In this document: one piece after another, positions 1 through 64,000 of the stretch
Numbering within the stretch: position 1 is the first letter of the stretch
Layout: every line of letters starts with the position of its first letter
Sequence record: MK250017.1
Reading direction: 5' to 3' (one strand)
DNA: 64,000 nucleotides
Notes under the pieces: model-generated
Told to the model about the DNA's origin: nothing
Database searches by the model: none
The model's input: only the letters and a program-made list of their open reading frames with translations
Position numbers and translations under genes: made by a program

Positions 1-978
1 ATATATTTTTTGTTTTATATCATTAAACTATTTCTTTAATACATAAAAATCTCCTTCTGTATTATGAATTAATCTGTTAATACCTTTTGATGTATATCCT
101 GTAGATATAAGTAATGCTCTATCTACTAATGTATTATATTTGTTAAATGGTGTTCTTATTTTTAGATTTAAGACTGTATTGAAATTCGTATCTGATTTTT
201 GTCCAAGTTTTTTAAAGGTACCATCTTTATTAAATTCGCAATCAATTGCAATAGGTGCAGGCATAACATATGTTTTAAAATATTCAGCTTCACCTGTTTC
301 TGAATTACAGAAATAAAAGAAAAATACAGTAGTAATATTTCGAAGACATGTTTGACATTTATTTTCTTTTATTTCCAACTATCGCATATCATTTAAAATC
401 TAATCAATACCTTTCATTGCATTATTAACTTTACCCTTAAATGTATTATCATCAAAGAAACTACATAAAACTGATTTAACTTCTATATATGTTTCATCAC
501 CATTTGGATATGTTAATTTAATATCTGGACATTCATTCCTACCATTTGGTTCATGTTCAATTTTATAACCATCGGTTTCTGAAAATATTCTATGTACAAT
601 ATATTCTGATGTATCATGACATAAAGTCATAAGCATTGAATCTTTATATAACAGTTTATTTTCATATGACATAAACTATGTTAATGAACCATTAAATGTA
701 ATATCTTCAGTATCTTTATAGATTTCTGTAAAATTCGGTTCTGGTAATGAAAGTGTTAAATAATAATCATCCATATAAGTATAAATGGAATTGTACAATT
801 TATAGAACTATCGTTTATACTCATCATCAGTAGAATACTCTAACCACTATCGAATACTTTCTTCCAAATCATTTGCTACAAAAATACTATCATCTAATGA
901 TGATAGAAACTATCGTCTTTCCTATGGATTATTAATACATTTAAGAATACGCTACGGACTTTTTGATTTATTTAACAT
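1..978 (-). CDS. PD-(D/E)XK nuclease-like protein, 3' end runs off the window (>=326 aa, TAG read-through)
   Basis: ATG at 978 is in frame with track ORFs 400-672 and 28-378 through 9 in-frame TAGs and no TAA/TGA; motif CPDIKLTYPNGDETYIEVKS (PD...ExK). Confidence 0.62.
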
Positions 979-1023
979 TTTTTATTTTAGATTTATTTTA
1001 ATACATATTATAATGAAACTGTA

Positions 1024-1383
1024 TTAAAAAGTCTTTTTAAAATTAATCAAAGATTCTGTTATGTTTATAATTGTATCTCCTTTATAAACTGTTTCATTGA
1101 AATGATATTCATCTATAAGTTTCCCTTGTTTTGTCCGTATATTTAATTTCACATTAAAATTTAAAACATCATTATCTTCATCAGATGCAATTAAATATTC
1201 ATCATCAAATTTCATAATTACATGATGTTCAGAATGTTCGTCTCCTATTAATACATTTAAATTTGTTATGCAATAATTTTTAATTTTATTCTTTACAATA
1301 ACATTAAATCTTTTATCTGATAATTTTCGTTCATTATTTTTATTATCATTAAAAATATTTCTTAATAACGTAATCAATTTCAT
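1024..1383 (-). CDS. hypothetical protein (119 aa)
   Basis: ATG-TAA ORF co-oriented with neighbours. Confidence 0.7.
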   Translation of the reverse strand: MKLITLLRNIFNDNKNNERKLSDKRFNVIVKNKIKNYCITNLNVLIGDEHSEHHVIMKFDDEYLIASDEDNDVLNFNVKLNIRTKQGKLIDEYHFNETVYKGDTIINITESLINFKKTF

Positions 1384-1468
1384 TTATTCTTAACAATTTA
1401 TTTTCACCTAAAAATAAAAAGGAATATACTATCACAATATATTCCTTTTATTTTATATATTTTGTCTT

Positions 1469-2020
1469 TTATTTATATTTAACCATATAATTAAATACCT
1501 GATCAAATGTTGATCCAATTGACCAGAAATTTTTTATATCTTTTATACTTTCATCTGCTACTATAACTGTTGTATCATAAAATTCATTATCATAAACTTC
1601 AGTTAACATTCTTAATTCATCACTTATTATACAAATGGTATTTTCTGTTTGAAATTGTCTTGTTAACTTCAATTCTTTATCATCATTATATAAATTATAT
1701 GGATATTCTTTATAAATGTCGATAATAGGATTTATAGCAATGAGATTTCCATCATAAAAAGATTGTAACCAGAAGTATGCTGCAGGTCCATCTGTTATAA
1801 CACATGCATATTTGTCTATACATGCATATATAGTTTCAGAATCAATTTCCATCTGTATGTTTTCTGGTACATAATTATATTGTTTCTGTATATCATTAAA
1901 TAGTTTAAAGACTATATCATAATTATCACCATAACAAAATTTTATTTGTTCTATAAACATATTATAACGTTTATCAGTATTATAATCATGATCAAGAATA
2001 ATTAAGATTTTTTGTTTCAT
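1469..2020 (-). CDS. hypothetical protein (183 aa)
   Basis: ATG-TAA ORF; followed by hairpin at about 1417-1449. Confidence 0.75.
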   Translation of the reverse strand: MKQKILIILDHDYNTDKRYNMFIEQIKFCYGDNYDIVFKLFNDIQKQYNYVPENIQMEIDSETIYACIDKYACVITDGPAAYFWLQSFYDGNLIAINPIIDIYKEYPYNLYNDDKELKLTRQFQTENTICIISDELRMLTEVYDNEFYDTTVIVADESIKDIKNFWSIGSTFDQVFNYMVKYK

Positions 2021-2168
2021 AATTCAAAACATATTTTAATTTTAACTATGTTTGACATCGTTTTTAAAAATAAACAATTAATATTTCATTTTTATCCTAA
2101 TTATTACTAAAAATACATATATAATATTTATTTAATAAACAATTGTAAACTTTACACTTATTAAAAAT

Positions 2169-3032
2169 ATGAAGATAATAGATTTTACGCAATATAAAAA
2201 TGTTTATTTCTTTGGTGATCCACATGGAATAAACATAATTTATGATATATTACGTTCATATGTAAATGAAGATAATATATCAGATAATTCCGTTATATTC
2301 TCTTGCGGAGATAACGGTGTCGGTTTTTATGATATTAAAACAGATTCTAATAAGTTGAAACTATGTAATGATATATGTATTAAACATAATATTCAATTAA
2401 TATTAATACGTGGTAATCATGATAATCCTGATTTATATAAAGAATCATCACCTTTGAATAAAAGCAATATATCATTAGTTGATGATTTCACTGTAGTTAA
2501 AACAGCAGATTATAATATCATATGTATAGGTGGTGCAATATCAATAGACAGAACAGATCGAGTTCTTAATAAAACATATTGGAAAAATGAAGGAACAAGA
2601 ATATTAGATGATGAATTAAAAGAAGAAATTAAATCATTAGATTTTAATATTGATATTGTTTGTTCACATAATTGTCCTACATATCAGAAACCAAGAGATG
2701 AATATCCATTAACATCTGATAATCCATTGTTTAATTGGTCCATATGGGACTCAAAACTTTTAGATGATAACTTTATAGACCGCAGTAATTTGGATGCGAT
2801 ACACAAAGAATTAAGTATGTCTAACAAGATTAAATACTGGATCTATGGTCATTTCCATAACCATTATGATTCAATAGAGAATAATCCTAAATTTATTTGT
2901 CTTGACATGTATTATAAGAATATAAAAATACTAAAGAAAACTAATAACTCTTTAATATATAAAACAGGTCCTGATATTTTAGATATACATAATATCGATA
3001 AGTTTAATCAAATTAAAATAAAAGAAATTTAA
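2169..3032 (+). CDS. calcineurin-like metallophosphoesterase (287 aa)
   Basis: Motifs GDPHG, CGDNG, RGNHD, SHNCP, YGHFH in canonical order. Confidence 0.87.
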   Translation: MKIIDFTQYKNVYFFGDPHGINIIYDILRSYVNEDNISDNSVIFSCGDNGVGFYDIKTDSNKLKLCNDICIKHNIQLILIRGNHDNPDLYKESSPLNKSNISLVDDFTVVKTADYNIICIGGAISIDRTDRVLNKTYWKNEGTRILDDELKEEIKSLDFNIDIVCSHNCPTYQKPRDEYPLTSDNPLFNWSIWDSKLLDDNFIDRSNLDAIHKELSMSNKIKYWIYGHFHNHYDSIENNPKFICLDMYYKNIKILKKTNNSLIYKTGPDILDIHNIDKFNQIKIKEI

Positions 3033-3039
3033 TATACAA

Positions 3040-3390
3040 ATGGTAACAATATTTATAGGATTTATAGGATTTGTATTATGTCTTATACAATTAATCATAT
3101 TTGATTGGTTCACTAAAAAATTTACATATACAAATAAATGGTTTATATATAATAATTTAGAAAAAAGAGAAGATTCAAAGCCAATAAAAATAAAACGGTA
3201 TTGGTATATCTTATATTGTATATGTATGTTAATACCTATAGCTAATTTATTTTTATTCATAATCTGTTTCTTCATGTCATTCATGATGAGATTGGATTAT
3301 AATTACTATTATAATGGAAATAACATTACAGTATTAACATTAATAAAATTTAAAAATAAATTAAAATATTATTTAAATACAGAAGTATAA
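3040..3390 (+). CDS. small membrane protein (116 aa)
   Basis: Two hydrophobic segments; ATG-TAA. Confidence 0.65.
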   Translation: MVTIFIGFIGFVLCLIQLIIFDWFTKKFTYTNKWFIYNNLEKREDSKPIKIKRYWYILYCICMLIPIANLFLFIICFFMSFMMRLDYNYYYNGNNITVLTLIKFKNKLKYYLNTEV

Positions 3391-3437
3391 AAATTAAGGT
3401 TCTAATCTTATTCACAAAAGATTAGAACCTTAATTTT
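3390..3437. terminator. bidirectional intrinsic terminator
   Basis: Perfect 20-bp inverted repeat AAAATTAAGGTTCTAATCTT (3390-3409 / 3418-3437) between convergent genes. Confidence 0.85.
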
Positions 3438-3449
3438 ATTTAGTTTTAA

Positions 3450-4268
3450 TTAAATAATACATTTTTCACCACAATATGGGCAGAACTTAAATTTTGAATT
3501 AAGTTTTCTTCCACAATTAGTACAATATATTTTATTCAAATCACTTGTCGTATATGGTTTCCTTGATTTAGGAAGAATCTTTATATATTCTCTTTTAAAT
3601 GGATAATTTTCAAATTCATTATTTACTGTTTCAAATTTCTGATTTGAATAACCACCATTTTCAATTCTACCTGTTTCAATAGTAGTATCATTAACATTAG
3701 TTTTATATAAAGCTTTATTATATGTATTTCCATCAATACTTGCACAACAACAGTTAGTAACATTATTTGTTAATAAAACATTATTATTAGTATCTGAACA
3801 TGTAACTACAGTATCATAACTTGGAACAGTATATGTATTTTGATTAGAAATTAATGGACTCTCTTTCCATAAAACATTTAATGTATTATAAATATTTGTT
3901 TTAATTCTTGATGATACTCTTTCTTTATAAAACTTTACAGTAATATTACCATTATTCGCAATAGCATGTTTTACCTGTACATCATTATCATCTACTTCAT
4001 AAGTAGAAAATTTAAATTTAACCTGATTATCCAAATAACGTTCTAACCATACTCTCTCACCTGGTTTCAAAACTAACATACCATCTATATCTTTACCATT
4101 AAATGTAAATGTAACACCAATAGTAAACTGTTCAGAATTAAATAACTGAATTTCAAATTCATCATTATTGTCCATATAAACAACACGTGAATCTTCATTT
4201 GTAGAATACTCTTTCAAAAGAGATTTGTTAATAGCTAACTAAGCCATCTTCTTTTCATTAATAATCAT
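3450..4268 (-). CDS. C-terminal zinc-ribbon protein (272 aa, one TAG at codon 10)
   Basis: ATG 4268 MIINEKKMA-TAG-LAINKSLLKEY joins track ORF 3450-4217; C-terminal CTNCG...CPYCG. Confidence 0.75.
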
Positions 4269-4269
4269 A

Positions 4270-5003
4270 AGTCATATATAATTTATTTTAAACTTATCTA
4301 TTAAACTTTCAATTCTATACAAAATTTCAAAAGTACTTGAATAATACTCAGTCTAATAGAAATATCATTATCTAATTTTAATTATAATAGATATAAATTA
4401 AAAAATAATTTTTAATATCTATCTTTAACTTAATACTATATATTAATTATACTACAATATTTATAAAAAGTTTATATTTACTAATAAATTTTAAAAAATA
4501 ATTTAATAAATAAAAAATATTTACATTTCCGAAAGACTTACCTTACTAAATTCATTAAATTATTAAAAATTATAAATAAATTTTTTCATATATTTATATA
4601 TAGATCTATCACAANNNNNNNNNNNNNNNNNNNNNNNNNNNNTGAGTTCTGAGAAAAAGTCTACATTTTTTCTAAATATTTTTAATGAATTCTAAAAATA
4701 ATTCATAACTAATTAATATTCAATAAATTAAATAAAATATTTTTCATATAATTTTCATATAAATTAATATAAAATAAAAATTCAGATCTAAATTAATATA
4801 AATTTAAATCTGAATTAAAAATTAAATTTTTTATATACTATATATAATATCTATCTCAANNNNNNNNNNNNNNNNNNNNNNNNNNNNNNNNNNNNNNNNN
4901 NNNNNNNNNNNNNNNNNNNNTTATTTTTTAACTATTTTTAATGATATTTTTTTAAACTTTACAAATAATATCTAATATAACTATAGAAAATTAATTTAAT
5001 TTA
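4270..5003. other. very AT-rich non-coding divergence region with two N-gaps and a hairpin
   Basis: No credible ORF; lies between divergent genes; AATTCAGATCTAAATT / AATTTAAATCTGAATT near 4779-4816 pairs at 15 of 16 positions. Confidence 0.5.
4954..4981 (+). promoter_or_regulatory. putative middle-class promoter (AAAC-N18-TATAAC)
   Basis: AAACTTT 4954 and TATAAC 4976; same 22-nt offset as more than 10 other sites. Confidence 0.5.
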
Positions 5004-5543
5004 ATGGATATGGATTTTAATACTAAAGTATAGTTTACGAGAACACGTAATGTAAAGATGCCTAATAGAGCAAATAAGCATGATGCAGGTACAGATTTTT
5101 TTGTACCTTATTATAATTAGGAGTTTCTTGTTGATTTGATTAAGAAGAATACAGGTAATAAGATTTTCTATAAGATTGAGAATGATGATTTGTTTATCAC
5201 TATTCCGGCTGGTGAACAGGTAATGATTCCATCAGGAATTAAGGTATGGATTAATGATAAGAGAACATATCTTCAGGCAACTAATAAGTCTGGTGTTGCT
5301 TCAAAATATCATCTTGATGTTATGGCAAATACGATTGATGCAGATTATCAGGGAGAAGTTCATATTAATCTTTGTAACAATGGTAATACAGATATTACAG
5401 TTCAGACTGGTCAGAAACTTGTACAGTTTATTCATCAGATTTATCTTGATACTGATTGGGTTGAAATGGATGAGAAAGAATATGATGAGATTGAAGCATC
5501 AGACAGAGGTGATGGAATGGCAGGTTCTACCGGAACATTCTAA
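5004..5543 (+). CDS. dut: trimeric dUTPase (179 aa, TAG at codons 10 and 39)
   Basis: Read-through restores motif 1 (HDAGTDF); TNKSG, ANTIDADYQGEV, QKLVQF, RGDGMAGSTG follow. Confidence 0.92.
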
Positions 5544-5580
5544 AAAAATAAAATATATTTAAGAATATGAATTTAAGAAT

Positions 5581-6102
5581 ATGAATAAGCTACGTAATTT
5601 CGAGTTTGAATATAATGGAGAAAAATATTGGTATTCACGTTCTATAACAGTTGCAACTTGTATTTTCTGTAAGGATTCAGACGGAAATTGGTGTGCATTA
5701 ATTAATAAAAGAGGTAAAGGTTGTCCGACTGCTGTTGGAAAGTGGAATGTGCCTGCAGGATATTTGGATCATGATGAAGATATATGTTCATGCGGTATGA
5801 GAGAAACATATGAAGAAACTGGTCTTATTATTCCACGGGTATTAATGAATTTTTACGCAATTAATTCAGTTCCAGATACAAAACGACAAAATGTAAATGT
5901 AATATATTATGTTGTTCTTCCTGGTGTTATTGATGATTATCAGTTAACAACTGAACATTCAGAACCAGATGAAGTAGATGATATAATGTTTATACCAATA
6001 TCAATGATATTTACATCTGATATACAAATTGCATTTAATAATGATAATATTTTATTGGACGTATATAATAAGATTATCATTAATCATAATAAAAGTAAGT
6101 AA
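5581..6102 (+). CDS. Nudix hydrolase (173 aa)
   Basis: Nudix box GYLDHDEDICSCGMRETYEETGL. Confidence 0.9.
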   Translation: MNKLRNFEFEYNGEKYWYSRSITVATCIFCKDSDGNWCALINKRGKGCPTAVGKWNVPAGYLDHDEDICSCGMRETYEETGLIIPRVLMNFYAINSVPDTKRQNVNVIYYVVLPGVIDDYQLTTEHSEPDEVDDIMFIPISMIFTSDIQIAFNNDNILLDVYNKIIINHNKSK

Positions 6103-6163
6103 TTTTTTATCCTTGAATTATTTTATAATAGTTCAAGGATTTTTTATTATAAATTATTTAATG

Positions 6164-6171
6164 TATCTTTG
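6164..6171 (+). promoter_or_regulatory. Bacteroidota-type -7 element TATCTTTG (putative early promoter)
   Basis: Matches TAnnTTTG; same 8-mer at 8966, 9361, 28988, 39359, each upstream of a small TAG-free gene. Confidence 0.65.
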
Positions 6172-6234
6172 TAAAAGTAAACAAAATAGTTTTTTAACAT
6201 TATAATAGTTTATAATGAATATAAAATAATTATC

Positions 6235-6627
6235 ATGGGACTTAAATTTAAAAATCAAAATCCAATTTCTGATAATAATACATTAAAAGTATATTTCTGT
6301 ACAGAGGATGTACATAATGATCCGGATGATGCATGGTCAGATGAACTTATTACTATAGTATATCATATTGCTGCAACAACGGTAGATGAAGCTGTTGATC
6401 TTTGGGTTGAAAAATATTCTGATATTACATGGAAAGATAAAACAAGAGAGGATTTTAACAGACAAGATTATTGGGATGCATGGATAGATCATAACAGGGA
6501 AAAAACTTATAATGTATACTTAAATAAAATTTTAAAATTAAAAAGGAAACTGAGTAAATCAATGGTTGAAATTCCTGGTATTTTCCATATTGGTAAGCCT
6601 TGTGTACTTTTAAAATCAAAATTATGA
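6235..6627 (+). CDS. hypothetical protein (130 aa)
   Basis: ATG-TGA ORF downstream of TATCTTTG. Confidence 0.7.
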   Translation: MGLKFKNQNPISDNNTLKVYFCTEDVHNDPDDAWSDELITIVYHIAATTVDEAVDLWVEKYSDITWKDKTREDFNRQDYWDAWIDHNREKTYNVYLNKILKLKRKLSKSMVEIPGIFHIGKPCVLLKSKL

Positions 6628-7019
6628 AACTAAAAATTAATATAGAAAAATATTCAAACTATTCATCAGATGCTGATAAGGAAGTTAGCACGAAGGAAAT
6701 TGAATTTGATGATAAAATGTTTGATGAAATAACAAGACCTTTAAAAACAAAAAAGAAAGTTAAGAAATGTTTATGGTGTGCAACATTTGATGATAGACTT
6801 ATTGTGAATTATAAAGGTAAACATACATATACAAGTGAAAAGAAACTTTATAATGGTATTATAGCAAATTTCGAACAGTTATTTAAATATTATAAGATAG
6901 ATGATTATAAATATGAACCATTAACTTATATTCAATATGATTTTAAAGAATTGTTAGATAGACTTTTGAAAGAAAACAGAATAAAGTTTCATAGTATTGT
7001 TTTAGAATCAATTGAATAA
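6624..7019 (+). CDS. hypothetical protein (131 aa)
   Basis: ATG at 6624 overlaps the upstream TGA (ATGA). Confidence 0.7.
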   Translation: MKLKINIEKYSNYSSDADKEVSTKEIEFDDKMFDEITRPLKTKKKVKKCLWCATFDDRLIVNYKGKHTYTSEKKLYNGIIANFEQLFKYYKIDDYKYEPLTYIQYDFKELLDRLLKENRIKFHSIVLESIE

Positions 7020-7022
7020 TAT

Positions 7023-7679
7023 ATGAAAAATATAGAAATTTATTTACCAGAATATATTAGACAACATTATATCTTATCATTTATGTATGGTTCATATGTT
7101 TATGGTACAAATACAGATAAATCAGATAAAGATATAATTGTTATCGTTGATGATAATATTGAATTAGAAAATTCTGTTAATGGAATTAAGGAAATTTTCG
7201 TAACTGATGGAATAACTGAATATGATTTTCAGATTATCAATAACAATACATTCAAAAAGATGCTCTACGAACATCATATAATCGCTGTAGAAAGTTTATT
7301 TATGTCATCTGATATGTATTCAAGTATTGAACTTTTTAACTCGTTATACGCGAAATATTTCATTCTTGATAAATGGAAATTGCGGCAGGTTATTTCAAAA
7401 ATAGTTGGAAATTCTTATGCGAAATGTCATAAGAAGTTAACAGTAGAAAAAGATTATGATTTATATAGATCACAAAAATCATTATATCATTGTATACGAT
7501 TATATATGTTTGGAATTCAAATAGGAAAAACAGGAAAGATATATGATTATAGTGAAGCAAATCATTATTTAAAAGAAATATTAGATAAAAAATATTCATG
7601 GGAACAATATAAAAAAGAATATAAACCATTACTTAATAAATTAAGAAGTGAAATGGTTTTATATTGTCCTAAACCATAA
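7023..7679 (+). CDS. DNA polymerase beta-superfamily nucleotidyltransferase (218 aa)
   Basis: GSYVYGTNTDKSDKDI fits hG[GS]x9-13D-h-D. Confidence 0.75.
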   Translation: MKNIEIYLPEYIRQHYILSFMYGSYVYGTNTDKSDKDIIVIVDDNIELENSVNGIKEIFVTDGITEYDFQIINNNTFKKMLYEHHIIAVESLFMSSDMYSSIELFNSLYAKYFILDKWKLRQVISKIVGNSYAKCHKKLTVEKDYDLYRSQKSLYHCIRLYMFGIQIGKTGKIYDYSEANHYLKEILDKKYSWEQYKKEYKPLLNKLRSEMVLYCPKP

Positions 7680-7716
7680 AAATAAAAAAATATTTGAAAA
7701 AAATTATTTAAAAACT

Positions 7717-7744
7717 AAACTTTTTAAATGATATTCAATATTAT
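7717..7744 (+). promoter_or_regulatory. putative middle-class promoter
   Basis: AAACTTT 7717 and TATTAT 7739 upstream of ompA. Confidence 0.5.
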
Positions 7745-7826
7745 ATATGTTACTTGTGTGAATATCAAGTAATTAATTTTTAATTTTAATATTTTAGTTA
7801 ATAACAAATTTTAAATTTTTTAAAGT

Positions 7827-8876
7827 ATGAAGAAGTTTATTTTTATGCTTATTGCAATGTTTACATTTGCAATTGGTTCAATTAACGCACAGACACAGAA
7901 TGACTATGCAGGTTCTAGTAAGTTTACTGATAATGTTTCAGTAACACTTCAGGGTGGTGTTCTTACATCATTTGATAATTTTTATAGTGGTCATACTGCA
8001 ATGGCACCTATTGTTTTGATTGGCGCAGATAAGTATGTAACCCCTTGGTTGGGATTTGGTGTAGAAGGTCGTACACTTATTGGTACAGGTCATGGTAGTT
8101 ATAATACATATACTGCTTTTGATTATGTTAATGTAAGTGGTCTTGTAAAGGTTAATCTTGCTAATGCATTTAAGTTTGATGGAACACGTAAGTTCTTTGA
8201 GCCTGTTGTTTATACAGGTCTTGGTTGGGGACATCAGACAGCAAGTTATGGAGATAATCACAATAATTGGATGACTTATCGTGCAGGTGCAGAGTTTAAT
8301 TTTAATCTTGGTGAGGATCGTGCATGGGGTATTGTTGTAAATCCATCAGTTGTTTGGAATGACATTGACAATGGTAAGCTTGTAAAGAAGAACGGTAGTT
8401 TTGAGATTACAGCAGGTGTTGTTTATCGTTTCAAGAATTCAAATGGAAAGCGTTCATTTGCTAAGGCACATCTTTATGATGCAGCAGAGGTTGCAGCTCT
8501 TAACAAGAAGATTAATGAGCTTGAATCACGTGAACCTGTTGTAATTGAGAAGATTGTAGAGAAGCCTGTTGCAACTAATACTGTTGCAGGTGTTGGCTCA
8601 AATGTGTTTATTGCTCCATTTAAGTTTAATAGTTCTGAGCTTTCTGATAAGTGTAAGTCAGTACTTGATAATATTGCAGAGGGCACAACAGTTGTAATTG
8701 ATGCATATGCATCTTCTGAGCCAAAGAGTTCTGCAAAGTATAATACAAAGCTTTCTGTAGAGCGTGCAAATGCAGTTAAGAAGTATCTTGAGTCACGTGG
8801 CGTTAAGGTAACAGATACCACTGGACATGGTATAGATGATGATTTTGGTCGTGTTGCTATTGTTACTGTAAAGTAA
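7827..8876 (+). CDS. ompA: Bacteroidota-type OmpA family outer membrane protein (349 aa)
   Basis: Signal peptide MKKFIFMLIAMFTFAIGSINA; amphipathic beta-strands ending AGVVYRF; compact OmpA_C domain YASSE...YNTKLSVERANAVKKYL. Confidence 0.85.
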   Translation: MKKFIFMLIAMFTFAIGSINAQTQNDYAGSSKFTDNVSVTLQGGVLTSFDNFYSGHTAMAPIVLIGADKYVTPWLGFGVEGRTLIGTGHGSYNTYTAFDYVNVSGLVKVNLANAFKFDGTRKFFEPVVYTGLGWGHQTASYGDNHNNWMTYRAGAEFNFNLGEDRAWGIVVNPSVVWNDIDNGKLVKKNGSFEITAGVVYRFKNSNGKRSFAKAHLYDAAEVAALNKKINELESREPVVIEKIVEKPVATNTVAGVGSNVFIAPFKFNSSELSDKCKSVLDNIAEGTTVVIDAYASSEPKSSAKYNTKLSVERANAVKKYLESRGVKVTDTTGHGIDDDFGRVAIVTVK

Positions 8877-8912
8877 TAAAAGTAGTTTAAAGTTTAATAA
8901 TAATTTAATTTT

Positions 8913-8948
8913 AGTGTGATTAGAATTTATTTCTAGTCACACTTTTTT
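8913..8948 (+). terminator. intrinsic terminator after ompA
   Basis: AGTGTGATTAGAA / TTCTAGTCACACT followed by T-run. Confidence 0.8.
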
Positions 8949-8965
8949 ATTTTATAATAATTGTG

Positions 8966-8973
8966 TATCTTTG
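8966..8973 (+). promoter_or_regulatory. Bacteroidota-type -7 element TATCTTTG
   Basis: GTGTATCTTTG upstream of 9010 gene. Confidence 0.65.
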
Positions 8974-9009
8974 TAATATAATATATTGTTTAAACAGAAG
9001 TTATTTAAT

Positions 9010-9336
9010 ATGATAAAATTTAAAAATCAAACATCAAATAATACTATATCATCAGATGTAATTAAAGATTTAATAGATACATTACCAACTACAAAATCAC
9101 CAATATTTAAAACGAAGAATTTTACTATTCGTGATTTACGTATTGGAAGTATTATACGTATTCATTTATGTAATGATTCCCGTGGTGATAAAGGATATGT
9201 TACAACAGAAATTGTTGCATTATTTAATTCAATGGGACAACATATATATAATTCTAATGCAGATTTTGCAATTGTATATGAAGGTATAGTATGGACTGCA
9301 AATTGTACACAAATAGATAAAATAATTTCGTATTAA
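9010..9336 (+). CDS. hypothetical protein (108 aa)
   Basis: ATG 9010 within track ORF 8986-9336. Confidence 0.65.
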   Translation: MIKFKNQTSNNTISSDVIKDLIDTLPTTKSPIFKTKNFTIRDLRIGSIIRIHLCNDSRGDKGYVTTEIVALFNSMGQHIYNSNADFAIVYEGIVWTANCTQIDKIISY

Positions 9337-9360
9337 TTTTTTTATTCAAAAATAAATGTG

Positions 9361-9368
9361 TATCTTTG
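9361..9368 (+). promoter_or_regulatory. Bacteroidota-type -7 element TATCTTTG
   Basis: GTGTATCTTTG 30 nt upstream of ATG 9398. Confidence 0.65.
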
Positions 9369-9397
9369 AGATGTAACAAATAAAACAATAGAAAATT

Positions 9398-9823
9398 ATG
9401 AATAAGATTTTTATAACATTGATTTTTAGTTTTGTATGTATGTTTGCTAATGCAACATCACATAATAAATTACATATCGGATATGATAAAGATATGTGTA
9501 GCGATTATTATGTTCTTTCTATAAAGAAAGATACTGTATACGTTACATATTATGAATATGAACAAGGTACATTTGTATATTATGATGGTTTAAATGATTT
9601 TGCATCATCACGCCTTACACCATTGATGAATAAATTGGTTAATATTCATACAAAAAAAGTTAATAAGATTAAAAATGAATATGAAAATCTTCTTATTGAT
9701 ATTAATGTAGTAAATCCTACATATCATAAATGTAAAAATAATTATATTGCATTTTATGAAATGGGTATATTATATAATAAAATAGGAAATCTTATTGATA
9801 AAGTAAAAAAAATTACAAAATAA
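9398..9823 (+). CDS. putative exported protein (141 aa)
   Basis: Signal-peptide-like MNKIFITLIFSFVCMFANA. Confidence 0.7.
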   Translation: MNKIFITLIFSFVCMFANATSHNKLHIGYDKDMCSDYYVLSIKKDTVYVTYYEYEQGTFVYYDGLNDFASSRLTPLMNKLVNIHTKKVNKIKNEYENLLIDINVVNPTYHKCKNNYIAFYEMGILYNKIGNLIDKVKKITK

Positions 9824-9831
9824 AAATAATT

Positions 9832-10005
9832 ATGGAAGTTAATATTACAGAAGAAAAGTTTAAAGCATATAGAGAATTACAAAATTCTGGAGAAATTAAT
9901 ATGCTTGATTATATTAATGGATGTAAACTTACTGGTCTTAGTAAAGAAGAGTATATTGATATTATCCATAATTATAATACATATAGAGAAAAATTTAATA
10001 TTTAA
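9832..10005 (+). CDS. small hypothetical protein (57 aa, below the track cut-off)
   Basis: MEVNITEEKFKAYRELQNSGEINMLDY...; ATG-TAA fills the intergenic gap. Confidence 0.65.
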   Translation: MEVNITEEKFKAYRELQNSGEINMLDYINGCKLTGLSKEEYIDIIHNYNTYREKFNI

Positions 10006-10023
10006 TTATAAAAATTATATTTC

Positions 10024-10545
10024 ATGAGTAAAGTATTTTATCCTACAAATCTTGGAGGTATGTCAATTAATTGGGTTGACTATCTTGGAAGTACGAAGAA
10101 TTCTACAAATAAGAGTGAACTGCTTATTGACCATATTGCAACAATGAGTAATGAAAATAATGGTAAAGATGTTTATATGAATTTCTTTGAAGAGATTGAT
10201 CGTATAGATGATGAGACTGCACAGAATCAATATAAGACATTTTTGCGAATTAATATTACAGAAGCTATTAAGCATGATCTTGAGTGGATGGAAATGAATA
10301 ATAAAAGTATCAATGATCCAACGAATTCACATTATATTAATCTTGAGTCTTTGAGTATTACTGATATTGATGTTAATGATGATTTTAAGTTCATTCGAAT
10401 TCATTATGATTTTTGTCAGAATCATTTTGCATGTTCATGTAGTCGTCGTAGAATGGTAGGTGCTGTATATCGTTTGCATGCACTAACTTCTAATAAGAAT
10501 GAATTGTTTGCATGTTCATGGGATGGACCTATTGTTTTTTGGTAA
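10024..10545 (+). CDS. hypothetical protein (173 aa)
   Basis: ATG-TAA ORF. Confidence 0.75.
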   Translation: MSKVFYPTNLGGMSINWVDYLGSTKNSTNKSELLIDHIATMSNENNGKDVYMNFFEEIDRIDDETAQNQYKTFLRINITEAIKHDLEWMEMNNKSINDPTNSHYINLESLSITDIDVNDDFKFIRIHYDFCQNHFACSCSRRRMVGAVYRLHALTSNKNELFACSWDGPIVFW

Positions 10546-10565
10546 AATTAAATTTAAATAGATAT

Positions 10566-10775
10566 ATGATTAACATTAATGATTTAACAGATAACGAAAA
10601 ATATATTTTTACACAAGGTTATGAACAGGGACAAAAAGAAAGTCTTGAAAATTATGATAATATTGAAAAGATTATAGATGCATATCTTGTAGTAAAACAT
10701 GAATGTCAAAATAAAGATTTCATGGAAAGACATGACTTTATTTCACTTGTTATCGATAAGACAAAACAAATTTAA
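10566..10775 (+). CDS. hypothetical protein (69 aa)
   Basis: ATG 10566 within track ORF 10512-10775. Confidence 0.6.
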   Translation: MININDLTDNEKYIFTQGYEQGQKESLENYDNIEKIIDAYLVVKHECQNKDFMERHDFISLVIDKTKQI

Positions 10776-10813
10776 GTTAATATAAATTATAGAATTAAAA
10801 TAAAAGATATATT

Positions 10814-12079
10814 ATGCCTATTATTTAGAAAACAAAGTATTCATATAATGATTTGACTATTGAGCCTGCAGTAATTAGTTCAATTAAGAGTAGGAAGGAA
10901 TGTGATCCATATGAGCGTATGGATGTAAATATGAGAGATTATCTTCCGTTGTTTACTGCACCAATGTCTACTATTGCAAATGAACATAATTTTAATATAT
11001 GGAAGAAGAATAAAATTATGCCTATGTTGCCACGAAATATTGGTGCTGATCCAAATGGAAGTATTGATAAACGAATTAGTTATATCAAAGATTTTCTTGA
11101 TAATGGTGATTGGGTTGCGTTGTCACTTAAGGAATTTGAATATGTTTTTGTAGAACATAAGATGATGAGTCCTGGACAAATCTTTCCTGGTTATAATCGA
11201 ACATATAGAGTATGTGTAGATTTGGCTAATGGTCATATGGAATGTCTATATGATACAATTAATAAAGCGAAGGAAATTGCAAGAAATGACAATTATAAAC
11301 TTATTGTAATGACAGGAAATATTGCAAATTCTGAAACATATAGATGGATTTGCAAACATGCTGAAGTTGATTATATTAGATTGTCTGTGGGAAGTGGATC
11401 AAATTGTATTACGGCTACGCAGACCTCTGTTCATTATCCTATTGCATCATTAATTGATGAATGTAAGTATATAAAGAATGTATACGAAGGTAAATCTTAT
11501 GCTAAATCAACACCTTATATTATTGCTGATGGTGGTGTTAGAGGATATGCAGATGTTATTAAGGCTATTGCTCTTGGTGCAGATTATGTAATGATTGGTA
11601 GTTTGTTTACAGGATTACTTGAATCTGCTGCACCTCTTGATATTGAGTGTTATAATTCACATTATAAGTATGGATATGCAGCAGGTATTATTAATGATGG
11701 TATTAATAATATTCTTAATCTTTGGGATAGTCTTGAAGATGAAGATGATAATGATACATTAGTACCAATTGATAATAAAGAATTGGAGCAGAAGAAGAAA
11801 GATTTCATTAAGGATATGAAAGATATTGTAAAGGAATCTTATGGTATGTCTACAAAGAAGGCTCAGAAGTTGATTAATCCAAATGCAAAGTCAAAGACTT
11901 CTGAAGGATGTACGAAGTATATTCATGTAAAGGAAACTGTTAAGCAGTGGTCAGATAATATGATAGATTATTTCAGGTCAGCAATGAGTTATACAAATAA
12001 GAAATATATTAATGATTTCAGAGGAAAAGTAGATCTGATTATTAATAGTTCATCTGCAATTCTTGCAGTAAATAAGTAA
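10814..12079 (+). CDS. IMP dehydrogenase / GMP reductase family enzyme (421 aa, TAG at codon 5)
   Basis: MPII-TAG-KTKYSYNDLTIEP restores the N-terminal YxDxxIxP motif; catalytic loop GSGSNCIT; IIADGG; ALGADYVMIGS; YGMST; SEG. Confidence 0.85.
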
Positions 12080-12105
12080 ATAATTTTATTCATCATTTTA
12101 ATATT

Positions 12106-12143
12106 AGGATGGAATACTTAATTATGAGTATTTCATCCTTTTT
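12106..12143 (+). terminator. intrinsic terminator
   Basis: AGGATGGAATACTTA / TGAGTATTTCATCCT followed by T-run. Confidence 0.75.
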
Positions 12144-12145
12144 TA

Positions 12146-12152
12146 ATAAATA
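12146..12152 (+). promoter_or_regulatory. putative late promoter ATAAATA
   Basis: Motif starts 30 nt before ATG 12176; same heptamer 28-34 nt before ATGs at 14478, 17165, 47854, 54570, 56678. Confidence 0.5.
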
Positions 12153-12175
12153 TATAAAAAGAAAAATTACCTAAT

Positions 12176-14374
12176 ATGTCAAAAATAAAGAATTATCAAA
12201 AGTTAGATAAAAATTCTGTATTTAATAATTGTAGTTATGCATAGTCAGCAGGTGTTTATTATAATTAGGAAGGTTTTTCTAATGTAACAAATAAAATTTA
12301 GGATATGGGAACATATAATCCTGATAAGTATATATTAGGAAATATAACTAAACCAAATAAGAAGACATTTGTTAATTATGATAAACATGAAATAATTAAT
12401 AAAGGAAATAATACAAAAATTAACATTAATAATATAAAGAATAATAAGGAAACATATGCGTATGTTTCTGGTATTATGGTTCCTACTATTGAAGCAGAAG
12501 TAAAACCTATTACAGAAATATTAAAAGAAACTGAAAATAATATTACAAATTCAAAAAATATAGTTATTAATAGTAAAGAATTTAAAGAATTACATAAAGA
12601 AGAAAAAGTTATTAATAATAAAGACGTTAAACAAGTAAAAAGTAAATCATCTGTAAATTTATTTTCTAAAGTATTTGAAAATAAACAATAGAATGATATT
12701 AATGATATTAATGATGATAATGTAATATATTTAAATGGTTGGGTATGGTTAAATAGATTTAATAAACCATATGCACATAATTTTGGTGATGATATAAATT
12801 TTTCATTTTTGACAGAAATAACAGGTAAGAAACATAAGAAATACGATAATGAATTTGTAACAAATTATTTAATGATTGGAAGTATTTTTATTGATAAGTA
12901 TATAAATGATTTTACAGAAGTATGGGGTAGTGGAATGTTAAGACATTAGGTATTATATAAAAAACCAAATAAAGTATATGCAGTTAGAGGTCCAAAAACA
13001 CGAGAGATCTGTTTAGCATCAAATATAGATTGTCCGGAAATATATGGAGATCCTGCATTATTAATACCATATTACTATTATCCTTATGTAATGAAAAAAT
13101 ATAAATTAGGAATTATTCCACACCATTCTCATATTAATTCAGATATATTAAATAAATTTAAAGATAATAAAAATATTAAGATTATTAATTTTACAAAATA
13201 TAATGATTGGAAAGATATAATTAAAGAAATTGTAGAATGTGAATTTATTATATCTGAAAGTTTACATGGTTTGATTATATCAGAAGCATTTAGAATTCCT
13301 AATATATGGATTTCATTAGGAAATAATATAGGATAGAATTTGAAATATGAAGATTTCTTTTTATCTATTAATAAACCATTATATGATTCATATTTAGTAA
13401 ATGAAGATACAACATATGAAGATTTATTAAAATTAAAAGATAATTATAATTCAACATTTGAAATAGATTTACAAAAATTAGTTGATGCTTGTCCTATAAA
13501 ATTAAAGAATTTAAATTTATATAATCAGATTAAACCATATACAGGAAAAGTATTATTATGCTGTATAGGAAAAATGGAAAATAATTATATACGAGAGTTT
13601 GTAGAATATTATAAAACAATAGGATTTGATAATATATGTTTATATGATAATAATGATATAGATGGAGAACATTTTGAGGATGTAATAGGTGATTATATAG
13701 ATTCAGGATTTGTAATATTAAAAGATTGGAGAGGAAAAGAATTAGCATAGATTCCATCATATACAGATTGTTATAATACATATAAAGATGAATATGATTG
13801 GATTGCATATTTTGATATAGATGAATTTTTAGATTTAGCTTGTAATAATATAAAAGAATTCTTATCTGATGATATGTATAATGATAAAGGTATAAATTGT
13901 ATAAGAGTTTGCTGGAAACAATTTACTGATTCTAATATTATTAAAACAGATGGAAATTATTCAGTAACTAAATTTAATCAATATATACCATTAGATAAAG
14001 ATAAATATTGTGCATAGACAAAAATTATAATTAAAACGTAGTTAGATAATATCATATTTGATTCACCACATGGTGTTATATATAATAAAGATTGCCATAT
14101 TACATGTGTAAATACAAATGGTGATTTATGTACAAATGATATAATTATAAATAATCCTACATGGGAAAATGCATGTTTAAATCATTATCGTTTTAGAACA
14201 ATAGAGGAATATGTATTAAATAAAATGGTAAGATTATGGCCAACAACATATATGAATGGTGGAAAAACGGGATTAAATTTAAATTTATTTTTTAGATATA
14301 ATACATTTTCATAGGAAAAATTAGATTTTGCAAATTATCTTTTAGATAAATATAATATAAGTAGAAATGAATAA
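12176..14374 (+). CDS. polysaccharide pyruvyltransferase / glycosyltransferase fusion (732 aa, 10 TAGs)
   Basis: One frame through track ORFs 12305, 13091, 13340. Pyruvyltransferase motifs HNFGDD, IGS, VWGSG, AVRGPKTR, YGDPALL, LGIIPH, SESLHGLI; then GT motifs ENNYIREFVEYY, LYDNND, WIAYFDIDEF. Confidence 0.85.
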
Positions 14375-14446
14375 ATGAAAATAAAAGAGCAATTAAATAT
14401 TTTTATATAGTGCAAAATTATATAGAATATTAATTGCTCTTTTTTG

Positions 14447-14453
14447 ATAAATA
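14447..14453 (+). promoter_or_regulatory. putative late promoter ATAAATA
   Basis: 31 nt before ATG 14478. Confidence 0.5.
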
Positions 14454-14477
14454 TAAAAAATAACATGTTATATTTAA

Positions 14478-15443
14478 ATGAATAAAGATATACGTCCACC
14501 TCAGCATGTATTACATGTTTTCGATCCTAATAGAAAATGTAGACCACATGATGAAGTTGAGTTTATAGAAGGTCGTTATGTTGATATTGTAAATGCAAAG
14601 AATAAGGATCCACATACTTTGTATTTCGGTAAATCAAAGAATTCTGAACTCTTAACAGGTATTTTTTTAGGTGATCTTGAACTTACTTCAAAAGTAAAAG
14701 ATGTATCTCTTGTTTCTGTTGATGGTGTTGTAACATTATCTATTAAATATGTTAATTCTGCTGGTAAACTTGCAACAGTAAAAACAAATTTACCTTCATA
14801 GAAACTTGTTGAAGATATTAAAAAATTCTTAGAGGATTTTGATACAAGTATTCTTGATAAAATTAACACATCATTCAGTGATGTATATGATAGATTAAAT
14901 GTTATCGATTCATCAATAGTTGATATTAATAATCATCTTACAGTTATAGATACTTCTGTAGGTGAATTAACAACAAGAGTAGATACATTAGATACATCAT
15001 TATTAGGATTAATAGATGAACTTGATCATGGTAAGTATAATTATACAATACATGAAGATCCTGGAACATATGCAAACGGTTTCAAAAAAACATTTACTTT
15101 ATTTAAAGGTGAAGAAGAACAAAAAGATTCATCTAAGATTGAAGTAACTGATATGGTGTTGAAATAGTTAAATTATGTTAAAGATAATAATGTAATTGAA
15201 GCAAAAGTTTGGCCAGAACCTATTAAGTCAATCGATTTAATCGGTGATGTTCTTACATTAAAAGATGGTACAGTTATTAAAGATGTTATTTCATCTCTTG
15301 ATAAAGATTTAATTAAAACTGTATCATTAGACATGAAAGGTTATGACGAACATATTAATGACTTCATGAATACTGATTCATCTATTAATGACAGATTAAC
15401 TTTTGTAGAAAACCAATTGAAATGGGAAGAGTTAGATAAATAA
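14478..15443 (+). CDS. fibre-like structural protein, WEEL paralogue 1 (321 aa, 2 TAGs)
   Basis: Read-through of TAG 14799-14801; lD[TS]S[VIL] coiled-coil repeats; ends QLKWEELDK. Confidence 0.65.
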
Positions 15444-15487
15444 AAAAAGAGAAAATAAATAATAAAATTAAATCTATTAAATTTAAT

Positions 15488-17062
15488 ATGAATAAAAATA
15501 TGGTTTATGGTGCTAATGAAGCAACTTCTTTAACTGATAAAGTTGCAGATTTTACAAAGGGTAAAAACATTCACTTTGGTTCTGGTGCATTTGAAGAATA
15601 GAAAGTTGTTGCTATTGCAACAGCAGCTGAATCTGATGCAAAGGTTCGTTTCGTATATGATGCAATAGGTGATTCTGGTATGGTATTTGTTGGTAATCAA
15701 CTTGCATCTTCTAAGATTCTTGACATTACAACAAATAAAGTAGCAAAGAAACATTTTGATCCTGAAACTGGTAATTATGTAGAATCAACTACAGAAAAAG
15801 TTGCAACTAAGGTAACAGTTACATGGTTTGGTTCTCAGGAAGATCCAAAAGATAATGTTGTAAAGACACAGACATGGACTACTGTATTTGATGTTATTGA
15901 TACAGATACAGTAAAAGCAATGATTGATAAAGCTTCAGCAGATTTAAATAAATCAGTTGATGATTTAAAAACAAAGCATGAAGCAGACGTTTTACGTTTA
16001 GATACATCAGTTAACGGCATTGAGACACTTCTTAAGCGCGATGTAGTTTCAGCTGACACTGGTAGTGCACTTACAGTAACTCCTACTTCTGCTGATGCAA
16101 CAGGTTATAAGACTTATAAGGTTGCAGTTAACGTAGATGATGCAAAAGGTTCAACTATTAAGGTTGTAGATAATAAGATTAAGATTGCAAAGTATGCAAT
16201 TAAGCAGGTTGCTGCGGATTCTATGGAAAAAGATGCAGATACTAATGAAACAAAGTATGCATCTGAATATCAGTTAATGATGACTGATGCTGATGGTGTT
16301 ACAAAGGCAGTTGGTGATAAGATTAACATTGCAAAAGACTTCTTAGTAACTAAGGCACATGTATGTACATTTAAGTATGTTGCTGAAAATGGCGCAGAAA
16401 TTAAGTATGATGTACAACTTGAAGATCAATGGGGTAATTCTCCAGCAGTTAAATATGGAGATGAAGTAACATCAGAAAATCAGCTTCCATGGTCTAAGAA
16501 TCAGGATGGTACATGGGAACAAGCACGTCTTGGTTTCGGTATTAAGTATGGTCATTCATATTTACACTTAGTTATCAATACTAAGCCAACTAATACAAAA
16601 GCTGCTAGACTTGATGATGTTTATCTTGATTTTACAGAAATCTTTACAACATTCAAGGGTGATGATAAATTCATCAAGGTTGAGAATGGCGTTGTTTCTT
16701 TGGATATTGATGCTGTTTCATCTAAAGTTGATGAAAAACTTAAGGTTAATGATACATTCACAGAACTTAAGGCAAAAGATGAAGCAATTGAAGGTCGTCT
16801 TAATGGATTAGATACATCTGTAAGCAATATTGAGAAATCATATGTAACAGATGCATCTCTTGAAGCGCCAAAGGCAGATAATGCACAGTTCAATACTTTA
16901 AAGATTACAAATCATAAAGTTGTTGATGGTGTTGCAAAAGACACAGAGGTTACTGTAGATGTTGCAAATGAAAAATATTATGCAGGATTAAATACAGCAT
17001 TAAATACACTTACAGAAAATGATAAACATCTTTCTGCACTTCTTACATGGGAAGAACTCTAA
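15488..17062 (+). CDS. fibre-like structural protein, WEEL paralogue 2 (524 aa, TAG at codon 38)
   Basis: ATG 15488 joins track ORF 15680; module ASSKILDITT; ends LLTWEEL. Confidence 0.7.
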
Positions 17063-17089
17063 TTAATTTTTAATTAACTTTAATAATAT

Positions 17090-17128
17090 AATGGGATAAC
17101 TGATAATAATTCAATTATCCCATTTTTT
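17090..17128 (+). terminator. intrinsic terminator
   Basis: AATGGGATAA / TTATCCCATT followed by T-run. Confidence 0.75.
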
Positions 17129-17130
17129 AG

Positions 17131-17137
17131 ATAAATA
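17131..17137 (+). promoter_or_regulatory. putative late promoter ATAAATA
   Basis: 34 nt before ATG 17165. Confidence 0.5.
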
Positions 17138-17164
17138 AAATAAAATATAAACTTTATTAATAAT

Positions 17165-18880
17165 ATGGCTATTACTATTAAAAAGTCAATGATTAATGGT
17201 GCTCCAGTTATTTTTGGCACTCCTGCTGATGCAGATACTGCAAAAGGTGTAGAAGTAAAATTTGGTTATGGTACACTTGAGAATGTACTTGCAAAAGTTG
17301 GTACTGCAGATGACGGCGTAATCTATTTCGGTTATGATGATGCTAAATCAACTGGTGCAATTGTTTCACGCGGTAAACTTGTTTCTTCTAAAATTCTTGA
17401 TATTACAACAACTGCTGCTGTAACAGGAGAAGGTGATAAAGTAACAAAAGAAGCATAGATTGTAATTTCTTATATTGATACTGATAAGTCTGTTAAAACA
17501 TTGGAAATTCCTGTTTCTGCTGATGGTAAATTAAAAGAACTTGCTGATAAGATTGAAGATCTTAAAACATTAGTAGGTACAAAGACAGATACTAAAGATA
17601 CTGATACAGTATTCGGTGCAATTGCAAAAGAAACAGATCGTGCAACTACTAAAGAAACTGCAATTTCCGATCTTCTTGGTACTGTTGATGATGTTGCTGG
17701 TACTGCAACTGCATTTGGAAAGATTGCTGATGAAACAAAGCGTGCAACTGATGTTGAAGGTAAGTTAGATACTCGTGTAACTAATATTGAAACACTTATA
17801 GGTGATGCAGAAAAGCCAGATGAAGATACAGTAATCAATAAAGTAACTGAAGTAATTGATTGGTTCAAAGGTGTTTCTGAAACCGAAAAAGGTGCAACAC
17901 TTATTTCTGATGTTGCTGCTAATAAAACAGCTATTGGTACAAAAACTGTAGAAAATACTAATAGCATTTATAAGAGAATTGAAGATCTTGAAGCAAAGAA
18001 ACACACAGTAAGTGACGTAGTTGCTGATGCTGGTAAATGTGTATCAGGTGTTCATGTTGATGAAAACGGTGCATTAACAATTGATCAAGCTGAATTAGCT
18101 GCTACTAATATTAATGCTACTGCAATTGTAGCAGGTGATGATACTGTTGCAGTTGAAGGTGATAAGGTTGCTTCATAGATTGAAAGTTTAGCTAAGTCTA
18201 TTAAGACTGCTACAAAGTCTGCTGATGATGCAATTAAGGCACTTGATGTTACAGATACTGCAGTAGAAGGAAAATATGTTTCTGCTGTTTCTGAAGAAGA
18301 TGGTAAGATTACAGTTACACGTGCAGATCTTCCTACACTTTCTGTTAAGACAGGTTCAGAACAATTTGCAGCTGTTAATAACCATGAAGTTGAAATCAAG
18401 ACTACTGCATTAAATACTGTTGGACTTACAAAGACTGATGCCGGTAAATGGCAAGCAGGTACTGCTGATGCAAAATCAACTGGTCTTGCAACTGCTGCAG
18501 ATGTTGCCGCAGAAATCGTATCAGATGAAGAGGTTATTGCAACAGCTCTTAATGACCATGAAAATCGTTTAAAGACAGTAGAAGGTAAAGAAATTACTGT
18601 TTCTTCTGCTAAGTCTGATGTTGCTATTTCTGTTGCAGAAGTAAAAGATAACGATGTTGTTACTACAGCTGCAACTAATTTCAATGTTACAACTGGTAAA
18701 GTTACATTTACTATTCATAATGGTGATAAAGATGTTGCAGAAACAATTACTGCATATACAGAAGATACTGTTAAAGCTCTTGTTGAACTTTATGCAAAGG
18801 AAAAAGCTCGTGCTGAAGCTGCAGAAGCTGGTCTTGATAAGAGATTAACTTGGGTTGAATTGAATAAGCAAGACAAATAA
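17165..18880 (+). CDS. fibre-like structural protein, WEEL paralogue 3 (571 aa, 2 TAGs)
   Basis: Joins track ORFs 17165 and 17501 and continues to TAA 18878; VSSKILDITT; ExxRAxxxExxL repeats; GKYVSAVSEEDGKITV; ends RLTWVEL. Confidence 0.72.
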
Positions 18881-18900
18881 TAATTTAACATAAATTTAAA

Positions 18901-18936
18901 ATGAGACTTAAAGTCAGACTTAAGTCTCATTTTTTT
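18901..18936 (+). terminator. intrinsic terminator
   Basis: ATGAGACTTAA / TTAAGTCTCAT followed by T-run. Confidence 0.85.
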
Positions 18937-18982
18937 ATATAAACTCTAAACAAACAGTGTTTAATTTTAACATAAGAGTATT

Positions 18983-19633
18983 ATGGATCAAATTACAAAA
19001 GAAAGAAATAAACAAGAGTTTATAGAGTTATTGAGAAGTACAAAAAGAGAAGGTATTGAAGATTTAATTAACTGGTTATCAGAGAAGTCTGATTTCTTTG
19101 AAGCTCCATCATCTACAATTTACCATTGTAATTATCCTGGAGGTCTTTGCCAACATTCACTTAACGTTTATTATGCAGCACGAGACTTCTATGAGACTTA
19201 TAAGAAACTATCTCTGCCAGAGAAAAATGTAGAGTCTATCCCAATGGAATCTATTATCATAACTGCACTTCTTCATGATTTATGTAAAGCAAATAACTAT
19301 AAGATTGTTGAGAAGTTTAAGAAAGATGAATCAAACCAATGGTTCAAATACTATTCATATCAGATTGATGAAAAACTTCCACTCGGTCATGCTCCTAAAT
19401 CTATTTTTATTGCACAAACATTTATCAGACTTTCAGGTGAAGAATTATGCGCGATTATGTGGCATATGGGAATGTCAGATATTGGTGCATGGATGAGTAA
19501 TTACCAAAAACCTTCTATGCAAACATCATATACAAAAGTTCCACTTTCTGTATTAATTATGCAAGCAGACTTTTTCGCTTCATACTGTATGGAAAAAGAA
19601 GTAGATCAAACTGTTGAATGCAGAATTGGTTAA
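18983..19633 (+). CDS. HD-domain phosphohydrolase, YhaM-like (216 aa)
   Basis: EAPSS.IYH.NYPGGL.QHSLNV, LLHDLCK, GH, WHMG. Confidence 0.85.
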   Translation: MDQITKERNKQEFIELLRSTKREGIEDLINWLSEKSDFFEAPSSTIYHCNYPGGLCQHSLNVYYAARDFYETYKKLSLPEKNVESIPMESIIITALLHDLCKANNYKIVEKFKKDESNQWFKYYSYQIDEKLPLGHAPKSIFIAQTFIRLSGEELCAIMWHMGMSDIGAWMSNYQKPSMQTSYTKVPLSVLIMQADFFASYCMEKEVDQTVECRIG

Positions 19634-19637
19634 AAAT

Positions 19638-19676
19638 AAAAGAGAGATTAAATTGTTGATATTTAATCTCTCTTTT
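19638..19676. terminator. bidirectional terminator between convergent genes
   Basis: Perfect 16-bp inverted repeat AAAAGAGAGATTAAAT. Confidence 0.8.
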
Positions 19677-21318
19677 TATATATTAAATATGGTGAATAAC
19701 ATTTTAAATAATCTTCCCTAATATCATCTTTATTACAATTTAGAAATTCTTTTAACATACTTTTATTAAATCTAAATTCACTACGTTTATAATTATAATA
19801 ATTTAATGTAAATTTAATTTTATCTGATTCTAATTTAAAATTTAATGTTTCATATAATTTTATATTATCAGTTTCTAAATTACAATTAACAATAATAGAA
19901 TTATAAGTATAATTACATTTAAAATAATTTAATAATAGTTTTTCACAACCTATCACATATAAATTATTTTTATAACAAATTCTATTTAATATATAATTAT
20001 TATCTGATATATTACTAAATGTCATACAACATAATAATTCATTATTCTTAAATAATCCTAATTTTATATCAGACTCAATATAATTATCAATATGATAAGT
20101 ATTTATAAAATCTTTACATATATTTTCATCTAATTCTTTAATGATACAATTATCTGAAAATACTTTCTGCTCAAGATGACAACTTCTTAATATAATATTT
20201 TCTATTTTATCTATATTATAATGAATATCATCTTCCCTAAATGTCAACATCTATATATCAGTTTTAGATACTAAATCATATTTTACTTTAAATCTATTCT
20301 TACCATTAATTCCACAATGCCAATAAATTCCATTACATTCTATTGCAACTTTATAATCAGGTAAATAAAAATCAAATTCACGCGGTGATATTATATATCT
20401 AACATGTTGTTCAAACTTTATATTATGTTTCTCCAATAATAATCTTATTTTATATTCTATAGACGTCTCTAAATTTTTTTCTGGATTACATATAGGACAC
20501 ATAACAATATCTTTCTACTATCTATTAAAAAATGTATAATTCTTTATTGAAAATGGATTATGTATTTTACATTGATTATAAACTATAAATTCATTTTTAT
20601 TATCTGAATATTTAATTTCATAACCACGTTTTAACCATTTATTTTCTATTGTTTTATGTTTATTAACTAATTTCTATTTAACATTATTTTCATTCTTATT
20701 CGCACATTCATTAGAACAATAATGTCTAAACCCTTCACTGAATCTATAAAACTTAACATATTTTCCACATGTAGGACATACAGGACTTTTATTAATATGA
20801 TTCTTCATTCGATATAAAATCTCCTGTATAACTGATTTATTCCTCTATAAATCATCATACCTATTCATCATGTAATCATATATACCAAATTGCTTTAACT
20901 TTTTATTTTTACAATATTCAGATATTAATCTGTCATCTTTAATCATTAAATTCAATACATATTCATCATCAATATTTTCTTTCTACTTTACATCAGTTAA
21001 TTTATGTATTTTATTCGGATCATTTAATGAACATTTATATGAACAATATTGATTATAACCATATAAAAATCCTCTGAATAATAAAGGAATCTCTTTACCA
21101 CATGTTTTACAATATAAATGTAAATCATCTGGTAATTTATAATATATCCTATATATGATTTCCTGTATATTTTTTACAGATTTAAATCTATTCATTAAAT
21201 AATCATATAAACCATGATCTTTTAACCATGATTCTTTTATTCTACATGTATTTAATTGAATTTTATTGTTTCTAAATACTGTTAATTTATCTATTATAAT
21301 CTGATCTGCCACTTCCAT
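19663..21318 (-). CDS. free-standing Hef/Vsr-like homing endonuclease (about 551 aa, TAG-rich)
   Basis: Track ORFs 20983, 20251, 19663 share one frame via 6 TAGs (including TAG-TAG); two CxxCG...YCSxxC repeats, CPICN, catalytic EFDFYLPDYKVAIECNGIYWH; start 21318 or 21360. Confidence 0.72.
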
Positions 21319-21354
21319 ATTTTTTATATTAATAAATGTTAAAAATGTTTTAAT

Positions 21355-21382
21355 AAACAAATAACATATTTTACTATATAAT
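21355..21382 (+). promoter_or_regulatory. putative middle-class promoter for the polB-IntN gene
   Basis: AAACAAA 21355 and TATAAT 21377. Confidence 0.6.
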
Positions 21383-21414
21383 TTAAAATTTGAATTAGAA
21401 TTTAATTGAAAAAC

Positions 21415-22221
21415 ATGGAAGAAAAGAAATATAAATTTTGTCAGATAGATCCAAATAATTGTACTGTTGAAGAACTTGAAGAAGAAGTAGAAAGACTTAA
21501 AAACTTAGGTGATTTTTACGAGACTAAACAGTTGGCACTTAAGAAATTTATTAATAGTGTTTACGGAGCAACCGCGAGCAAGTATTTCATTGCACATAAC
21601 ACAGCTGTTGCGGAATCTATTACACTTCAGGGACAGGATTTGAATCATTATTCAGAGAATTCTGTTAATGCATATTTTAGTGGTATATTTCAGAATGATA
21701 CTGAATTGCATAAGAAATTGGGTATTGATTCGGAAAAAGCAAAAAAAGTAAGTATTGCCAAGGGTAAAACAACAGAAACAGGTACGTTAGATGGACCCGA
21801 GTTTTCATATCTTAATGGAAATCAGAGTCTTACTGTTGCTGGAGATACTGATAGCCAAATTGGCTCGACGCAATTCTATGTTGATAATAACATAACTACA
21901 ATGGAAGATTTCTTTACAAAAGCTAAATATGAAAATAATGATGTGGTTATAAAGTTACAAAATGGTTCTGAAGTTGTTCCTGTACATAATCACAATACAT
22001 TAACATATATAGATCATGATTTTAAAACGTCAGAACGCCCTATTAATTATATAATGAGACACAAAGTAACAAAGGATAAGTTCAGATTGAAGACTAAATC
22101 AGGTAAAGAACTTATAGTAACTGGAGATCATAGTATTATGGTTATAAGAAATAATGAATTGATTTCATTACCAGCAAGAGAAATAAAGAACACAGATAAA
22201 ATTATAACATTGGATAAGTAA
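21415..22221 (+). CDS. polB: family-B (T4 gp43-like) DNA polymerase fingers/palm fragment fused to split intein N-half (268 aa)
   Basis: Motif B KKFINSVYG; AESITLQGQ; first half of motif C AGDTD followed directly by the intein; ends at a true TAA 22219-22221; no exonuclease domain or motif A. Confidence 0.9.
   Translation: MEEKKYKFCQIDPNNCTVEELEEEVERLKNLGDFYETKQLALKKFINSVYGATASKYFIAHNTAVAESITLQGQDLNHYSENSVNAYFSGIFQNDTELHKKLGIDSEKAKKVSIAKGKTTETGTLDGPEFSYLNGNQSLTVAGDTDSQIGSTQFYVDNNITTMEDFFTKAKYENNDVVIKLQNGSEVVPVHNHNTLTYIDHDFKTSERPINYIMRHKVTKDKFRLKTKSGKELIVTGDHSIMVIRNNELISLPAREIKNTDKIITLDK
21853..22218 (+). mobile_element. split intein N-fragment (IntN, 122 aa, Ser1, no Cys)
   Basis: Block A SQIGSTQFYV; block B KELIVTGDHSIMV (TxxH); stop after EIKNTDKIITLDK. 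Confidence 0.9.
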
Positions 22222-23339
22222 TGAAATATTTAACAGAGGATGAGATAATTTAGTATTGTAAGAATCATAATATAGATTCGTCAATATGTTACTGTAAAGA
22301 ATGTGGTAAATTTCTTGCATATGATAATGCTGTATTTCATATAAATTCAGTTACGAAGAAATTAGTATGTGATGATAATAAGTTATCATTTTTAAGTACG
22401 AGAAATTATAATGGTAATGAATATCATTTATGTAGGTGTTATGATTGCGTATGTGAGAAATTTCCAAATTTTAAATATGTAAGATTTAAGTTTGCACATA
22501 AAGCTGCAAAATATACATAGTATGGATTTGGTGTTCCTGATGAAGATTTTAAACCTGTATCAAAAGCAAGACAATGTGTTACTAAAGAAAAAATGATTAA
22601 GAAATATGGTATTTCTGAAGGTACAGAAAGATGGAATTCATATTGTGAGAAACAATCTGTTACAAATACATATAAGTATAAGCATGAAAAATATGGGATG
22701 TCTTCAGATGAGTTTGATGAATATAATAAATCGCGAGCAGTAACAAAAGAAAATCTTATAAAAAGACATGGAAAAAAAGAAGGATTAAAAATCTGGAATG
22801 ACTATATTGAACGTCAGCGATATACATGTACATTAGATTATTTTATTGAAGAATATGGTAAAGAAGATGGAACACAAAAATATAATGAATTTGCAGAAAA
22901 ACGCTCAGATCAATATTATTTAATAGGTAATAAATCAAATATATCATTAGATTTATTTTCTAATTTAAAAGAATATTATAAAGATAATGATACTTATATA
23001 GAATATACAGTTAAATCATTAAATAATAATTTTTATCATGTAGATTATTATGATAAATCATTAAATATTGTTATCGAATTTTATGGAGATTTTTATCATT
23101 TTAATCCAAAGAAATATAATGGTAATGAAACAGATTATTTCATATTAGGGAAAGAACGAACGGTTAAAGATAAGTGGTAGCATGATAAAGAACGTATAGA
23201 TGATATTCAACAAACATTAAATTGTAAGGTAATAATTGTTTGGGAATCTACATATAAAAATGATAAAAAAGGAACTATTAATTCATTAATATAGATGATT
23301 AATAATAAAGAACAATTAAATGACATAACAGAAATATGA
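22221..23339 (+). CDS. free-standing Vsr/DUF559-like homing endonuclease (372 aa, 4 TAGs)
   Basis: ATG overlaps upstream TAA (TAATG); Cys-rich N-terminus; three KYG/RHG/EYG..EG...W/Y repeats; VDYYDKSLNIVIEFYGDFYH...W-TAG-HD..R...VIIVWE; TGA 23337. Confidence 0.8.
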
Positions 23340-23578
23340 TACCATATCAATCTAAAATAACTATTATAAGAAACAGTAATTTTAAAAAGCATAATACATT
23401 ATTAAATACTTTTTTGAAATTGATAGGAAGTAATTATCGTGATTTATATTATGCATTAAATCATGATTTGAATTGTATTACGATAAATGACAGATCAGAG
23501 ATAAATGATAATCAAATTATATATGCGAAATATTTAGGTATTGACATTATTGATGAATCACTTAAGAGAATTAGTTAA
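23336..23578 (+). CDS. small protein with BRCT-like C-terminus (80 aa)
   Basis: ATGA overlap with the upstream gene; YAKYLGIDIIDES resembles the BRCT KAxxLGIxIIxE helix. Confidence 0.45.
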   Translation: MIPYQSKITIIRNSNFKKHNTLLNTFLKLIGSNYRDLYYALNHDLNCITINDRSEINDNQIIYAKYLGIDIIDESLKRIS

Positions 23579-23618
23579 ATAGTATTATCGTGAAAAGTAT
23601 TTCAATGAAGAAAATAAT

Positions 23619-23646
23619 AAACTAATATTACAATATATTATATAAA
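23619..23646 (+). promoter_or_regulatory. putative middle-class promoter for the IntC-polB gene
   Basis: AAACTAA 23619 and TATAAA 23641, same 22-nt offset. Confidence 0.55.
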
Positions 23647-23669
23647 ATATATAATTAACAAAAGAAAAG

Positions 23670-23801
23670 ATGAATTACGATATACAAATAGAAGATATTG
23701 ATGTAATAGAGCAATTAGAAGATTTCAATGATGAGTATGTATATGATATTGAAGTAGATGATACTCATACATTCTTTGCAAATGATATTCTTGCTCACAA
23801 T
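23670..23801 (+). mobile_element. split intein C-fragment (IntC, 44 aa, no Cys)
   Basis: Block F EYVYDIEVDDTHTFFAN; block G DILAHN then Ser+1 (TCA 23802). Confidence 0.92.
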
Positions 23802-24644
23802 TCAATATACGTAGAGTTTGGAAGAATTTGCCAACAATTAGATATTCCGGAGTCTGAATGTGCACAGTTTGTTGTTGATCTTTGGAATTATGGTTGCGGA
23901 CCATATATGCAGCAGAAATATGAAGAGTATGCGAAGAAATATAATTGTGATGTAAATATTCAGAATTTGGAGTTAGAGAAAATTGCGGATACAACAATTT
24001 TAACATCAAAGAAGCATTATGCAATGGCAGAATGTTTTAAGGAACCTAATATTTTCTTGGAACCAATGGAGGAAGTAGTTTATAAGGGTTTGGAAATTGT
24101 TCAAGGATCTACACCACCATTTGCACGTGAATGTCAGAAAGATTTTACACGTTATATGTTGCAGTGGTATCAGACACATAAAGAACGTCCACCTTATGAA
24201 GAAATTATATCTCGTATTAAGGGTTATAAACAGCAATTTTTATTTAAAGATCCTGCCGATATTTCAAAGGGAAGCTCGATAGGAAATTATCAGAAATTTG
24301 TATTGGATGATAAGAATAAGTTAGTGTTTGGTGAACATTGTCCTATTCAGGTTAAAGCTTCAGGAATTGCTAATTTTATTTTAAATCAGCCAAAGAATAA
24401 GAAATATAAGGTTAAATATAATCCAATTAAAACAGCAGATAAAGTAAAGTGGTATTATGCAAAAGATAGAACATATGATTGTTTTGCATTTTTGCCAGGT
24501 GCTTATCCGATTGAGTATGCGCCGGAGATTGATTATGATAAGCAGTTTGAGAAAATGATTCTTGAACCTTGTAATCGTATTATTAAAATTATCGGTTATA
24601 CAACATTAACATCTAATTTATGTTATACTGCTGCACTTTGGTAA
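23670..24644 (+). CDS. polB: split intein C-half fused to DNA polymerase C-terminal palm/thumb (324 aa)
   Basis: After HN comes SIYVEFG, completing AGDTD|SIYV; LELEKI, KKHYA, YKGLEIVQGSTPPFAR, IDYDKQFEK match gp43-type C-terminal motifs. Confidence 0.9.
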   Translation: MNYDIQIEDIDVIEQLEDFNDEYVYDIEVDDTHTFFANDILAHNSIYVEFGRICQQLDIPESECAQFVVDLWNYGCGPYMQQKYEEYAKKYNCDVNIQNLELEKIADTTILTSKKHYAMAECFKEPNIFLEPMEEVVYKGLEIVQGSTPPFARECQKDFTRYMLQWYQTHKERPPYEEIISRIKGYKQQFLFKDPADISKGSSIGNYQKFVLDDKNKLVFGEHCPIQVKASGIANFILNQPKNKKYKVKYNPIKTADKVKWYYAKDRTYDCFAFLPGAYPIEYAPEIDYDKQFEKMILEPCNRIIKIIGYTTLTSNLCYTAALW

Positions 24645-24671
24645 TTTTTATAATTAAAATATTTTAATAAA

Positions 24672-25097
24672 ATGACGGAAAACGAAATAATAGATGCTAT
24701 ATCATTTATTAATGCACATAAAGATATAGTTGGATATAATATAGCAAGAAAAGCAACTGAGTTGATTTATAAATATGATGGTTATCCAGATTTGGATGAT
24801 ATTGAACATAAGAGATTATATGATTTTTATGAAAAACATAAAGAAGTATGTAAAGGTGGAGATTCATATAGATTAATTGAATTATATACATGTGGATTTA
24901 CTAATACTTATGTATGTAATGTATGTAATGAATCATATGATTATACTAATTATGATAAAGAATGTTGGTCAGATGGAAAGGGAGAGAAATTACCATTTTC
25001 GTTTATTGAAGTTGGTACAGGTATCGGACCATGTATAACTATAGTATGTACAGAAAATAATGATTCTAAAGATATTACAGATATTGATTCATGGTAA
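24672..25097 (+). CDS. hypothetical protein (141 aa)
   Basis: ATG-TAA ORF. Confidence 0.7.
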   Translation: MTENEIIDAISFINAHKDIVGYNIARKATELIYKYDGYPDLDDIEHKRLYDFYEKHKEVCKGGDSYRLIELYTCGFTNTYVCNVCNESYDYTNYDKECWSDGKGEKLPFSFIEVGTGIGPCITIVCTENNDSKDITDIDSW

Positions 25098-25127
25098 TAA
25101 AAAATAAATTATTTAATATAAAGATAT

Positions 25128-25388
25128 ATGAGATTAATTAAGATTGGTGCTGAATGGTGTGGTCCATGCGGTGTAATGGATAAGAGATTGGAAAATTTCA
25201 ATGCATGCGACTACGTTAAATATGATGTTGATAATGAAGACGAGGAAACACTTGCAGTAATAGATAAGTATAATGTAAGAAATGTTCCGGTTATTATTTT
25301 GGAAGGTGATAATGGTGATGAACTTAAGAAATGGGTTGGTCTTGTATCACTAAATGATATTAATGCGGAAGTTGAAAAAAATAAGTAA
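25128..25388 (+). CDS. trx: thioredoxin (86 aa)
   Basis: WCGPC active site; VRNVP cis-Pro motif. Confidence 0.9.
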   Translation: MRLIKIGAEWCGPCGVMDKRLENFNACDYVKYDVDNEDEETLAVIDKYNVRNVPVIILEGDNGDELKKWVGLVSLNDINAEVEKNK

Positions 25389-25393
25389 TAAAA

Positions 25394-25549
25394 ATGGGAG
25401 AAGAACTCACTAATGAAAATAGTGTTATATGTCAGTATTGTAATAAACCATATTTTTTTCTTTCTATGAAATGTCCATTTTGTGGTAAGTATAGAAATGA
25501 TGGTTATTTAATATTTACTGTACCTATTAAAGATAATGAAGGATATTAA
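25394..25549 (+). CDS. small zinc-ribbon protein (51 aa)
   Basis: CQYC...CPFCG; ATG-TAA; below the track cut-off. Confidence 0.55.
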   Translation: MGEELTNENSVICQYCNKPYFFLSMKCPFCGKYRNDGYLIFTVPIKDNEGY

Positions 25550-25580
25550 CACGCAGTTAATATCCTTTTCTTATTTAATA

Positions 25581-25608
25581 AAACTTTTAATTTATTATCG
25601 TATATAAT
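25581..25608 (+). promoter_or_regulatory. putative middle-class promoter
   Basis: AAACTTT 25581 and TATAAT 25603. Confidence 0.6.
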
Positions 25609-25641
25609 ATTTGTAACAGAATTTTAATTAAACTTTAAATA

Positions 25642-27564
25642 ATGAATATCTTAGACAATATTAATGAGAAAATAAATCCATGTGATGACTTTTATAATTA
25701 TGCTACAGGAAATTGGATAAAGAATAATCCACAGCCTGATGAATATCCAACATGGAATGTATTTACAAAGATAGAAGAAGATAATATCGATAGGATTAGA
25801 GATATTATTACATCATCAAAAACTGATTCATCTGTAATTAATCATAAGATTAATGATTGTTATAATATTATTATGAATTATGATAAGAGAAATAAAGATG
25901 GGAAGAAACCATTGATTTCTTATATCAATGAACATGTAAATAATCTTAAAACAAATATGGATGTAATTCTTGAATCTGCACGAAATAATATTGAAATGTT
26001 TTTTGATACAGGGTTACAACCAGATAGTAAAGGATCAGGTAAATATGAAGTTACTATATATCAGGATGGATTAGGTTTAGGAAATAAAGATTACTATTTG
26101 AAAGATACTGAAGAAAATCGAAAATATATGAATGCATATTCTCAATATATTATTGATTTATATGAATATCTGTATAATGATAATAATATTGCGTTAATGG
26201 AAAATAATAAGATATTATCAATAGAAAATTTATTGGCACCTGATTCATATTCAGTAGAAGAACTTCAAGATCCTATACTTAATTATAATAGAATATCTGT
26301 TAATGAATTATCAGAAAAAACATGTTTTGATTGGCGATTATATTTAGATACATTAGGTTATACAGAAACAAATGAAGTTATTGTAAGTAATATTGAATTT
26401 TTAAAGTGTGCATGTAAACTTCTCTTAACATTAGATACTTCTTATTTAAAGACTTTTTATGAATGGCAGGTAATTAATATTGCTGCAACAAAACTTGATG
26501 ATAAAATATATGACTTAGTGTTTAAGTATAGTCAGGTATTTACAGGTGCAAAAGTACAGTATCCGAAAGAAAAAAGAGCAATTAATAAGATTAATAGTGT
26601 TTTTTCCGAAGTCATCGGACAAATTTATGTTAAAAAGTATTTTAATAAAGATTCAAAGAATGATGTTATTAATATTATTGAAAATTTAAAGTCATCATTT
26701 GAAACTATTATAAATAGTCAAACATGGATGAGTAATGAAACAAAAGAAAAAGCATTAGATAAATTACATGCAATGAAACTTAAAATAGGGTATCCAGATA
26801 AATTTGAAGATTTTTCTGATATTCCTATTGATATTAATTTAACATATTTTGAAAATTCATTAAATATTCAGGAATATTTTAGAAAGAAAAATATGGAAAA
26901 ACATTATAATAAGGAAATTGATTATAATGAATGGTATATGGATCCTCAGACTATTAATGCTTATTATGATTGTATTCAAAATGAGATTTGTTTTCCTGCT
27001 GGTATTCTTCAATATCCATTTTATGATCCTAATAGAGATCCTGAATATAATTATGGAGCAATAGGTACAATTATAGCCCATGAAATGACACACGCTTTTG
27101 ATAATCATGGACGACATTATGATAAACATGGTATACTGAATGACTGGTGGACTGAAAGTGATTCTAATAAATTCAATGAATTAACAGATATAACAAAAGA
27201 ACGATTTAATAATCTTGAAGCTTTACCAGGATTAAAATGTGATGGTTCTTTAACTTTGGGTGAAAATATAGCAGATTATGGTGGATTGAAGATTGCATAT
27301 TATGCATGTAAAAATATTATGAAACATGGAATATGTACAACAAAAATTTGGGAACATAAATTCTTTTTAGCATATGCAAATAATTGGTCTGAAATTACAA
27401 CTGATGAAGCTATTAAGAATCTGGTCGCAAATAATGAACATACTATTAATCGATTACGTGTAAATGGAACACTACCTATGTTTACACCTTGGATAGATTA
27501 TTATAATGTAAAAAAGACAAATAAATTGTATTTGGATATAGACAAACGTGCAAAAATCTGGTAA
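25642..27564 (+). CDS. pepO: M13 family zinc metallopeptidase, PepO/neprilysin-like (640 aa)
   Basis: PCDDFYNYATGNW; INAYY; HEMTH zinc motif; GENIAD; no signal peptide. Confidence 0.93.
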   Translation: MNILDNINEKINPCDDFYNYATGNWIKNNPQPDEYPTWNVFTKIEEDNIDRIRDIITSSKTDSSVINHKINDCYNIIMNYDKRNKDGKKPLISYINEHVNNLKTNMDVILESARNNIEMFFDTGLQPDSKGSGKYEVTIYQDGLGLGNKDYYLKDTEENRKYMNAYSQYIIDLYEYLYNDNNIALMENNKILSIENLLAPDSYSVEELQDPILNYNRISVNELSEKTCFDWRLYLDTLGYTETNEVIVSNIEFLKCACKLLLTLDTSYLKTFYEWQVINIAATKLDDKIYDLVFKYSQVFTGAKVQYPKEKRAINKINSVFSEVIGQIYVKKYFNKDSKNDVINIIENLKSSFETIINSQTWMSNETKEKALDKLHAMKLKIGYPDKFEDFSDIPIDINLTYFENSLNIQEYFRKKNMEKHYNKEIDYNEWYMDPQTINAYYDCIQNEICFPAGILQYPFYDPNRDPEYNYGAIGTIIAHEMTHAFDNHGRHYDKHGILNDWWTESDSNKFNELTDITKERFNNLEALPGLKCDGSLTLGENIADYGGLKIAYYACKNIMKHGICTTKIWEHKFFLAYANNWSEITTDEAIKNLVANNEHTINRLRVNGTLPMFTPWIDYYNVKKTNKLYLDIDKRAKIW

Positions 27565-27584
27565 ATAAAATAAAAACATATAAT

Positions 27585-27833
27585 ATGAGTACAATTATTA
27601 CTTCAACGTTATTGGTACTATTTGTGTTGTTGTTTATTATGCTTATTGTAATTTCCGGTCGTATGAGACGTGATTATGAAGATAAGTTACAGATGGAGGA
27701 ACAGCAAGGGAAAGAAGCATTTAGTGCTGATGTTATAAAGGAACAAAAGAACTCACATACAATTAATATTTCTTCAGAAGAATTATCTAATGAAGTAGAG
27801 GATGCGAGTATTGTAAATTTTAAGATTAAGTAA
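27585..27833 (+). CDS. membrane-anchored small protein (82 aa)
   Basis: N-terminal hydrophobic helix. Confidence 0.65.
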   Translation: MSTIITSTLLVLFVLLFIMLIVISGRMRRDYEDKLQMEEQQGKEAFSADVIKEQKNSHTINISSEELSNEVEDASIVNFKIK

Positions 27834-27869
27834 AACGAGAATTATTAATAATAAAATAAGTTAGAAATT

Positions 27870-28325
27870 ATGATGGAATCTGTTATTGCAATCAGTGTAG
27901 GTTTCTTTATTATGATGTGTATTATTATAAAGTTTATAGTAATTAATAATATTCATGATATTCCTGATATTGTAGATAATACAGATGATGATATTTAGAA
28001 TACCTTGAAATAGGATGTTCAATATAAGAGTGTATAGGATGTTGATGGCATAGATGATGTATCTATTAATAGTATTGATGTAAATATTGATACTGATATT
28101 ATTAATCATGATTTAACATTTAATAATAATGATGAGACCTCTGATGATATACAATAGTTAATGCTTTTAATAGAACCTATAGAAGATAATATTAAACAAG
28201 TTTCTGAGAATAATAGTAATATATTCCCAGAAACTTTTCGTATATTAAATTTTAGTGCAAAACATGAAAAAGAAATAGATTTATCAGGTACTACTTTAAT
28301 TTCATTAAGATCTATTAAACAATAA
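27870..28325 (+). CDS. membrane-anchored acidic protein (151 aa, 4 TAGs; absent from track)
   Basis: Open only with TAG as sense; TM segment VIAISVGFFIMMCIIIKFIVI then D/N-rich tail; TAA 28323. Confidence 0.6.
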
Positions 28326-28374
28326 TAGTAATTTTTTGTATAATATTTAAATGAAAATCTAATTGAAATTAAAT

Positions 28375-28935
28375 ATGAGTTATACTTATAATGAAACACG
28401 TACAGATATGCCTGTATATGATGAAGGTACTCGTACGAGAGAAGATAAGGATATTATCTTTGTAACAACTTAGTCTGATACGGTAAAAACAGATATTGAA
28501 GAAGATGAACCATTTGATGAACCTTGTGGTGATCCTGTAGATAAATCTTTTAATGTACCTATTAAAAAAAATAAGCTTTAGCCACTAAAACCAAATAAGA
28601 TTGTATTTAAAGAACAAATGTAGATTTCTCATAAGAAAGAAGCAAACCCTATCTTTAATACAGATAATTTAAATGTGGTTGAGCATCCAAATCATTATGG
28701 TGCAGGAAACGGAGGTTTGCAATGTATTGAAGCAATGCTTTAGACTTTCGGTAAAAATGCAACAATGGATTTTTGTAAATTGAATGCATTTAAATATATT
28801 TGGAGATCTGATCATAAAGATAAGGAAGTTCAGGATATGGAGAAAGCAAAGAGATACCTTGAGTATTGGCATGTACTTGCAAAACTTAGTGGTAATTCAG
28901 ATGATGGTTCATTCCATGCATATCTTAATAATTAA
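28375..28935 (+). CDS. DUF3310 (T7 gp1.7-like) domain protein (186 aa, 4 TAGs; absent from track)
   Basis: VEHPNHY...CIEAM...FCKLNAFKYIWR...QDMEKAKRYL. Confidence 0.75.
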
Positions 28936-28987
28936 AAATATTTTTTAAATTGTTAATACTTTATTTTTTTATTTAGGAAATATAGTG

Positions 28988-28995
28988 TATCTTTG
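28988..28995 (+). promoter_or_regulatory. Bacteroidota-type -7 element TATCTTTG
   Basis: GTGTATCTTTG upstream of ATG 29009. Confidence 0.65.
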
Positions 28996-29008
28996 TATTG
29001 TAAAAATA

Positions 29009-29182
29009 ATGAATAAAGTATTAACAATTAAATATATAAAAATTATGATAACATTTCTTTTAGGATTTTTCGGTATTATCTTGTTGTTTGCATTTGCATG
29101 TGCAGTAATTCCAGTACTATTTAGTATTATTGGTATGGTATTACAATTCATTTGGGCAATTTTGACAGGTGATATACGATAA
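29009..29182 (+). CDS. small membrane protein (57 aa)
   Basis: Long hydrophobic stretch; ATG 29009. Confidence 0.6.
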   Translation: MNKVLTIKYIKIMITFLLGFFGIILLFAFACAVIPVLFSIIGMVLQFIWAILTGDIR

Positions 29183-29282
29183 AAATAAAGTTTGTTTCAA
29201 ACTATAAATGAAACTGGCGGCCTGTTATATTTTCTAAAAATATAACTTGTATAATTAATATAAAAATAAAAATATTTTAATT

Positions 29283-29555
29283 ATGCGTACATGGCTTGAT
29301 AAAAAAACGAATCAATGGGTATCAGAAAGACCTGAAATTACATGGACAGGTTTAGTAGATATTAATACTGGTGAAAAAATATTCGAAGATGATACAATTT
29401 CTATTATAGATATTTGTACATATCCTATAAAAAACAGAGGACGTAAAATTATTACATTAAAACCTAATGATAAACATTTTAATATTTGGGCATGTCCTGA
29501 ATATTATCAAGATGAATGTAAACCAATATTAATTAAGAAAGGAGATACTAAATGA
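29283..29555 (+). CDS. hypothetical protein, weak YopX-like motif (90 aa)
   Basis: WTGLVDINTGEKIFEDD resembles TGLxDxNGxEIYEGD. Confidence 0.55.
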   Translation: MRTWLDKKTNQWVSERPEITWTGLVDINTGEKIFEDDTISIIDICTYPIKNRGRKIITLKPNDKHFNIWACPEYYQDECKPILIKKGDTK

Positions 29556-30268
29556 CTGCAGAATATAATAAAGGTTCAGAATGGTTAAATACTATTTTTA
29601 ATAAGATTCCTTTTAGCAAAGACTTAGAGAAGTTATGGGATTCAGAAGAGTATTCAAAACATTATAAAACAGATCATGATACTATAGATATTTCTAAATA
29701 TGGTCCGTTTTTTGAGACTATTGAAGATGATATTTATAAGTTTTATGAACTTATGGAATATGGTTGTAATCATTTATGGATGTATTGGCCTTATAATAAA
29801 GAGATTGAAGATAACCTCATAAAGTTGGGTCTTATGTCTGGAAGAAATCGCAATACACGTTGGTATAATGATCTTAAAGAAATTAAGTATGAATATGATT
29901 ATGAGCCGGGATATATGGGAACTCTAATGAATACATTTGGTAATTATAATAAATGTTATTATGATGAAGATTCTATAAGATTTTATCATTTTACATATAA
30001 TAGTAATTGTCAGTCATTTGGTGGTGTTGTTTTATTTGTAGATAGATTACATCATGATATTTATATATTTGGTATAGGTGAAGATGATGGTTGGATGTTT
30101 CCTAATACTACATGGTACCATGATTATGAAAAATATGGTATAAACAAATACGAATTGTGGCAACTTTGTGCAATGGTAAATGATGTACATGTAGATAATT
30201 TTGATAACCAATTGATTATAGAAAAATTGTACAACGAGTATACAAAATATGAACACAAAAACATTTGA
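29552..30268 (+). CDS. hypothetical protein (238 aa)
   Basis: ATGA-coupled ORF. Confidence 0.75.
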   Translation: MTAEYNKGSEWLNTIFNKIPFSKDLEKLWDSEEYSKHYKTDHDTIDISKYGPFFETIEDDIYKFYELMEYGCNHLWMYWPYNKEIEDNLIKLGLMSGRNRNTRWYNDLKEIKYEYDYEPGYMGTLMNTFGNYNKCYYDEDSIRFYHFTYNSNCQSFGGVVLFVDRLHHDIYIFGIGEDDGWMFPNTTWYHDYEKYGINKYELWQLCAMVNDVHVDNFDNQLIIEKLYNEYTKYEHKNI

Positions 30269-30551
30269 TGAATGGTCAAAGTCGTTGGAAACAATGGACT
30301 TTGACCATTATTCTTTAGAAATGAAAAACACTATTTTAAAAGGTAATCTTCCAGATAATGAAAAGAAACTTTTTGAAATTTGTTTTGATTATGTATATAA
30401 ATTACATAAAGAAAATAAACCATTAGATGTAAAATTACTGCAAATTCATCTTGAACAAATTCATGATTTTGAAGAAGTAAAGATGCAGGATTTTATACGT
30501 ATAGTAATTTTATTAGGATATTGTGGTTTTAATATAACAATGTTGCATTAA
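30249..30551 (+). CDS. hypothetical protein (100 aa)
   Basis: ATG-TAA ORF overlapping the upstream gene end. Confidence 0.65.
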   Translation: MNTKTFDEWSKSLETMDFDHYSLEMKNTILKGNLPDNEKKLFEICFDYVYKLHKENKPLDVKLLQIHLEQIHDFEEVKMQDFIRIVILLGYCGFNITMLH

Positions 30552-30611
30552 AATATAAACTTTATTGTAATTTTATAATAAAATATACATAATAAATTAA
30601 TTCAATTTTTA

Positions 30612-31634
30612 ATGGACGTTACTAAAATAAAAACATATTTAGCAAGTAATAAAGTTTGTTTTGTTACAAATTCATTAGCAATGCCGAGTACGTTATTAGT
30701 TTCATCTCTAAAAACATATATAGAATATATTCCTATATAGAATTTCTGGTTAATTCCTGGTATAAGAGATAATAAACCATTTTATGGAATAGATGCATTT
30801 CTTTTAATGTTGAATTATTTCTTATCAAATAAGAATTTTGATTATGTTATCTATATAGATGAAGATTGTTTTATAACTGATTTTTATTCATTAGTAAATG
30901 AATTTATGAATTTTACAGAAAGTGGTTGTGTATTAGCAGGACCACAAGATGGTGGAGTTTTTTGTCATAGAAATCATAGTCGATTGATGATTAATACTTT
31001 CTTAAGTTTTTGGAATATAAAATTACTTAGAGATAAAAAAATAACATTTAATAATATTATTAATTATATTTCTAATGAATTTAAAAATAATTCCAATACT
31101 TTATATAAAGATTTTATACAGAAATTAATAATTAATAATGATAAATTATTATTTACGTATATGAATGAAAAATCAATGAATATGATAAACGATGTAAAAA
31201 CATTTCGTGAAAGTAGAGTTGATTTACCAAATCATGAAACACCTTATTGTAAAATAGTAAGAGATGATCCTAATAATAAGATAGAGCCTCATCAAATTCC
31301 ATATAGTTGGGATGATGATGTTGCAGAAATTAATTTTGAACCTTATTATATAATTGAACAAGCATTAGTAATATTATCTGATTCACCGATATATTATTTG
31401 TTTGGAACAGACTTATATGATTCAGATTATATAAAGAGAAATGTAACATTTGATACATCAGGATTAACATCTGCAATTTTTTCTTATAAACCAGATAATG
31501 AGTTTTATGATAGAAAATTGATTGCTGTTCATACATGGTTTAGCAGAGCATATACAAAATGGCCTCAAACAGAAGAACAGTTAAATCATACAAAACGAAT
31601 TAATTCAATTATTAAGAATTTTTCTAGAATTTAA
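30612..31634 (+). CDS. putative GT-A fold glycosyltransferase (340 aa, TAG at codon 43)
   Basis: ATG 30612 joins track ORF 30807; FDYVIYIDEDCFI DxD motif; preceded by AAACTTT 30557 / TAAAAT 30579. Confidence 0.55.
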
Positions 31635-31637
31635 TAT

Positions 31638-31665
31638 AAACTTTTTAATTAAATTCAACTATAAT
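31638..31665 (+). promoter_or_regulatory. putative middle-class promoter
   Basis: AAACTTT 31638 and TATAAT 31660. Confidence 0.6.
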
Positions 31666-31701
31666 TAACATAATAAAAACATTTAATAAAGATTAATAAT
31701 A

Positions 31702-32580
31702 ATGAATTTAGTTTTTAAAAATAAAGGTACTACTGCTGGATTTGCTGCATGGCTTTCTGCTTTTAAGGAAATTCAAAGTTCACTTCTTATTGAATGTGAT
31801 TTGAAAGAGCAATGCTTTGTTTCGAAAGGATTTACTGCAGATCATACAGTTGTAAAGTATTCTAAGATTTCATTTGATAATGCAGGTTTGGAAATTCTCA
31901 ATATTAGAGATAATGATAATGTTGCATATTCAGTGGAAGAATGGAATGAAAAGTATAATGTACGTATTAAGATTGGTATCTTCATGATTCTACCTAAATT
32001 TATTTCTGTAATTGATATTTTTAAAGATACAGATTTTAATTTTACTGTAGATTTTGATGTATATAAATCACATACTGGTGATGAATTTCATGCACAGGCA
32101 ATTAAGATTAAATCACGTACAAATAGTATGAAGGTAAAGGATTGTAATATCTCCGAGTTTGAACAGGTTTCAGATGATTTGTTCTTTACACGAATTAATG
32201 TGATTGATAAGCCGATGTCATTTGAGATTCCTATGAGTGTATTGAAGAATTTGACAAGTATTTCTGGTATTTTTGTAACAGATGCAAAGAAAGATATTAT
32301 CAAATTTTATACAAAAATTGATGAAGGAACAAACAAATGGGGACTTTATGCGTATGATGATACAAATGAGTCTTATGATTATCTCTTAGGCTTTTTGACA
32401 AATGGTGAAGGTGTAGAGAATAGTGTTCCTATTTATAGAAGTAATTTCTTTACAGCAATTAATTTAAAAGGTGGTGATGATAGTGTTATTATTACATTAC
32501 CTGCAGATTCAAAACAGAAAGTACGTGTAGAATCAGTTGATGGTACTTCATATACAGTTTTATCAACTGTAACACAGTAA
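31702..32580 (+). CDS. probable sliding clamp, T4 gp45-like (292 aa)
   Basis: By-eye pattern: WLSAFKEIQSSLLI, IGIFMILPKFISVI, FEIPMSVLKNLTSIS, terminal YTVLS; replication-gene context. Confidence 0.5.
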   Translation: MNLVFKNKGTTAGFAAWLSAFKEIQSSLLIECDLKEQCFVSKGFTADHTVVKYSKISFDNAGLEILNIRDNDNVAYSVEEWNEKYNVRIKIGIFMILPKFISVIDIFKDTDFNFTVDFDVYKSHTGDEFHAQAIKIKSRTNSMKVKDCNISEFEQVSDDLFFTRINVIDKPMSFEIPMSVLKNLTSISGIFVTDAKKDIIKFYTKIDEGTNKWGLYAYDDTNESYDYLLGFLTNGEGVENSVPIYRSNFFTAINLKGGDDSVIITLPADSKQKVRVESVDGTSYTVLSTVTQ

Positions 32581-32649
32581 TTAATAAATAATAATTTTAA
32601 TATTTAATTTTATAAGTTTTTAAGTTTAATTTTTTAAAAATACTTTTTA

Positions 32650-33759
32650 ATGGCAAAATTTAATGAATTGACTCAGCGTTATGAGTGGGACGAACCTAAA
32701 GATGGTTCATTTAATTGGACTCCATATGAAGATGGATGGAATGGTACTTCACTTAAGGTGAATAAGAATATTAAGACAAAGAATAATGAGAAGGTATTTA
32801 GTCATGAATCTTATGCACAGGAATTGTATGATGCATATGCAAATGTTCATGTAATTGGTAGTAAGGAACTTGTTAAGAATTCACTTGTTCATATTTCTGA
32901 TATTGATACAATTGATGATGATACATTGATGCTTACTATTAATGGTGGTTCTAATAATGTAGTTGTTGACCTTAATAAGGAACATCAGTTCTTCAACCAG
33001 TTTAATGTTGGTGAAGATAAGACAATGGATAAGGAAATGTTTGTAGAAGCATTGAAGGATCCTAAGTTTAAGGAACAACTTCTTGGTATGGATTTGAATG
33101 CTAAGATTACAGAGGGTGATGTTGAGAAGGCATCTATCTGGAATGGTTATGTTGAAACACTTGAACGTGAGATGAAGGAGCAGATCACTAAGAAGTCTAA
33201 GGCATATTATGCGACAATTATGTCTACTAATAAGGGTGGATTTGTTGTTGATATTATGAATACCGTTAAGGCGTTTATGCCAGGTTCTATGGCTGCTGCA
33301 AACCGTGTTACTGATTTTGAGAGCATGGTTGGTAAGAAGTTTGAGGTTATGATTGAATCATATGATCCTAATTATGGATTTGTAGTAAGTCGTAAGAAGT
33401 TCTTGAAGACAATGCTTCCTGTTAAGCTTCGTGAACTTGAGGATATGTTGGAAACCGATAAGGACCATGTATTTGAGGGTAAGGTAACAGGTACTACATC
33501 ATTTGGTGTATTCGTAGAGCTTGATGAATTTATTACAGGTATGTTGCATAAGACACTTGTAAAGGATGAGACACGTGAGGCTATGCGTAATAATGAGATT
33601 GTTGCTGGTTCAAATGTACAGGTATATGTACATAAGATTGAGAAGAATCGTGTAATTTTGTCAGATGTTCCATCTGATGAACGTGATGCGGTTATTGCTC
33701 GCCGTGAGGCTGAAGAGGCAGCAGCAGATGCAGAAAAAGAAGAGAATAAAGTTAATTAA
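32650..33759 (+). CDS. S1 RNA-binding domain protein, ribosomal protein S1-like (369 aa)
   Basis: Two S1 repeats NKGGFVVDI..VKAFMPGS and GKVTGTTSFGVFVELDEFITGMLH; TAG-free. Confidence 0.8.
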   Translation: MAKFNELTQRYEWDEPKDGSFNWTPYEDGWNGTSLKVNKNIKTKNNEKVFSHESYAQELYDAYANVHVIGSKELVKNSLVHISDIDTIDDDTLMLTINGGSNNVVVDLNKEHQFFNQFNVGEDKTMDKEMFVEALKDPKFKEQLLGMDLNAKITEGDVEKASIWNGYVETLEREMKEQITKKSKAYYATIMSTNKGGFVVDIMNTVKAFMPGSMAAANRVTDFESMVGKKFEVMIESYDPNYGFVVSRKKFLKTMLPVKLRELEDMLETDKDHVFEGKVTGTTSFGVFVELDEFITGMLHKTLVKDETREAMRNNEIVAGSNVQVYVHKIEKNRVILSDVPSDERDAVIARREAEEAAADAEKEENKVN

Positions 33760-34055
33760 TGGAAAATAATAAACTTTTTGGGAACACTGCAGGTAATGTT
33801 AATATGCCTGCAGTGAATCCTTTAGATTATCCATCTGAAGTATGTCCAAATTGTGGATGCGAAATATTCGTACCAGGTATTATATTTAAGAAAATTCCTG
33901 GTGTATTGATTGGACAAGGTTCAGATGATACACAAGTTCCTTTGAAGATTTTTTATTGTGCTAATTGTAGAGAATTAAGTCCGTATGATAAAAAAATTAT
34001 TGAAAAAGGAAAGAAGAAAGTAGAAGAATCAAAAAAATCAAATTTAATTGTTTAA
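33759..34055 (+). CDS. zinc-ribbon protein (98 aa)
   Basis: CPNCG...CANC. Confidence 0.7.
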   Translation: MENNKLFGNTAGNVNMPAVNPLDYPSEVCPNCGCEIFVPGIIFKKIPGVLIGQGSDDTQVPLKIFYCANCRELSPYDKKIIEKGKKKVEESKKSNLIV

Positions 34056-34061
34056 ATTAAT

Positions 34062-34298
34062 ATGGAAGATATAAAGGTAATGCAACCATCTGATGGTAAT
34101 AAGTTCTATATGTGTACCGTTGTAATCGATGCAGAAAATCCTGATAATGGAAAACCTAAGAAGCAAACAGAAGTTCATTTGATTGAAGGTCCAACAGTAG
34201 GTTTTGTTGAGAAAAAGGTAACAGAGCAAATGGCGGGAACTATGTTTTCATGGCATATAAAGAATATAAGTGAGTCAAAGATTCAATTTGTATATTAA
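34062..34298 (+). CDS. hypothetical protein, possibly DUF4494-like (78 aa)
   Basis: FYMCTV...GKPKKQTEVHLI pattern; family call tentative. Confidence 0.6.
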   Translation: MEDIKVMQPSDGNKFYMCTVVIDAENPDNGKPKKQTEVHLIEGPTVGFVEKKVTEQMAGTMFSWHIKNISESKIQFVY

Positions 34299-34370
34299 TA
34301 TAAATTTTATTAACATAAGGATATTATCAAATTTAATTCTTTGATAATATCCTTTTTATTTTTATCTACT

Positions 34371-35183
34371 ATGAAATTTAAAAATTTAGAAGATAGGATG
34401 TTATACCTAAGAAGTTTAACAGACTATAAACTTATTCCAAATGATTATGTTTTAATTATGCTTGATGGCAGATCTTTTTCATCTACAATTAAACGGTATT
34501 TCAAAAAACCATTTGATGATACATTTATTAATATTATGAATGAAACTGCATTATATTTGTGTAATAATGTACAAGGTTGTAAATTTGCATATGTACAATC
34601 TGATGAAATTTCATTAATATTAACAGATTTTGAAACACCAGAAACAGACTCATTTTTTGGATATAGATTAGAAAAAATTTTATCATTATGTGCATCTATT
34701 GCAACATCTAAATTTAATCAATTAATGACAATTGAAGCGATTAATCGTTGTAATAAAGACACATATAATAAAGATGAAATTTTCAATTTAATTATGGATA
34801 TGAAATTGCATCAGTTTGATTGTAAAGCATGGAATGTTTCATCATATAATGATATATTTGCATGGCTACAATATCGTCAAAATGATTGTGAACGAAATAG
34901 TAAACAACAAACAGCAAGAGCATATCTATCTCATAAAGAATGTACAGGTAAACAAGCAGATGAACAAATTTCAGTACTAAAAGATAAGTATAATATTGAT
35001 TGGAATGATTTTGATGATGGGAAAAAATATGGACGCTTCATTTATAAAGAGGAAGTTCATATGAAATCAGAGCAGTTTGGAGAGTTTATCAGAGATAAAT
35101 TTGTAGTTCACAATGCATGGTTACTGCGTGATGAAAATGGTAAGAAAAACTTCGAAAAACTATCAAAAATTCCACAAAAATGA
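34371..35183 (+). CDS. thg1: tRNA(His) guanylyltransferase / Thg1-like 3'-5' polymerase (270 aa)
   Basis: MLDGRSFS, FAYVQSDEISL, FFGYRLEK, FDCKAW, YRQNDCERNS. Confidence 0.9.
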   Translation: MKFKNLEDRMLYLRSLTDYKLIPNDYVLIMLDGRSFSSTIKRYFKKPFDDTFINIMNETALYLCNNVQGCKFAYVQSDEISLILTDFETPETDSFFGYRLEKILSLCASIATSKFNQLMTIEAINRCNKDTYNKDEIFNLIMDMKLHQFDCKAWNVSSYNDIFAWLQYRQNDCERNSKQQTARAYLSHKECTGKQADEQISVLKDKYNIDWNDFDDGKKYGRFIYKEEVHMKSEQFGEFIRDKFVVHNAWLLRDENGKKNFEKLSKIPQK

Positions 35184-35253
35184 TTTAAAAATTGAGAAAT
35201 TTTTAACTTTTGATAAAAGATATATAAAATTTCTCAATTTTTTAATTGTTAAT

Positions 35254-35281
35254 AAACTTTAATACTTTTATCTACTATAAA
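35254..35281 (+). promoter_or_regulatory. putative middle-class promoter
   Basis: AAACTTT 35254 and TATAAA 35276. Confidence 0.55.
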
Positions 35282-35306
35282 TTAAAACAAATATAAGAAT
35301 TCGTCT

Positions 35307-36803
35307 ATGAATAATACGTATCTTGAAAACGTTATATTCNNNNNNNNNNNNNNNNNNNNNNNNCTTGTTTAGTCATTTAAAGGAAGTTATTTTACTAATC
35401 CTTATTTAAAAACTTTATTTGATATTATTAAACCACATATATTGGAATATAGAGCTGAACCAACTGAACAGCAATCTATAGATTTAGTAAAACTTGCAAA
35501 TAAAGAAGATAAGGTAACAGAAGATCAAATACATGCTTTATGGCAAACAAGAGATATGGTTAGCCAATATACAGATGAATGGTTAAATCAGAATACATAG
35601 GCATTTGGTGAATGGCAAAACCTTATGAGTGGTCTTAGACGTGTTATTGAATATGTAAAAACTATTCAAGCTGATGTTACATTTGAAAATTGTGCAGAGA
35701 TTGTTCAGCATGCGAAATCAATGTTTCAATCAGATACTAATTTTACATTGAACAATTCAAAAGGGCATGATTTCTTTGATCCTGTTAATCATAAGCAAAC
35801 TGAACTTGAAACTAGAAAGACTGGTTATAATTTTGTTGATCAGTGTTTGAAAGGTGGTTGGGCGAATAAAACATTAAATGTATTTATGGGTTCACCAAAA
35901 GTAGGTAAGTCTATGTGGCTTTGTAATTTATGTGCTAATTCTGTAAGAAATGGAGAGAATTCTGCATATATTACATTGGAGATGGCGTATCAGCTTGTTG
36001 CACAACGTATCGGTTCAAATCTTTTTAATATTCCTATCGAAGAATATGAAAAAAGTGCTGCAGATGCAAATTTTATGCAACAGAAGATGAAAGAATTTTA
36101 TATGAATTCACTTATCACGCCAGGTAAGTTTATCATAGAAGAATTCCCAACATCATCTGCAACTGTATATGATATAGAATCTTTCTTACTTAAATTAGAG
36201 GAAGAACTTTCTACTGAAGCAAAACCTTTTAAATTTAAGAACATTTTCATTGATTATGTTAATATCATGAAAGATGCGAAGAATCCTAATTCAGAAAGTA
36301 CATATTTAAAAATTAAATCTATTTGTGAAGATGTTCGTGCGATGGCACAAAGAAATAACTGGTGTGTTATTTCTTTAACTCAGACAAATAGAACTGCATA
36401 TGATTCAACTGATATTGGTATGAGTAATGTTTCTGAATCTGGTGGTTTGATTGCAACAGTTGATAGTTTATTCGGTATTATTCAATCTTCAATGATGCGT
36501 GTTGATAATACATATTATTTAAAAGCTGTTGCTATTCGAAATTCTGGACATATGGGAGATAAAAAGAAATTTGATTTTAATCCAACATATTTAAGAATTG
36601 AAGAAAATCTTGATGAAAATATTATTCCTGAAAATGTATCACTTGATGGTTTAGTAAAAGATAAACATAAGAATGATAATACAGGAAATAATAATTATCA
36701 GCAATATCCTATAAATGTTGGAGTTCGTCCAAATGTAATAGAATCACCTCAATTAGGATTAACAGAAACACAAATACAGGCACAAGATTTATTTAGCATG
36801 TAA
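35307..36803 (+). CDS. DnaB-family replicative helicase, T4 gp41-like (about 498 aa; spans N-gap; TAG at codons 22 and 98)
   Basis: Walker A GSPKVGKS, YITLEM, IFIDYVN, LTQTNR, VSESGGL; frame continuous from ATG 35307 across the 24 N. Confidence 0.88.
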
Positions 36804-36869
36804 TAAACATTTTTTAATTTTTATTATATAATTAATATACTAAAAATATCAAACATTATAAAAAGCAAT

Positions 36870-37361
36870 ATGGCAAGAATTAATACTACAAAGATGCTTA
36901 GTAATGATGGGTATTTTTCAAGTAATGACTATAATCCTGATCTTTCTAATCAAACAATGACTGTATCACCTCTTGTGGCAGATTAGTATGACTACGCTAT
37001 GACTGATGATATAGTCTTGTTACATGAAAGAAAAGATACAGAAGAAATATTATATAACATATGGATTAATTCACCATATGCTAAACAATATGAGGTAAAT
37101 TCTTCTACTTTTGTCATACCAAAGATACCTAAAGAAGAAACAAGTAAAATCTTTTATTACATGAAAAATAAGCTTGCAGAAGTAAAAACGTTATCTGCAT
37201 ATGAAATGGTAATCGCTATAAATGAATTCTTTAATTTTAATTATGATTATGTGGTAAAGAAAGTATTATCACCTAAACTTAAAGCAGAGATATTAGCAGA
37301 TTATTATAACAATGGAATGAAGGAACGAATGGATACTAATGCATCTGTGAAATTATTTTAA
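36870..37361 (+). CDS. hypothetical protein (163 aa, TAG at codon 39)
   Basis: ATG 36870 joins track ORF 36999; AAACATT 36805 / TATAAT 36827 upstream. Confidence 0.7.
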
Positions 37362-37386
37362 TATATTATTAATATAACACTATTAT

Positions 37387-37641
37387 ATGAATACAGAACT
37401 ATTAGAAAAACTTAATAAATTACATGAACAAATTCAAACGACAAAAGGTCAAATTGAATCATGTAAAACATTAAAGCATTATCGTAATATAAGATGGATT
37501 ATGAGAGGATATGATCATGATTATATCAATATGGTATTAAGTGATGAAGAAATGCGATTAATGGAAGATTTTCTTGATAAATTGATATACAAGAAGGAAA
37601 AAGAATTAAATGTTCTTAAAGAACAATTTTCTAAATATTAA
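37387..37641 (+). CDS. hypothetical coiled-coil protein (84 aa)
   Basis: ATG-TAA ORF. Confidence 0.65.
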   Translation: MNTELLEKLNKLHEQIQTTKGQIESCKTLKHYRNIRWIMRGYDHDYINMVLSDEEMRLMEDFLDKLIYKKEKELNVLKEQFSKY

Positions 37642-37752
37642 TAATTTTTGTTTATTTTTATAAAATAAACTGGTGAAACGTGATATTAAAGTGGAGATTC
37701 GAACTAAGATGACATCAGAAAAATTAATAGTTTAATTTAACAGAAGTTTATT

Positions 37753-39291
37753 ATGAGATTTATTAAGTCAAAGGAAAGCGAATTACATCCTAATTATGTA
37801 TCAAGAGTAATTCGTATTAAGGACGAGGATTTTTCTCCACACCCTCATCCAGATGTAACAAAGTTAAAGTGCTGCAGAATTGGTGGAGATACTATATATA
37901 ATGTTATTGTAAGTATAGATTCAAAACCTGGAAAGTATGTATTTTTCCCTGCAAGTACAAAGATCAATCCTGAATTTTTACGATATGCTAACTTATATCG
38001 TGATCCTGAAATGAATAGTAATCCAAATAAGACAGGATTTTTTGAAGAGAATGGTAGAGTAAAGTCACTTAAATTAAAAGCATCCTACGAAAAAACAGAT
38101 CCGTCAACCGGAGTAAAGGAAAATATATTTTTACCTAATGGAGTTTCAGATGGATTCTTGATTGAATTACAAGTTGTTCTAAATTTTATATTAGATACGT
38201 TTAATATAGAAGTAAATGAAAATGATATACCAGACAATACATGGTTTGATACTATTGAACATGAAGGGAAGGTTTGCTGGTTATCTAAGAAGTTTATTCC
38301 TAAAGTATTTACAGCAAAGAATAAAACTGGTGGTGATCAATCAAGATATAAGAGACGCTAGAAGAAATTAAAGAGGTTTAATAGAGTTATACCTGAACAG
38401 TTTAGATTTCATTATGATTCAACATTGGTAAAGAAGGTACCATTTGTTGTACAACCTACTGATTATATTCATATTTCGGGTAAAATGCATGGTTCATCGG
38501 TAATTTTTTCTTACGTTTTATGTAAGCAACAGTTAAATTGGAAGCAGAAAATTGCAAAGTATTTAACTGGTTATGAATTTAATAAGTATGATTACTTATA
38601 TGCATCTAGAACTGTTATTAAGAATCAATATATCATGAAAGAAGCAGGAAAAACCGGTAATGTTTATCATGTTGGTTTTTATGGATGTGATATATGGGGC
38701 GAAGCATTTAAAATTGTTAAACCACATCTTATTAAGGGAATGTCAGTTTATGCAGAAATTGTAGGATATACATCAACTAATAAGTATATACAAAAAGATT
38801 ATGACTATGAATGTGTTCCATTGAAGGATGGTGAAGATTATACATATGGAAAGCATTTTAAGATTTATGTATATCGTGTAACATTAACAAATGTCGATGG
38901 TGAAGTACATGAATTTTCACCAAGAGAAGTTCAAATATGGTGTAAGAATAATGATCTTATTGCAGTTCCAGAATATTATTATGGTAAAGCAAAAGATTTG
39001 TATCCAGACATTGATATAACAAATCATTGGCATGAAAATTTCTGGAATCGTATGGCATCTGATAAAAATTTCTATATGGAAATGGATTCACCTGATTGTA
39101 TAAATAAGGTTCCACATGAAGGTGTTGTTATTAAGATAGATGATATGATTCCTCGCGCATTCAAATTAAAGAGTTACCGCTTTTGCAATAAGGAAGAGAA
39201 AGAGTTAGATGCTGGTATAACAAATATTGAAGATGCACAATCTGAAAATATTGATAATGATGATTCAAATAGTTATATTGATGAACAATAA
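37753..39291 (+). CDS. RNA ligase, Rnl2/DRB0094-like with N-terminal accessory domain (512 aa, TAG at codon 203)
   Basis: Motif I SGKMHGSS, YASR, motif III YAEIVG, IIIa FKIYVYRV, IV HEGVVIK, V FKLKS; track ORFs joined across TAG 38359. Confidence 0.85.
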
Positions 39292-39358
39292 TTAATAAAT
39301 GATGATATTATATTGGAAAAATATGGTATCATCATTTTTTTGTTTTAAAAAATATGTG

Positions 39359-39366
39359 TATCTTTG
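39359..39366 (+). promoter_or_regulatory. Bacteroidota-type -7 element TATCTTTG
   Basis: GTGTATCTTTG upstream of ATG 39400. Confidence 0.65.
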
Positions 39367-39399
39367 TGATATAATAATTCAATTATAAAAATAAGAAAT

Positions 39400-39660
39400 A
39401 TGAATACAACATTAATAGAAATGATTAAAAACGAATATAAGAATCGTTTTAATAAAGAATTGACAGATAATGATACATTAAATACATTAGCTGCAGAAGC
39501 ATCATATATTCAGCAGGAAACATCTGATCTTATTGTTGATAAGGATGAGTTCATAAAGTTTTCTGTAATGTATGCATTTGATCGTGTATTTAATACTAAT
39601 ACTTGTATGGATTTTCTTCCTTTTGATAATACTATTCTTGATGATGATCTTCCTTTTTAA
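39400..39660 (+). CDS. hypothetical protein (86 aa)
   Basis: ATG-TAA; acidic DDDLPF tail. Confidence 0.7.
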   Translation: MNTTLIEMIKNEYKNRFNKELTDNDTLNTLAAEASYIQQETSDLIVDKDEFIKFSVMYAFDRVFNTNTCMDFLPFDNTILDDDLPF

Positions 39661-39688
39661 CTGATTGTTTAATAATTAATATATAAAA

Positions 39689-39991
39689 ATGAGTAATATT
39701 AAATTTTTCCCTATGGACCATCCAGATTTTTGGAGTCGTCCACAATATTTGAAGACCGGCTATACATTTCGTAATGGTGGTGGTGAAGGTGATATTGTAT
39801 TTACATTATTGGAAGATTTCGATGAAGAGAAATGTAATGATATAAAAGTATTGTGCCATAATATTCGTACTGGGTTTACACATACAGAAACATGGGATGA
39901 TACACAGTATTTAGAAGCATCATTTCGTAATGGTGAATATTTTCATTATAATAAAAAGTGCGATTGGTTAACAGAATATTATAAAAATTAA
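39689..39991 (+). CDS. hypothetical protein (100 aa)
   Basis: ATG-TAA ORF. Confidence 0.7.
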   Translation: MSNIKFFPMDHPDFWSRPQYLKTGYTFRNGGGEGDIVFTLLEDFDEEKCNDIKVLCHNIRTGFTHTETWDDTQYLEASFRNGEYFHYNKKCDWLTEYYKN

Positions 39992-39998
39992 AAATAGA

Positions 39999-41042
39999 AT
40001 GGAAACAATTATAATTTATATGCTGATAGCTATTATTATATCAGCTATTTGTTCTTTGTGTGAAGCTTGTTTGTCTTCAACACCAATGTCGTTTGTATCA
40101 ACACTTAAGGGGAAATCAGGCGCTGATATTTTGCGAAATTTTAAAGAGAATATGGATAAACCTTTATCTGCTATTCTTATTATTAATACAATCGCAAATA
40201 CAGTAGGTGCATCTATTGTTGGTTCTGCTGCTGCTTCTTATGCTGTTGAGCAAGGTATAGATGGTGCAACATTTATTGGTATTATATCTGCAATATTTAC
40301 TGTTCTAATTCTTATGTTTGCAGAAATATTACCAAAAACTATTGGTGCAAATTATTGGAAATCACTTACATTGTATGTAACTCGTGTAATTAATGTAATG
40401 ATTTATATTACATATCCATTAGTAAAATGTTTGAATTTTATTACACGTCTTATGAGTAATGAAAATGCTGTTTCAATTTCACGAGAAGAAATTATAGCGA
40501 TGACTGATGAAGGCGCAAAAGAAGGTGTTATTGATAAGAAGGAAAATATGATTATTCAACGTATATTGAAACTTAATCAATATAAAGCAGAAGATATTAT
40601 GACACCTGCAAGTGTTGTATATTCAGTTGCAGATTATGCAAATCTTTCTAAGAATAGTAATTTGTATGAGAGCCTTACGGATGGTAGTACATTTTCTCGT
40701 ATTCCTGTAATGAATAAAAGCAATTATTGTGTTGGATATATTCTTAAAGATGAGTTGGATTTGAATGATACAGATAATGTAAAGATTTCTGATATTACTC
40801 ATTCTATTCATAATTATATTGATTCTACAGATGTCGCAGATATATTTAATGATATGGTAAAGAATCATGAACATATTTCTGCAATTACAGATGAGTATGG
40901 AACATTTAGAGGTATTGTAACATTAGAAGATGTTATTGAAACAATTTTGAATATTGAAATTGTTGATGAAACAGATGATGTTCAGGATATGCAGGAATAT
41001 GCAAAGGAGCAGTATCATGAAGTAATGAAGGATAACATTTAA
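39999..41042 (+). CDS. CNNM/CorC/HlyC family (DUF21 + CBS) membrane protein (347 aa)
   Basis: SAICSLCEACLSS, ILIINTIAN, FAEILPKTIG; CBS pair FSRIPV...DEYGTFRGIVTLEDVIE. Confidence 0.9.
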   Translation: METIIIYMLIAIIISAICSLCEACLSSTPMSFVSTLKGKSGADILRNFKENMDKPLSAILIINTIANTVGASIVGSAAASYAVEQGIDGATFIGIISAIFTVLILMFAEILPKTIGANYWKSLTLYVTRVINVMIYITYPLVKCLNFITRLMSNENAVSISREEIIAMTDEGAKEGVIDKKENMIIQRILKLNQYKAEDIMTPASVVYSVADYANLSKNSNLYESLTDGSTFSRIPVMNKSNYCVGYILKDELDLNDTDNVKISDITHSIHNYIDSTDVADIFNDMVKNHEHISAITDEYGTFRGIVTLEDVIETILNIEIVDETDDVQDMQEYAKEQYHEVMKDNI

Positions 41043-41091
41043 TATAAACAAATAGTTACCTAACGAATATAATATAAAAATAATTTTATAT

Positions 41092-41895
41092 ATGAGTAAT
41101 ATTTTAATTATTCCCGATATACACGGACGTACATTTTGGAAAGAATGTATTAAGTGTTGTGAATATGATGAAATTATATTCTTAGGTGACTATTTGGATC
41201 CATATAGTTTTGAAGGAATATCAAAGCAAGAAGCATTAGATAATTTTAAAGAAATTTTAAAATTTAAATCTGATAATTATGATAAAGTAACTTTATTATT
41301 GGGTAATCATGATATGGAATATATTTCATATAATTTACCACGGGATCGTTATGATAGTAAAAACGGGAAAGAAATAAGACGATTATTTTTGGATAATATT
41401 GATATGTTTAATCTTGTAACATATCGATATATTAAAAATAAATTTATATCATTTAGTCATTCAGTAATTGGTCAATGTTGGATTAATGATATTAAAAATA
41501 TAGATAATAAGATTAATAGTATGAATATTATTGATTTTATTACATACCTTAATGATTTAGTTAAATCTGGTGATGAAAGAAAAATGGGAAATATTTTGAA
41601 TCATATAGGATATTCAAGATGTGGATATGATCCATATGGTTCTGTTATATGGGCTGATGTAAATGAAGCATTAGAATTTTGTTGGGAAGATAAAGAGAAA
41701 GTTAATAAACCAAAAGATATTGATTATCAAATTTTTAGTCATACTCAACAAAGTGAATTGCCTATTATAACTAAATATTATGCATGCTTGGATTGCAGAG
41801 CAGGATTTTTACTTAATTCAGAAGGTATACTTAGGAATATTACTAATAATGAAAAAGAATTTACTATTTCATTTAATTTAATTGATAATGATTGA
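41092..41895 (+). CDS. calcineurin-like metallophosphoesterase (267 aa)
   Basis: PDIHG, LGDYLD, LGNHD, FSHS, FSHT. Confidence 0.87.
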   Translation: MSNILIIPDIHGRTFWKECIKCCEYDEIIFLGDYLDPYSFEGISKQEALDNFKEILKFKSDNYDKVTLLLGNHDMEYISYNLPRDRYDSKNGKEIRRLFLDNIDMFNLVTYRYIKNKFISFSHSVIGQCWINDIKNIDNKINSMNIIDFITYLNDLVKSGDERKMGNILNHIGYSRCGYDPYGSVIWADVNEALEFCWEDKEKVNKPKDIDYQIFSHTQQSELPIITKYYACLDCRAGFLLNSEGILRNITNNEKEFTISFNLIDND

Positions 41896-42337
41896 TTATA
41901 GTGTTAATTATAGACGATATTGGTGGCATAAACGTTATGCAATTGTTTTTGTTACTAAATTAAGCACAATTACTTGCACAGGTACTAAATATACTGAAGA
42001 CTATGAAGAAGGGTTTCAAACTAATAGTGTTAATGTATATAAAGAATATTTAAAAACGTTATTAGATAAAAATCTAAAATGTTGTGTTATTGATAGAAAA
42101 TACAAAAAGCTTCTATTTAATAATATTAATAATGAATCAGATAATTATAATACATATTCTGATTATTGTATATTGGAAAAATATATTGGTGACAATAAAA
42201 CAATTATAGATTTTATGGAATTTAATTATAGTACTAATATATATTCAACATTATTAAATAGAGATAAAAATGATATGTATTTTCTAGCTAACATAAAATA
42301 TAAGGAATACTTAAATAAAGTATGGAATAAACATTAA
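41888..42337 (+). CDS. hypothetical protein (149 aa)
   Basis: ATG 41888 within track ORF. Confidence 0.65.
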   Translation: MIDYSVNYRRYWWHKRYAIVFVTKLSTITCTGTKYTEDYEEGFQTNSVNVYKEYLKTLLDKNLKCCVIDRKYKKLLFNNINNESDNYNTYSDYCILEKYIGDNKTIIDFMEFNYSTNIYSTLLNRDKNDMYFLANIKYKEYLNKVWNKH

Positions 42338-42433
42338 AAATATAAAAATATACAAAAATACATATTTATTTAAACTTTTTATTGTTTTAATAATATATGA
42401 ATATATAACATATTAATTTTAAAGATATTATAA

Positions 42434-43555
42434 ATGGAAAATTCAAATGTAGCAATGTTTAATGATAAGGGTCAGGTAGAAACCCTTACTCAAAGTCAGT
42501 ATAACTATGATCAGCGAATTGCTGTTATGTCTGCTGATGAGAAAGCAAAGTATTTACAGAAGACGGAGAAGCTGGACCGTCATGATATGACTACAGTGAC
42601 TTCATATGGTAAAGAATTGAGTTCTGTTATTTCCCGTAATGGCGATAATCTTCTTAATTCTGTTCGTGGAGATAATTCGTCTGTGGTTGTACAGCTTACA
42701 AATGAACTTCTTAGTCAGCTTAATCTTATTGATATTGATGAGATTAATACTAATACTCGATGGAAGAAATTCTGGAGAAACTTCCCTATTATTGGGAAGA
42801 TGATGACTTCTGTTGAGTCTATTATGACTAAGTATGATACTATTAAAGATAGTGTTACAAAGATTGGTGAAAAGATTGATACTGCACGTACAGTTGCATT
42901 ACGTGATAATTCAACACTTAATCAGATTTTTGACGCTAATGTTTCATATATTGAGCAAATTCGTGAACTTATTCTTGCTGCAAAGATTCGTGAACAGGCA
43001 GTTAAGGATGAACTTGAAAATATGAAGGCTCATGCTAATGATTATGAGATGTATGAGATTAATGATACACAAAATTTCGTTAATCAAATTCAGAAGAAGA
43101 TTGTTGATATGGAAACAACTGAATATGTTTTGACACAGAATCTTCTTCAGATCCGTGCAACACAGCAGAATAATGTTGCAATCGCAGATAAGTCTGATAA
43201 TATTGTAAATAATGTTTTGCCATTGTGGAAGAATCAGATTTCTATCAGTATTATTATGAATAATCAGAAGAATTCTATTGAGGCACAGCAAAAGATTACT
43301 GATACAACTAATAAGATTTTGCGTGAGAATGCAAAGGCACTTCATATGAATTCTGTTAATGTTGCTAAGGCAAGTGAAGAGTCTGTTATTAAGCTTGATA
43401 CACTTAAGGACACTACACAGGAACTTATTCAGACAATTCAGGAAGTTAAGAATATTCATGATCGTGGAGCAGAAGAGCGTAAGGAATATGAATCTCATTT
43501 GCGTGAGTTTGCACGTCAACTTGAAATTTCATTAACAGATAACGATAATAAGTAA
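42434..43555 (+). CDS. telA: toxic anion resistance protein, TelA/KlaA family (373 aa)
   Basis: All-helical; YGKEL, IQKKIVDMETT, QIRATQQNN, VLPLWKNQI family-like motifs; TAG-free. Confidence 0.8.
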   Translation: MENSNVAMFNDKGQVETLTQSQYNYDQRIAVMSADEKAKYLQKTEKLDRHDMTTVTSYGKELSSVISRNGDNLLNSVRGDNSSVVVQLTNELLSQLNLIDIDEINTNTRWKKFWRNFPIIGKMMTSVESIMTKYDTIKDSVTKIGEKIDTARTVALRDNSTLNQIFDANVSYIEQIRELILAAKIREQAVKDELENMKAHANDYEMYEINDTQNFVNQIQKKIVDMETTEYVLTQNLLQIRATQQNNVAIADKSDNIVNNVLPLWKNQISISIIMNNQKNSIEAQQKITDTTNKILRENAKALHMNSVNVAKASEESVIKLDTLKDTTQELIQTIQEVKNIHDRGAEERKEYESHLREFARQLEISLTDNDNK

Positions 43556-43560
43556 ATAGT

Positions 43561-43965
43561 ATGGGATGGTTTTTAATGGAAGCAGAACCAAAGAAAACAG
43601 AACTTACTACAAATAAGGAACAAGAGCAAGAAGCATATATTGAGCCTTCTGTTGAAGTAACAAAACAGGATGCAAAAAATAATGCTAAAGCTCTTGTAAA
43701 AAAGAAGTTTGTTGTTGGTAAGAAATATATGCTTAGACAGAAATCTGTTTGTGGTTCTAGAGAGATTATAAAGAAATATGTATGTAAGAAATTTATTTAT
43801 ACAGTAAAAGATGAACTTCTTAATATACTTATTCTTAAGCAGGTAGAAGGTCCAAAAGGAACAATTTTTACATTAAACCGTAATGATTGTAAGCGTTATC
43901 ATATTAAATATGAACCAGGCCTTCAAGTATTTTCTATGGAATTTAATTGGATTCCATGTAAGTAA
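43561..43965 (+). CDS. hypothetical protein (134 aa)
   Basis: ATG-TAA ORF. Confidence 0.7.
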   Translation: MGWFLMEAEPKKTELTTNKEQEQEAYIEPSVEVTKQDAKNNAKALVKKKFVVGKKYMLRQKSVCGSREIIKKYVCKKFIYTVKDELLNILILKQVEGPKGTIFTLNRNDCKRYHIKYEPGLQVFSMEFNWIPCK

Positions 43966-44058
43966 AAAAATAAATTGAAATAATATAGACTTTATTTAAA
44001 TTATAGAGTAATATATTTACAATTAAGTTAATCAAATAACAAATAAAGAAAATAATTT

Positions 44059-44499
44059 ATGTCAAAAAATAAATTTATTAAGCTTCATTCAAAAGAAGAT
44101 AATAGTGTTATTATTGCAAGAATTTCAAAGATTAGTCTTGTAACTACAGATAATGATTATTCTGGTAAAATGACAACTGTATATTTTGATGATGAAAATA
44201 TTGATTCAATTACAGTTAATGAAACACCAGAGAAGATTTATCAAAATATTGTAGAGTTGGATAATACAGATTTTTTGAAACTTCATTCAAGTGATGATAA
44301 TGCAGTTATGATTGTAAACACAGAGATTATTTCTGTTATTTCACAATCAGAAGAGGATGGAAAGAATGTAACTACAATGTATTTCAATAATGAATCTATT
44401 GAATCAGCTTCATTTAATGAATCTCCTGAACGTATTTATAAGATGATGGAGATTACTAATAATGATGTGGTTACATCAGATAATAATGAAACTAAGTAA
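44059..44499 (+). CDS. protein with two tandem ~65-aa repeats, FlbD-like (146 aa)
   Basis: FIKLHSKEDN...TTVYFDDENIDSITVNETPEKIY repeated as FLKLHSSDDN...TTMYFNNESIESASFNESPERIY. Confidence 0.65.
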   Translation: MSKNKFIKLHSKEDNSVIIARISKISLVTTDNDYSGKMTTVYFDDENIDSITVNETPEKIYQNIVELDNTDFLKLHSSDDNAVMIVNTEIISVISQSEEDGKNVTTMYFNNESIESASFNESPERIYKMMEITNNDVVTSDNNETK

Positions 44500-45083
44500 T
44501 TATAGTTAAAGATATACGTTTATAAAAAATAGTAGTATAACTGAATCTATAGGCTAAACCAATATGTTTTTATAAACATTCCCTTTATTAGATAAGTAGC
44601 AAATATATTAATAATGAGAATATAGCTATGAATGTATATATGTTTACAATTATAAATAGAATAATTTAGATATAATATAGTAAAAATTATAAATAAAGTA
44701 ACATATATATTTCTAATAATTTTTATGAATCTAATAAAAACATGAATTAGATACTATTTATTAGTTACTTCAGTTTATTATGAAGGTATTATTGAAACTT
44801 TAATTTAATAGTACGATGATATTATACCCTCGAAAGTTAATTTGAAGATTGTGAAATAATATATTGGAATTGAAAATGATAAGAATATTATTTATAAAGA
44901 ATATTACATTGTAATATTTAATATCGATATTATAATTTGAAAATGATACGAAAATATATTATGGATCAGTTGGATGATTAATGAGTACAGAATGTCCCTG
45001 TATTGTGGGAGGTTATTTTAAAGTGGAGATTTTATTGGAATTTTAAATTTTGAATAATTATTAAAAACATACTATTAATTTTT

Positions 45084-45117
45084 AAAGGATATAACCCTAA
45101 AGGTTATATCCTTTTTT
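45084..45117 (+). terminator. intrinsic terminator-like hairpin
   Basis: AAAGGATATAACC / GGTTATATCCTTT followed by T-run. Confidence 0.75.
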
Positions 45118-45132
45118 ATTTAAAAATAAGTT

Positions 45133-45160
45133 AAACAATTAACATATATTTGAGTATAAT
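45133..45160 (+). promoter_or_regulatory. putative middle-class promoter
   Basis: AAACAAT 45133 and TATAAT 45155. Confidence 0.6.
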
Positions 45161-45188
45161 AATTAAACAAAAATTGATTTTTTTAAAT

Positions 45189-47228
45189 ATGCAAAAAGGT
45201 AATATTGGAGTTACTAGTTAGGATATTTTTCCATTAATCAAGAAATTTATGTATAATGATCAGGATATTTTTATCCGTGAGATCGTAAGTAATGCAGTTG
45301 ACGCATCAGAGAAGTTAATTAAAGTTATTAGTGCAAATGAGTATACAGCAAATCCAGATGATTTAAAAGTTACAGTTACTATTAATCATGAAGATAATAC
45401 TATTACTGTTTCTGATATGGGTATTGGTATGACTGCTGATGAAATAGAAAAGTACATTAATCAGATTGCATTTTCAGGAGCAAATGACTTCTTAGAGAAA
45501 TATAAGGATACACAGATTATTGGTCATTTTGGACTTGGATTTTATTCAAGCTTTATGGTAAGTTCAAAAGTTGAAATTGTATCAAAGTCATATAAAGAGA
45601 ATTCAAAAGCATGTAGATGGACATGTGAAGGAACTACAGAGTTTACACTTAAGGATGATGATAAAGAATCTGTAGGTACCGATGTAATTATGCATATTTC
45701 TGATGAATATAAGGAGTATGTAAATGAAAGTAAACTTATGGAACTTTTAAAGAAGTACGCAGAATATTTACCTATTCAAATTTATCTTAAAGATGTTCCT
45801 GCACCAACTACTGATTCATCTACCGGTGAAGTTACATATCCAGAATCACATGAAACAAAAATTACACGAGATGAACCATTGTGGTTAAAATCTGCATCAG
45901 AACTTAAAGATGAAGATTATATTAAGTTCTATAAGGAAACATTCCCTAATAGACCTGAACCACTTTTCTGGATTCATATTAATATTGATACACCGTTTAC
46001 ATTTAAGGGAATTCTTTATTTCCCTGCATTTGATCAGAAACATCCTATTTTTGAGCGTAAGCATCTTAATTTGTATTGTAATCGTGTATTTGTGACAGAT
46101 GATGTAGATGGAGTATTACCAGATTATTTGAGTCTTCTTCATGGTGTAATTGACTCTCCTGATATTCCATTGAATGTTTCTCGTTCAGTTCTTCAAAATG
46201 ATGCTAATGTTAAGAAGATTAGTTCACATATTACAAATAAGGTTATGAGTTCACTTCGTACACTTATGAAGAAAGATAGAGAAACATATGAGAAAAAGTG
46301 GGAAACAATTAAAACCTTCATTAATCTAGGCGTTGTAACAGAACCTAATATTTTTGATAAAGCAAAGGATATTATTCTTCTTGTTGATACTGATAATAAG
46401 ATGTATACTTTTGATGAATATTATGATAAAGTATCAGAAACACAGAAAGATAAAGATGGTAAAATTGTATATTTGTATACATATGATACTGCTACACAAT
46501 ATACTTATATCGATGCTTTAAAGAAATACGGTTATAATATTCTGCTGTTTAATAGTCAATATGGAGCATTTGAAGTACATACATTTGAAATGAAATTACA
46601 AGAAAAGAATGTAACATTTAAACGTATTGATGCAGATGTACCAGAAAACCTTATTAAGAAAGAAGAAGATACAACAAAGAAAGAAAAACCTGTATCTGAG
46701 AATATCAAGAGTATGTTGGTATCTATGTTTGATTGTATTGAGCTAAATCTTCCTAAAATTACACATCAGTATATTGTTCAGCAAGATGGTAAAGATGCAC
46801 TGCCTATTACTATTGTTGCAGATGAGTTCTTCCGTCGTATGAAGGAAATGTCAATGCTTAATAATGCTGGTATGTATTTGGAAAATAATGCATCTATTAA
46901 GATTATTATTAATGCAGATTCTAAAGTTGTAAAGAAGATTATTAAGATTGCAGAAAAAGAAATTGGTCAGCAAATTAATGATATTAATGAAAAAGTTAAA
47001 GATATTAATACAAGATTGGAAGCTGCTGATACAGATGATGCAAAGAATTCTATTAAAAAAGAACTTGATAACATTATTGCAGAGAAAAAGGAAATTATTA
47101 ATAAACATGCACATGCAGATAGTCATATTCATGAATTAATTGATATTGGTTTGTTACAGTATGGTTTATTATCAGGTGAAGATTTGGCAGCATTTGTTAA
47201 GAGATCTATAAAGATGATTGAAAAGTAA
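45189..47228 (+). CDS. htpG: Hsp90 chaperone HtpG, Bacteroidota type (679 aa, single TAG at codon 11)
   Basis: MQKGNIGVTS-TAG-DIFPLIKKFMY...REIVSNAVDA; DMGIGM; GHFGLGFYS; IDSPDIPLNVSRS. Confidence 0.95.
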
Positions 47229-47353
47229 TTCAATATATAAAAGAGAGTATGTTTTGTAAATAACTACTCTCTTTTTACTTTTTACAAAAGTAGACAAATA
47301 ATAAATATTAATATATAAGAAATATATTAACAAATTAAAATTAAATTAACAAA

Positions 47354-47614
47354 ATGTATCGGTATCATAATCCCTTAAAGAATTTTAATCCATTTGTGAT
47401 AACAAGTGTATTTGTATTATTTTTAATTGTAATGTTTACATTTGCAATTCCTACATTGATAAATGCAGCATCTACAATGATGAATTTTGTTGCCATTATT
47501 TTTATTTTATTTACAATTTATATATGTATTATTGTAATGAGATATTATAATGATTATTATATACGACATTATCAGAAATACAAGGAAGAAAGAGAAAAGA
47601 AAATTAAAGATTAA
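47354..47614 (+). CDS. two-TM membrane protein (86 aa)
   Basis: Two hydrophobic helices and basic tail. Confidence 0.65.
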   Translation: MYRYHNPLKNFNPFVITSVFVLFLIVMFTFAIPTLINAASTMMNFVAIIFILFTIYICIIVMRYYNDYYIRHYQKYKEEREKKIKD

Positions 47615-47639
47615 TTTATCATTTTAATTATTAAATTAT

Positions 47640-49672
47640 ATGAAGAAAATCGTATTGAATTTGATTGTCATACTAATGACATGTATGAGTTTTGTATCTT
47701 GTGCTTATGAGAGAGTTGATGCAGGATGTGAAGGTATTTATGTAAATCTTTATGGTGACGATAAAGGTGTAGGTGAAGTTAGTCTATGTACAGGGGCCGT
47801 GTGGTATTGTGTATAAATATTTCTAATAAATATATAAATAATCAAGAATAAAAATGAATTAGTAGATTTTAGATTTATTTGTAAACAAAGAATATACTGT
47901 ATAGAAAATATCAAAATATTTAAAAATAGATATAGAAATTGTTAGAAATACGTTATTGTTAAATTATTATCCTACTTTATATAGAACAAGAAAAGAAACA
48001 TTACGTATGCATGATGCAATGCTATGTTATATTAATAGTGATAGAAGTTTATTAAATATTGCTAAAGAATATAATATGGGTGATGATAATTTAGCAAAAA
48101 ATTTAAGATTATGTGGTGTAACTATTGAGGATCGTTAGCATAAACCAAAATTTAATGAAAATATATTTGATATTATTGATACAGAAGAAAAAGCGTACTG
48201 GTTAGGCTTTATATTTGCTGATGGTTATATTGAAACACCAAAACCAAATATGAAATATACATTTGAAATATGTTTATCATGTAAAGATAAACATCATTTA
48301 GAAAAATTTAATATTTTTATGTAGCATAAAAATATGAATATAAAAGTTTATACACATTTGGATAAAATAGCAAATAAAGAACGTACAAATGCTAGATGGA
48401 TTGTTGCAAATAAACATTTGTGGAATACATTAAATAATTTAGGATGTACACCTCAAAAATCATTAACATTAAAATTTCCTAATATAAAAGAAGAATTAAA
48501 ACGTCATTTTATAAGAGGATATATAGATGGTGATGGCACAATAGGATATTATGGAAAATATAATACTGTTCATTGTGAATGTATAGGAACATATGATATT
48601 TTATATAATATGTTTACATCATTAAATTTTATACCTAGAATATTTAATAAACCAAAGCGTTATAAAAAAGAAACAATGTTTTTTACAATGTCTGGTTCCA
48701 AAGCGAAAGAATTTATTAATTATATTTATAAAGATTGTAATATATATTTAGACCGAAAATATTAGAAATATATAGAAATATGCCGTCTATAATAGGAATA
48801 TTATAGATTATTAATGACCAATATCGGGGAAGTGCTGAGATGCGAATCCCGAGATAAGTTATAATTTTAAAAGATTTTAACCATCGTACAGCGTAGAAAT
48901 TGAACCTATATTATAATATAGAATAAAATATTTCCAAGAGTGGTCATCATCCCAACTGAAATAAGTGGATGAATAGGTACGCGGAACTACCCAAATATGA
49001 AGGGATAGAAATACGAATAAAAAGTCGTATGATAACAAAATTGATTGCCCCTTGACTCATGATGTATTTGAATATCCTACATATATTCAGACTGTAGATT
49101 ATCCATCATTTGAAGTTAATAGTAAAGACGGTACAAAATTTACTGTTGATCCTGCAGTTCTCGTAAAAATAGAAGATGGTAAATCACCACTTATTTTTAA
49201 AAAGTATAGAAAGCAGCTTGATGAAATTGTAAAGAATACTTTATATGTTTATATCAGAGATGCAGCACGTATTGAATTTAATAAGTATACAGCAGACCAG
49301 ATTGTATCAAATCGTGAAGCAGTAGATAAATCATTTGAGGAACGTGTAAGAAAAGGATTTGCAAGTGAACATTTTATTCTTCAGCAATTAACGCCAGGTA
49401 TTGGTTATCCTAAATCATATGAAGAAGCTATTAATGCTAAGAATAAAGCAATTCAAGATGAAATGCGTGTCAGCAATGAGATTCGTGTAGCTGAGGCAGA
49501 AGCAAAGAAAAAACTTGTTCTTGCAGAAGCAGAAGCGAAGGCAAACAAATTGAAAGAACAATCACTTACACCATTGCTTATTCAGAAAATGGCAATTGAA
49601 AAGTGGTCAGGAAATTTGCCAGATACATATGTAGGTAGTCATGGTATTCCTAATTTGATTTTAGGAAAGTAA
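47640..49672 (+). CDS. SPFH/Band 7/prohibitin family lipoprotein, join(47640..47805,49044..49672), 264 aa
   Basis: Exon 1 lipobox FVSC then ERVDAGCEGIYVNLYG; spliced junction GAVWYCPLTHDVFEYP; exon 2 AARIEFNKYT, GIGYP, EAEAKKK, AIEKWSG; 795 nt keeps frame. Confidence 0.85.
47806..49043 (+). mobile_element. group I intron (1238 nt) with LAGLIDADG ORF
   Basis: Exon ends in U, intron ends in G; P3 ATGACCA 48814 / TGGTCAT 48941; P4 TCGGG / CCCGA; P7 CAGCGTA 48889 / TACGCG 48978 with bulged A; P8 CATCC/GGATG; GNRA-capped P2. Confidence 0.88.
47854..48792 (+). CDS. intron-encoded double-motif LAGLIDADG endonuclease (312 aa, 6 TAGs)
   Basis: AYWLGFIFADGYI and HFIRGYIDGDGTI; exact TATAAATA at 47833-47840 upstream. 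Confidence 0.88.
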
Positions 49673-49796
49673 TTTTTATATTTTAATCTCTAATAATTTT
49701 CATAATTATTAGAGATTTTTTATTTTTATAAAGTAAACAAAAAGTTGTTTATCTAATAATATATATAGATTAAATAACTTTTAAATATAATTAATT

Positions 49797-49991
49797 ATGG
49801 ATTTTACAATTAAAGGAAATAATAATGAAGTATCAGTTTCTAAGGATACTATTAAGAAGTTGATAGAGCTTTTACAGCATGTAGATTGTACATGTGTATG
49901 GTCAGAACATGATAATCAATATATTAAGGTTAATGATATTCCTAATAATATTGTTGATGAACTTATTGTAAAATTGAAATTATCAAAATAA
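49797..49991 (+). CDS. hypothetical protein (64 aa)
   Basis: ATG-TAA; AAACAAA 49735 / TAATAT 49757 upstream. Confidence 0.6.
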   Translation: MDFTIKGNNNEVSVSKDTIKKLIELLQHVDCTCVWSEHDNQYIKVNDIPNNIVDELIVKLKLSK

Positions 49992-50440
49992 TGGAAGATA
50001 ATAAAGATATTGAAATTGTTGAACAACCGGTAAAGAAGAAGAGAGGACGACCACGTAAAGTACATCCTTATGAAGAATTCCAACCATATATTAAAGAAAC
50101 ATTTGCTAATTATCTCAATGATAATTATGATATGATATATTTGTTTATGAATGCAAATAAACGAATTGATAAAAGATTTTGGAATACTATATATGAACAT
50201 GTAAGAACATTGAATAATAAATTATATGAAGAATATTCTTGTGGTTTTAAATTTAATGAATATACATATAGACCAGATGTACAATGGAGAGGTATTGATG
50301 AAGTTCGTGAAACTCAACGAAAAAATGCAGTAAAGCATTTTTATGAAAACGAAAATTTAGATCCTATATATAAAGCATATATGATATTTACTCATATGAA
50401 ACTTTATATTAGTGAATCTAGTAAAGAAATGAAAGTATGA
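49991..50440 (+). CDS. hypothetical protein with AT-hook-like motif (149 aa)
   Basis: KKKRGRPRK. Confidence 0.7.
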   Translation: MEDNKDIEIVEQPVKKKRGRPRKVHPYEEFQPYIKETFANYLNDNYDMIYLFMNANKRIDKRFWNTIYEHVRTLNNKLYEEYSCGFKFNEYTYRPDVQWRGIDEVRETQRKNAVKHFYENENLDPIYKAYMIFTHMKLYISESSKEMKV

Positions 50441-51240
50441 AAATCATATCAAAATATAAGGATTTCTATGACTCATATGGATTTATTCTTGGTAAACCAG
50501 ATGAGAGTATAACTTATGTCCGTACAACAGAAGTTATAGATGATGATAATAAGCAATATAAGTCAATCATCAAGAAAATTTATGATTATGGACATTTGTA
50601 TTTTCATGTTTATGGATTTAAAGAAGATTATGTTGCATGGGTAGAAAGTGTTGTATGTGGTATATATCCTTATATATACGTATGTCCTTTTTATGTGATT
50701 ATGCAACAATTAAATAAAGGTAGAACATTTATACCTATTGATTTAAAACCTATACCAATATCAGAAGAATTTGTACATGATAAAAGTAAAAGAGAACATA
50801 TTTATAATAAGGTACAAACAAAATTTGATGAGTATTGCGATAAAAATAATATAAAAGGAAAATTACATATACAAAAAATTAGAGAAACTAATTATTCATG
50901 GTCTAATGCAAAATTTAAATTTGAAACACAAAGTTGGAAGATAGAGGAACTGGATATATTCAGAGAATTAAATGTACCAACTTTTATGTATGTAAATAAA
51001 AATGATGATATTGCAAGATATGTTAAAGATTATGGATTAACACTTAATCCAATATTTGTTAAACAAAATTTTGATGTATTAGGTGCAAATAGAACCAGAA
51101 TAATTAATGAACAGAATGTTTATATAGACATAGAAAATTTTTTGTGGGAAATGAAAAAGGAACCTGAATCAATTCCTGATAATAAAACAAAAATTATAAA
51201 TGCAGGGTTTGATTTGAAAACATCATTTAGAAATATGTAA
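50437..51240 (+). CDS. hypothetical phage protein (267 aa)
   Basis: ATGA-coupled; starts MKIISKYKDFYD, ends GFDLKTSFRNM. Confidence 0.75.
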   Translation: MKIISKYKDFYDSYGFILGKPDESITYVRTTEVIDDDNKQYKSIIKKIYDYGHLYFHVYGFKEDYVAWVESVVCGIYPYIYVCPFYVIMQQLNKGRTFIPIDLKPIPISEEFVHDKSKREHIYNKVQTKFDEYCDKNNIKGKLHIQKIRETNYSWSNAKFKFETQSWKIEELDIFRELNVPTFMYVNKNDDIARYVKDYGLTLNPIFVKQNFDVLGANRTRIINEQNVYIDIENFLWEMKKEPESIPDNKTKIINAGFDLKTSFRNM

Positions 51241-51243
51241 AAC

Positions 51244-51501
51244 ATGAGAATAGTAACAGTTAAAAATGATAAAGGTATATACATACCACCATTTATGTCT
51301 GACTTTACAAAAGAAGAGTCAGATCTTATTGGTAAATTATGGGATATATCAACTAAACATGGATACATAGCAGATTCATTAGGTGGTACACAATGTTTAG
51401 CATTAATGTATGATGAACTTCCATGTTATTTTAAAATTTTATTTAAAAATGTAGAAAGAACTGAAGTATCATATGAAGATTATGAACGAGGCTTTTGGTA
51501 A
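51244..51501 (+). CDS. hypothetical protein (85 aa)
   Basis: ATG-TAA ORF. Confidence 0.65.
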   Translation: MRIVTVKNDKGIYIPPFMSDFTKEESDLIGKLWDISTKHGYIADSLGGTQCLALMYDELPCYFKILFKNVERTEVSYEDYERGFW

Positions 51502-51508
51502 TTAATTT

Positions 51509-52225
51509 ATGAAACAAGAAAGGAAAACGGTAGTAGCAGGTCCACATATATTAAAGTTTAATATATCAGATATTAATAGAATATTTTTTACCAGTGATAT
51601 ACATGCAAATCATGCGAATATTATAAAATACTGTAATAGACCATTTACAGATGTTAATGAGATGAATCATGTATTATTTAAAAATTTAAATGATTCATTA
51701 TCAAATGTTGATAATGCTATACTTATAAATTGTGGTGATTTTATCTTTAGTAATGTAAGTACATATGATGAAATGGTTAATAATATTAAAGCTGAAAAAG
51801 TTTATAATATAATTGGTAATCATGATGTAAAAAACGTGTTACAGAGAAGAAATATAGTACCTTATAATGAAGAAAGTAAAGTATATTGGAGTACAGAACT
51901 TATTGTACAAATATATGATGATTATAAAGATAAAATACTTCTACAGTTTACAGTATCACATTATCCACATTGTGATGGACAATTCTTAGGTAAATTTAAT
52001 ATTCATGGTCATTTACATACACCAAAAAATGTAGAAGATTATACAGGTACAGATGCGAATATTGCTAAAAAGTTAAAAGAAAAAGCAATGACATATGATG
52101 TTGGCGTAGATGGAAATGATTATAAACCAGTAAAGTTAACTGATATATTAACAGGAAATTTAATTCAATATCAACTTAGAGATATTGATTTTAATTATTG
52201 GAAAAATAAAATTAAAAATATTTAA
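51509..52225 (+). CDS. calcineurin-like metallophosphoesterase (238 aa)
   Basis: FFTSDIHANH, CGDF, GNHD, SHYP, HGHLH. Confidence 0.87.
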   Translation: MKQERKTVVAGPHILKFNISDINRIFFTSDIHANHANIIKYCNRPFTDVNEMNHVLFKNLNDSLSNVDNAILINCGDFIFSNVSTYDEMVNNIKAEKVYNIIGNHDVKNVLQRRNIVPYNEESKVYWSTELIVQIYDDYKDKILLQFTVSHYPHCDGQFLGKFNIHGHLHTPKNVEDYTGTDANIAKKLKEKAMTYDVGVDGNDYKPVKLTDILTGNLIQYQLRDIDFNYWKNKIKNI

Positions 52226-52255
52226 AATATTTAAGTGCTAATAAAGTTTATTGCA

Positions 52256-52283
52256 AAACTTTATTAGCATTTTTTTGTATAAT
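52256..52283 (+). promoter_or_regulatory. putative middle-class promoter
   Basis: AAACTTT 52256 and TATAAT 52278 upstream of nrdD. Confidence 0.6.
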
Positions 52284-52361
52284 AATTAATTAATATTTTG
52301 ATATTTCATAGTATCAAAGAATAAATAAAATACCTAAAATAAAATAGAAAGAAAACTAAAT

Positions 52362-55300
52362 ATGAAGGTAACAAAACGTGATGGTAGTTTTGAGAATTAT
52401 AGTGTTTAGACAGTTAAACGTGCAGTTAGAGAAGCGTTTAAGTCAACAAAGACTAAATACTCAAAAGACACAATTTCGAATATTGTAAGTTCTATTACGC
52501 CATATGATGGCATTCCTGTAGAAGAAATACAGGATCAGATAGAAACAAGTTTGTATTCTCATGATCAGCCTAAAGTTGCAAAAGAATTTATTCTTTATCG
52601 CAATAAGAAGAAGGAAATCAGAGAATGGGTTGCTAATAAAGAAGCATTTATTGAAAGATATAAAAATGCATCAAATACTGCAAATAGTACAATTGATGAT
52701 AATTCTAACGTATCATCTAAGAACATCGGTGTATTAAATGCAGAAATTCATAAAGGTGATAATATTCTTGTAAGTAGAGGAATGATTACAAGAAAGTTAA
52801 AAGATTTATTCCCTGATTTTAAAGCAAAACAATATCAAAAAGATTTAAAAAATCATATTATCTATAAGAATGATGAATCAAGTTTTGCTGGTGCTATAAG
52901 TCCTTATTGTGTTAGTGTATCTATGTATCCATTTCTTAATCATGGATTGGAAAAGATTGGAGGTTTATCATGCCATCCACAAAATCTTGATTCCTATTGT
53001 GGTATGTATGTAAATCTTGTATTTGCAGTTGCAGCACAATTTGCAGGAGCAGTAGCAACATCAGAATTCTTGGTATATTTTGATTATTTTGCACGAAAGG
53101 AATTTGGAGATGATTACTATTTGCATAGTAAAGAATTCTATAAGATTGGTCCAAAATATCGTAAGTTACTTAATGAATCTAATTACTGGTGTAAAGATGT
53201 AGATACACTTAGAAAACATGATTTTGGTACAGATGAATTAAATAAATTGAGAGATGAACTTGTTTATAATTCAGAACGACCATTATCTGATGAAGAACTT
53301 AAAGAATATGAAACAGAACTTTCTAAATATGATGTAGAAGGTTCAATAAAAGATTTTACAAATCCTATTAAGATTGGTGATGGTACAAGAACTATTGGTT
53401 CATGTATACAACAATTCTTCCAACAAGTAGTGTATTCAATTAACCAACCCGCGGCAAGTCGTGGTCTGCAATCTGCATTTGTAAATTTCTCTTATTTTGA
53501 TAAGCCTTTCTTTGAAGGTATGTTTGGGGAATTTGTATTTCCAGATGAAGAAGGTACAAGACCTTGTTGGGAAAGTGTTTCATGGTTGCAGAAAGATTTT
53601 ATGATTTGGTTTAATAAAGAGCGCCTTCGTACTATAATCACTTTCCCTGTTGAAAGTTTTGCATTGGTATATAAGGATGGAAAGTTTGTAGATGAAGATT
53701 CTGCAGATTTTGTTGCAGAAGAATATTCTCGTGGTCATTCATTCTTTACTTATATGTCAGATACTGTTGATTCATTATCAAGCTGCTGTTTCGATGGTGA
53801 TACACCATTTATGTTTGTAGAACCTCTTAATATGGAAGAGCATGGTGGTAATAATGCATATATGGTTTCAACTATTAAAGATGCATATGAAAAATATAAA
53901 GATGATATAATTAATGTATATCATATGAATTTTAATGGTACTACAGGTAAATGTACAGGTGAATGGGTAAATGCAAAATTTGTAAAAGCACAAGCTATTC
54001 AGGAAGTACGAATTTATTTTAAACCAGATGATTTCAATCCAGATGAGTCAAGGAATGTAATGAGAGTTACGCCGGATCATATATTCCCTGTTATTGATGA
54101 TAATGGATTTATTACAGATAAAAATGCATATTTGTTACAGACTGGAGATCAACTTATTTTTGAATATGCACAATATATGGGATTATTTAGAGATGAATTC
54201 CCTGATAGAGATCAAGATTTAGTAAAACGTGCTATTTCAAAAGTTGAAATTGTAAATCTTGATGAACCAAAGGATTATTATTGTGTAGAGTTATGTGATA
54301 AAAATATTGAACCATACTTTTTGTTACCTAATGGAAATATTACACATAACTGTCGCCTTAAGAATAAGATTCAAACAAAGGAATTTAATTTTACAAATGG
54401 TAACTTAGGGATCAACTTGGGTCCTTTATGTGCTTAATTGCTAATCAAGCAATGTATTAATATAGCGATATTAATGCATCGGTGAAGCCTAAACATAAGT
54501 TGTGAAACTATATGCATGGTAATACCGAACCAAGTTAATAAATATGTTATAATTTTACATTTATAATATATGAATAATAAAATATTTACAATTTACAAAA
54601 TATCATTTCCAAATGGAAAAGTATATATTGGTTAGACATATCATTATCATTAGAGAATTAAAGAACATTTAAATGAAATGAAACATAGTGATTATAAATT
54701 ATATAGAGCTATGAGGAAATATAATATAAATGAAAATAATTTTTCTATAGTAGAAGAAAATATTTTAACATAGAACGATGCAGATAATAAAGAAATATAT
54801 TATATCAATTTATATGATAGTTATAATAATGGATATAATTCTACATTAGGTGGACATGCTGCAACAATAACAAAAATAGGAGAAGAACATCCTAAAGCTA
54901 TATTAAATGATAATGAATTATTAGAATTAAGAAAAATTAGATATTCTATGAAATATACATTTGGAGAAGTATATGATATGTATAAAAATAAAATGTCAAA
55001 AAGTGGTTTTTCAAAATATTGGCATTATTATACAAGACCTGAAATCGGAGAAGAATATAATACTGATGAAGTAAATAAATTTTATAAATCTGATAGGAGA
55101 ACAAGAAGAGGTATATTACATGCAAATTCAAGAAATTTATCAGATGAAGAAGTTTTAAATATAAGAATACGATATTTTGTAAATGGTGAAAAAGAAGATG
55201 ATATTTTTAAAAAATATAAACACTTATATTCAAAGAGTGGTTTTAATAAAATATTATTTGGATAGTCATATATGCATGTAAAAATGCCTATTAAAACAGA

Positions 55301-56546
55301 TAAGTGTAAATAGAAATTACCATAGTTATCAAAAGAAGAAGTAATTTCATTAAGAGAACAATATAATAATGGTAAGTCTATTAATGAATTAAAAGTTGGA
55401 AAATATGAAAAATATTCAATGAATAATTTTAGAAATATGTTAATAGGTAGAACATATAAAAATTATTAATGTGTGTGGAGGTCATCCCCTAAGTGATGAG
55501 CAGGAGGAGTAGGGCTACTATTGATACGTAGCAGTATTTTAGGAAACGAAGTACTTTAAATGCCGAAATAGTGCAATGTTTATTAACATAATAAACATAA
55601 GATATGACCCGGACCATATAGAAATATATGGAGAAAACGTCAAACAGGTTCAAAATCTGTAATAACATTAAATCTTAGTCGTATAACACAAGATTGGTTT
55701 AATAGTGTTAAGAAAACAGGTGTAACAAAAGAAAATGTAGAAGAACATTATGATGAATTGTGTCATTATTTTGGTGACATTCTTGATAGAGTATACAAAT
55801 ATCATACTGCATATAATGAACTTCTATGGGATATGTATGATGCTGGTTTGCTTCCGGTATATAAAGCTGGATTTATTAGTTTGAATAAGCAATATTTAAC
55901 AATTGGATTAAATGGTCTTAATCAAATGGCAGAATTTTTAGGAATTACATGCAATATAAATCCTCATTATGAAAAATTATGTCAAACAATATTTGGATAT
56001 ATTAAGCAGAAGAATCAAGAAGCTGCAGGTATGTTTAACGGACACAAGCTCACGTTTAATACCGAGTGCGTACCAGCGGAAAGTCTTGCAATAAAAAATT
56101 ATAATTGGGATAAAGAAGATGGATATTGGGTAAGTGATGATACAAATCTTTATGCATCTTATATTTTTAAACCAAATGACAAGAGCTTATCAATTTTCGA
56201 TAAAATTACATTACATGGTCGTGATTATATCGGAGATTTCTTAGATGGTGGTTCTGCGGCTCATCTTAATTTATCAGAGCATTTATCTAAGAAACAAATA
56301 AAACATATCATGCAATTTGCAGCACAGGTAGGATGTCAGTATTGGACATTTAATGTACCTAATTGTAAGTGTGAAGATTGCGGATATATATCAAAAACTC
56401 CATTTGATAAGTGTCCAAAATGTGGATCAGTTCATATAAGTTTATATGACCGTATCATTGGATATTTAACTAAAATTTCGAACTGGTCAGATGGACGTCA
56501 ACAAGAACAAAAGACACGTGTTTATCTACATAGTGAAAATATTTAA
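52362..56546 (+). CDS. nrdD: class III anaerobic ribonucleotide reductase, join(52362..54412,55640..56546); 985-aa precursor, 797 aa after intein removal
   Basis: ATP cone MKVTKRDG (TAG at codon 16); SLSSC|intein|CRL; spliced NGNLGIQTGSKSVITLNLSR; VPAESL; CxxC..CPKC; glycyl-radical RIIGY. Confidence 0.93.
53787..54350 (+). mobile_element. cis mini-intein in NrdD (188 aa, no endonuclease)
   Basis: Block A CFDGDT; block B VTPDHIF; block F YYCVEL...YFLLPNG; terminal THN then Cys+1. Confidence 0.92.
54413..55639 (+). mobile_element. group I intron (1227 nt) with GIY-YIG ORF in nrdD
   Basis: GGGAT|...AAAACG|TCAAAC; P1 guide GGGTCCTT; P4 TCGGT 54479 / ACCGA; P7 GAGGTCAT 55478 / ATGACCC 55604; S-like AAGATATGACC; P9 CCATATA-GAAA-TATATGG. 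Confidence 0.92.
54570..55469 (+). CDS. intron-encoded GIY-YIG endonuclease (299 aa, 6 TAGs)
   Basis: TIYKISFPNGKVYIG-TAG-T, RIKEH, LYRAMRKY, EIYYI, NGYNSTLGG; HTH-like C-terminal repeats. Confidence 0.9.
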
Positions 56547-56572
56547 GTTTTTATAACCTATTTTATTTTTAA
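56530..56572 (+). repeat. 43-bp direct repeat, copy 1 (nrdD 3' end and stop)
   Basis: ATAGTGAAAATATTTAAGTTTTTATAACCTATTTTATTTTTAA, identical at 57723-57765. Confidence 0.95.
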
Positions 56573-56610
56573 TAAGTTATAACATATACTTTATGTTATA
56601 ACTTATTTTT
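56571..56610 (+). terminator. intrinsic terminator after nrdD
   Basis: AATAAGTTATAACATA / TATGTTATAACTTATT followed by T-run. Confidence 0.75.
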
Positions 56611-56677
56611 ATTTAATAGTATTAAAGGTTTATCCTATTATTCAATTAGATAAATATTATAAATGAAAATATAATAT

Positions 56678-57739
56678 ATGAATTATAATAAAATTTATAA
56701 TAATATTATTAATAATGCAAAAAATCGAAATAATATAAACAATCAATACTTTGAAATACATCATATTATCCCTAAATGTATAGGAGGAACTGATGATGAT
56801 AAAAATTTAGTAAAACTTACATTACGTGAACATTTTATATGTCATGAATTATTAGTTAAAATATATCCAGATATACAATCATTAAAATGCGCATTATGGA
56901 TTATTTGTATTACGACATTAGAAGCAAAAAAAGAATATATAACAAATAATATAAAATATAAAAATAATAAATTACCTATTAATCATAGAGTACAACATTT
57001 TTTAAATGATTTTGAAAAACATATTAATATATCTTCAAGAGATTATGAATATTGTAGAACATTATATTATATAGCAACAAAAGGGAAAAAACGAACTGTT
57101 GAGCAATGTAAAAAAATTTCAGATGCGACAAAGCATGCTATGAAAGATCCATCTAGAGTACAATTAAGAAGAAAAGGTGTATTGGGTAGTAAATTTTATT
57201 ATGATTTAATAACAAATAAATCTTATAAATGGTTTCCGGGAGATCCAGATATTGATTTAAATAAGTATGCGTGGGGTAGAGGAAAGAAAATGAGTTTAAA
57301 ATCAAAAACATTAATGTCTGAAAATTTATCAAAATATAAAAAAGTATATTATTATAATGATAATTTAAAATCATCTACATGCTTTTGTAAAGATTAGATA
57401 AAAATATTACCTGATAGTTGGCATTTAGGAAGAAAATTCGGCGGATATAATAAAATGAAAATATTTATTATACCATTATTAAGAAATGTACATTTTAAAT
57501 TAGTATGTAATTAGCATTTTATTGATAATATATTTTATCATATTAATTTATTAAACAAATAGGAAATAAGTATAGGTATATTAACGATTAATGAAAAAAT
57601 ATTAAGTGACTTAATACAAAAAAATATTGATATTAATGATGAAAAATATATTACAATAATATATAACAATATATTAAATAATATAAACCAAATTAAAACT
57701 ATTAATAATAGCGTTTATTTAAATAGTGAAAATATTTAA
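56678..57739 (+). CDS. free-standing HNH homing endonuclease, T4 Mob-like (353 aa, 3 TAGs)
   Basis: EIHHIIPKCIGGTDDDKNLVKLTLREHFICH; ATAAATA 56650 upstream; ends VYLNSENI-TAA inside repeat copy 2. Confidence 0.85.
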
Positions 57740-57765
57740 GTTTTTATAACCTATTTTATTTTTAA
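57723..57765 (+). repeat. 43-bp direct repeat, copy 2 (end of the HNH gene)
   Basis: Identical to 56530-56572. Confidence 0.95.
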
Positions 57766-57770
57766 ATTTT

Positions 57771-57806
57771 AATGATTCCAGTATACTACTACTGGAATCA
57801 TTTTTT
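57771..57806 (+). terminator. intrinsic terminator
   Basis: AATGATTCCAGT / ACTGGAATCATT followed by T-run. Confidence 0.8.
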
Positions 57807-57891
57807 ATTGATTTTTTCTAATAAAAATAGATGTTTTAATCAACTTTTTATATGTTTTTCTATATAATTTTTAAGAAAAAGATTAAATAGT

Positions 57892-58599
57892 ATGAATTTA
57901 TTTGATAACGAATTTGATGATATAATTGATTCAGAAACTACATCTTCATCTGTTTCTACAGAGATGAGAGTTAATGAATTTAAAAAATGGAAGCAAGAAG
58001 TATTAAGTTTAAAAAAGAGAAAAGATGATATATATAACCGTAGAAATATAGTTCATAATATAGATGATATAATATTAGAAGGAAATTCAGTTACTTTAAT
58101 TTTTGATTCTAATGTTGAGAAAAATGTTATATTATGCCCTATTAATTATATTATATCATGCCCTCTACCGATCAATAATATTAATATAGAAAATAATACA
58201 GAAAATGATATACGATTAATTTTATATTCACCAAGAAAATATAATGATTCAAAATTAGAAGAAGATATTGTGAATAAAGATGATTTAGAAATGTTATCTC
58301 TTATTAACTTTAATAATATGAATATAACAGATATATTATTTAGAGGTACATTTTCTACATTTGATGATTATCATAAGTATCTAGATATTGTAAAGAACAA
58401 ATTTAATTATGCTACAATATGGATGAATTACGAAACACGTATAGAACATCCTGATACTACTATAAAACCATTAAAAAGAAATAACTGTCATATATCAGCA
58501 TTATTGAGATATGATGAATTAATAGATACTATTATTTACAATGATACTGTTAATATATCATATTGTAATTTTATTAATAGTGGAATATTGCAAAATTAA
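57892..58599 (+). CDS. hypothetical protein (235 aa)
   Basis: ATG-TAA; CAACTTT 57841 / TATAAT 57863 upstream. Confidence 0.7.
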   Translation: MNLFDNEFDDIIDSETTSSSVSTEMRVNEFKKWKQEVLSLKKRKDDIYNRRNIVHNIDDIILEGNSVTLIFDSNVEKNVILCPINYIISCPLPINNINIENNTENDIRLILYSPRKYNDSKLEEDIVNKDDLEMLSLINFNNMNITDILFRGTFSTFDDYHKYLDIVKNKFNYATIWMNYETRIEHPDTTIKPLKRNNCHISALLRYDELIDTIIYNDTVNISYCNFINSGILQN

Positions 58600-58609
58600 C
58601 TAGTTAAAA

Positions 58610-58786
58610 ATGGAAAATAAGAGAAATAAGTTATTTTACGTTATTATTATTGTACTTATAGGTGCTTGCATATATTTTGCAAGTGAAAAAACATATTATG
58701 AAATGAAGGTACATCAATTGCAAGAAACAGTAGATAGGCAAGCTGGTGCAATAGAAAGTTTAGAAAGACAAAAGATTAATTATTAA
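58610..58786 (+). CDS. small TM plus coiled-coil protein (58 aa)
   Basis: LFYVIIIVLIGACIYFA then heptad-like segment; below the track cut-off. Confidence 0.55.
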   Translation: MENKRNKLFYVIIIVLIGACIYFASEKTYYEMKVHQLQETVDRQAGAIESLERQKINY

Positions 58787-58791
58787 AATAT

Positions 58792-59757
58792 ATGGATGAC
58801 AAATATTTAATTATATATCATAAAGAAGATAATGATGGCTTATTTTCAATGGCTATCATTTATAATTATTTAACAGAAGAGAAACATATAAACAGAAATA
58901 TGATTTCATTATTTGGTGCAGATTATAATATGATGGAGAATATAAATATTCATACAGATATTATAGATCAATATGATTATGTATATATTACTGATATTTC
59001 ATTTGATACTGCAGAAACAATGAGAGAACTTAAGAAAACATATAGCAATAAGCTTACATGGTTTGATCATCATGCACCTATGATTAATAAATCAGAAGAG
59101 TTACATTTTGATGATATTCCTGGTACAAGAACAACAAAACATTCAGCATTGTATAATGCATTTACATATCTATATAATTTTGTTGGTCGAATTCCTGATT
59201 TATTTAAGGTATTATCTGCGTGGGATAGTTGGAGTTATGAAACAGAAAATATTAATTTTGATTTTTGTAGATATGTAAATATTGGTGTAAATAACAAATA
59301 TGATTTGAATACTAATAAAATTATTAATTATGTATATGATATTATATATACATATGAGCCTATTGAATTATCAGCTCAAATTAATGAACTTAAGGATTTA
59401 GGTAAACTTGAATGTAATATTATAGATAGAAATAATAAGAATCTTATTAAAACATATGGTGATTTTACATGGACAGTTGGACCTGATAATAGAAGTGCAT
59501 GTGCATTGTTTATTCAGAAACCTACAAATTCACAAATATTTTCTTCATGTAAAGAGAGAGTTCAAAATGGTATTGTATTTAAGCGTCTAACTGATGGTAT
59601 GTGGGCAATATCATTATATAATCCTATTGATACGCATGAATTTCATTGTGGTAAATTTTTACAGGAATATTATCATGGTGGTGGACATGAAGGTGCTGCA
59701 GGCGCACAAATAGCAGAAGATGAATTTATTAAAATATTAAAAGCTAAACATATTTAA
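58792..59757 (+). CDS. DHH family phosphoesterase (321 aa)
   Basis: YHKEDNDG, ITDISF, WFDHH, GGGHEGAAG. Confidence 0.88.
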   Translation: MDDKYLIIYHKEDNDGLFSMAIIYNYLTEEKHINRNMISLFGADYNMMENINIHTDIIDQYDYVYITDISFDTAETMRELKKTYSNKLTWFDHHAPMINKSEELHFDDIPGTRTTKHSALYNAFTYLYNFVGRIPDLFKVLSAWDSWSYETENINFDFCRYVNIGVNNKYDLNTNKIINYVYDIIYTYEPIELSAQINELKDLGKLECNIIDRNNKNLIKTYGDFTWTVGPDNRSACALFIQKPTNSQIFSSCKERVQNGIVFKRLTDGMWAISLYNPIDTHEFHCGKFLQEYYHGGGHEGAAGAQIAEDEFIKILKAKHI

Positions 59758-59760
59758 ATT

Positions 59761-59800
59761 AAATAGGAGAATAGTTTTTCGTATACTATTCTCCTATTTT
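59761..59800. terminator. bidirectional terminator between convergent genes
   Basis: AAATAGGAGAATAGT / ACTATTCTCCTATTT. Confidence 0.85.
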
Positions 59801-62800
59801 TTATTTGTCATTATTACTATTTGTATCTAATGTATTTTCATCTATATCATTATTATTCGAAAATTCTACTTGCTAATTTGTATTTTTAGTCATGTAATTT
59901 GTAAATGTTATTAATGTGCCTGGTATTCTATCTGAACCTAATATCGCTTTTACAGATTCCCAGAATTCTCTTTGTTTTATTGTATCTGTTCCTATATGAT
60001 AATGTTTTGTTGTTGCACCTGTATCATCTCGTGCCTATTCTATATAAGCAGATACACCATAATCATAGAATAATTTTAATATAGTAGGACTTTTCATTAT
60101 AATATTTGTCATAAGTTCAGTAAAATCCATACCGTTATTAATAATATCTATAGCTTCGCCATATAAATGTCGTGAATTATTCTTTTTAAAATACATTACT
60201 TCACCAATAGCATTCATACATTTATAATAATCATATTTTTTTATAAATGCATTACCATCAACTTTATTACCATATTCATCTACTGCCCATCTTCTTCCAG
60301 ATACTAATTTACATTTATTATCAGATTCAGATAAAATAGTTTTATAAATATCCTTCATAAAAGATTTTAAACCAGTTAATGGTATAGTAGAACCAGCTAC
60401 ATAATCAGATTTCTTTACATATTGATCTATCATATCCATATTAAAATTAACTGCCTCTACTGTTTCTTTTCCGTGTGCATTATATATAGTACCGGCTTCT
60501 TCTTGTTCTTGCTATTGTTCATCAGTTGTAGAACTTATATTCTATTTTCTCTATGCAGTCACGACTGCATCTTCAGATGTTTTTGCACCTTTAATATGTT
60601 CTGCTCCATATCGTTTTAATGCATCATAATATGCCATTCTAGCAAGTTTACCATTTCCAATATCTACTAATACAATAGTATTTGCTGTTTTTTTATCTAT
60701 TGTTTTACCTGATTTATCTTTAATTTTAGATGGTACTGGCCATTCTCTTCTAACTAATTTAACATTTGTTCTCCAATTTGTACCCTAACCCTAATCATTA
60801 TCAGTATCGAATACCCATTCAATACCATCTATAATATACCAACCAGATTCTGCTTCATACATGCATTCTTCTATTTTTGTACGTGCTTGACCAGTTCTAA
60901 TAGCTTGTTCTGCTCTATTTAAATCCATTAAAACAATAGGCATTTTTTCACCACGAACAATACTTAAGTTTGCACCATTTAATTCAACAAGTAAATACTG
61001 TTTTTGTAACTATAATAAATTTCTCATATTATGTTCATATGCAACTTCATAAAATCTATGAGTATTTCCAGATGACATCATATTATTTCCGGTTCCTTCA
61101 AGATTTGCTGCATCTCCATCAGATTGTTGATTTGTAATTTTCTCTGGTTCATTTTTATTTGATGATTGAGTTTCTGAAGTAGCCATTGCAGAATCACCAC
61201 TTGCATATGTCATATTTCTTCCAGGTCCTAATAATACGAAGAAATCATTATCTGCTCGTGTTGGATCAAATTTTGTTCTATTTAAACATAATGAAAATTC
61301 AACACTATAATTAGGATTATTTGGATCTATTAAACCTGTGTTAACTGATGAATATTGCATTTTACAATTTAATCCCACAAAATCCTATATTTCCTATGCA
61401 TTATTAAGTAATCTCCAATTATTAACATGATATACTGTTGCTGCTTCATTATCATCTGTAATATTAGTAAATATCTTTGTCTATATATGCGGTTTTACTT
61501 TCTATTCTTCATCTGTTTTAGTTGCTGCTTTACCATCAATAGCTCTATTATTAATAAATGTATTTGTCCAGAATGTCATATCTATTGATTCATCATAACC
61601 ACTTTCACCTAATAATCTATTAATATTCATGAAAGATAATCCATATCTCGGATCTATCCATGATTCAAAAAATGAATTAGAATCTTTCCATGCATGTGTT
61701 GTCAAATCATGTAAAAACATTTCTGGTGATTTACAATTACACCAAACCATTACATCGTTTGTATCATCTGGATCACAAAAGAAGAAACTTAATCTTAAAC
61801 GTTTTGCAAGATCCATCATAGCATCTCGTGATGAACCATTAAAATTATATCTAGATTCTTCATTTCTTAAATCTGGTACATATAATTCTCCGGTTATAAT
61901 CTATGTCTAATATTTCTGATATTGCGTCTAATCCATCTAATCAGAAACAACATTTGTAATTCTGAAATCACATCTCATAGACTTAATCATTGCATGTCCA
62001 CTCTGAAAAAATACACTGCATCTATCACCTTGCTTTACAAAATCCTTTTTTAATAAACCAGGGTCTGATGTAGTTACTATAAGTCTCATCGTAGGTAAAA
62101 CACCTGTTAATGGCATTTGATAAATTTCATACTCATTATAATTCTTATAATAACCGGTTTCCATAGAAAAATGCTATATTTCTGTAGATTCAAAATAATG
62201 ATCATTTATACGAATTATAGGATATACGGCACCTTTATTATACCATTGATTCTCTTTAATATTAGGACTTGTTACATCTGGTACTGAAATACCAATTACA
62301 TCAGGATTATTAATATCAGCGCCTAATGGTAATGAACTACGAGGATTATCTTTATCTTTATTTCCCATTGAATCCTCAAATATACCTTTATTTGAAGAAT
62401 CTTTAGAACCTTTACCATTGTCATCAGAATCATTTGCATTATCTCCAGTATTTGATGTATTCTTATTTGTTCCTGAAGAATCATTCTCTGACTCATCATT
62501 TGTATTAGAATTATCATCATTACTTCCATCAGAATTAGATGTATCTTTATTAGATGTATCAACCATATCTAATATTTTATCTTCATCTGATTTTGAATAA
62601 CAAACACCACCATATTTTCCTGAACCATAATCAATAGTATAATTAAAAAAATCTTTCTTTATTATCTAATTTGTTGTTACATCTTTATATACTTTTGTTT
62701 CTGTATATAATTTTGCATTCTTACCTTTAAATATGATATTATAAGTATTATTTATTGTGTCAGTATAATAATAATGTGTTATAGTTTTATCTGATGATAC

Positions 62801-62842
62801 TTCTCCTTTTTTTAAATATTTAATACCATTTATCGTTAACAT
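59801..62842 (-). CDS. baseplate hub-like protein with C-terminal M15-type zinc peptidase (1013 aa, 18 TAGs)
   Basis: Five track ORFs (62174, 61937, 61502, 61010, 60035) share one frame from ATG 62842 to TAA 59801; GWYIIDGIEWVF...WRTNVKLVRR; SRHLYGEAID (H-x6-D) and HYH. Confidence 0.7.
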
Positions 62843-62844
62843 AA

Positions 62845-63903
62845 TTATTTAGATTTCTTTGTATTTTTATTTGTATTAGATTTATCTGTACTATTAGTTT
62901 TCTTATCTGATTTACCGGTAGATGTATCTTTTTTACCGGTAGATGTATCTGCAGATTTTTTTGCAACATCCTCTTTAGTAATACCTTGATTTGCATATTC
63001 TATAGCTGGATCATTTGAATTATATGGTATTTTTAATTCATCTAACACAATACAAGAATCATTTGTAGAATATATACGTGTATGACTACTTGCAAATTGA
63101 TCTTTTGATGTAAACATTGTTTGTTTAGATGTTGCTGATGCAGTTTGAAATGCATTATCTTTTGAATTTTCAAATATATTACCACCTTGACCGGTAAATG
63201 TTTGATATTCATCATGTACAGGATATGCATTAGAATTTCCCATACCTGCACCACCAGTATCACCAAAACCACCACCGTCTAAACCACCGCCAGAAACTTC
63301 AGTACCTAATCCTGATAAATCAGCTAAGTTTACAGAACCCATTTTACTTAATACTGCATTTGCCCATGATGTTCTGCATGTTAGTGCACCAATATATCCA
63401 TCTTTAAATGTACGTCTGCTACCATCTGCCATATATGATGTTTTACACCATGTATATGATTTCATAGATTGCTATGAACGTAATCTTGTTCCTTTACCTG
63501 CAGAACCATTTTCATAACCGCGTAGCACAATATCAGTTGATTGTCCAACTGATGTAGTTTTTCTTAACAAATTAATAAATGATTCAGAGCATCCTTTTGT
63601 TACAATAGCTATTTGCTAATCTAATGACCAATTTTCTATAGGTCTAGAATTATTGAATTGTCTCTATATTTGACGTTTCCATGCATTAGACCATTGTGCA
63701 AGTCCGGCACCATATCCGGAACCATTTGCAGATGAACCTTTAAATCTTCCAGATTTTTCAGCAGCGTTATATGCTCCAGGATCACAACCAGATTCTTCCA
63801 TAAAACATCCTGCAAATCCAGCAGCCTAGAAATCTTTAAGATGCCATGTATCCATTATTTTCTTTGTTATATAAACACCATTTAATAATTTTTTACCTGC
63901 CAT
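62845..63903 (-). CDS. phage tail lysozyme-domain protein (352 aa, 4 TAGs)
   Basis: ATG 63903; F-TAG-AAGFAGCFMEESG.DP, GAGLAQW, LRGYE fit the phage tail lysozyme family; low-complexity C-terminal tail. Confidence 0.8.
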
Positions 63904-63909
63904 AAATCA

Positions 63910-64000
63910 TTAACCATTAGTTTTAACTGAACTATTTACTATATTTAATGTTGTCGTATTTGATGAAACACTAGAATCCCAAGGATTTATTGGAATTGAT
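63910..64000 (-). CDS. 3' end of a gene starting beyond the window
   Basis: ...SIPINPWDSSVSSNTTTLNIVNSSVKTNG-TAA, 7 nt before the next ATG. Confidence 0.5.
   Translation of the reverse strand, partial: SIPINPWDSSVSSNTTTLNIVNSSVKTNG

What the first reader, a model, noticed from the sequence alone, without database searches (positions are those of the whole stretch)
47640..49672. Group I intron in an SPFH/prohibitin lipoprotein gene, an unusual target
Seen: the only U|...G| junction (47805|47806 and 49043|49044) that restores the frame gives GAVWYCPLTHDVFEYP. The core is complete, with an intact G-binding P7 (CAGCGUA/UACGCG). The 312-aa LAGLIDADG ORF lies 5' of P2/P3 and its last codons overlap a candidate guide (GCCGU pairing exon GUGGU), placing it in the P1 loop. 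Known: phage group I introns mostly sit in DNA metabolism, terminase, structural or lysin genes, and usually carry HNH or GIY-YIG. Inference: the SPFH gene is conserved enough among co-infecting phages to sustain homing, and splicing needs a ~950-nt loop closure.
Basis: partly seen in the sequence, partly recalled or inferred. Interest (0 to 1): 0.85.

Follow-up and report, generated by a model that had tools for sequence, protein, structure and literature searches.

The report
Mobile group I intron in Lak megaphage
A 1,238-base self-splicing-type (group I) intron carrying its own homing-endonuclease gene interrupts a membrane-scaffold (SPFH) lipoprotein gene of the gut megaphage Lak-A1; it is real and recently acquired, but it is an ordinary kind of element in an unusual gene.

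Summary
The window is Prevotella phage Lak-A1. Bases 47806-49043 are missing from the same gene in Lak-A2, Lak-C1 and Lak-B2. Removing them gives a 795-nt gene whose protein is identical to that of A2 and C1.

The 3' 268 nt fold as a group I core of IA type: P2-P9.1 with P7.1/P7.2, a bulged P7 with an invariant G-C pair, and a terminal G. Covariation in more than 30 relatives from other phages supports this fold. Rfam's group I model misses the whole family.

The guide GCCGU (48782-48786) pairs with exon GUGGU. It has six in-frame TAGs, two of them at codons 3 and 4. The host gene has none.

A1 and A2 differ in the gene at only five sites. All are synonymous and lie within -11 to +8 of the junction, which looks like a co-conversion scar from homing.

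Relatives of the intron sit in helicase, terminase, polymerase, RNR, tape-measure and capsid genes. All 46 other SPFH homologues checked lack it.

Splicing itself was not shown.

The parts
47640..47805 (+). Exon 1 of the SPFH/Band-7 lipoprotein gene: 55 codons plus the first base of a Tyr codon. It carries a signal peptide with a lipobox-like ...SFVSC.
   Evidence: The ORF is listed. It matches phrog_200 'lipoprotein' at profile positions 80-124. It is continuous with exon 2 in Lak-A2, C1 and B2. The lipobox was read by eye and not run through a predictor.
47806..49043 (+). Group I intron, 1,238 nt, phase 1 (inserted between T and AT of a Tyr codon).
   Evidence: It is absent from the Lak-A2, C1 and B2 alleles, and 2033-795 = 1238. 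A joint that skips 1,238 bases is seen in public DNA and RNA contigs. It is the only copy of this family and of this endonuclease in Lak-A1, and neither occurs in A2, C1 or B2.
47806..47853 (+). The intron's 5' leader. The exon-1 reading frame stops at TAA 47814-47816, three codons into the intron.
   Evidence: ORF 47640..47816.
47854..48792 (+). Double-motif LAGLIDADG homing-endonuclease ORF, 312 codons plus TAA. It has six in-frame TAGs, at codons 3, 4, 17, 95, 157 and 304. It fills the P1 loop and runs through the guide into P2.
   Evidence: It is open under TAG=Q. Pfam LAGLIDADG_3 scores 1.5e-9 and phrog_4645 'endonuclease' 8e-51 over residues 12-311. Six of its seven presumptive Gln codons are TAG. 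Relatives have Q most often at codon 95 and E or Q at codon 304.
48782..48786 (+). Internal guide sequence GCCGU. It pairs with exon G47801-U47805 to form P1, with U47805 against G48782 as the wobble pair at the cut. A47806-U48781 and U47807-A48780 extend P1.
   Evidence: Read from the sequence. The same alignment column is the guide in relatives with a compact P1, and it co-varies with their exons: GGCGU/AUGCU in L006 and L031, GCCUC/GAGGU in L078, GUCG/UGAU in L064.
48787..48806 (+). P2 hairpin: 8 bp with a GGAA tetraloop. The endonuclease stop codon lies in its 5' strand.
   Evidence: RNAalifold predicts it with compensatory changes. The minimum-energy fold recovers it.
48814..48852 (+). 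P3 5' strand (48814-48819), J3/4, P4 (48824-48829 with 48847-48852) and the short P5 (48833-48835 with 48842-48844).
   Evidence: P3 pairs in 26-28 of 30-31 relatives, with 3-5 pair types per position. P4 pairs in 24-30 of 31, with GC/UA exchange.
48858..48881 (+). P6 hairpin.
   Evidence: About 29-30 of 31 relatives pair at six of its eight positions, with 4-6 pair types each; the two loop-proximal positions pair in 20 and 7. RNAalifold also predicts it.
48889..48895 (+). P7 5' strand, with bulged A48890. G48891 forms the invariant G-C pair next to the bulge, the expected guanosine-binding site.
   Evidence: 31/31 pair at all six positions. G48891-C48982 is GC in 31/31. The closing pair occurs as AU 19, GC 8 and CG 4.
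48896..48934 (+). P7.1 (48896-48900 with 48930-48934) enclosing the optional hairpin P7.2 (48906-48921). This is the extension typical of subgroup IA.
   Evidence: P7.1 pairs in 31/31, with up to five pair types per position. The inner hairpin is present in some relatives and absent in others.
48942..48983 (+). P3 3' strand (48942-48947), P8 (48948-48971), J8/7 (48972-48977) and the P7 3' strand (48978-48983).
48987..49043 (+). P9 (48987-49008), P9.1 (49011-49030), the conserved GAUAACAAA tail, and the terminal G49043.
   Evidence: RNAalifold predicts both hairpins with compensatory changes. GATAAC is invariant in nine sequences. The terminal G aligns with the 3' ends of relatives whose downstream exons continue host ORFs.
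49044..49672 (+). Exon 2 of the SPFH/Band-7 gene.
   Evidence: Pfam Band_7 scores 1.2e-18. It matches phrog_200 positions 135-354. It is 100% identical to the protein in Lak-A2 and C1.

Best explanation
This is a mobile group I intron of IA type (P7.1/P7.2 present). It recently entered the SPFH/Band-7 lipoprotein gene of Prevotella megaphage Lak-A1.

Splicing (inferred from the anatomy). The gene is transcribed through the intron. The ribosome that translates exon 1 stops three codons into the intron. The RNA forms P1 by long-range pairing of exon GUGGU (47801-47805) with the guide GCCGU (48782-48786), which closes a 976-nt loop. The core (P2-P9.1, 48787-49030) binds a free guanosine at the bulged P7. 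That guanosine attacks after U47805. The freed exon then attacks after G49043. The ligated mRNA encodes a 264-aa lipoprotein identical to the one Lak-A2 makes from an uninterrupted gene.

Endonuclease and homing (inferred). The loop encodes a double-motif LAGLIDADG homing endonuclease. Six of its seven presumptive glutamine codons are TAG, including codons 3 and 4. It can therefore be made only when the phage's TAG-reading machinery is active, probably late in infection. The standard-coded host gene has no such limit. In mixed infections the enzyme would cut intron-less alleles. Repair from the intron-bearing copy would then carry the intron and a few flanking bases across.

What is shown and what is not. 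Shown: the exact insertion, the conserved and co-varying fold, the guide position, the recoded ORF, the presence/absence polymorphism, and the flank signature. Inferred: catalysis, the timing of endonuclease synthesis, and cleavage of the empty site.
For: Identity and boundaries. The window is 100% Lak-A1. The A2, C1 and B2 alleles lack exactly 1,238 nt, and the A2 and C1 proteins equal the spliced product.

Fold. Nine-sequence RNAalifold recovers P2, P6, P7, P7.1, P8, P9 and P9.1, and 27 of 45 pairs show compensatory changes. Thirty-one full-length relatives from IMG/VR support P3, P4, P6, P7, P7.1 and P8 at about 85-100% pairing at most positions (lower at the loop-proximal ends of P6 and P8), with several pair types each. 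The P7 G-C pair is invariant. The minimum free energy of the core is -56.5 kcal/mol, z = -3.56, and 0 of 200 shuffles fold as well.

Guide. It co-varies with the exon in relatives that have a compact P1.

Family. More than 100 nhmmer hits at E from 1e-65 to 1e-5 interrupt recognisable phage genes. Among them, cr118_1 splits a DnaB-like helicase and cr6_1 carries an annotated 'intron-encoded endonuclease'.

Endonuclease. Pfam and PHROG hits. TAG makes up 6 of 7 Gln codons against 0 of 8 in the host gene.

Recent mobility. There is one copy in A1 and none in A2, C1 or B2. Across about 4.5 kb of shared sequence around the gene, A1 and A2 differ at seven sites. Five of these are synonymous and cluster at 47795, 47798, 47801, 49048 and 49051. 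One pig-gut DNA run holds both intron-bearing and intron-less contigs.

Precedent for a recoded intron endonuclease acting as a timer: Borges et al. preprint 10.1101/2021.08.26.457843.
Against: Rfam RF00028 gives no hit, even at E up to 10, on the intron or on eight related loci. Membership therefore rests on my own structural model and on homology, not on a curated model.

P1 is weak: 5 bp, three of them G-U, plus 2 A-U pairs. It must close a 976-nt, 22-24% GC loop.

There is no direct evidence of splicing. The joined contigs in the RNA runs carry A2-like flank letters, and the joined form also exists as DNA. They are best read as transcripts or DNA of intron-less alleles.

The insertion is recent, so intact exons and an intact ORF say little about selection for function.

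The amino acid at TAG is taken from the literature. Alignment gives only loose support.
Confidence: 0.85

Rival explanations
1. The intron does not splice on its own. It depends on its LAGLIDADG protein acting as a maturase, or on a host factor, to close the long P1 loop and stabilise an AT-rich core. In that case the SPFH protein would also depend on TAG read-through and would appear only late.
For: P1 is short and rich in G-U pairs, and the loop is 976 nt. The intron is 24% GC. Yutin et al. label crAss LAGLIDADG ORFs 'intron-encoded endonuclease maturase' (PMC7886860). Maturase activity of LAGLIDADG proteins is established for mitochondrial introns (general knowledge).
Against: Relatives without an ORF (cr118_1, L048, phiCD211) keep the same core with no protein gene of their own. 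This argues that the ribozyme is self-sufficient. The core fold is well above the shuffled background.
Confidence: 0.12
2. The insertion is a dead or disabling element. The SPFH gene of Lak-A1 is simply broken, and the phage tolerates the loss of an accessory gene.
For: No splicing data exist. The insertion is very recent, so decay would not yet be visible. SPFH is an accessory gene, not a core phage gene. Rfam does not recognise the RNA.
Against: Every helix and every family-invariant position of the core is intact. The guide matches this particular exon. The exon-1 frame stops just inside the intron, and the phase restores the frame exactly. The same intron-bearing allele appears to persist at an estimated 98-99% identity in pig-gut and manure DNA runs from several studies, so it spreads or is at least maintained.
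Confidence: 0.05
3. The five flank substitutions are not a co-conversion scar. They were selected after insertion, either to protect the allele from its own endonuclease or to improve P1/P10 pairing.
For: All five lie within about 20 bp, the size of a LAGLIDADG recognition site, and all change A or T to G or C.
Against: None of them improves pairing with the guide. G47801 gives G-U where A2's A would give A-U, and 49048 and 49051 face no complementary bases (read). An intron-bearing allele is already uncuttable. The pig-gut intron-bearing contigs carry the A2-type letters at 47798 and 49048, so these positions are free to vary. Other intron-less Lak lineages already carry two of the five variants, GTG and CCC, as expected for variation brought in from a donor.
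Confidence: 0.1

Closest known systems
Group I introns of crAss-like phages: cr118_1 in a DnaB-like helicase gene, and cr6_1 in an AAA ATPase gene with an annotated intron-encoded endonuclease (background in Yutin et al. 2021, PMC7886860).
   Same: They belong to the same RNA family: 68-73% nucleotide identity over the whole core, the same helices, and the same GCCGU guide embedded in the endonuclease's last codons (...C-R-L-stop). The endonuclease is of the same PHROG and also sits in the P1 loop. Their hosts are also Bacteroidota.
   Different: The host phage is an unrelated ~540-kb megaphage. The interrupted gene is an SPFH lipoprotein, not a P-loop NTPase cut between the G and K codons of Walker A. 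The Lak endonuclease is heavily TAG-coded, whereas the cr6_1 ORF has no in-frame stops.
Phage T4 td, nrdB and nrdD introns, and the Bacillus and Staphylococcus phage introns (subgroup IA2).
   Same: They have the same overall mechanism and life style. They share IA-type architecture with P7.1/P7.2, a homing-endonuclease ORF looped out of the core, homing with co-conversion of the flanks, and delayed endonuclease expression (general knowledge of these systems).
   Different: Those introns carry GIY-YIG or HNH enzymes in nucleotide-metabolism or DNA-polymerase genes, with the ORF in other peripheral loops (from memory, not tested here). [quoted passage not shown] Membership of IA2 specifically was not tested with subgroup models.
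The recoded group I intron endonuclease of Agate phages (Borges et al., preprint 10.1101/2021.08.26.457843).
   Same: It is an intron in a gene that does not itself need recoding. Its endonuclease ORF is full of the reassigned stop codon, which the authors propose holds back endonuclease synthesis until late.
   Different: There the codon is TGA read as W. Here it is TAG, read as Q according to the Lak papers. The phage clade and the host gene also differ.
Rfam RF00028 Intron_gpI.
   Same: Both share the general group I layout. The P7 and J8/7 consensus can be lined up by eye: GACUA/UAGUC in the model against GCGUA/UACGC here.
   Different: The model does not score this intron or its family at E up to 10. 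It does score other introns in the same loci (L011, L006).

Membership tests
Group I intron | Excision at the proposed borders restores the host reading frame exactly. | tested here: met
   The intron-less Lak-A2 and C1 alleles are 795 nt, and their protein is identical to the joined exons.
Group I intron | The 5' exon ends in U, which forms a wobble pair with G of an internal guide (P1). | tested here: met
   U47805 pairs with G48782, and GUGGU pairs with GCCGU. The guide column co-varies with the exons across the family.
Group I intron | The intron's last base is G. | tested here: met
   It is G49043. This is the only one of the five equivalent cut positions that has U before the 5' cut and G before the 3' cut. 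It aligns with the 3' ends of relatives.
Group I intron | A conserved core of P3-P4-P5-P6 and P7-P3'-P8, with a bulged P7 holding an invariant G-C pair (the guanosine site). | tested here: met
   Covariation in 9 and in 31 sequences. G48891-C48982 is GC in 31/31, next to the bulged A48890.
Group I intron | A match to the curated covariance model (Rfam RF00028). | tested here: not met
   There is no hit at the gathering score or at E up to 10. The whole family is missed. I take this as a gap in the model for IA-type phage introns, not as evidence against membership.
Group I intron | Guanosine-dependent self-splicing. | not testable with these tools
   RNA contigs with the joint exist but cannot be told apart from intron-less alleles.
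Subgroup IA | Extra helices P7.1/P7.2 between P7 and P3'. | tested here: met
   P7.1 pairs in 31/31 with up to five pair types. The inner hairpin is optional. Subgroup-specific models were not available.
LAGLIDADG homing endonuclease | Two LAGLIDADG motifs in one chain and a match to the family profile. | tested here: met
   Pfam LAGLIDADG_3 scores 1.5e-9 over residues 112-197. phrog_4645 scores 8e-51 nearly end to end. The second motif (...YIDGDGT...) was seen by eye. No solved structure was found by sequence.
LAGLIDADG homing endonuclease | An uninterrupted reading frame. | tested here: inconclusive
   The frame is open only under TAG = sense. That reading is justified by the rest of the window and by PMC6784885, but it is not shown for this ORF.
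LAGLIDADG homing endonuclease | Cleaves the intron-less allele. | not testable with these tools
   It needs an enzyme assay on the A2-type site.
Mobile (homing) intron | Presence/absence polymorphism at one site among close relatives, with altered flanks. | tested here: met
   A1 has it, and A2, C1, B1-B9 and six IMG/VR Lak contigs do not. Both forms occur in one pig-gut run. Five clustered synonymous changes lie at the site.
SPFH / Band 7 (host gene) | A match to the family profile across the join. | tested here: met
   Band_7 scores 1.2e-18 on exon 2. Exons 1 and 2 match phrog_200 positions 80-124 and 135-354 in order, and the unmatched 10 residues fill the 10 missing profile positions.

The most novel reading that the evidence does not exclude
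Two linked ideas that the data allow but do not show.

(1) TAG recoding works as a switch that separates splicing from endonuclease synthesis. Early in infection, ribosomes drop off at codons 3-4 of the endonuclease ORF. The guide and P2, which are part of that ORF, then stay free to fold, and the standard-coded SPFH mRNA is spliced. Late in infection, read-through produces the endonuclease and may at the same time block splicing.

(2) The intron reached Lak by an ectopic jump across phage families. Its closest relatives sit after GGT in the Walker A motif of crAss-like phage NTPase genes, and their guide GCCGU is fixed by the endonuclease's last codons. The SPFH site offers the same UGGU just before the cut, so the guide-ORF overlap may dictate which new genes this family can colonise.
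Probability: 0.3. Interest if true: 0.6.

Novelty: new member of a known kind. Interest (0 to 1): 0.45.

Why it matters
Published work on Lak megaphages reports only tRNA introns and 'large intergenic regions' (PMC6784885 and PMC8346664). This locus shows that protein-coding genes of Lak phages also carry mobile group I introns, so some apparent gene fragments and intergenic gaps are really introns and gene calls need correcting.

It links the intron pools of crAss-like phages and megaphages that share Bacteroidota hosts.

It offers a clean natural experiment. Lak-A1 and Lak-A2 come from different people in one cohort. In this gene they differ only by the intron and a 19-bp flank tract.

It is a second, independent case of a stop-codon-recoded homing endonuclease inside a standard-coded gene. 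That bears on the idea that recoding times late functions.

It also shows that the curated Rfam model misses a large phage intron family: more than 100 copies turned up in one capped scan.

Tried and rejected
Rfam, over the whole window at gathering score and over the locus at E up to 10, found no group I hit. It also found none in eight related loci, apart from unrelated neighbouring introns.

The 'Intron_gpI' feature annotated in phiCD211 looked like independent support. It turned out to be a second, different intron about 24 nt downstream of the family member, so I did not use it.

Reads. The joint that skips 1,238 bases appears in three RNA runs. Those contigs carry A2-type letters at 47798, the same joint is present in a DNA run, and all the runs are contigs rather than raw reads. 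I therefore rejected this as evidence of splicing.

No whole genome is held for the window. I searched the GenBank records through loci instead.

A sequence search of the PDB with the endonuclease found nothing useful.

I looked for a donor SPFH allele carrying the intron. All 46 IMG/VR homologues are uninterrupted.

I tested whether the five flank changes strengthen P1 or P10. They do not.

I did not build an Infernal model. I used nhmmer and my own pair counts instead. In those counts the P9 and P9.1 columns are out of register for Lak because of indels, so for those two helices I rely.
Full report
**What the window is.** The 2,033-nt stretch is 100% identical to four Prevotella phage Lak-A1 genomes (MK250015-18). 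Lak phages are ~540-kb megaphages published as using code 15, TAG read as Gln (PMC6784885). The window shows this directly. Reading TAG as sense fuses many fragments into long ORFs, for example 12176-14374 (732 aa, 10 TAG) and 59801-62842 (1,013 aa, 18 TAG). Other genes have no TAG at all.

**The observation.** Exon 1 (47640-47805) runs into a TAA three codons past the proposed 5' cut. Joining 47805 to 49044 gives a 795-nt ORF.
- The two halves match the same PHROG ('lipoprotein', phrog_200) in order, at profile positions 80-124 and 135-354. The unmatched residues at the join exactly fill the 10 missing profile positions.
- Exon 2 is a Band_7/SPFH domain (1.2e-18).
- Decisively, Lak-A2, Lak-C1 and Lak-B2 carry the gene uninterrupted at exactly 795 nt. 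The A2 and C1 proteins are identical to the spliced Lak-A1 product.
- ATTG is repeated at both borders, so five cut positions are equivalent at the DNA level.

**The RNA.** Rfam's group I model finds nothing, even at E up to 10. However, the last ~290 nt of the insertion are 66-73% identical to sequences in several other phages: crAss-like phages cr118_1 and cr6_1, Clostridium phages phiCD211 and CB452P1, Staphylococcus phages of the 6ec group, and unclassified gut phage contigs.
- In the annotated records these sequences lie between two halves of one gene: a DNA helicase in cr118_1, an ATPase in cr6_1 together with an 'intron-encoded endonuclease', and tape-measure genes in phiCD211 and 6ec.
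- A profile HMM built from nine sequences hit nearly all of them, at E from 1e-65 to 1e-5. It hit the window once only, at 48780-49043.

**The fold.** I derived a structure by hand on the Lak sequence:
- guide 48782-48786
- P2 48787-48806, with a GGAA loop
- P3 48814-19 with 48942-47
- P4 48824-29 with 48847-52
- P5 48833-35 with 48842-44
- P6 48858-81
- P7 48889 and 48891-95 with 48978-83, with bulged A48890
- P7.1 48896-900 with 48930-34, enclosing hairpin P7.2 48906-21
- P8 48948-71
- P9 48987-49008
- P9.1 49011-30
- terminal G at 49043

RNAalifold on the nine-sequence MAFFT alignment independently predicted P2, P6, P7, P7.1, P8, P9 and P9.1, and 27 of 45 pairs showed compensatory double changes. 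In 31 distinct full-length relatives:
- P7 and P7.1 pair in 31/31.
- The G-C pair beside the P7 bulge is invariant.
- The P7 closing pair occurs as AU, GC or CG.
- P3, P4, P6 and P8 pair in about 85-100% of sequences at most positions (less at the loop-proximal ends of P6 and P8), with three to six pair types at many positions.

The Lak core folds 3.6 standard deviations better than shuffles. The P7.1/P7.2 insertion marks it as an IA-type intron. That probably explains why RF00028 misses the whole family while it scores unrelated neighbouring introns.

**Guide and ORF position.** In relatives with a compact P1, the pentamer just 5' of P2 pairs with the last exon bases and co-varies with them: GGCGU with AUGCU (phiCD211, L031), GCCUC with GAGGU (L078), GUCG with UGAU (L064), and GCCG with UGGU (cr118_1, L048). 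In Lak the same column reads GCCGU and pairs with exon GUGGU, with U47805 against G48782 at the cut. Everything between 47806 and 48781 (976 nt) is therefore the P1 loop.
- That loop holds the ORF 47854-48792. The ORF continues through the guide (codons TGC-CGT) and stops in the 5' strand of P2.
- cr118_1 keeps a remnant of the same ORF's 3' end in its ~85-nt P1 loop, so the architecture is ancestral to this sub-family.

**The endonuclease.** Under table 11 the ORF is broken. With TAG as sense it is 312 codons.
- It matches Pfam LAGLIDADG_3 and, nearly end to end, phrog_4645 'endonuclease' (8e-51). It shows two LAGLIDADG-type motifs.
- Six of its seven presumptive Gln codons are TAG, including codons 3 and 4. 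The SPFH gene uses CAA or CAG eight times and TAG never.
- Relatives most often have Q at codon 95 and E or Q at codon 304. Several relatives in other phages also carry in-frame stops.
- The enzyme is single-copy in Lak-A1 and absent from A2, C1 and B2. The same is true of the intron core pattern.
- Borges et al. described the same arrangement in Agate phages: a group I intron endonuclease rich in the reassigned stop, inside an early gene. They proposed that it delays endonuclease synthesis. I adopt that reading here as an inference.

**Mobility.** Around the gene, A1 and A2 share about 4.5 kb with only seven differences. Five of these are synonymous A/T-to-G/C changes at 47795, 47798, 47801, 49048 and 49051, that is within -11 to +8 of the junction.
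- They do not improve P1 or P10.
- Two of the five variants occur in other intron-less Lak lineages.
- Pig-gut intron-bearing contigs carry the A2-type letter at two of the sites.
- The simplest reading is a short co-conversion tract from a different Lak donor during a recent homing event.
- Public runs from animal guts and manure, 12 studies in all, hold the stretch.
- One pig-gut DNA run contains contigs that cross both intron borders and also a contig with the 1,238-nt skip. Both alleles therefore coexist, which is the condition homing needs.

**Target.** Ten sampled family members interrupt DnaB-like helicase, AAA ATPase, tape-measure, two terminases, two Pol III alpha segments, RNR, a ClpX-like ATPase and the crAss major capsid protein. 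None of 46 SPFH homologues in IMG/VR has any interruption or any hit to the intron profile; six of these are Lak-like and about twenty crAss-like at ~53% identity. The SPFH gene really is an unusual home for this family.

**What is not shown.** There is no direct evidence of splicing. The joined RNA contigs look like intron-less alleles, and the joint also exists in DNA. Endonuclease activity, the identity of the residue at TAG in this ORF, and the timing model are all inferences.

**Comparison and novelty.** Group I introns with LAGLIDADG, HNH or GIY-YIG genes are known to be dense in crAss-like and Jug phages (PMC7886860 and PMC12880540). For Lak phages, the literature held here reports only tRNA introns. 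This is therefore a new member of a known kind. It is well supported, sits in an atypical gene, and has an instructive recoding contrast between the intron ORF and the host gene.

Noticed in passing
window 52362-56543: The anaerobic ribonucleotide reductase gene nrdD is split. Its N-terminal part (52362-54434) matches NRDD profile positions 31-240 and its C-terminal part (55758-56543) matches positions 305-560. A 299-codon GIY-YIG ORF with six in-frame TAGs (54570-55466) lies between them. This is probably a second endonuclease-bearing intron in the window, in a classical target. I did not fold it or map its borders.
   Followed up: partly
window 53433|53434; L184:12563-13934 (Lak-A2): Lak-A2 has a 1,372-bp insertion inside the nrdD N-terminal exon that Lak-A1 lacks. 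Its 5' flank ends in T and the insert ends in G. It encodes a ~345-codon ORF with an HNH-like CxxC...HH motif and does not match the intron family studied here. A1 and A2 therefore each carry an intron that the other lacks.
   Followed up: partly
window 56678-57736: A 353-codon ORF with three TAGs gives a weak HNH hit (E 6e-4, below the Pfam cut-off), just downstream of nrdD. It may be another homing-endonuclease gene.
   Followed up: no
window 45249-47228: The phage encodes a full-length HtpG/Hsp90-type chaperone of 659 aa (Pfam HSP90 2.8e-44 plus HATPase_c). It has no TAG codons and lies directly upstream of the SPFH gene.
   Followed up: no
whole window: TAG recoding is patchy from gene to gene. 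Some genes have no TAG among 14-25 Gln codons (HtpG, 42434-43552, 25642-27561). In others TAG makes up about half or more (12176-14371, 59804-62842 and both endonuclease ORFs). No tRNA gene lies in the window.
   Followed up: partly
L006:2478-3058 (Clostridium phage phiCD211): Two different group I introns sit in tandem in the tape-measure region, separated by an exon of only about 24 nt. The first belongs to the family studied here. The second is the one Rfam recognises, at 41.7 bits.
   Followed up: partly
L004:2975-3312, L005:2785-3868, L048 and relatives: Family members with the guide GCCGU sit between the Gly (GGT) and Lys (AAA/AAG) codons of the Walker A motif of P-loop NTPases. The guide is also the Cys-Arg codons at the end of the endonuclease ORF (...C-R-L-stop). 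This overlap between guide and ORF may limit which exon sequences the sub-family can invade.
   Followed up: partly
window 47640-49672 against crAss-like phages (cr85_1, PhiCrAssBcn1-3, IAS virus): The SPFH lipoprotein is shared at 53-55% protein identity between Lak megaphages and several crAss-like phages. Its annotations there are inconsistent: 'serine protease', 'HflC', 'prohibitin family', 'hypothetical'. This suggests gene exchange among phages of Bacteroidota.
   Followed up: no

What the first reader, a model, noticed from the sequence alone, without database searches (positions are those of the whole stretch)
52362..56546. nrdD needs both RNA splicing and protein splicing, at sites 62 nt apart
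Seen: a 188-aa mini-intein ends directly before the Cys of CRL; 62 nt later a 1227-nt group I intron begins, with P1 (GGGAU/GUCCU), P10 (UCAA/UUGG) and a GIY-YIG ORF. Known: this Cys is the thiyl-radical residue of class III RNRs, and T4 nrdD has an intron. Inference: the endonuclease-less intein may hitch-hike by co-conversion from the neighbouring intron's homing events.
Basis: partly seen in the sequence, partly recalled or inferred. Interest (0 to 1): 0.8.

Follow-up and report, generated by a model that had tools for sequence, protein, structure and literature searches.

The report
Megaphage nrdD split by intein and intron
The anaerobic ribonucleotide reductase gene of the gut megaphage Lak-A1 is interrupted by a small self-splicing protein element and, 62 bases later, a self-splicing RNA intron with its own homing nuclease. 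Both are real, but they spread independently, so this is a new example of a known arrangement.

Summary
The window is Prevotella phage Lak-A1, which reads TAG as Gln. nrdD (52362-56546) carries a 188-aa mini-intein (53787-54350). The intein ends directly before the Cys that aligns with the radical Cys of class III reductases. A 62-nt exon piece follows, then a 1227-nt group I intron (54413-55639) with a GIY-YIG endonuclease ORF (54570-55469, six TAG=Gln codons).

Intron-less Lak alleles and intein-less relatives delimit both elements exactly. A metatranscriptome contig joins 54412 to 55640. The intein folds as a HINT domain (pLDDT 92) and is under purifying selection. A covariance model built from 25 other phage introns hits the intron core (E 3e-32) and also the T4 nrdD intron.

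The hitch-hiking idea is not supported:
- All four intein/intron combinations exist.
- Every Lak allele examined has the intein, while the intron is polymorphic.
- The flank haplotype linked to intron status spans only -12 to +10, short of the intein at -62.
- Related phages carry 353-aa LAGLIDADG inteins at the same site, so the mini-intein is best read as an endonuclease-less relic.

Intron-plus-intein RNR genes are already known (SPbeta nrdE, Jug and crAss-like phages).

The parts
52362..53786 (+). nrdD exon 1, N-extein (ATP-cone plus barrel up to ...DSLSSC); TAG=Gln at codon 16 (52407-52409)
   Evidence: NCBIfam TIGR02827 E 1e-108, profile positions up to 301; translation
53787..54350 (+). 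188-aa class 1 mini-intein (Cys1, block B TPDH, penultimate His, terminal Asn); no endonuclease domain
   Evidence: Absent from relatives that read SSCCRL. Family profile hits PDB inteins, E 2.8e-6. AF2 pLDDT 92. Foldseek top 50 are all HINT domains, RadA intein TM 0.70/0.75. dN/dS 0.15 between A and B lineages.
54351..54412 (+). 62-nt C-extein piece of exon 1: +1 Cys (radical-Cys position) RLKNKIQTKEFNFTNGNLG + 2 nt of the Ile codon
   Evidence: Aligns with TmNrdD 328-SCCR-331, which equals T4 288-MGCR-291 (PMC4493059)
54408..54425 (+). P1 (exon GGGAU with intron GUCCU, U.G at the splice site) and internal guide; UUGG 54417-54420 pairs with exon 2 UCAA (P10)
   Evidence: Read directly. Compensatory P1/P10 variants occur in G002 (GGGGU/GGCCC; CAAAAC/GUUUUG), and P1 variants (GGGGU/GCCC) in L300 and L301.
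54413..55639 (+). Group I intron (IA2-like), 1227 nt, ends in omega-G
   Evidence: Precise absence in Lak-C1/L007/L058. RNA contig joint 54412|55640. ORF-less homologues at the same site in L054 and L301.
54570..55469 (+). GIY-YIG homing endonuclease ORF (299 aa, six TAG=Gln codons) in the P6a loop
   Evidence: phrog_7168 E 2.6e-19, phrog_5123 E 1.9e-12. TIGR01453 E 1.5e-6, below cut-off. I-TevI catalytic domain 1MK0 E 0.001 over residues 8-91. Position of ORF is from comparison with ORF-less L054.
55478..55639 (+). Intron 3' catalytic core: P7 (55480-85 with 55604-09), P7.1 (55486-55507), P7.2 (55514-32), extra hairpin (55533-55), P8 (55576-98), J8/7, P9 (55614-31)
   Evidence: Model R1, built from 25 other phage introns: 127.5 bits, E 2.7e-32, all pairs standard. 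Family pair counts: 92.6% paired versus 75% shuffled. Same model hits the T4 nrdD intron, E 1.2e-6.
55640..56546 (+). nrdD exon 2 (…QTGSKSVITLNLSR… to the glycyl-radical motif RIIGY and Zn-ribbon cysteines)
   Evidence: TIGR02827 E 1e-79, profile 323-596; translation

Best explanation
Lak-A1 nrdD is an active gene invaded by two independent selfish elements. Both target adjacent, highly conserved active-site codons.

**Steps from gene to enzyme**
1. The pre-mRNA removes a 1227-nt IA2-type group I intron by the standard guanosine-initiated mechanism. P1 and P10 are set by an internal guide at 54417-54425. Splicing joins 54412 to 55640.
2. The 985-aa precursor is then cut and rejoined by a 188-aa class 1 mini-intein. 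The intein uses Cys1, the TxxH block, His-Asn and the +1 Cys. This yields the 797-aa NrdD with the motif SSC-CRL. The +1 nucleophile is the Cys at the radical position.

**How each element spreads or persists**
- The intron is currently mobile. Its GIY-YIG endonuclease is translated only where TAG is read as Gln. It presumably cuts intron-less alleles in co-infections, and repair copies in the intron with a very short flank.
- The intein has no endonuclease and is present in every Lak allele examined. It is best read as the endonuclease-less form of an intein family whose 353-aa LAGLIDADG versions still occupy the same site in related phages. It persists because only precise excision leaves a working enzyme.

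**What is shown and what is inferred**
- Shown: the boundaries, the RNA junction, the intein fold, the selection on the intein, and the distribution of both elements.
- Inferred: endonuclease activity, actual protein splicing, and the direction of endonuclease-domain loss.
For: **Identity of the window and genetic code**
- The window is 100% identical to Lak-A1.
- Code 15 is published for Lak phages (PMC6784885).
- In the window, the endonuclease ORF has 6 TAG and a 1013-aa ORF has 18 TAG.
- A CAA codon in A1 corresponds to TAG in C1 and B at the same Gln codon.

**Intron**
- Intron-less alleles delimit it exactly.
- A contig in the RNA library has the joint 54412|55640 with the intron-plus flank.
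- Model R1 hits the core at E 2.7e-32. Covariation supports the structure. The same model hits the T4 nrdD intron.
- The ORF-less homologue in L054 gives a weak Rfam RF00028 hit at E 0.032.
- P1 and P10 co-vary with the exon sequence in other hosts.
- Three compensatory pairs separate the A and B copies.

**Endonuclease**
- PHROG, NCBIfam and I-TevI matches.
- The ORF is intact in lineage B and in G002.

**Intein**
- The alignment shows the conserved splicing blocks, with the LAGLIDADG module inserted between blocks B and F in allelic inteins.
- The family profile hits PDB inteins. The model has pLDDT 92 and the HINT fold.
- dN/dS is 0.15, against 0.06 for the exteins.

**Independence of the two elements**
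- All four combinations exist.
- On the NrdD tree the intein needs at least 7 changes and the intron at least 5. In about 3.5 of 4 independent pairs that differ in intron state, the intein state does not differ.
- The linked flank haplotype runs only from -12 to +10.
Against: - Rfam's curated group I model does not reach its threshold on the Lak copy. The group I assignment rests on my own family model and on hand analysis. P3 is ambiguous, with two candidate pairings. The 5' half is supported by only a few homologues.
- The RNA evidence is one assembled contig in one run, 30 nt on the short side. DNA contamination cannot be formally excluded. No silent control stretch could be laid.
- No protein-level evidence for splicing exists. 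No sequence-library hit was found for the single intein sequence.
- The direction of endonuclease loss versus gain in the intein family is not rooted.
- The short flank haplotype could reflect selection for cleavage-resistant targets rather than the length of conversion tracts.
Confidence: 0.8

Rival explanations
1. This is the reader's idea: co-homing. The endonuclease-less intein is maintained or spread because double-strand breaks made by the neighbouring intron's GIY-YIG enzyme are repaired with tracts long enough to copy the intein, 62 nt away, as well.
For: - The distance is short.
- Trans-homing of defunct elements by a neighbouring endonuclease is documented in T4 (mobE/I-TevIII, PMC2790892). 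Co-homing has been proposed for neighbouring inteins (PMC10643990).
- In every nrdD intron copy found by an intron-based pattern search, an intein lies upstream. L300 and L301 also have both elements.
Against: - G002 has the intron plus endonuclease but no intein.
- Twelve or more lineages have an intein without the intron.
- Every Lak allele examined has the intein, while the intron is polymorphic among alleles that are over 99% identical.
- Intron-linked markers end at -12, and the marker at -56 is unlinked.
- L054 pairs the intron with a different, split intein lineage.
- L300 and L301 were found through the intein, so they are a biased sample.
- The independent-pairs test shows no joint change, although it is underpowered.
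Confidence: 0.1
2. nrdD in Lak-A1 is a decaying pseudogene. The insertions are tolerated because the gene is no longer needed.
For: - The gene is interrupted twice here, and up to six times in Lak-B relatives.
- It has an in-frame TAG under the standard code.
Against: - Extein dN/dS is 0.056-0.060 between the A and B lineages.
- All catalytic motifs are intact: the CRL Cys, RIIGY and the Zn-ribbon cysteines.
- TAG is a sense codon in this phage.
- The spliced junction is seen in RNA.
- The intein catalytic residues are conserved across the family.
Confidence: 0.03
3. The intein is a conditional switch rather than a mere relic. With Cys at -1, 1 and +1, it splices only under reducing, anoxic conditions. 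This would couple maturation of an oxygen-sensitive reductase to the gut environment.
For: - The precursor has three adjacent or catalytic cysteines: SSC|C...HN|C.
- The intein is under purifying selection and is kept in every Lak allele examined.
- Redox-gated inteins are known from other systems (my own knowledge, not tested here).
Against: - Purifying selection is equally expected for any intein in an essential gene.
- Many close relatives do without any intein.
- Nothing here tests redox dependence.
Confidence: 0.08

Closest known systems
Bacillus phage SPbeta bnrdE (group I intron plus intein in one ribonucleotide reductase gene; Lazarevic et al. 1998, as cited in PMC3653736)
   Same: One RNR catalytic-subunit gene in a phage needs both RNA splicing and protein splicing. 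Both elements sit in conserved regions.
   Different: SPbeta has a class Ib nrdE in a temperate Bacillus phage with the standard code. Here it is a class III nrdD in a 540-kb TAG-recoded Prevotella megaphage, with the intein at the radical Cys and the intron only 62 nt downstream.
T4 nrdD (sunY) group IA2 intron with GIY-YIG I-TevII
   Same: Same host gene family, same intron class and same endonuclease family. My family model hits the T4 intron core, E 1.2e-6.
   Different: - The insertion site differs. T4 is at about aa 180 (AYE|YEVN), which matches the Lak-A2 'alpha' intron site and not this one.
- The T4 ORF lies 3' of the core, whereas here it is in P6a, as in the T4 td intron.
- T4 nrdD has no intein.
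Jug and crAss-like gut phages with nrdD, terL and polymerase genes fragmented by group I introns and inteins (PMC12880540)
   Same: Gut Bacteroidota phages. nrdD is a hot spot for introns, endonucleases and intein-splicing domains. Splicing is validated with metatranscriptome reads.
   Different: That paper reports that Jug phages show no alternative code and does not describe Lak nrdD. The Lak records are unannotated, and the original Lak paper reports only tRNA introns.
RIR1-type inteins inserted directly N-terminal to the thiyl-radical Cys of class I/II RNRs (PMC2677866)
   Same: The intein sits immediately before the radical Cys, which serves as the +1 nucleophile.
   Different: Here the host is the class III enzyme (NrdD finger-loop SCCR motif). 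The family includes mini, LAGLIDADG-bearing and split versions at one site.
Trans-homing and co-homing (T4 mobE mobilising defunct I-TevIII, PMC2790892; neighbouring MCM inteins, PMC10643990)
   Different: The distribution data here argue against it for this pair.

Membership tests
Group I intron | 5' splice site after U paired with G in P1; intron ends in G; internal guide pairs with both exons (P1, P10) | tested here: met
   GGGAU/GUCCU with a U.G pair, UCAA/UUGG, omega-G at 55639. Exon and guide co-vary in G002, L300 and L301.
Group I intron | Conserved catalytic core (P3-P8, P7 with J8/7) recognised by a curated model | tested here: inconclusive
   - Rfam RF00028 gives no hit on the Lak copy. 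It gives 18 bits, E 0.032, on the ORF-less homologue L054.
- My own model R1 gives 127.5 bits on the window and 30.2 bits on the bona fide T4 nrdD intron.
- P7, P7.1, P7.2, P8 and P9 are supported by covariation.
- P3 is ambiguous.
Group I intron | Excised from RNA at the predicted sites | tested here: met
   Contig in RNA run X8 joins 54412 to 55640 with the flank haplotype of intron-bearing alleles. There is no such joint in three DNA-like runs. This is a single contig.
Group I intron | Self-splicing with guanosine in vitro | not testable with these tools
   Needs a bench assay
Intein (HINT domain, class 1) | In-frame insertion, absent from orthologues, at a conserved site | tested here: met
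   Relatives read SSCCRL without the 188 aa
Intein (HINT domain, class 1) | Catalytic residues: Cys/Ser1, block B TxxH, C-terminal His-Asn, +1 Cys/Ser/Thr | tested here: met
   C1, T95-x-x-H98, H187-N188 and +1 Cys. All are invariant or nearly so in 17 family members.
Intein (HINT domain, class 1) | HINT fold | tested here: met
   AF2 pLDDT 92.1. Foldseek top hits are all inteins, Pho RadA intein E 3e-10, TM 0.70/0.75. Profile versus PDB: TFIIB intein E 2.8e-6. The single sequence alone gave no hit.
Intein (HINT domain, class 1) | Protein splicing demonstrated | not testable with these tools
   Only indirect evidence: dN/dS 0.15
GIY-YIG homing endonuclease (I-TevI type) | N-terminal GIY-YIG catalytic domain with the conserved Arg, Glu and Asn | tested here: met
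   Aligns with the I-TevI catalytic domain 1MK0 over residues 8-91, E 0.001. phrog_5123 E 1.9e-12. TIGR01453 scores 28 bits, below the cut-off of 56.
GIY-YIG homing endonuclease (I-TevI type) | Cleaves the intron-less allele near the insertion site | not testable with these tools
   Indirect only: presence/absence polymorphism with a linked 22-nt flank haplotype
Class III ribonucleotide reductase NrdD | Finger-loop Cys motif, C-terminal glycyl-radical motif and Zn ribbon | tested here: met
   TIGR02827 on both exons. After splicing the motif is SCCRL. RIIGY and CxxC...CxxC are present. Alignment to T. maritima NrdD 4COI.

The most novel reading that the evidence does not exclude
The arrangement could be more than two parasites side by side. 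Maturation of an oxygen-sensitive enzyme may be gated twice. First, an intein whose -1, 1 and +1 residues are all Cys might splice only under reducing conditions. Second, the intron's endonuclease carries 6 TAG codons against 1 in the whole NrdD. It can therefore be translated only once the phage's TAG suppressor is active, which would time homing to late infection.
Probability: 0.08. Interest if true: 0.7.

Novelty: new member of a known kind. Interest (0 to 1): 0.42.

Why it matters
- **Annotation.** The finding corrects the reading of an unannotated megaphage gene. Lak nrdD is one intact gene, not fragments. It can be read only with TAG=Gln, one RNA splice and one protein splice.
- **A natural experiment on homing.** Across Lak genomes that are otherwise over 99% identical, one gene shows seven insertion sites for self-splicing elements in different combinations.
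  - The distribution separates an element found in every Lak allele (the intein) from mobile ones (the introns).
  - It maps a conversion-linked flank of about 22 nt.
  - At a single site it shows LAGLIDADG-bearing, mini and split inteins.
- **Co-homing.** It gives a concrete negative test of the co-homing idea for an intron/intein pair.

Tried and rejected
- **Rfam.** Four scans of the window or Lak and EF1 loci gave no group I hit at the intron. The curated model misses this IA2-type family. Only the ORF-less L054 copy gave a weak hit. A scan of nine other family loci hit only an unrelated neighbouring intron in L161.
- **Intein as a single sequence.** It gave nothing in NCBIfam, PHROGs or PDB. 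AF2 without an alignment failed, with pLDDT 43. The family alignment solved both problems.
- **tRNA scan.** No tRNA was found in the window, so there is no suppressor tRNA to show here.
- **ORF-length statistics.** Comparing ORF lengths under different stop reassignments is not diagnostic in this 25% GC sequence.
- **Whole genome.** It is not held for this window.
- **Old PNAS papers.** The two on SPbeta are not in the library.
- **Pairwise T4/Lak NrdD alignment.** It misaligned the finger loop. I used the T. maritima alignment and the published motif equivalence instead.
- **P3 pairing.** The candidate GCAU/AUGC co-varies between Lak and L054 but is absent from other family members. The alternative UGUGCU/AGUGCA also co-varies. 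I left P3 undecided.
- **Second hit of my intron model.** The weak hit at 16449-16612 lies antisense inside an intact ORF and was dismissed.
- **Metagenome pattern search.** It returned mostly chance matches. Across the viral-contig and metagenome scans together, only 12 of 97 matches were nrdD.
Full report
**What the window is.** The stretch 52362-56546 is 100% identical to Prevotella phage Lak-A1 (MK250015-18). It is 99.6% identical to Lak-A2, about 99.6% to Lak-C1 over the part they share, and about 87% to the nine baboon Lak-B genomes. These GenBank records carry no annotation. The paper that described them reports code 15 (TAG=Gln) and tRNA introns. It mentions neither nrdD, nor homing endonucleases, nor inteins (PMC6784885).

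The window itself shows the recoding:
- nrdD has a TAG at codon 16, inside its ATP-cone.
- The intron ORF has six TAG and no other stop over 299 codons.
- A 1013-aa ORF on the minus strand has 18 TAG.
- A CAA (Gln) codon in A1 is TAG in C1 and B at the same position.
- No tRNA lies in the window.

Read with TAG=Gln, nrdD is laid out as follows:

| Part | Coordinates | Notes |
|---|---|---|
| Exon 1 | 52362-54412 | |
| Intein | 53787-54350 | in frame, 188 aa, CFDGD...NITHN |
| Piece from the +1 Cys | 54351-54412 | 62 nt |
| Intron | 54413-55639 | 1227 nt, follows U, ends in G |
| Exon 2 | 55640-56546 | |

The mature product is 797 aa and reads ...DSLSSC-CRLKNKIQTKEFNFTNGNLGI-QTGSKSVITLNLSR... 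NCBIfam TIGR02827 covers profile positions up to 301 on the N-extein and 323-596 on exon 2. The roughly 21 missing positions correspond to the 62-nt piece.

The Cys after the intein is the second Cys of the SCCR motif. This motif aligns with T. maritima NrdD 328-SCCR-331. The structure paper equates that motif with T4 288-MGCR-291, where Cys290 is the radical residue (PMC4493059). I confirmed C290, C79 and G580 in the T4 sequence.

**The intein.** The single sequence matched nothing in NCBIfam, PHROGs or PDB. A full-library HMMER search found 16 relatives. The NrdD loci fetched from IMG/VR showed that the same site, SSC|CRL, is occupied in many relatives:

| Intein type | Loci |
|---|---|
| 353 aa, two LAGLIDADG motifs | L010, L021, L025, L041, L055, L082 |
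| Mini-intein, 164-165 aa | L039, L063 |
| 188-aa form | all Lak contigs |
| Interrupted forms | L013, L054 |

In the alignment, blocks A, B (TxxH), F and G are shared. The LAGLIDADG module sits exactly between B and F. C1, T95, H98, H187 and N188 are invariant or nearly so.

The family profile hits solved inteins end to end: the TFIIB mini-intein at E 2.8e-6, then RadA, PolC and NrdJ-1. With the alignment, AlphaFold gives pLDDT 92.1. The 50 best Foldseek matches are all inteins or HINT domains.

Between Lak-A1 and Lak-B the intein has dN/dS 0.15. The exteins have 0.056-0.060. The intein is therefore constrained, but less tightly than the enzyme.

**The intron.** Lak-C1, L007 and L058 lack exactly 54413-55639 and keep the reading frame.

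P1 is GGGAU/GUCCU with the U.G pair at the splice site. P10 is UCAA/UUGG. In other hosts the guide changes together with the exon:
- G002: P1 GGGGU/GGCCC and P10 CAAAAC/GUUUUG.
- L300 and L301: P1 GGGGU/GCCC.

Rfam does not detect the Lak copy. The 349-nt ORF-less copy at the same site in L054 gives RF00028 at 18 bits, E 0.032.

The 3' core is 91% identical to an intron in the DNA polymerase gene of Enterococcus phage EF1. A 23-nt core motif occurs in more than 116 IMG/VR contigs. From 25 of these, with no Lak or L054 sequence included, I built a covariance model with P7, P7.1, P7.2, an extra hairpin, P8 and P9. Its results:
- It hits the window at 55478-55657 with 127.5 bits, E 2.7e-32, and every pair is standard. 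P7 reads GGUCAU/AUGACC instead of the family's GACUAU/AUAGUC.
- On 98 distinct family members, 92.6% of cells pair, against 75% in shuffles and 47% or less when partners are slid. Thirty of 36 pairs show changes on both sides. The alignment is fitted to the model, which favours the structure somewhat.
- It hits the core of the experimentally established T4 nrdD intron, E 1.2e-6.

The A and B copies of the Lak intron differ by three compensatory pairs in one hairpin.

Comparison with L054 places the endonuclease ORF in the P6a loop. P3 remains ambiguous.

**The endonuclease.** The 299-aa ORF matches PHROG homing-endonuclease families (E 2.6e-19, and E 1.9e-12 for the GIY-YIG family). It matches TIGR01453 below the cut-off. 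It aligns with the I-TevI catalytic domain over residues 8-91. The ORF is intact in Lak-B and in G002.

**RNA evidence.** Of four runs laid on 53700-56000, only X8 is on record as RNA. X8 holds a 1416-nt contig that joins 54412 to 55640, skipping 1227 nt (CA..CG). All 12 of its differences from the window lie upstream of 54357, so it carries the flank of intron-bearing alleles. Every known intron-less Lak allele has five substitutions at 54401-54410.

The same run also has a contig crossing the 3' junction unspliced. The three DNA-like runs show no such joint. This is one contig with 30 nt on the short side, and no control stretch could be laid.

**Do the two elements travel together?** No.

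| Combination | Where found |
|---|---|
| Intein and intron | Lak-A1, A2, B, L018/L087, several metagenome contigs; L054 (a different, split intein); L300, L301 |
| Intein only | Lak-C1, L007, L058, L010, L021, L025, L039, L041, L055, L063, L082, P0015 |
| Intron only | G002, a 178-kb IMG/VR phage reading ...SLASCCRLRNE... with the intron plus a homologous GIY-YIG ORF at the same codon and phase |
| Neither | most relatives |

On a tree of the C-terminal 294 columns, intein presence needs at least 7 changes and the intron at least 5. In four to five independent pairs that differ in intron state, the intein state usually does not differ. The test is underpowered.

Within Lak-A-like alleles, seven synonymous differences are perfectly linked to intron absence across otherwise different backgrounds. 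They lie at 54401, 54404, 54405, 54407, 54410, 55646 and 55649, which is -12 to +10 around the site. The next marker, 54356 at -56, is found with and without the intron. Whatever moved the intron in or out did not carry the intein side along.

The co-homing idea itself is not new. Here it is simply not needed.

**Comparison with what is known.**
- Intron plus intein in one phage RNR gene is classical (SPbeta nrdE).
- nrdD fragmented by introns and intein domains is reported for Jug phages, with metatranscriptome support.
- Inteins directly before the radical Cys are the commonest RNR insertion point in classes I and II.
- The T4 nrdD intron lies elsewhere, in the Tyr codon of AYE|YEVN. That is the same codon and phase as the extra 1372-nt intron of Lak-A2 at window 53433/53434.

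**Verdict.** This is a correct and carefully read observation of a known kind of arrangement in an unannotated megaphage. The natural polymorphism around it is the most useful by-product.

Noticed in passing
window 53433/53434, ~53456-53479, ~53651, ~56130, ~56249, ~56470 (insertions seen in L001, L003, L005, L007, L018, L058): Other Lak genomes carry up to five further group-I-like insertions in the same nrdD. Each follows a T and ends in G. Several have the GATATAGTC motif, and some have HNH or GIY-YIG ORFs while others are ORF-less. Combinations differ between genomes that are over 99% identical. The Lak-A2 insertion at 53433/4 sits in the same Tyr codon and phase as the T4 nrdD intron.
   Followed up: partly
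window 56678-57739 and repeats 56520-56572 / 57713-57765: A free-standing HNH homing-endonuclease gene (three TAG=Gln codons, phrog_655 E 2e-39) lies directly after nrdD. The cassette is bracketed by a 53-bp direct repeat (96% identical) that contains the last seven codons and the stop of nrdD. Lak-B diverges at this point.
   Followed up: partly
L054 4059-5999 (IMGVR_UViG_3300001525_000313): In this distant relative the intein at the same site is split. The N-part ends in a stop, an out-of-frame 329-aa ORF follows (4391-5380), and a 39-aa C-part begins with Met. This is a 'fractured gene' layout. An ORF-less 349-nt copy of the intron follows 62 nt later.
   Followed up: partly
window 54570-55469 versus 52362-56546: The endonuclease ORF uses TAG six times in 299 codons. 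The 797 NrdD codons hold a single TAG. Translation of the endonuclease therefore depends much more on TAG suppression than the host gene does. This could time its expression.
   Followed up: no
window 59801-62842 (-): A 1013-aa ORF with 18 in-frame TAG codons and no other stop. This is clear in-window evidence for TAG=Gln in a probable late gene.
   Followed up: no
L006 1675-2664 (Enterococcus phage EF1, MF001358): The annotated 'DNA polymerase III alpha' and the following 'hypothetical protein' look like two exons. They are separated by an intron of the same family, whose 3' core is 91% identical to the Lak intron, with an internal ORF. The GenBank record does not annotate the intron.
   Followed up: partly
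window 16449-16612 (-): A weak hit of my intron model (16.7 bits, E 0.009). It lies antisense inside an intact 524-aa ORF (15488-17062) and is probably chance.
   Followed up: yes

What the first reader, a model, noticed from the sequence alone, without database searches (positions are those of the whole stretch)
56521..57806. HNH endonuclease gene inserted by duplicating the nrdD 3' end and reusing its stop codon
Seen: a perfect 43-bp direct repeat (about 52 bp with two mismatches) flanks the 1.2-kb cassette. Copy 1 encodes nrdD VYLHSENI-stop, and copy 2 encodes the HNH protein's own VYLNSENI-stop in frame. Each copy is followed by a different terminator. Inference: a recent insertion footprint; recombination between repeats would excise the gene cleanly, and the last ~100 aa may be filler captured by read-through.
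Basis: partly seen in the sequence, partly recalled or inferred. Interest (0 to 1): 0.7.

Follow-up and report, generated by a model that had tools for sequence, protein, structure and literature searches.

The report
Homing endonuclease carrying spare nrdD tail
A selfish endonuclease gene sits just behind the anaerobic ribonucleotide reductase gene (nrdD) of the gut megaphage Lak-A1 and brings a replacement copy of that gene's last eight codons, so nrdD stays whole while its old tail now forms the end of the endonuclease gene; this layout is known from fungal mitochondria but I found no phage example.

Summary
The repeat is real: 56520-56572 and 57713-57765, 53 nt with 2 mismatches and a 43-nt perfect core. 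The window is Prevotella phage Lak-A1.

The HNH frame reaches copy 2's stop only by reading three TAG codons. This genome reads TAG as Gln, shown by domain continuity and by TAG/CAR interchange among orthologues.

The 353-aa protein is a Mob-like free-standing HNH homing endonuclease. In 15 of 15 contexts examined, its family lies directly 3' of nrdD.

The last ~110 aa form a conserved, selected and confidently folded domain (dN/dS 0.10-0.27, pLDDT above 90). Only the final 6-8 residues come from nrdD.

"Recent footprint" is also wrong. The same duplication occurs in several Lak lineages with diverged copies, and in a longer, unfused form in two more distant relatives.

HNH-less alleles with a single tail exist in both the Lak-A and Lak-B clades. 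Copy 2 matches those alleles, and copy 1 travels with the cassette.

Best reading: a mobile endonuclease cassette carrying a surrogate host-gene 3' end, like fungal mitochondrial mORFs, with later in-frame fusion to the displaced tail and local gene conversion. Interest is moderate.

The parts
52362..54437 (+). nrdD 5' piece: ATP-cone plus the first part of the NRDD domain. It contains one in-frame TAG and an intein-like block at 53787-54350.
   Evidence: Pfam ATP-cone E=4.9e-17, NRDD E=3.9e-27, weak Intein_splicing; coordinates.
54570..55469 (+). GIY-YIG homing endonuclease gene (6 in-frame TAGs) inside the ~1.2-kb gap between the two nrdD pieces. This is context, not part of the cassette.
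   Evidence: Pfam GIY-YIG E=6.5e-6; phrog_7168 E=2.6e-19.
55608..56546 (+). Open frame holding the nrdD 3' piece (NRDD domain positions 305-560, Zn ribbon, glycyl-radical RIIGY). It ends TRVYLHSENI-TAA.
   Evidence: Pfam NRDD E=1.3e-43.
56520..56572 (+). Repeat copy 1: the last 8 nrdD codons, the stop and 26 nt of 3' UTR. This is the cassette-borne (surrogate) tail.
   Evidence: The UTR type after copy 1 is constant in all HNH-bearing Lak-A genomes.
56571..56607 (+). Perfect 16-bp-stem hairpin followed by a T-run: the terminator now serving nrdD and the left end of the cassette. It is conserved in L005, L009, L017 and L018.
   Evidence: I11; -16.2 kcal/mol, z -5.8.
56678..57739 (+). Mob-like free-standing HNH homing endonuclease, 353 aa when TAG is read as Gln. 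It has an HNH module (invariant H28, H29, N43, H52, H56), a linker of small strand-helix modules that are highly conserved in the family (KWFPGDPDIDL...WGRG), and a conserved helical C-terminal domain (~256-346).
   Evidence: phrog_655 E=1.9e-39; Pfam HNH E=5.9e-4; T4 mobE 56% identity, E=6e-15 over residues 23-77; alignments A1 and A2; AF2 pLDDT 90.7.
57395..57397 (+). In-frame TAG (codon 240), read as Gln. Further in-frame TAGs lie at 57512-57514 (codon 279) and 57560-57562 (codon 295).
   Evidence: Orthologues have CAA/CAG or TAG at the same positions.
57713..57765 (+). Repeat copy 2: the displaced resident nrdD tail, now the last 8 codons plus stop of the HNH ORF, and 26 nt of UTR.
   Evidence: Its coding part is identical to the single tail of the HNH-less relative L014.
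57771..57802 (+). Original nrdD terminator (13-bp stem, T-run), now terminating the HNH gene. It directly follows the single nrdD tail in HNH-less Lak-B3 and L014.
   Evidence: (-17.0 kcal/mol, z -6.6).
57892..58599 (+). Conserved downstream neighbour gene (235 aa, no family assigned): the right flank of the insertion site in both HNH-bearing and HNH-less genomes.

Best explanation
SHOWN. The 1.19-kb unit (copy 1, a hairpin and the HNH gene) is a Mob-like, free-standing HNH homing-endonuclease cassette. Its family lives at the 3' end of phage nrdD genes. In Lak phages the cassette is flanked by two copies of the nrdD tail. The upstream copy completes nrdD and has its own terminator hairpin. 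The downstream copy sits in front of the ancestral nrdD terminator. In the Lak-A/B branch it is fused in frame to the endonuclease ORF, so the enzyme ends on old nrdD codons and uses the old nrdD stop and terminator. The ORF is read through three TAG codons because this phage decodes TAG as Gln. Presence or absence of the cassette is polymorphic within both Lak clades, and HNH divergence is incongruent with flank divergence.

INFERRED.
(a) The element arose as mitochondrial mORF elements do. An endonuclease-initiated break in the nrdD 3' region was repaired from a donor with good homology only on the nrdD side (one-sided, illegitimate double-strand-break repair). This copied the donor's nrdD tail plus the endonuclease gene and pushed the resident tail downstream.
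(b) A 63-nt in-frame deletion between an I/V-Y codon pair at the native HNH end and the V-Y of the displaced tail later produced the fused form.
(c) Homing among co-infecting Lak phages maintains the element, and gene conversion between the copies made the 43-nt perfect core in Lak-A1.
(d) HNH-less alleles are either unoccupied sites or products of recombination between the two copies.
(e) The cleavage target probably lies in the conserved glycyl-radical-to-tail region of nrdD.
For: **Identity.** The window is 100% identical to Prevotella phage Lak-A1.

**TAG=Gln.** Pfam domains run across TAGs in nrdD, the GIY-YIG gene and a glycosyltransferase. TAG and CAR interchange among HNH orthologues. 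Lak phages are published as TAG-recoded.

**HNH family.** phrog_655 E=1.9e-39. T4 mobE and mobD-like hits. Catalytic residues are invariant.

**Location.** The gene lies directly 3' of nrdD in 15 of 15 distinct contexts, including standard-code phages at 36-41% identity. Two of these lie between nrdD and nrdG, like T4 mobC (T4 table).

**Real C-terminal domain.**

**Duplication classes**:
- short and fused: window, L005, L008, L009, L017, L018;
- long (66 nt) and unfused: L011, and L013 (diverged);
- none: L010, L012, L019, L021, L022, L024, L026.

**Two-allele behaviour.** In L011, 4 of 5 differences between the copies are synonymous, including CAG/TAG. The untranslated copy in L013 keeps the conserved NrdD residues NWS-GRQ-E-K-R-IY. 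L009 has PSDNI upstream and NDENI downstream in a Lak-A-like background. In L018, copy 2 plus its UTR is identical to the HNH-less L014 over the ~65-nt tail-plus-UTR span shown; L017's copy 2 has the same UTR type but differs by one codon (GTT>ATT) and one T in the T-run. Copy 1 has a different, cassette-constant UTR type.

**Empty alleles.** L014 is 96.8% identical to the window in the flanks. Lak-B1 to B9, L015 and L016 also lack the cassette, whereas L005, 94-96% identical to Lak-B3, carries it.

**Mobility.** Window-L009 flanks are 89-93% identical but HNH is 83.5%. Window-L008 nrdD is 80.5% but HNH is 88.4%.

**Fusion geometry.** In L011 the native I-Y codons and the V-Y of copy 2 are 63 nt apart and in frame.

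**Precedents.** One-sided illegitimate DSB repair at microhomology in T4 (PMC2988022). mORF elements with an inserted C-terminus, an endonuclease and a native C*-terminus (PMC3630166).
Against: There is no biochemical or read-level evidence: the cut site, the enzyme's activity and ongoing excision are all untested.

'Copy 2 = resident allele' rests on few diagnostic sites. It is partly circular if HNH-less L014 itself arose by deletion from an L018-like genome, since a crossover in the shared 33 nt would give exactly L014.

L010, whose HNH is 65% identical and so lies between L013 and L011 by identity to the window's HNH (no tree was built), shows no duplication. Either the duplication was lost there or it arose more than once.

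In the window both copies share the same UTR type, which by itself would also fit a young in-situ duplication.

The excess of differences between the window and L014 lies next to L014's other insert, not next to the HNH site, so no co-conversion tract can be assigned to the HNH gene.

Pfam HNH scores just below its gathering cut-off (20.4 against 21.4 bits).
Confidence: 0.6

Rival explanations
1. In-situ duplication. On insertion, the resident nrdD tail itself was duplicated, by a widely staggered break filled in on both sides or by replication slippage. Both copies then descend from one resident sequence and diverged or were homogenised afterwards.
For: Both window copies share the same 26-nt UTR type and differ at only 2 of 53 positions. 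The L005 copies are nearly identical and both of the local PKENI type. HNH-less alleles could all be secondary deletions.
Against: A 53-66-nt duplication is far longer than known target-site duplications, and no transposase or terminal inverted repeats are present. The untranslated copies in L011 and L013 differ from copy 1 mainly by synonymous or conservative changes, as expected for two functional nrdD alleles rather than neutral decay. L009 carries two different tail types. In L017 and L018, copy 2 keeps the UTR type of the HNH-less allele while copy 1 has another.
Confidence: 0.2
2. A recent, lineage-specific insertion into Lak-A1. Under this model the near-perfect repeat is a fresh footprint and the cassette is a newcomer in this genome.
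For: 51/53 identity with a 43-nt perfect core. An HNH-less relative is 96.8% identical in the flanks. HNH and flank divergence are incongruent, which shows that transfers do occur.
Against: The same fused architecture, with the same junction at V-Y-L, occurs in L005, L008 and L009 with diverged copies. It also occurs in L017 and L018, where copy 2 has another UTR type. The fusion and the duplication therefore predate Lak-A1. High identity here is explained by gene conversion of about 26 nt.
Confidence: 0.1
3. The HNH gene really ends at TAG 57395 (239 aa). The 340 nt up to copy 2 would then be non-coding or a decaying remnant that happens to be open.
For: Table 11 stops there. PHROG and Pfam profiles match only residues 1-240. 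No suppressor tRNA lies in the window. The host presumably uses the standard code, so a truncated product early in infection is conceivable.
Against: The frame has 0 TAA/TGA in 113 codons, against 11-13 TAA in each of the other frames. dN/dS is 0.10-0.27. Full-length homologues of 330-356 aa exist, including in standard-code phages without any TAG. TAG and CAR interchange at the same codons. pLDDT is 90-98. TAG positions are scattered over the whole gene in orthologues, for example codon 23 in L011 and codon 45 in L008.
Confidence: 0.03
4. Assembly artefact: the repeat misjoined contigs, or collapsed or duplicated a region.
For: Repeats can mislead short-read assemblers. I could not lay reads.
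Against: The structure is identical in six curated Lak genomes from different samples and hosts and in independent IMG/VR and ENA assemblies. It is also in Logan contigs from 13 studies. A 53-nt repeat is shorter than typical reads.
Confidence: 0.01

Closest known systems
T4-type Mob free-standing HNH homing endonucleases (mobE between nrdB and nrdA; mobC between nrdG and nrdD)
   Same: The N-terminal HNH module is homologous: T4 mobE 56% identity over residues 23-77, E=6e-15, with mobD and 'Mob-like' annotations among 1053 phage records. The gene is free-standing, lies beside a ribonucleotide reductase gene, and shows patchy presence among close relatives. Two distant family members occupy the nrdD/nrdG slot, like mobC (T4 table in PMC2988022).
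   Different: The C-terminal helical domain has no detectable solved-structure relative and no PHROG or Pfam match. The T4 elements reviewed in PMC2988022 are not described there as carrying a duplicated host-gene 3' end ('duplication' occurs 0 times in that text). The gene here is TAG-recoded. Cleavage activity is untested.
Mobile endonuclease ORFs (mORFs) of fungal mitochondria: Allomyces macrogynus atp6; Glomus sp. atp6, atp9, cox2, nad3 (PMC3630166)
   Same: The three-part layout is the same: host gene core, inserted C-terminus, endonuclease ORF, then the displaced native C*-terminus. The inserted copy completes the host gene, and the native copy matches the element-less relative. [quoted passage not shown]
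   Different: Those endonucleases are LAGLIDADG or GIY-YIG in organelle genomes, and some are fused in frame to the host gene's upstream part. Here an HNH enzyme in a phage has its own start and its own upstream terminator hairpin, and is fused only to the downstream remnant. The duplicated segment is much shorter (8-22 codons).
One-sided, illegitimate double-strand-break repair during intron homing in phage T4 (Parker, Belisle and Belfort 1999, as summarised in PMC2988022)
   Same: It provides a tested phage mechanism by which an endonuclease element enters a site with homology on one side only, leaving junctions at microhomologies. The V/I-Y microhomology at the HNH/nrdD-tail junction fits this.
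   Different: That was shown for an intron in engineered T4 crosses. Nothing here shows that this pathway produced the Lak structure.
Collaborative homing: a free-standing endonuclease next to a gene that carries an ORF-less group I intron at the enzyme's target (cyanophage psbA/F-CphI; named from my own knowledge, with the concept described in PMC2988022 and PMC8393795)
   Same: Lak-B3 and L011 carry a ~245-nt ORF-less, group-I-like insert at the glycyl-radical codons, about 25 codons upstream of the HNH cassette site. All four combinations of intron +/- and HNH +/- occur.
   Different: The target of this HNH enzyme is unknown. Rfam does not recognise the insert as a group I intron. No association between intron and HNH presence was seen.

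Membership tests
HNH homing endonuclease, Mob-like free-standing type | HNH (beta-beta-alpha-metal) catalytic motif with conserved His/Asn/His | tested here: met
   phrog_655 'homing endonuclease' E=1.9e-39. Pfam HNH E=5.9e-4, 20.4 bits, just under the 21.4 cut-off. H28, H29, N43, H52 and H56 are invariant in 28 homologues. tblastn to T4 mobE E=6e-15.
HNH homing endonuclease, Mob-like free-standing type | Own ORF between host genes, not inside an intron or intein | tested here: met
   The ORF 56678-57739 starts 131 nt after the nrdD stop, behind a terminator hairpin, and is followed by the next gene at 57892. The position is the same in 14 other contexts.
HNH homing endonuclease, Mob-like free-standing type | Patchy presence or absence among close relatives, and phylogeny incongruent with the flanks | tested here: met
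   HNH-less L014 against the window (96.8% flanks). HNH-bearing L005 against Lak-B3 (94-96%). HNH and flank identities are incongruent.
HNH homing endonuclease, Mob-like free-standing type | Site-specific cleavage of the element-less allele and preferential inheritance in mixed infection | not testable with these tools
   This needs enzyme assays or crosses. Lak phages are uncultivated.
mORF-type element carrying a surrogate host-gene C-terminus | Host-gene C-terminal segment present twice, flanking the endonuclease ORF, with the upstream copy completing the host gene | tested here: met
   nrdD reads through copy 1 to its stop in all eight duplicated loci.
mORF-type element carrying a surrogate host-gene C-terminus | Downstream (native) copy matches the element-less close relative, and the upstream copy differs | tested here: met
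   In L018, copy 2 plus UTR is identical to L014 over the span shown; L017's copy 2 has the same UTR type but two small differences. Copy 1 has another UTR type. The coding part of the window's copy 2 is 27/27 identical to L014, against 25/27 for copy 1. Caveat: there are few sites, and L014 could be a deletion derivative.
mORF-type element carrying a surrogate host-gene C-terminus | Inserted copy of foreign (donor) origin | tested here: inconclusive
   Suggestive evidence: L009's two tail types, mostly synonymous differences in L011, and the conserved residues in L013's copy 2. The segments are too short for a tree.
Transposon-type target-site duplication | Short duplication (about 2-15 bp) made from one resident sequence, with a transposase and terminal inverted repeats | tested here: not met
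   The repeat is 53-66 nt. No transposase ORF or terminal inverted repeats lie at the cassette ends. The copies behave as different alleles.
TAG-to-Gln recoded phage (Lak clade) | In-frame TAGs inside conserved domains, and TAG aligned with Gln codons in orthologues | tested here: met
   Frames of 1016 and 739 codons contain 18 and 10 TAGs and no TAA or TGA. Domains span TAGs. TAG/CAR interchange occurs among orthologues. The window is 100% identical to Lak-A1. Published recoding.
TAG-to-Gln recoded phage (Lak clade) | Phage-encoded suppressor tRNA(CUA) and/or RF2 | not testable with these tools
   No tRNA lies in the 64-kb window, and no whole genome is held for this window.
Group I intron (for the ORF-less insert in Lak-B3 and L011; not present in the window) | Conserved core detected by a covariance model; U.G pair at the 5' splice site; terminal G | tested here: inconclusive
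   Rfam gives no hit at E<=1. In Lak-B3 a P1-like helix places a U.G pair at the predicted 5' splice site, the insert ends in G, and splicing restores RIIG-YLTK. 7 of 47 predicted pairs are compensatory, from only two sequences. The L011 splice sites could not be resolved.

The most novel reading that the evidence does not exclude
The displaced nrdD tail may be a maintained working part of the mobile element rather than a passive scar. It would act as a short right-hand homology arm that lets a free-standing endonuclease move between megaphage lineages whose downstream genes have diverged (the next gene is only 73% identical between Lak-A and Lak-B). It would also act as a built-in direct repeat allowing scar-free loss. 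This would be a phage counterpart of mitochondrial mORFs, possibly working together with the ORF-less intron at the glycyl-radical codons (collaborative homing). It would explain why an untranslated 66-nt copy stays 92% identical to the functional tail in L011, even though the HNH proteins of that lineage and Lak-A1 are only 59% identical.
Probability: 0.25. Interest if true: 0.6.

Novelty: new variant of a known kind. Interest (0 to 1): 0.4.

Why it matters
Free-standing homing endonucleases are usually pictured as sitting between genes. How they enter new sites without damaging essential genes is known mainly from T4 crosses and fungal mitochondria. This locus gives a natural series in uncultivated megaphages:
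- no duplication;
- a long, unfused duplication;
- a short duplication fused to the endonuclease ORF;
- copies homogenised by gene conversion;
- alleles with no cassette at all.

The series shows how an endonuclease cassette can carry a surrogate 3' end for an essential gene and then take over the old stop codon and terminator.

It is also a practical warning for annotation. Under table 11 this gene is called as a 239-aa fragment and the relationship to the repeat is invisible. The locus offers a defined enzyme and substrate pair (the 353-aa protein and the L014-type nrdD end) for testing homing in Lak phages.

Tried and rejected
- **Read mapping.** I used P0001:1-85, P0001:165-353, alignment A2 and a DNA pattern from the repeat and its flanks. 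Local pairwise comparisons inside the Python box, between the window and loci already fetched, did include that stretch.
- **Whole genome.** None is held for this window, so there was no suppressor-tRNA search.
- **Rfam.** No group I intron was found in the window's nrdD gap or in the Lak-B3 and L011 inserts.
- **Fold searches of the C-terminal half.** Foldseek against the PDB gave nothing at E<=0.001, and VIA-align gave a best Z of 3.6. No fold was assigned.
- **TAG-gated truncation.** I considered that the three TAGs clustered in the last third give a truncated enzyme early and the full enzyme late. I rejected this as a conserved feature, because TAG positions are scattered in orthologues.
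- **Strict vertical inheritance with loss in Lak-B.** I entertained this after and withdrew it after one search showed that HNH and flank divergence are incongruent.
- **Co-conversion tract.** The excess synonymous differences between the window and L014 lie at 56000-56400, beside L014's other insert at 56249/56250, not beside the HNH site. The test was uninformative.
- **Paralogues.** There are no HNH paralogues in the window.
- **Sigma-70-like promoter scan.** It found no more than chance: 17 sites against 19.5 expected.
- **Literature.** Searches found no description of this architecture in Lak phages or other phages. Absence from the held library is not proof of novelty.


Full report
**1. 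The observation**

Positions 56520-56572 and 57713-57765 are a 53-nt direct repeat with two mismatches and a 43-nt perfect core, spaced 1193 nt apart. Similarity ends abruptly on both sides. About 4e-15 such perfect 43-mers are expected by chance in this 2.3-kb, 26% GC stretch.

Copy 1 holds the last eight codons of the nrdD 3' piece (VYLHSENI), its TAA (56544-56546) and 26 nt beyond. Copy 2 holds VYLNSENI, a TAA (57737-57739) and the same 26 nt.

Each copy is followed by a different strong hairpin with a T-run: 56571-56607 (-16.2 kcal/mol, z -5.8) and 57771-57802 (-17.0 kcal/mol, z -6.6).

By the standard bacterial code the HNH ORF (start 56678) stops at a TAG at 57395 after 239 codons. The frame reaches copy 2 only through three TAGs, at 57395, 57512 and 57560.

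**2. The genome reads TAG as a sense codon**

The 113 codons after the first TAG contain no TAA or TGA, whereas each of the other two frames has 11-13 TAA. Elsewhere in the window, frames of 1016 and 739 codons are open except for 18 and 10 TAGs.

Pfam domains run straight across TAGs. This holds for the ATP-cone of nrdD, the GIY-YIG domain of the gene in the nrdD gap, and two glycosyltransferase domains. Among HNH orthologues, TAG and CAA/CAG replace each other at the same codons.

The window is 100% identical to Prevotella phage Lak-A1. Lak phages are published as TAG-recoded phages of standard-code hosts (10.1101/2021.08.26.457843). No tRNA lies in the window and no whole genome is held for it, so the suppressor tRNA itself was not seen.

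I used TAG=Q and no other change of code.

**3. What the gene is**

Read with TAG=Q, the protein has 353 aa. It matches a PHROG homing-endonuclease family over residues 1-240 (E=1.9e-39) and Pfam HNH weakly. Its HNH module is 56% identical to T4 MobE (E=6e-15) and similar to many 'Mob-like' endonucleases of T4-type phages. H28, H29, N43, H52 and H56 are invariant in 28 homologues.

More than thirty full-length homologues of 309-356 aa exist. Alignment covers the whole length down to about 36% identity.

- it aligns across the family;
- its dN/dS (0.10-0.27) equals that of the nuclease part (0.16-0.29);
- the AlphaFold model of residues 165-353 has mean pLDDT 90.7, with 90-98 over most of the helical domain.

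Only the last nine residues, the part encoded by the repeat, fall to 77. No solved structure resembles this domain. Its role, presumably DNA recognition, is unassigned.

**4. Where the family lives**

In all 15 distinct genomic contexts I examined, the gene lies immediately downstream of nrdD. These include standard-code phages whose HNH is only 36-41% identical and whose other neighbours differ.

Two distant members lie between nrdD and the nrdG activase. That is the slot of mobC in T4 (T4 table in PMC2988022).

So this is a lineage of free-standing HNH endonucleases specialised on the 3' side of nrdD. nrdD is a known hotspot for introns, inteins and endonucleases in phages (PMC3653736, PMC12880540).

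**5. The duplication is a shared, old feature with a history**

| Class | Loci | Features |
|---|---|---|
| Short, fused | window (with Lak-A2 and Lak-C1), L005, L008, L009, L017, L018 | The HNH ORF runs into the last 8 nrdD codons. |
| Long, unfused | L011, L013 | The HNH gene has its own stop (...EIYY*, ...TVYK*). A longer second copy of the nrdD end follows, starting at the NWSDGRQ codons. |
| None detected | L010, L012, L019, L021, L022, L024, L026 | The family ends natively in ...LN-x-x-Y plus 0-8 residues. |

Identity between the copies differs widely within the fused class. The copies are nearly identical in the window and in L005, where both are of the local PKENI type. They are clearly diverged in L008 (NKESI/SKDNI) and L009 (PSDNI/NDENI). 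In L011 the long copies are 61/66 identical.

In L011 the native I-Y codons and the V-Y codons of the downstream copy are 63 nt apart and in frame. One in-frame deletion at that microhomology would therefore produce the fused form found in Lak-A1. This step is inferred.

**6. Which copy is the resident one**

In all HNH-bearing Lak-A genomes, copy 1 is followed by one 3'-UTR type (beginning GTTTTTATAACC) and then by the cassette hairpin.

In L017 and L018, copy 2 is followed by a different UTR type (beginning GTTTAAAAACC). L018's copy 2 plus UTR is identical, through the terminator hairpin, to the single tail of L014. L017's has the same UTR type with two small differences. L014 is a Lak-A-clade contig that lacks the cassette and is 96.8% identical to the window in the flanks.

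The coding part of the window's copy 2 is also identical to L014's tail, whereas copy 1 differs at two sites. In the Lak-B clade the single tail of Lak-B3 likewise agrees with copy 2 of the HNH-bearing L005 at the diagnostic site.

The differences between copies look like differences between functional nrdD alleles:
- 4 of 5 are synonymous in L011, including CAG/TAG;
- L013's untranslated copy keeps the residues conserved in NrdD.

This matches the pattern used to recognise mobile endonuclease ORFs in fungal mitochondria: an inserted C-terminus, then the endonuclease, then the native C*-terminus (PMC3630166).

There is a caveat. If L014 arose from an L018-like genome by a crossover in the 33 nt the copies share, its identity to copy 2 follows automatically. 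The diagnostic sites are also few.

The window's 43-nt perfect core is best explained by gene conversion of copy 2's UTR to the copy-1 type in the Lak-A1/A2/C1 lineage.

**7. Mobility**

The cassette is polymorphic within both clades:
- window, L017 and L018 against L014;
- L005 against Lak-B1 to B9, L015 and L016.

HNH divergence does not follow flank divergence. L009 has the closest flanks to the window (89-93%) but the most distant HNH (83.5%). L008 has more distant nrdD (80.5%) but a closer HNH (88.4%).

Both observations are expected for an active homing element. They argue against simple vertical descent, which I had first favoured.

The HNH-less alleles have exactly one tail followed by the ancestral terminator. 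I cannot tell the two apart.

**8. Mechanism**

Shown: the anatomy, the recoding, the family and its fixed position, the conserved C-terminal domain, the series of duplication states, the empty alleles and the incongruent divergence.

Inferred: the enzyme cuts HNH-less nrdD in its conserved 3' region, and repair from an HNH-bearing co-infecting genome copies the cassette.

The founding event most likely had homology on the nrdD side only. The donor's nrdD tail and the endonuclease gene were copied in and joined to the broken recipient. This left the resident tail downstream, from about the NWS codons onward. One-sided, illegitimate double-strand-break repair with junctions at microhomologies has been demonstrated for intron homing in T4 (Parker et al. 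1999, as summarised in PMC2988022).

The left edge of the long downstream copy lies about 8 codons after the glycyl-radical glycine. This would place the break in or just upstream of that stretch. In Lak-B3 and L011, a ~245-nt ORF-less, group-I-like insert sits at the same stretch. The arrangement is reminiscent of collaborative homing, but this remains a lead only.

**9. Comparison and novelty**

As an enzyme this is another Mob-like free-standing HNH homing endonuclease next to a ribonucleotide reductase gene, which is ordinary.

The architecture is less ordinary. The cassette carries a surrogate host-gene 3' end, and the displaced native end is then co-opted as the endonuclease's own C-terminus, stop codon and terminator. 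This corresponds to mitochondrial mORFs. I found no description of it in a phage in the held literature, though that library is incomplete.

I rate it a new variant of a known kind, of moderate interest.

No N stretch was filled; the N runs lie at 4615-4642, 4860-4920 and 35340-35363, away from this locus.

After no letters of 56935-56972 were sent to any database search. Local pairwise alignments in the Python box did include them, as stated under Tried and rejected.

Noticed in passing
window 52362-56546: nrdD is a mosaic. The 5' piece (52362-54437) carries an intein-like 188-aa block (53787-54350, C...THN|C; weak Pfam Intein_splicing). A ~1.2-kb gap holds a TAG-rich GIY-YIG endonuclease gene (54570-55469), probably an intron since the 5' piece reads a few codons into it. 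The 3' piece follows. Rfam finds no group I intron there.
   Followed up: partly
L001 (Lak-B3) 3267-3509; L011 about 3094-3337: A ~245-nt ORF-less insert sits at the glycyl-radical codons (RIIG|YL) and is absent from the window. In Lak-B3 a P1-like helix places a U.G pair at the 5' splice site, the insert ends in G, and removal restores the frame. 7 of 47 predicted pairs are compensatory between the two lineages. Rfam gives no hit. In L011 the insert appears shifted by 7 nt and I could not resolve its splice sites.
   Followed up: partly
window 56249/56250 and 56125-56139 (insertion points seen in relatives): Relatives carry further inserts in the nrdD 3' piece that the window lacks. L014, L005, L008 and L009 have ~1 kb at 56249/56250; in L005 this holds a GIY-YIG gene and leaves a 78-aa last piece. 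L017 has ~285 nt at the same point, and Lak-B1 has ~760 nt near 56125-56139. Element content differs between genomes that are 95-97% identical.
   Followed up: partly
window 56000-56400 against L014: Differences between the window and the HNH-less relative L014 are about twice as dense here (7-12 per 100 nt against about 3). They are almost all synonymous and flank L014's own insert. This may be a co-conversion tract of that other element.
   Followed up: partly
window 59801-62848 (- strand): A 1016-codon frame with 18 in-frame TAGs and no TAA or TGA. It has no Pfam or PHROG match. Its C-terminal ~190 aa are conserved in Lak-B3. Under table 11 it falls into fragments of 105-134 aa.
   Followed up: no
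window 12158-14374 (+ strand): A 739-codon frame with 10 TAGs that joins a polysaccharide pyruvyl transferase domain with glycosyltransferase family 92 and family 2 domains. It is invisible as one gene under table 11.
   Followed up: no
window 57443-57715 (HNH residues ~256-346): The helical C-terminal domain of the endonuclease is predicted with pLDDT 90-98 but has no convincing match among solved structures (best Z 3.6) and no profile match. It may be an undescribed DNA-recognition module of nrdD-associated Mob-like enzymes.
   Followed up: partly
It lies inside the HNH gene (codons ~86-99). Nothing about the sequence itself looked unusual.
   Followed up: no
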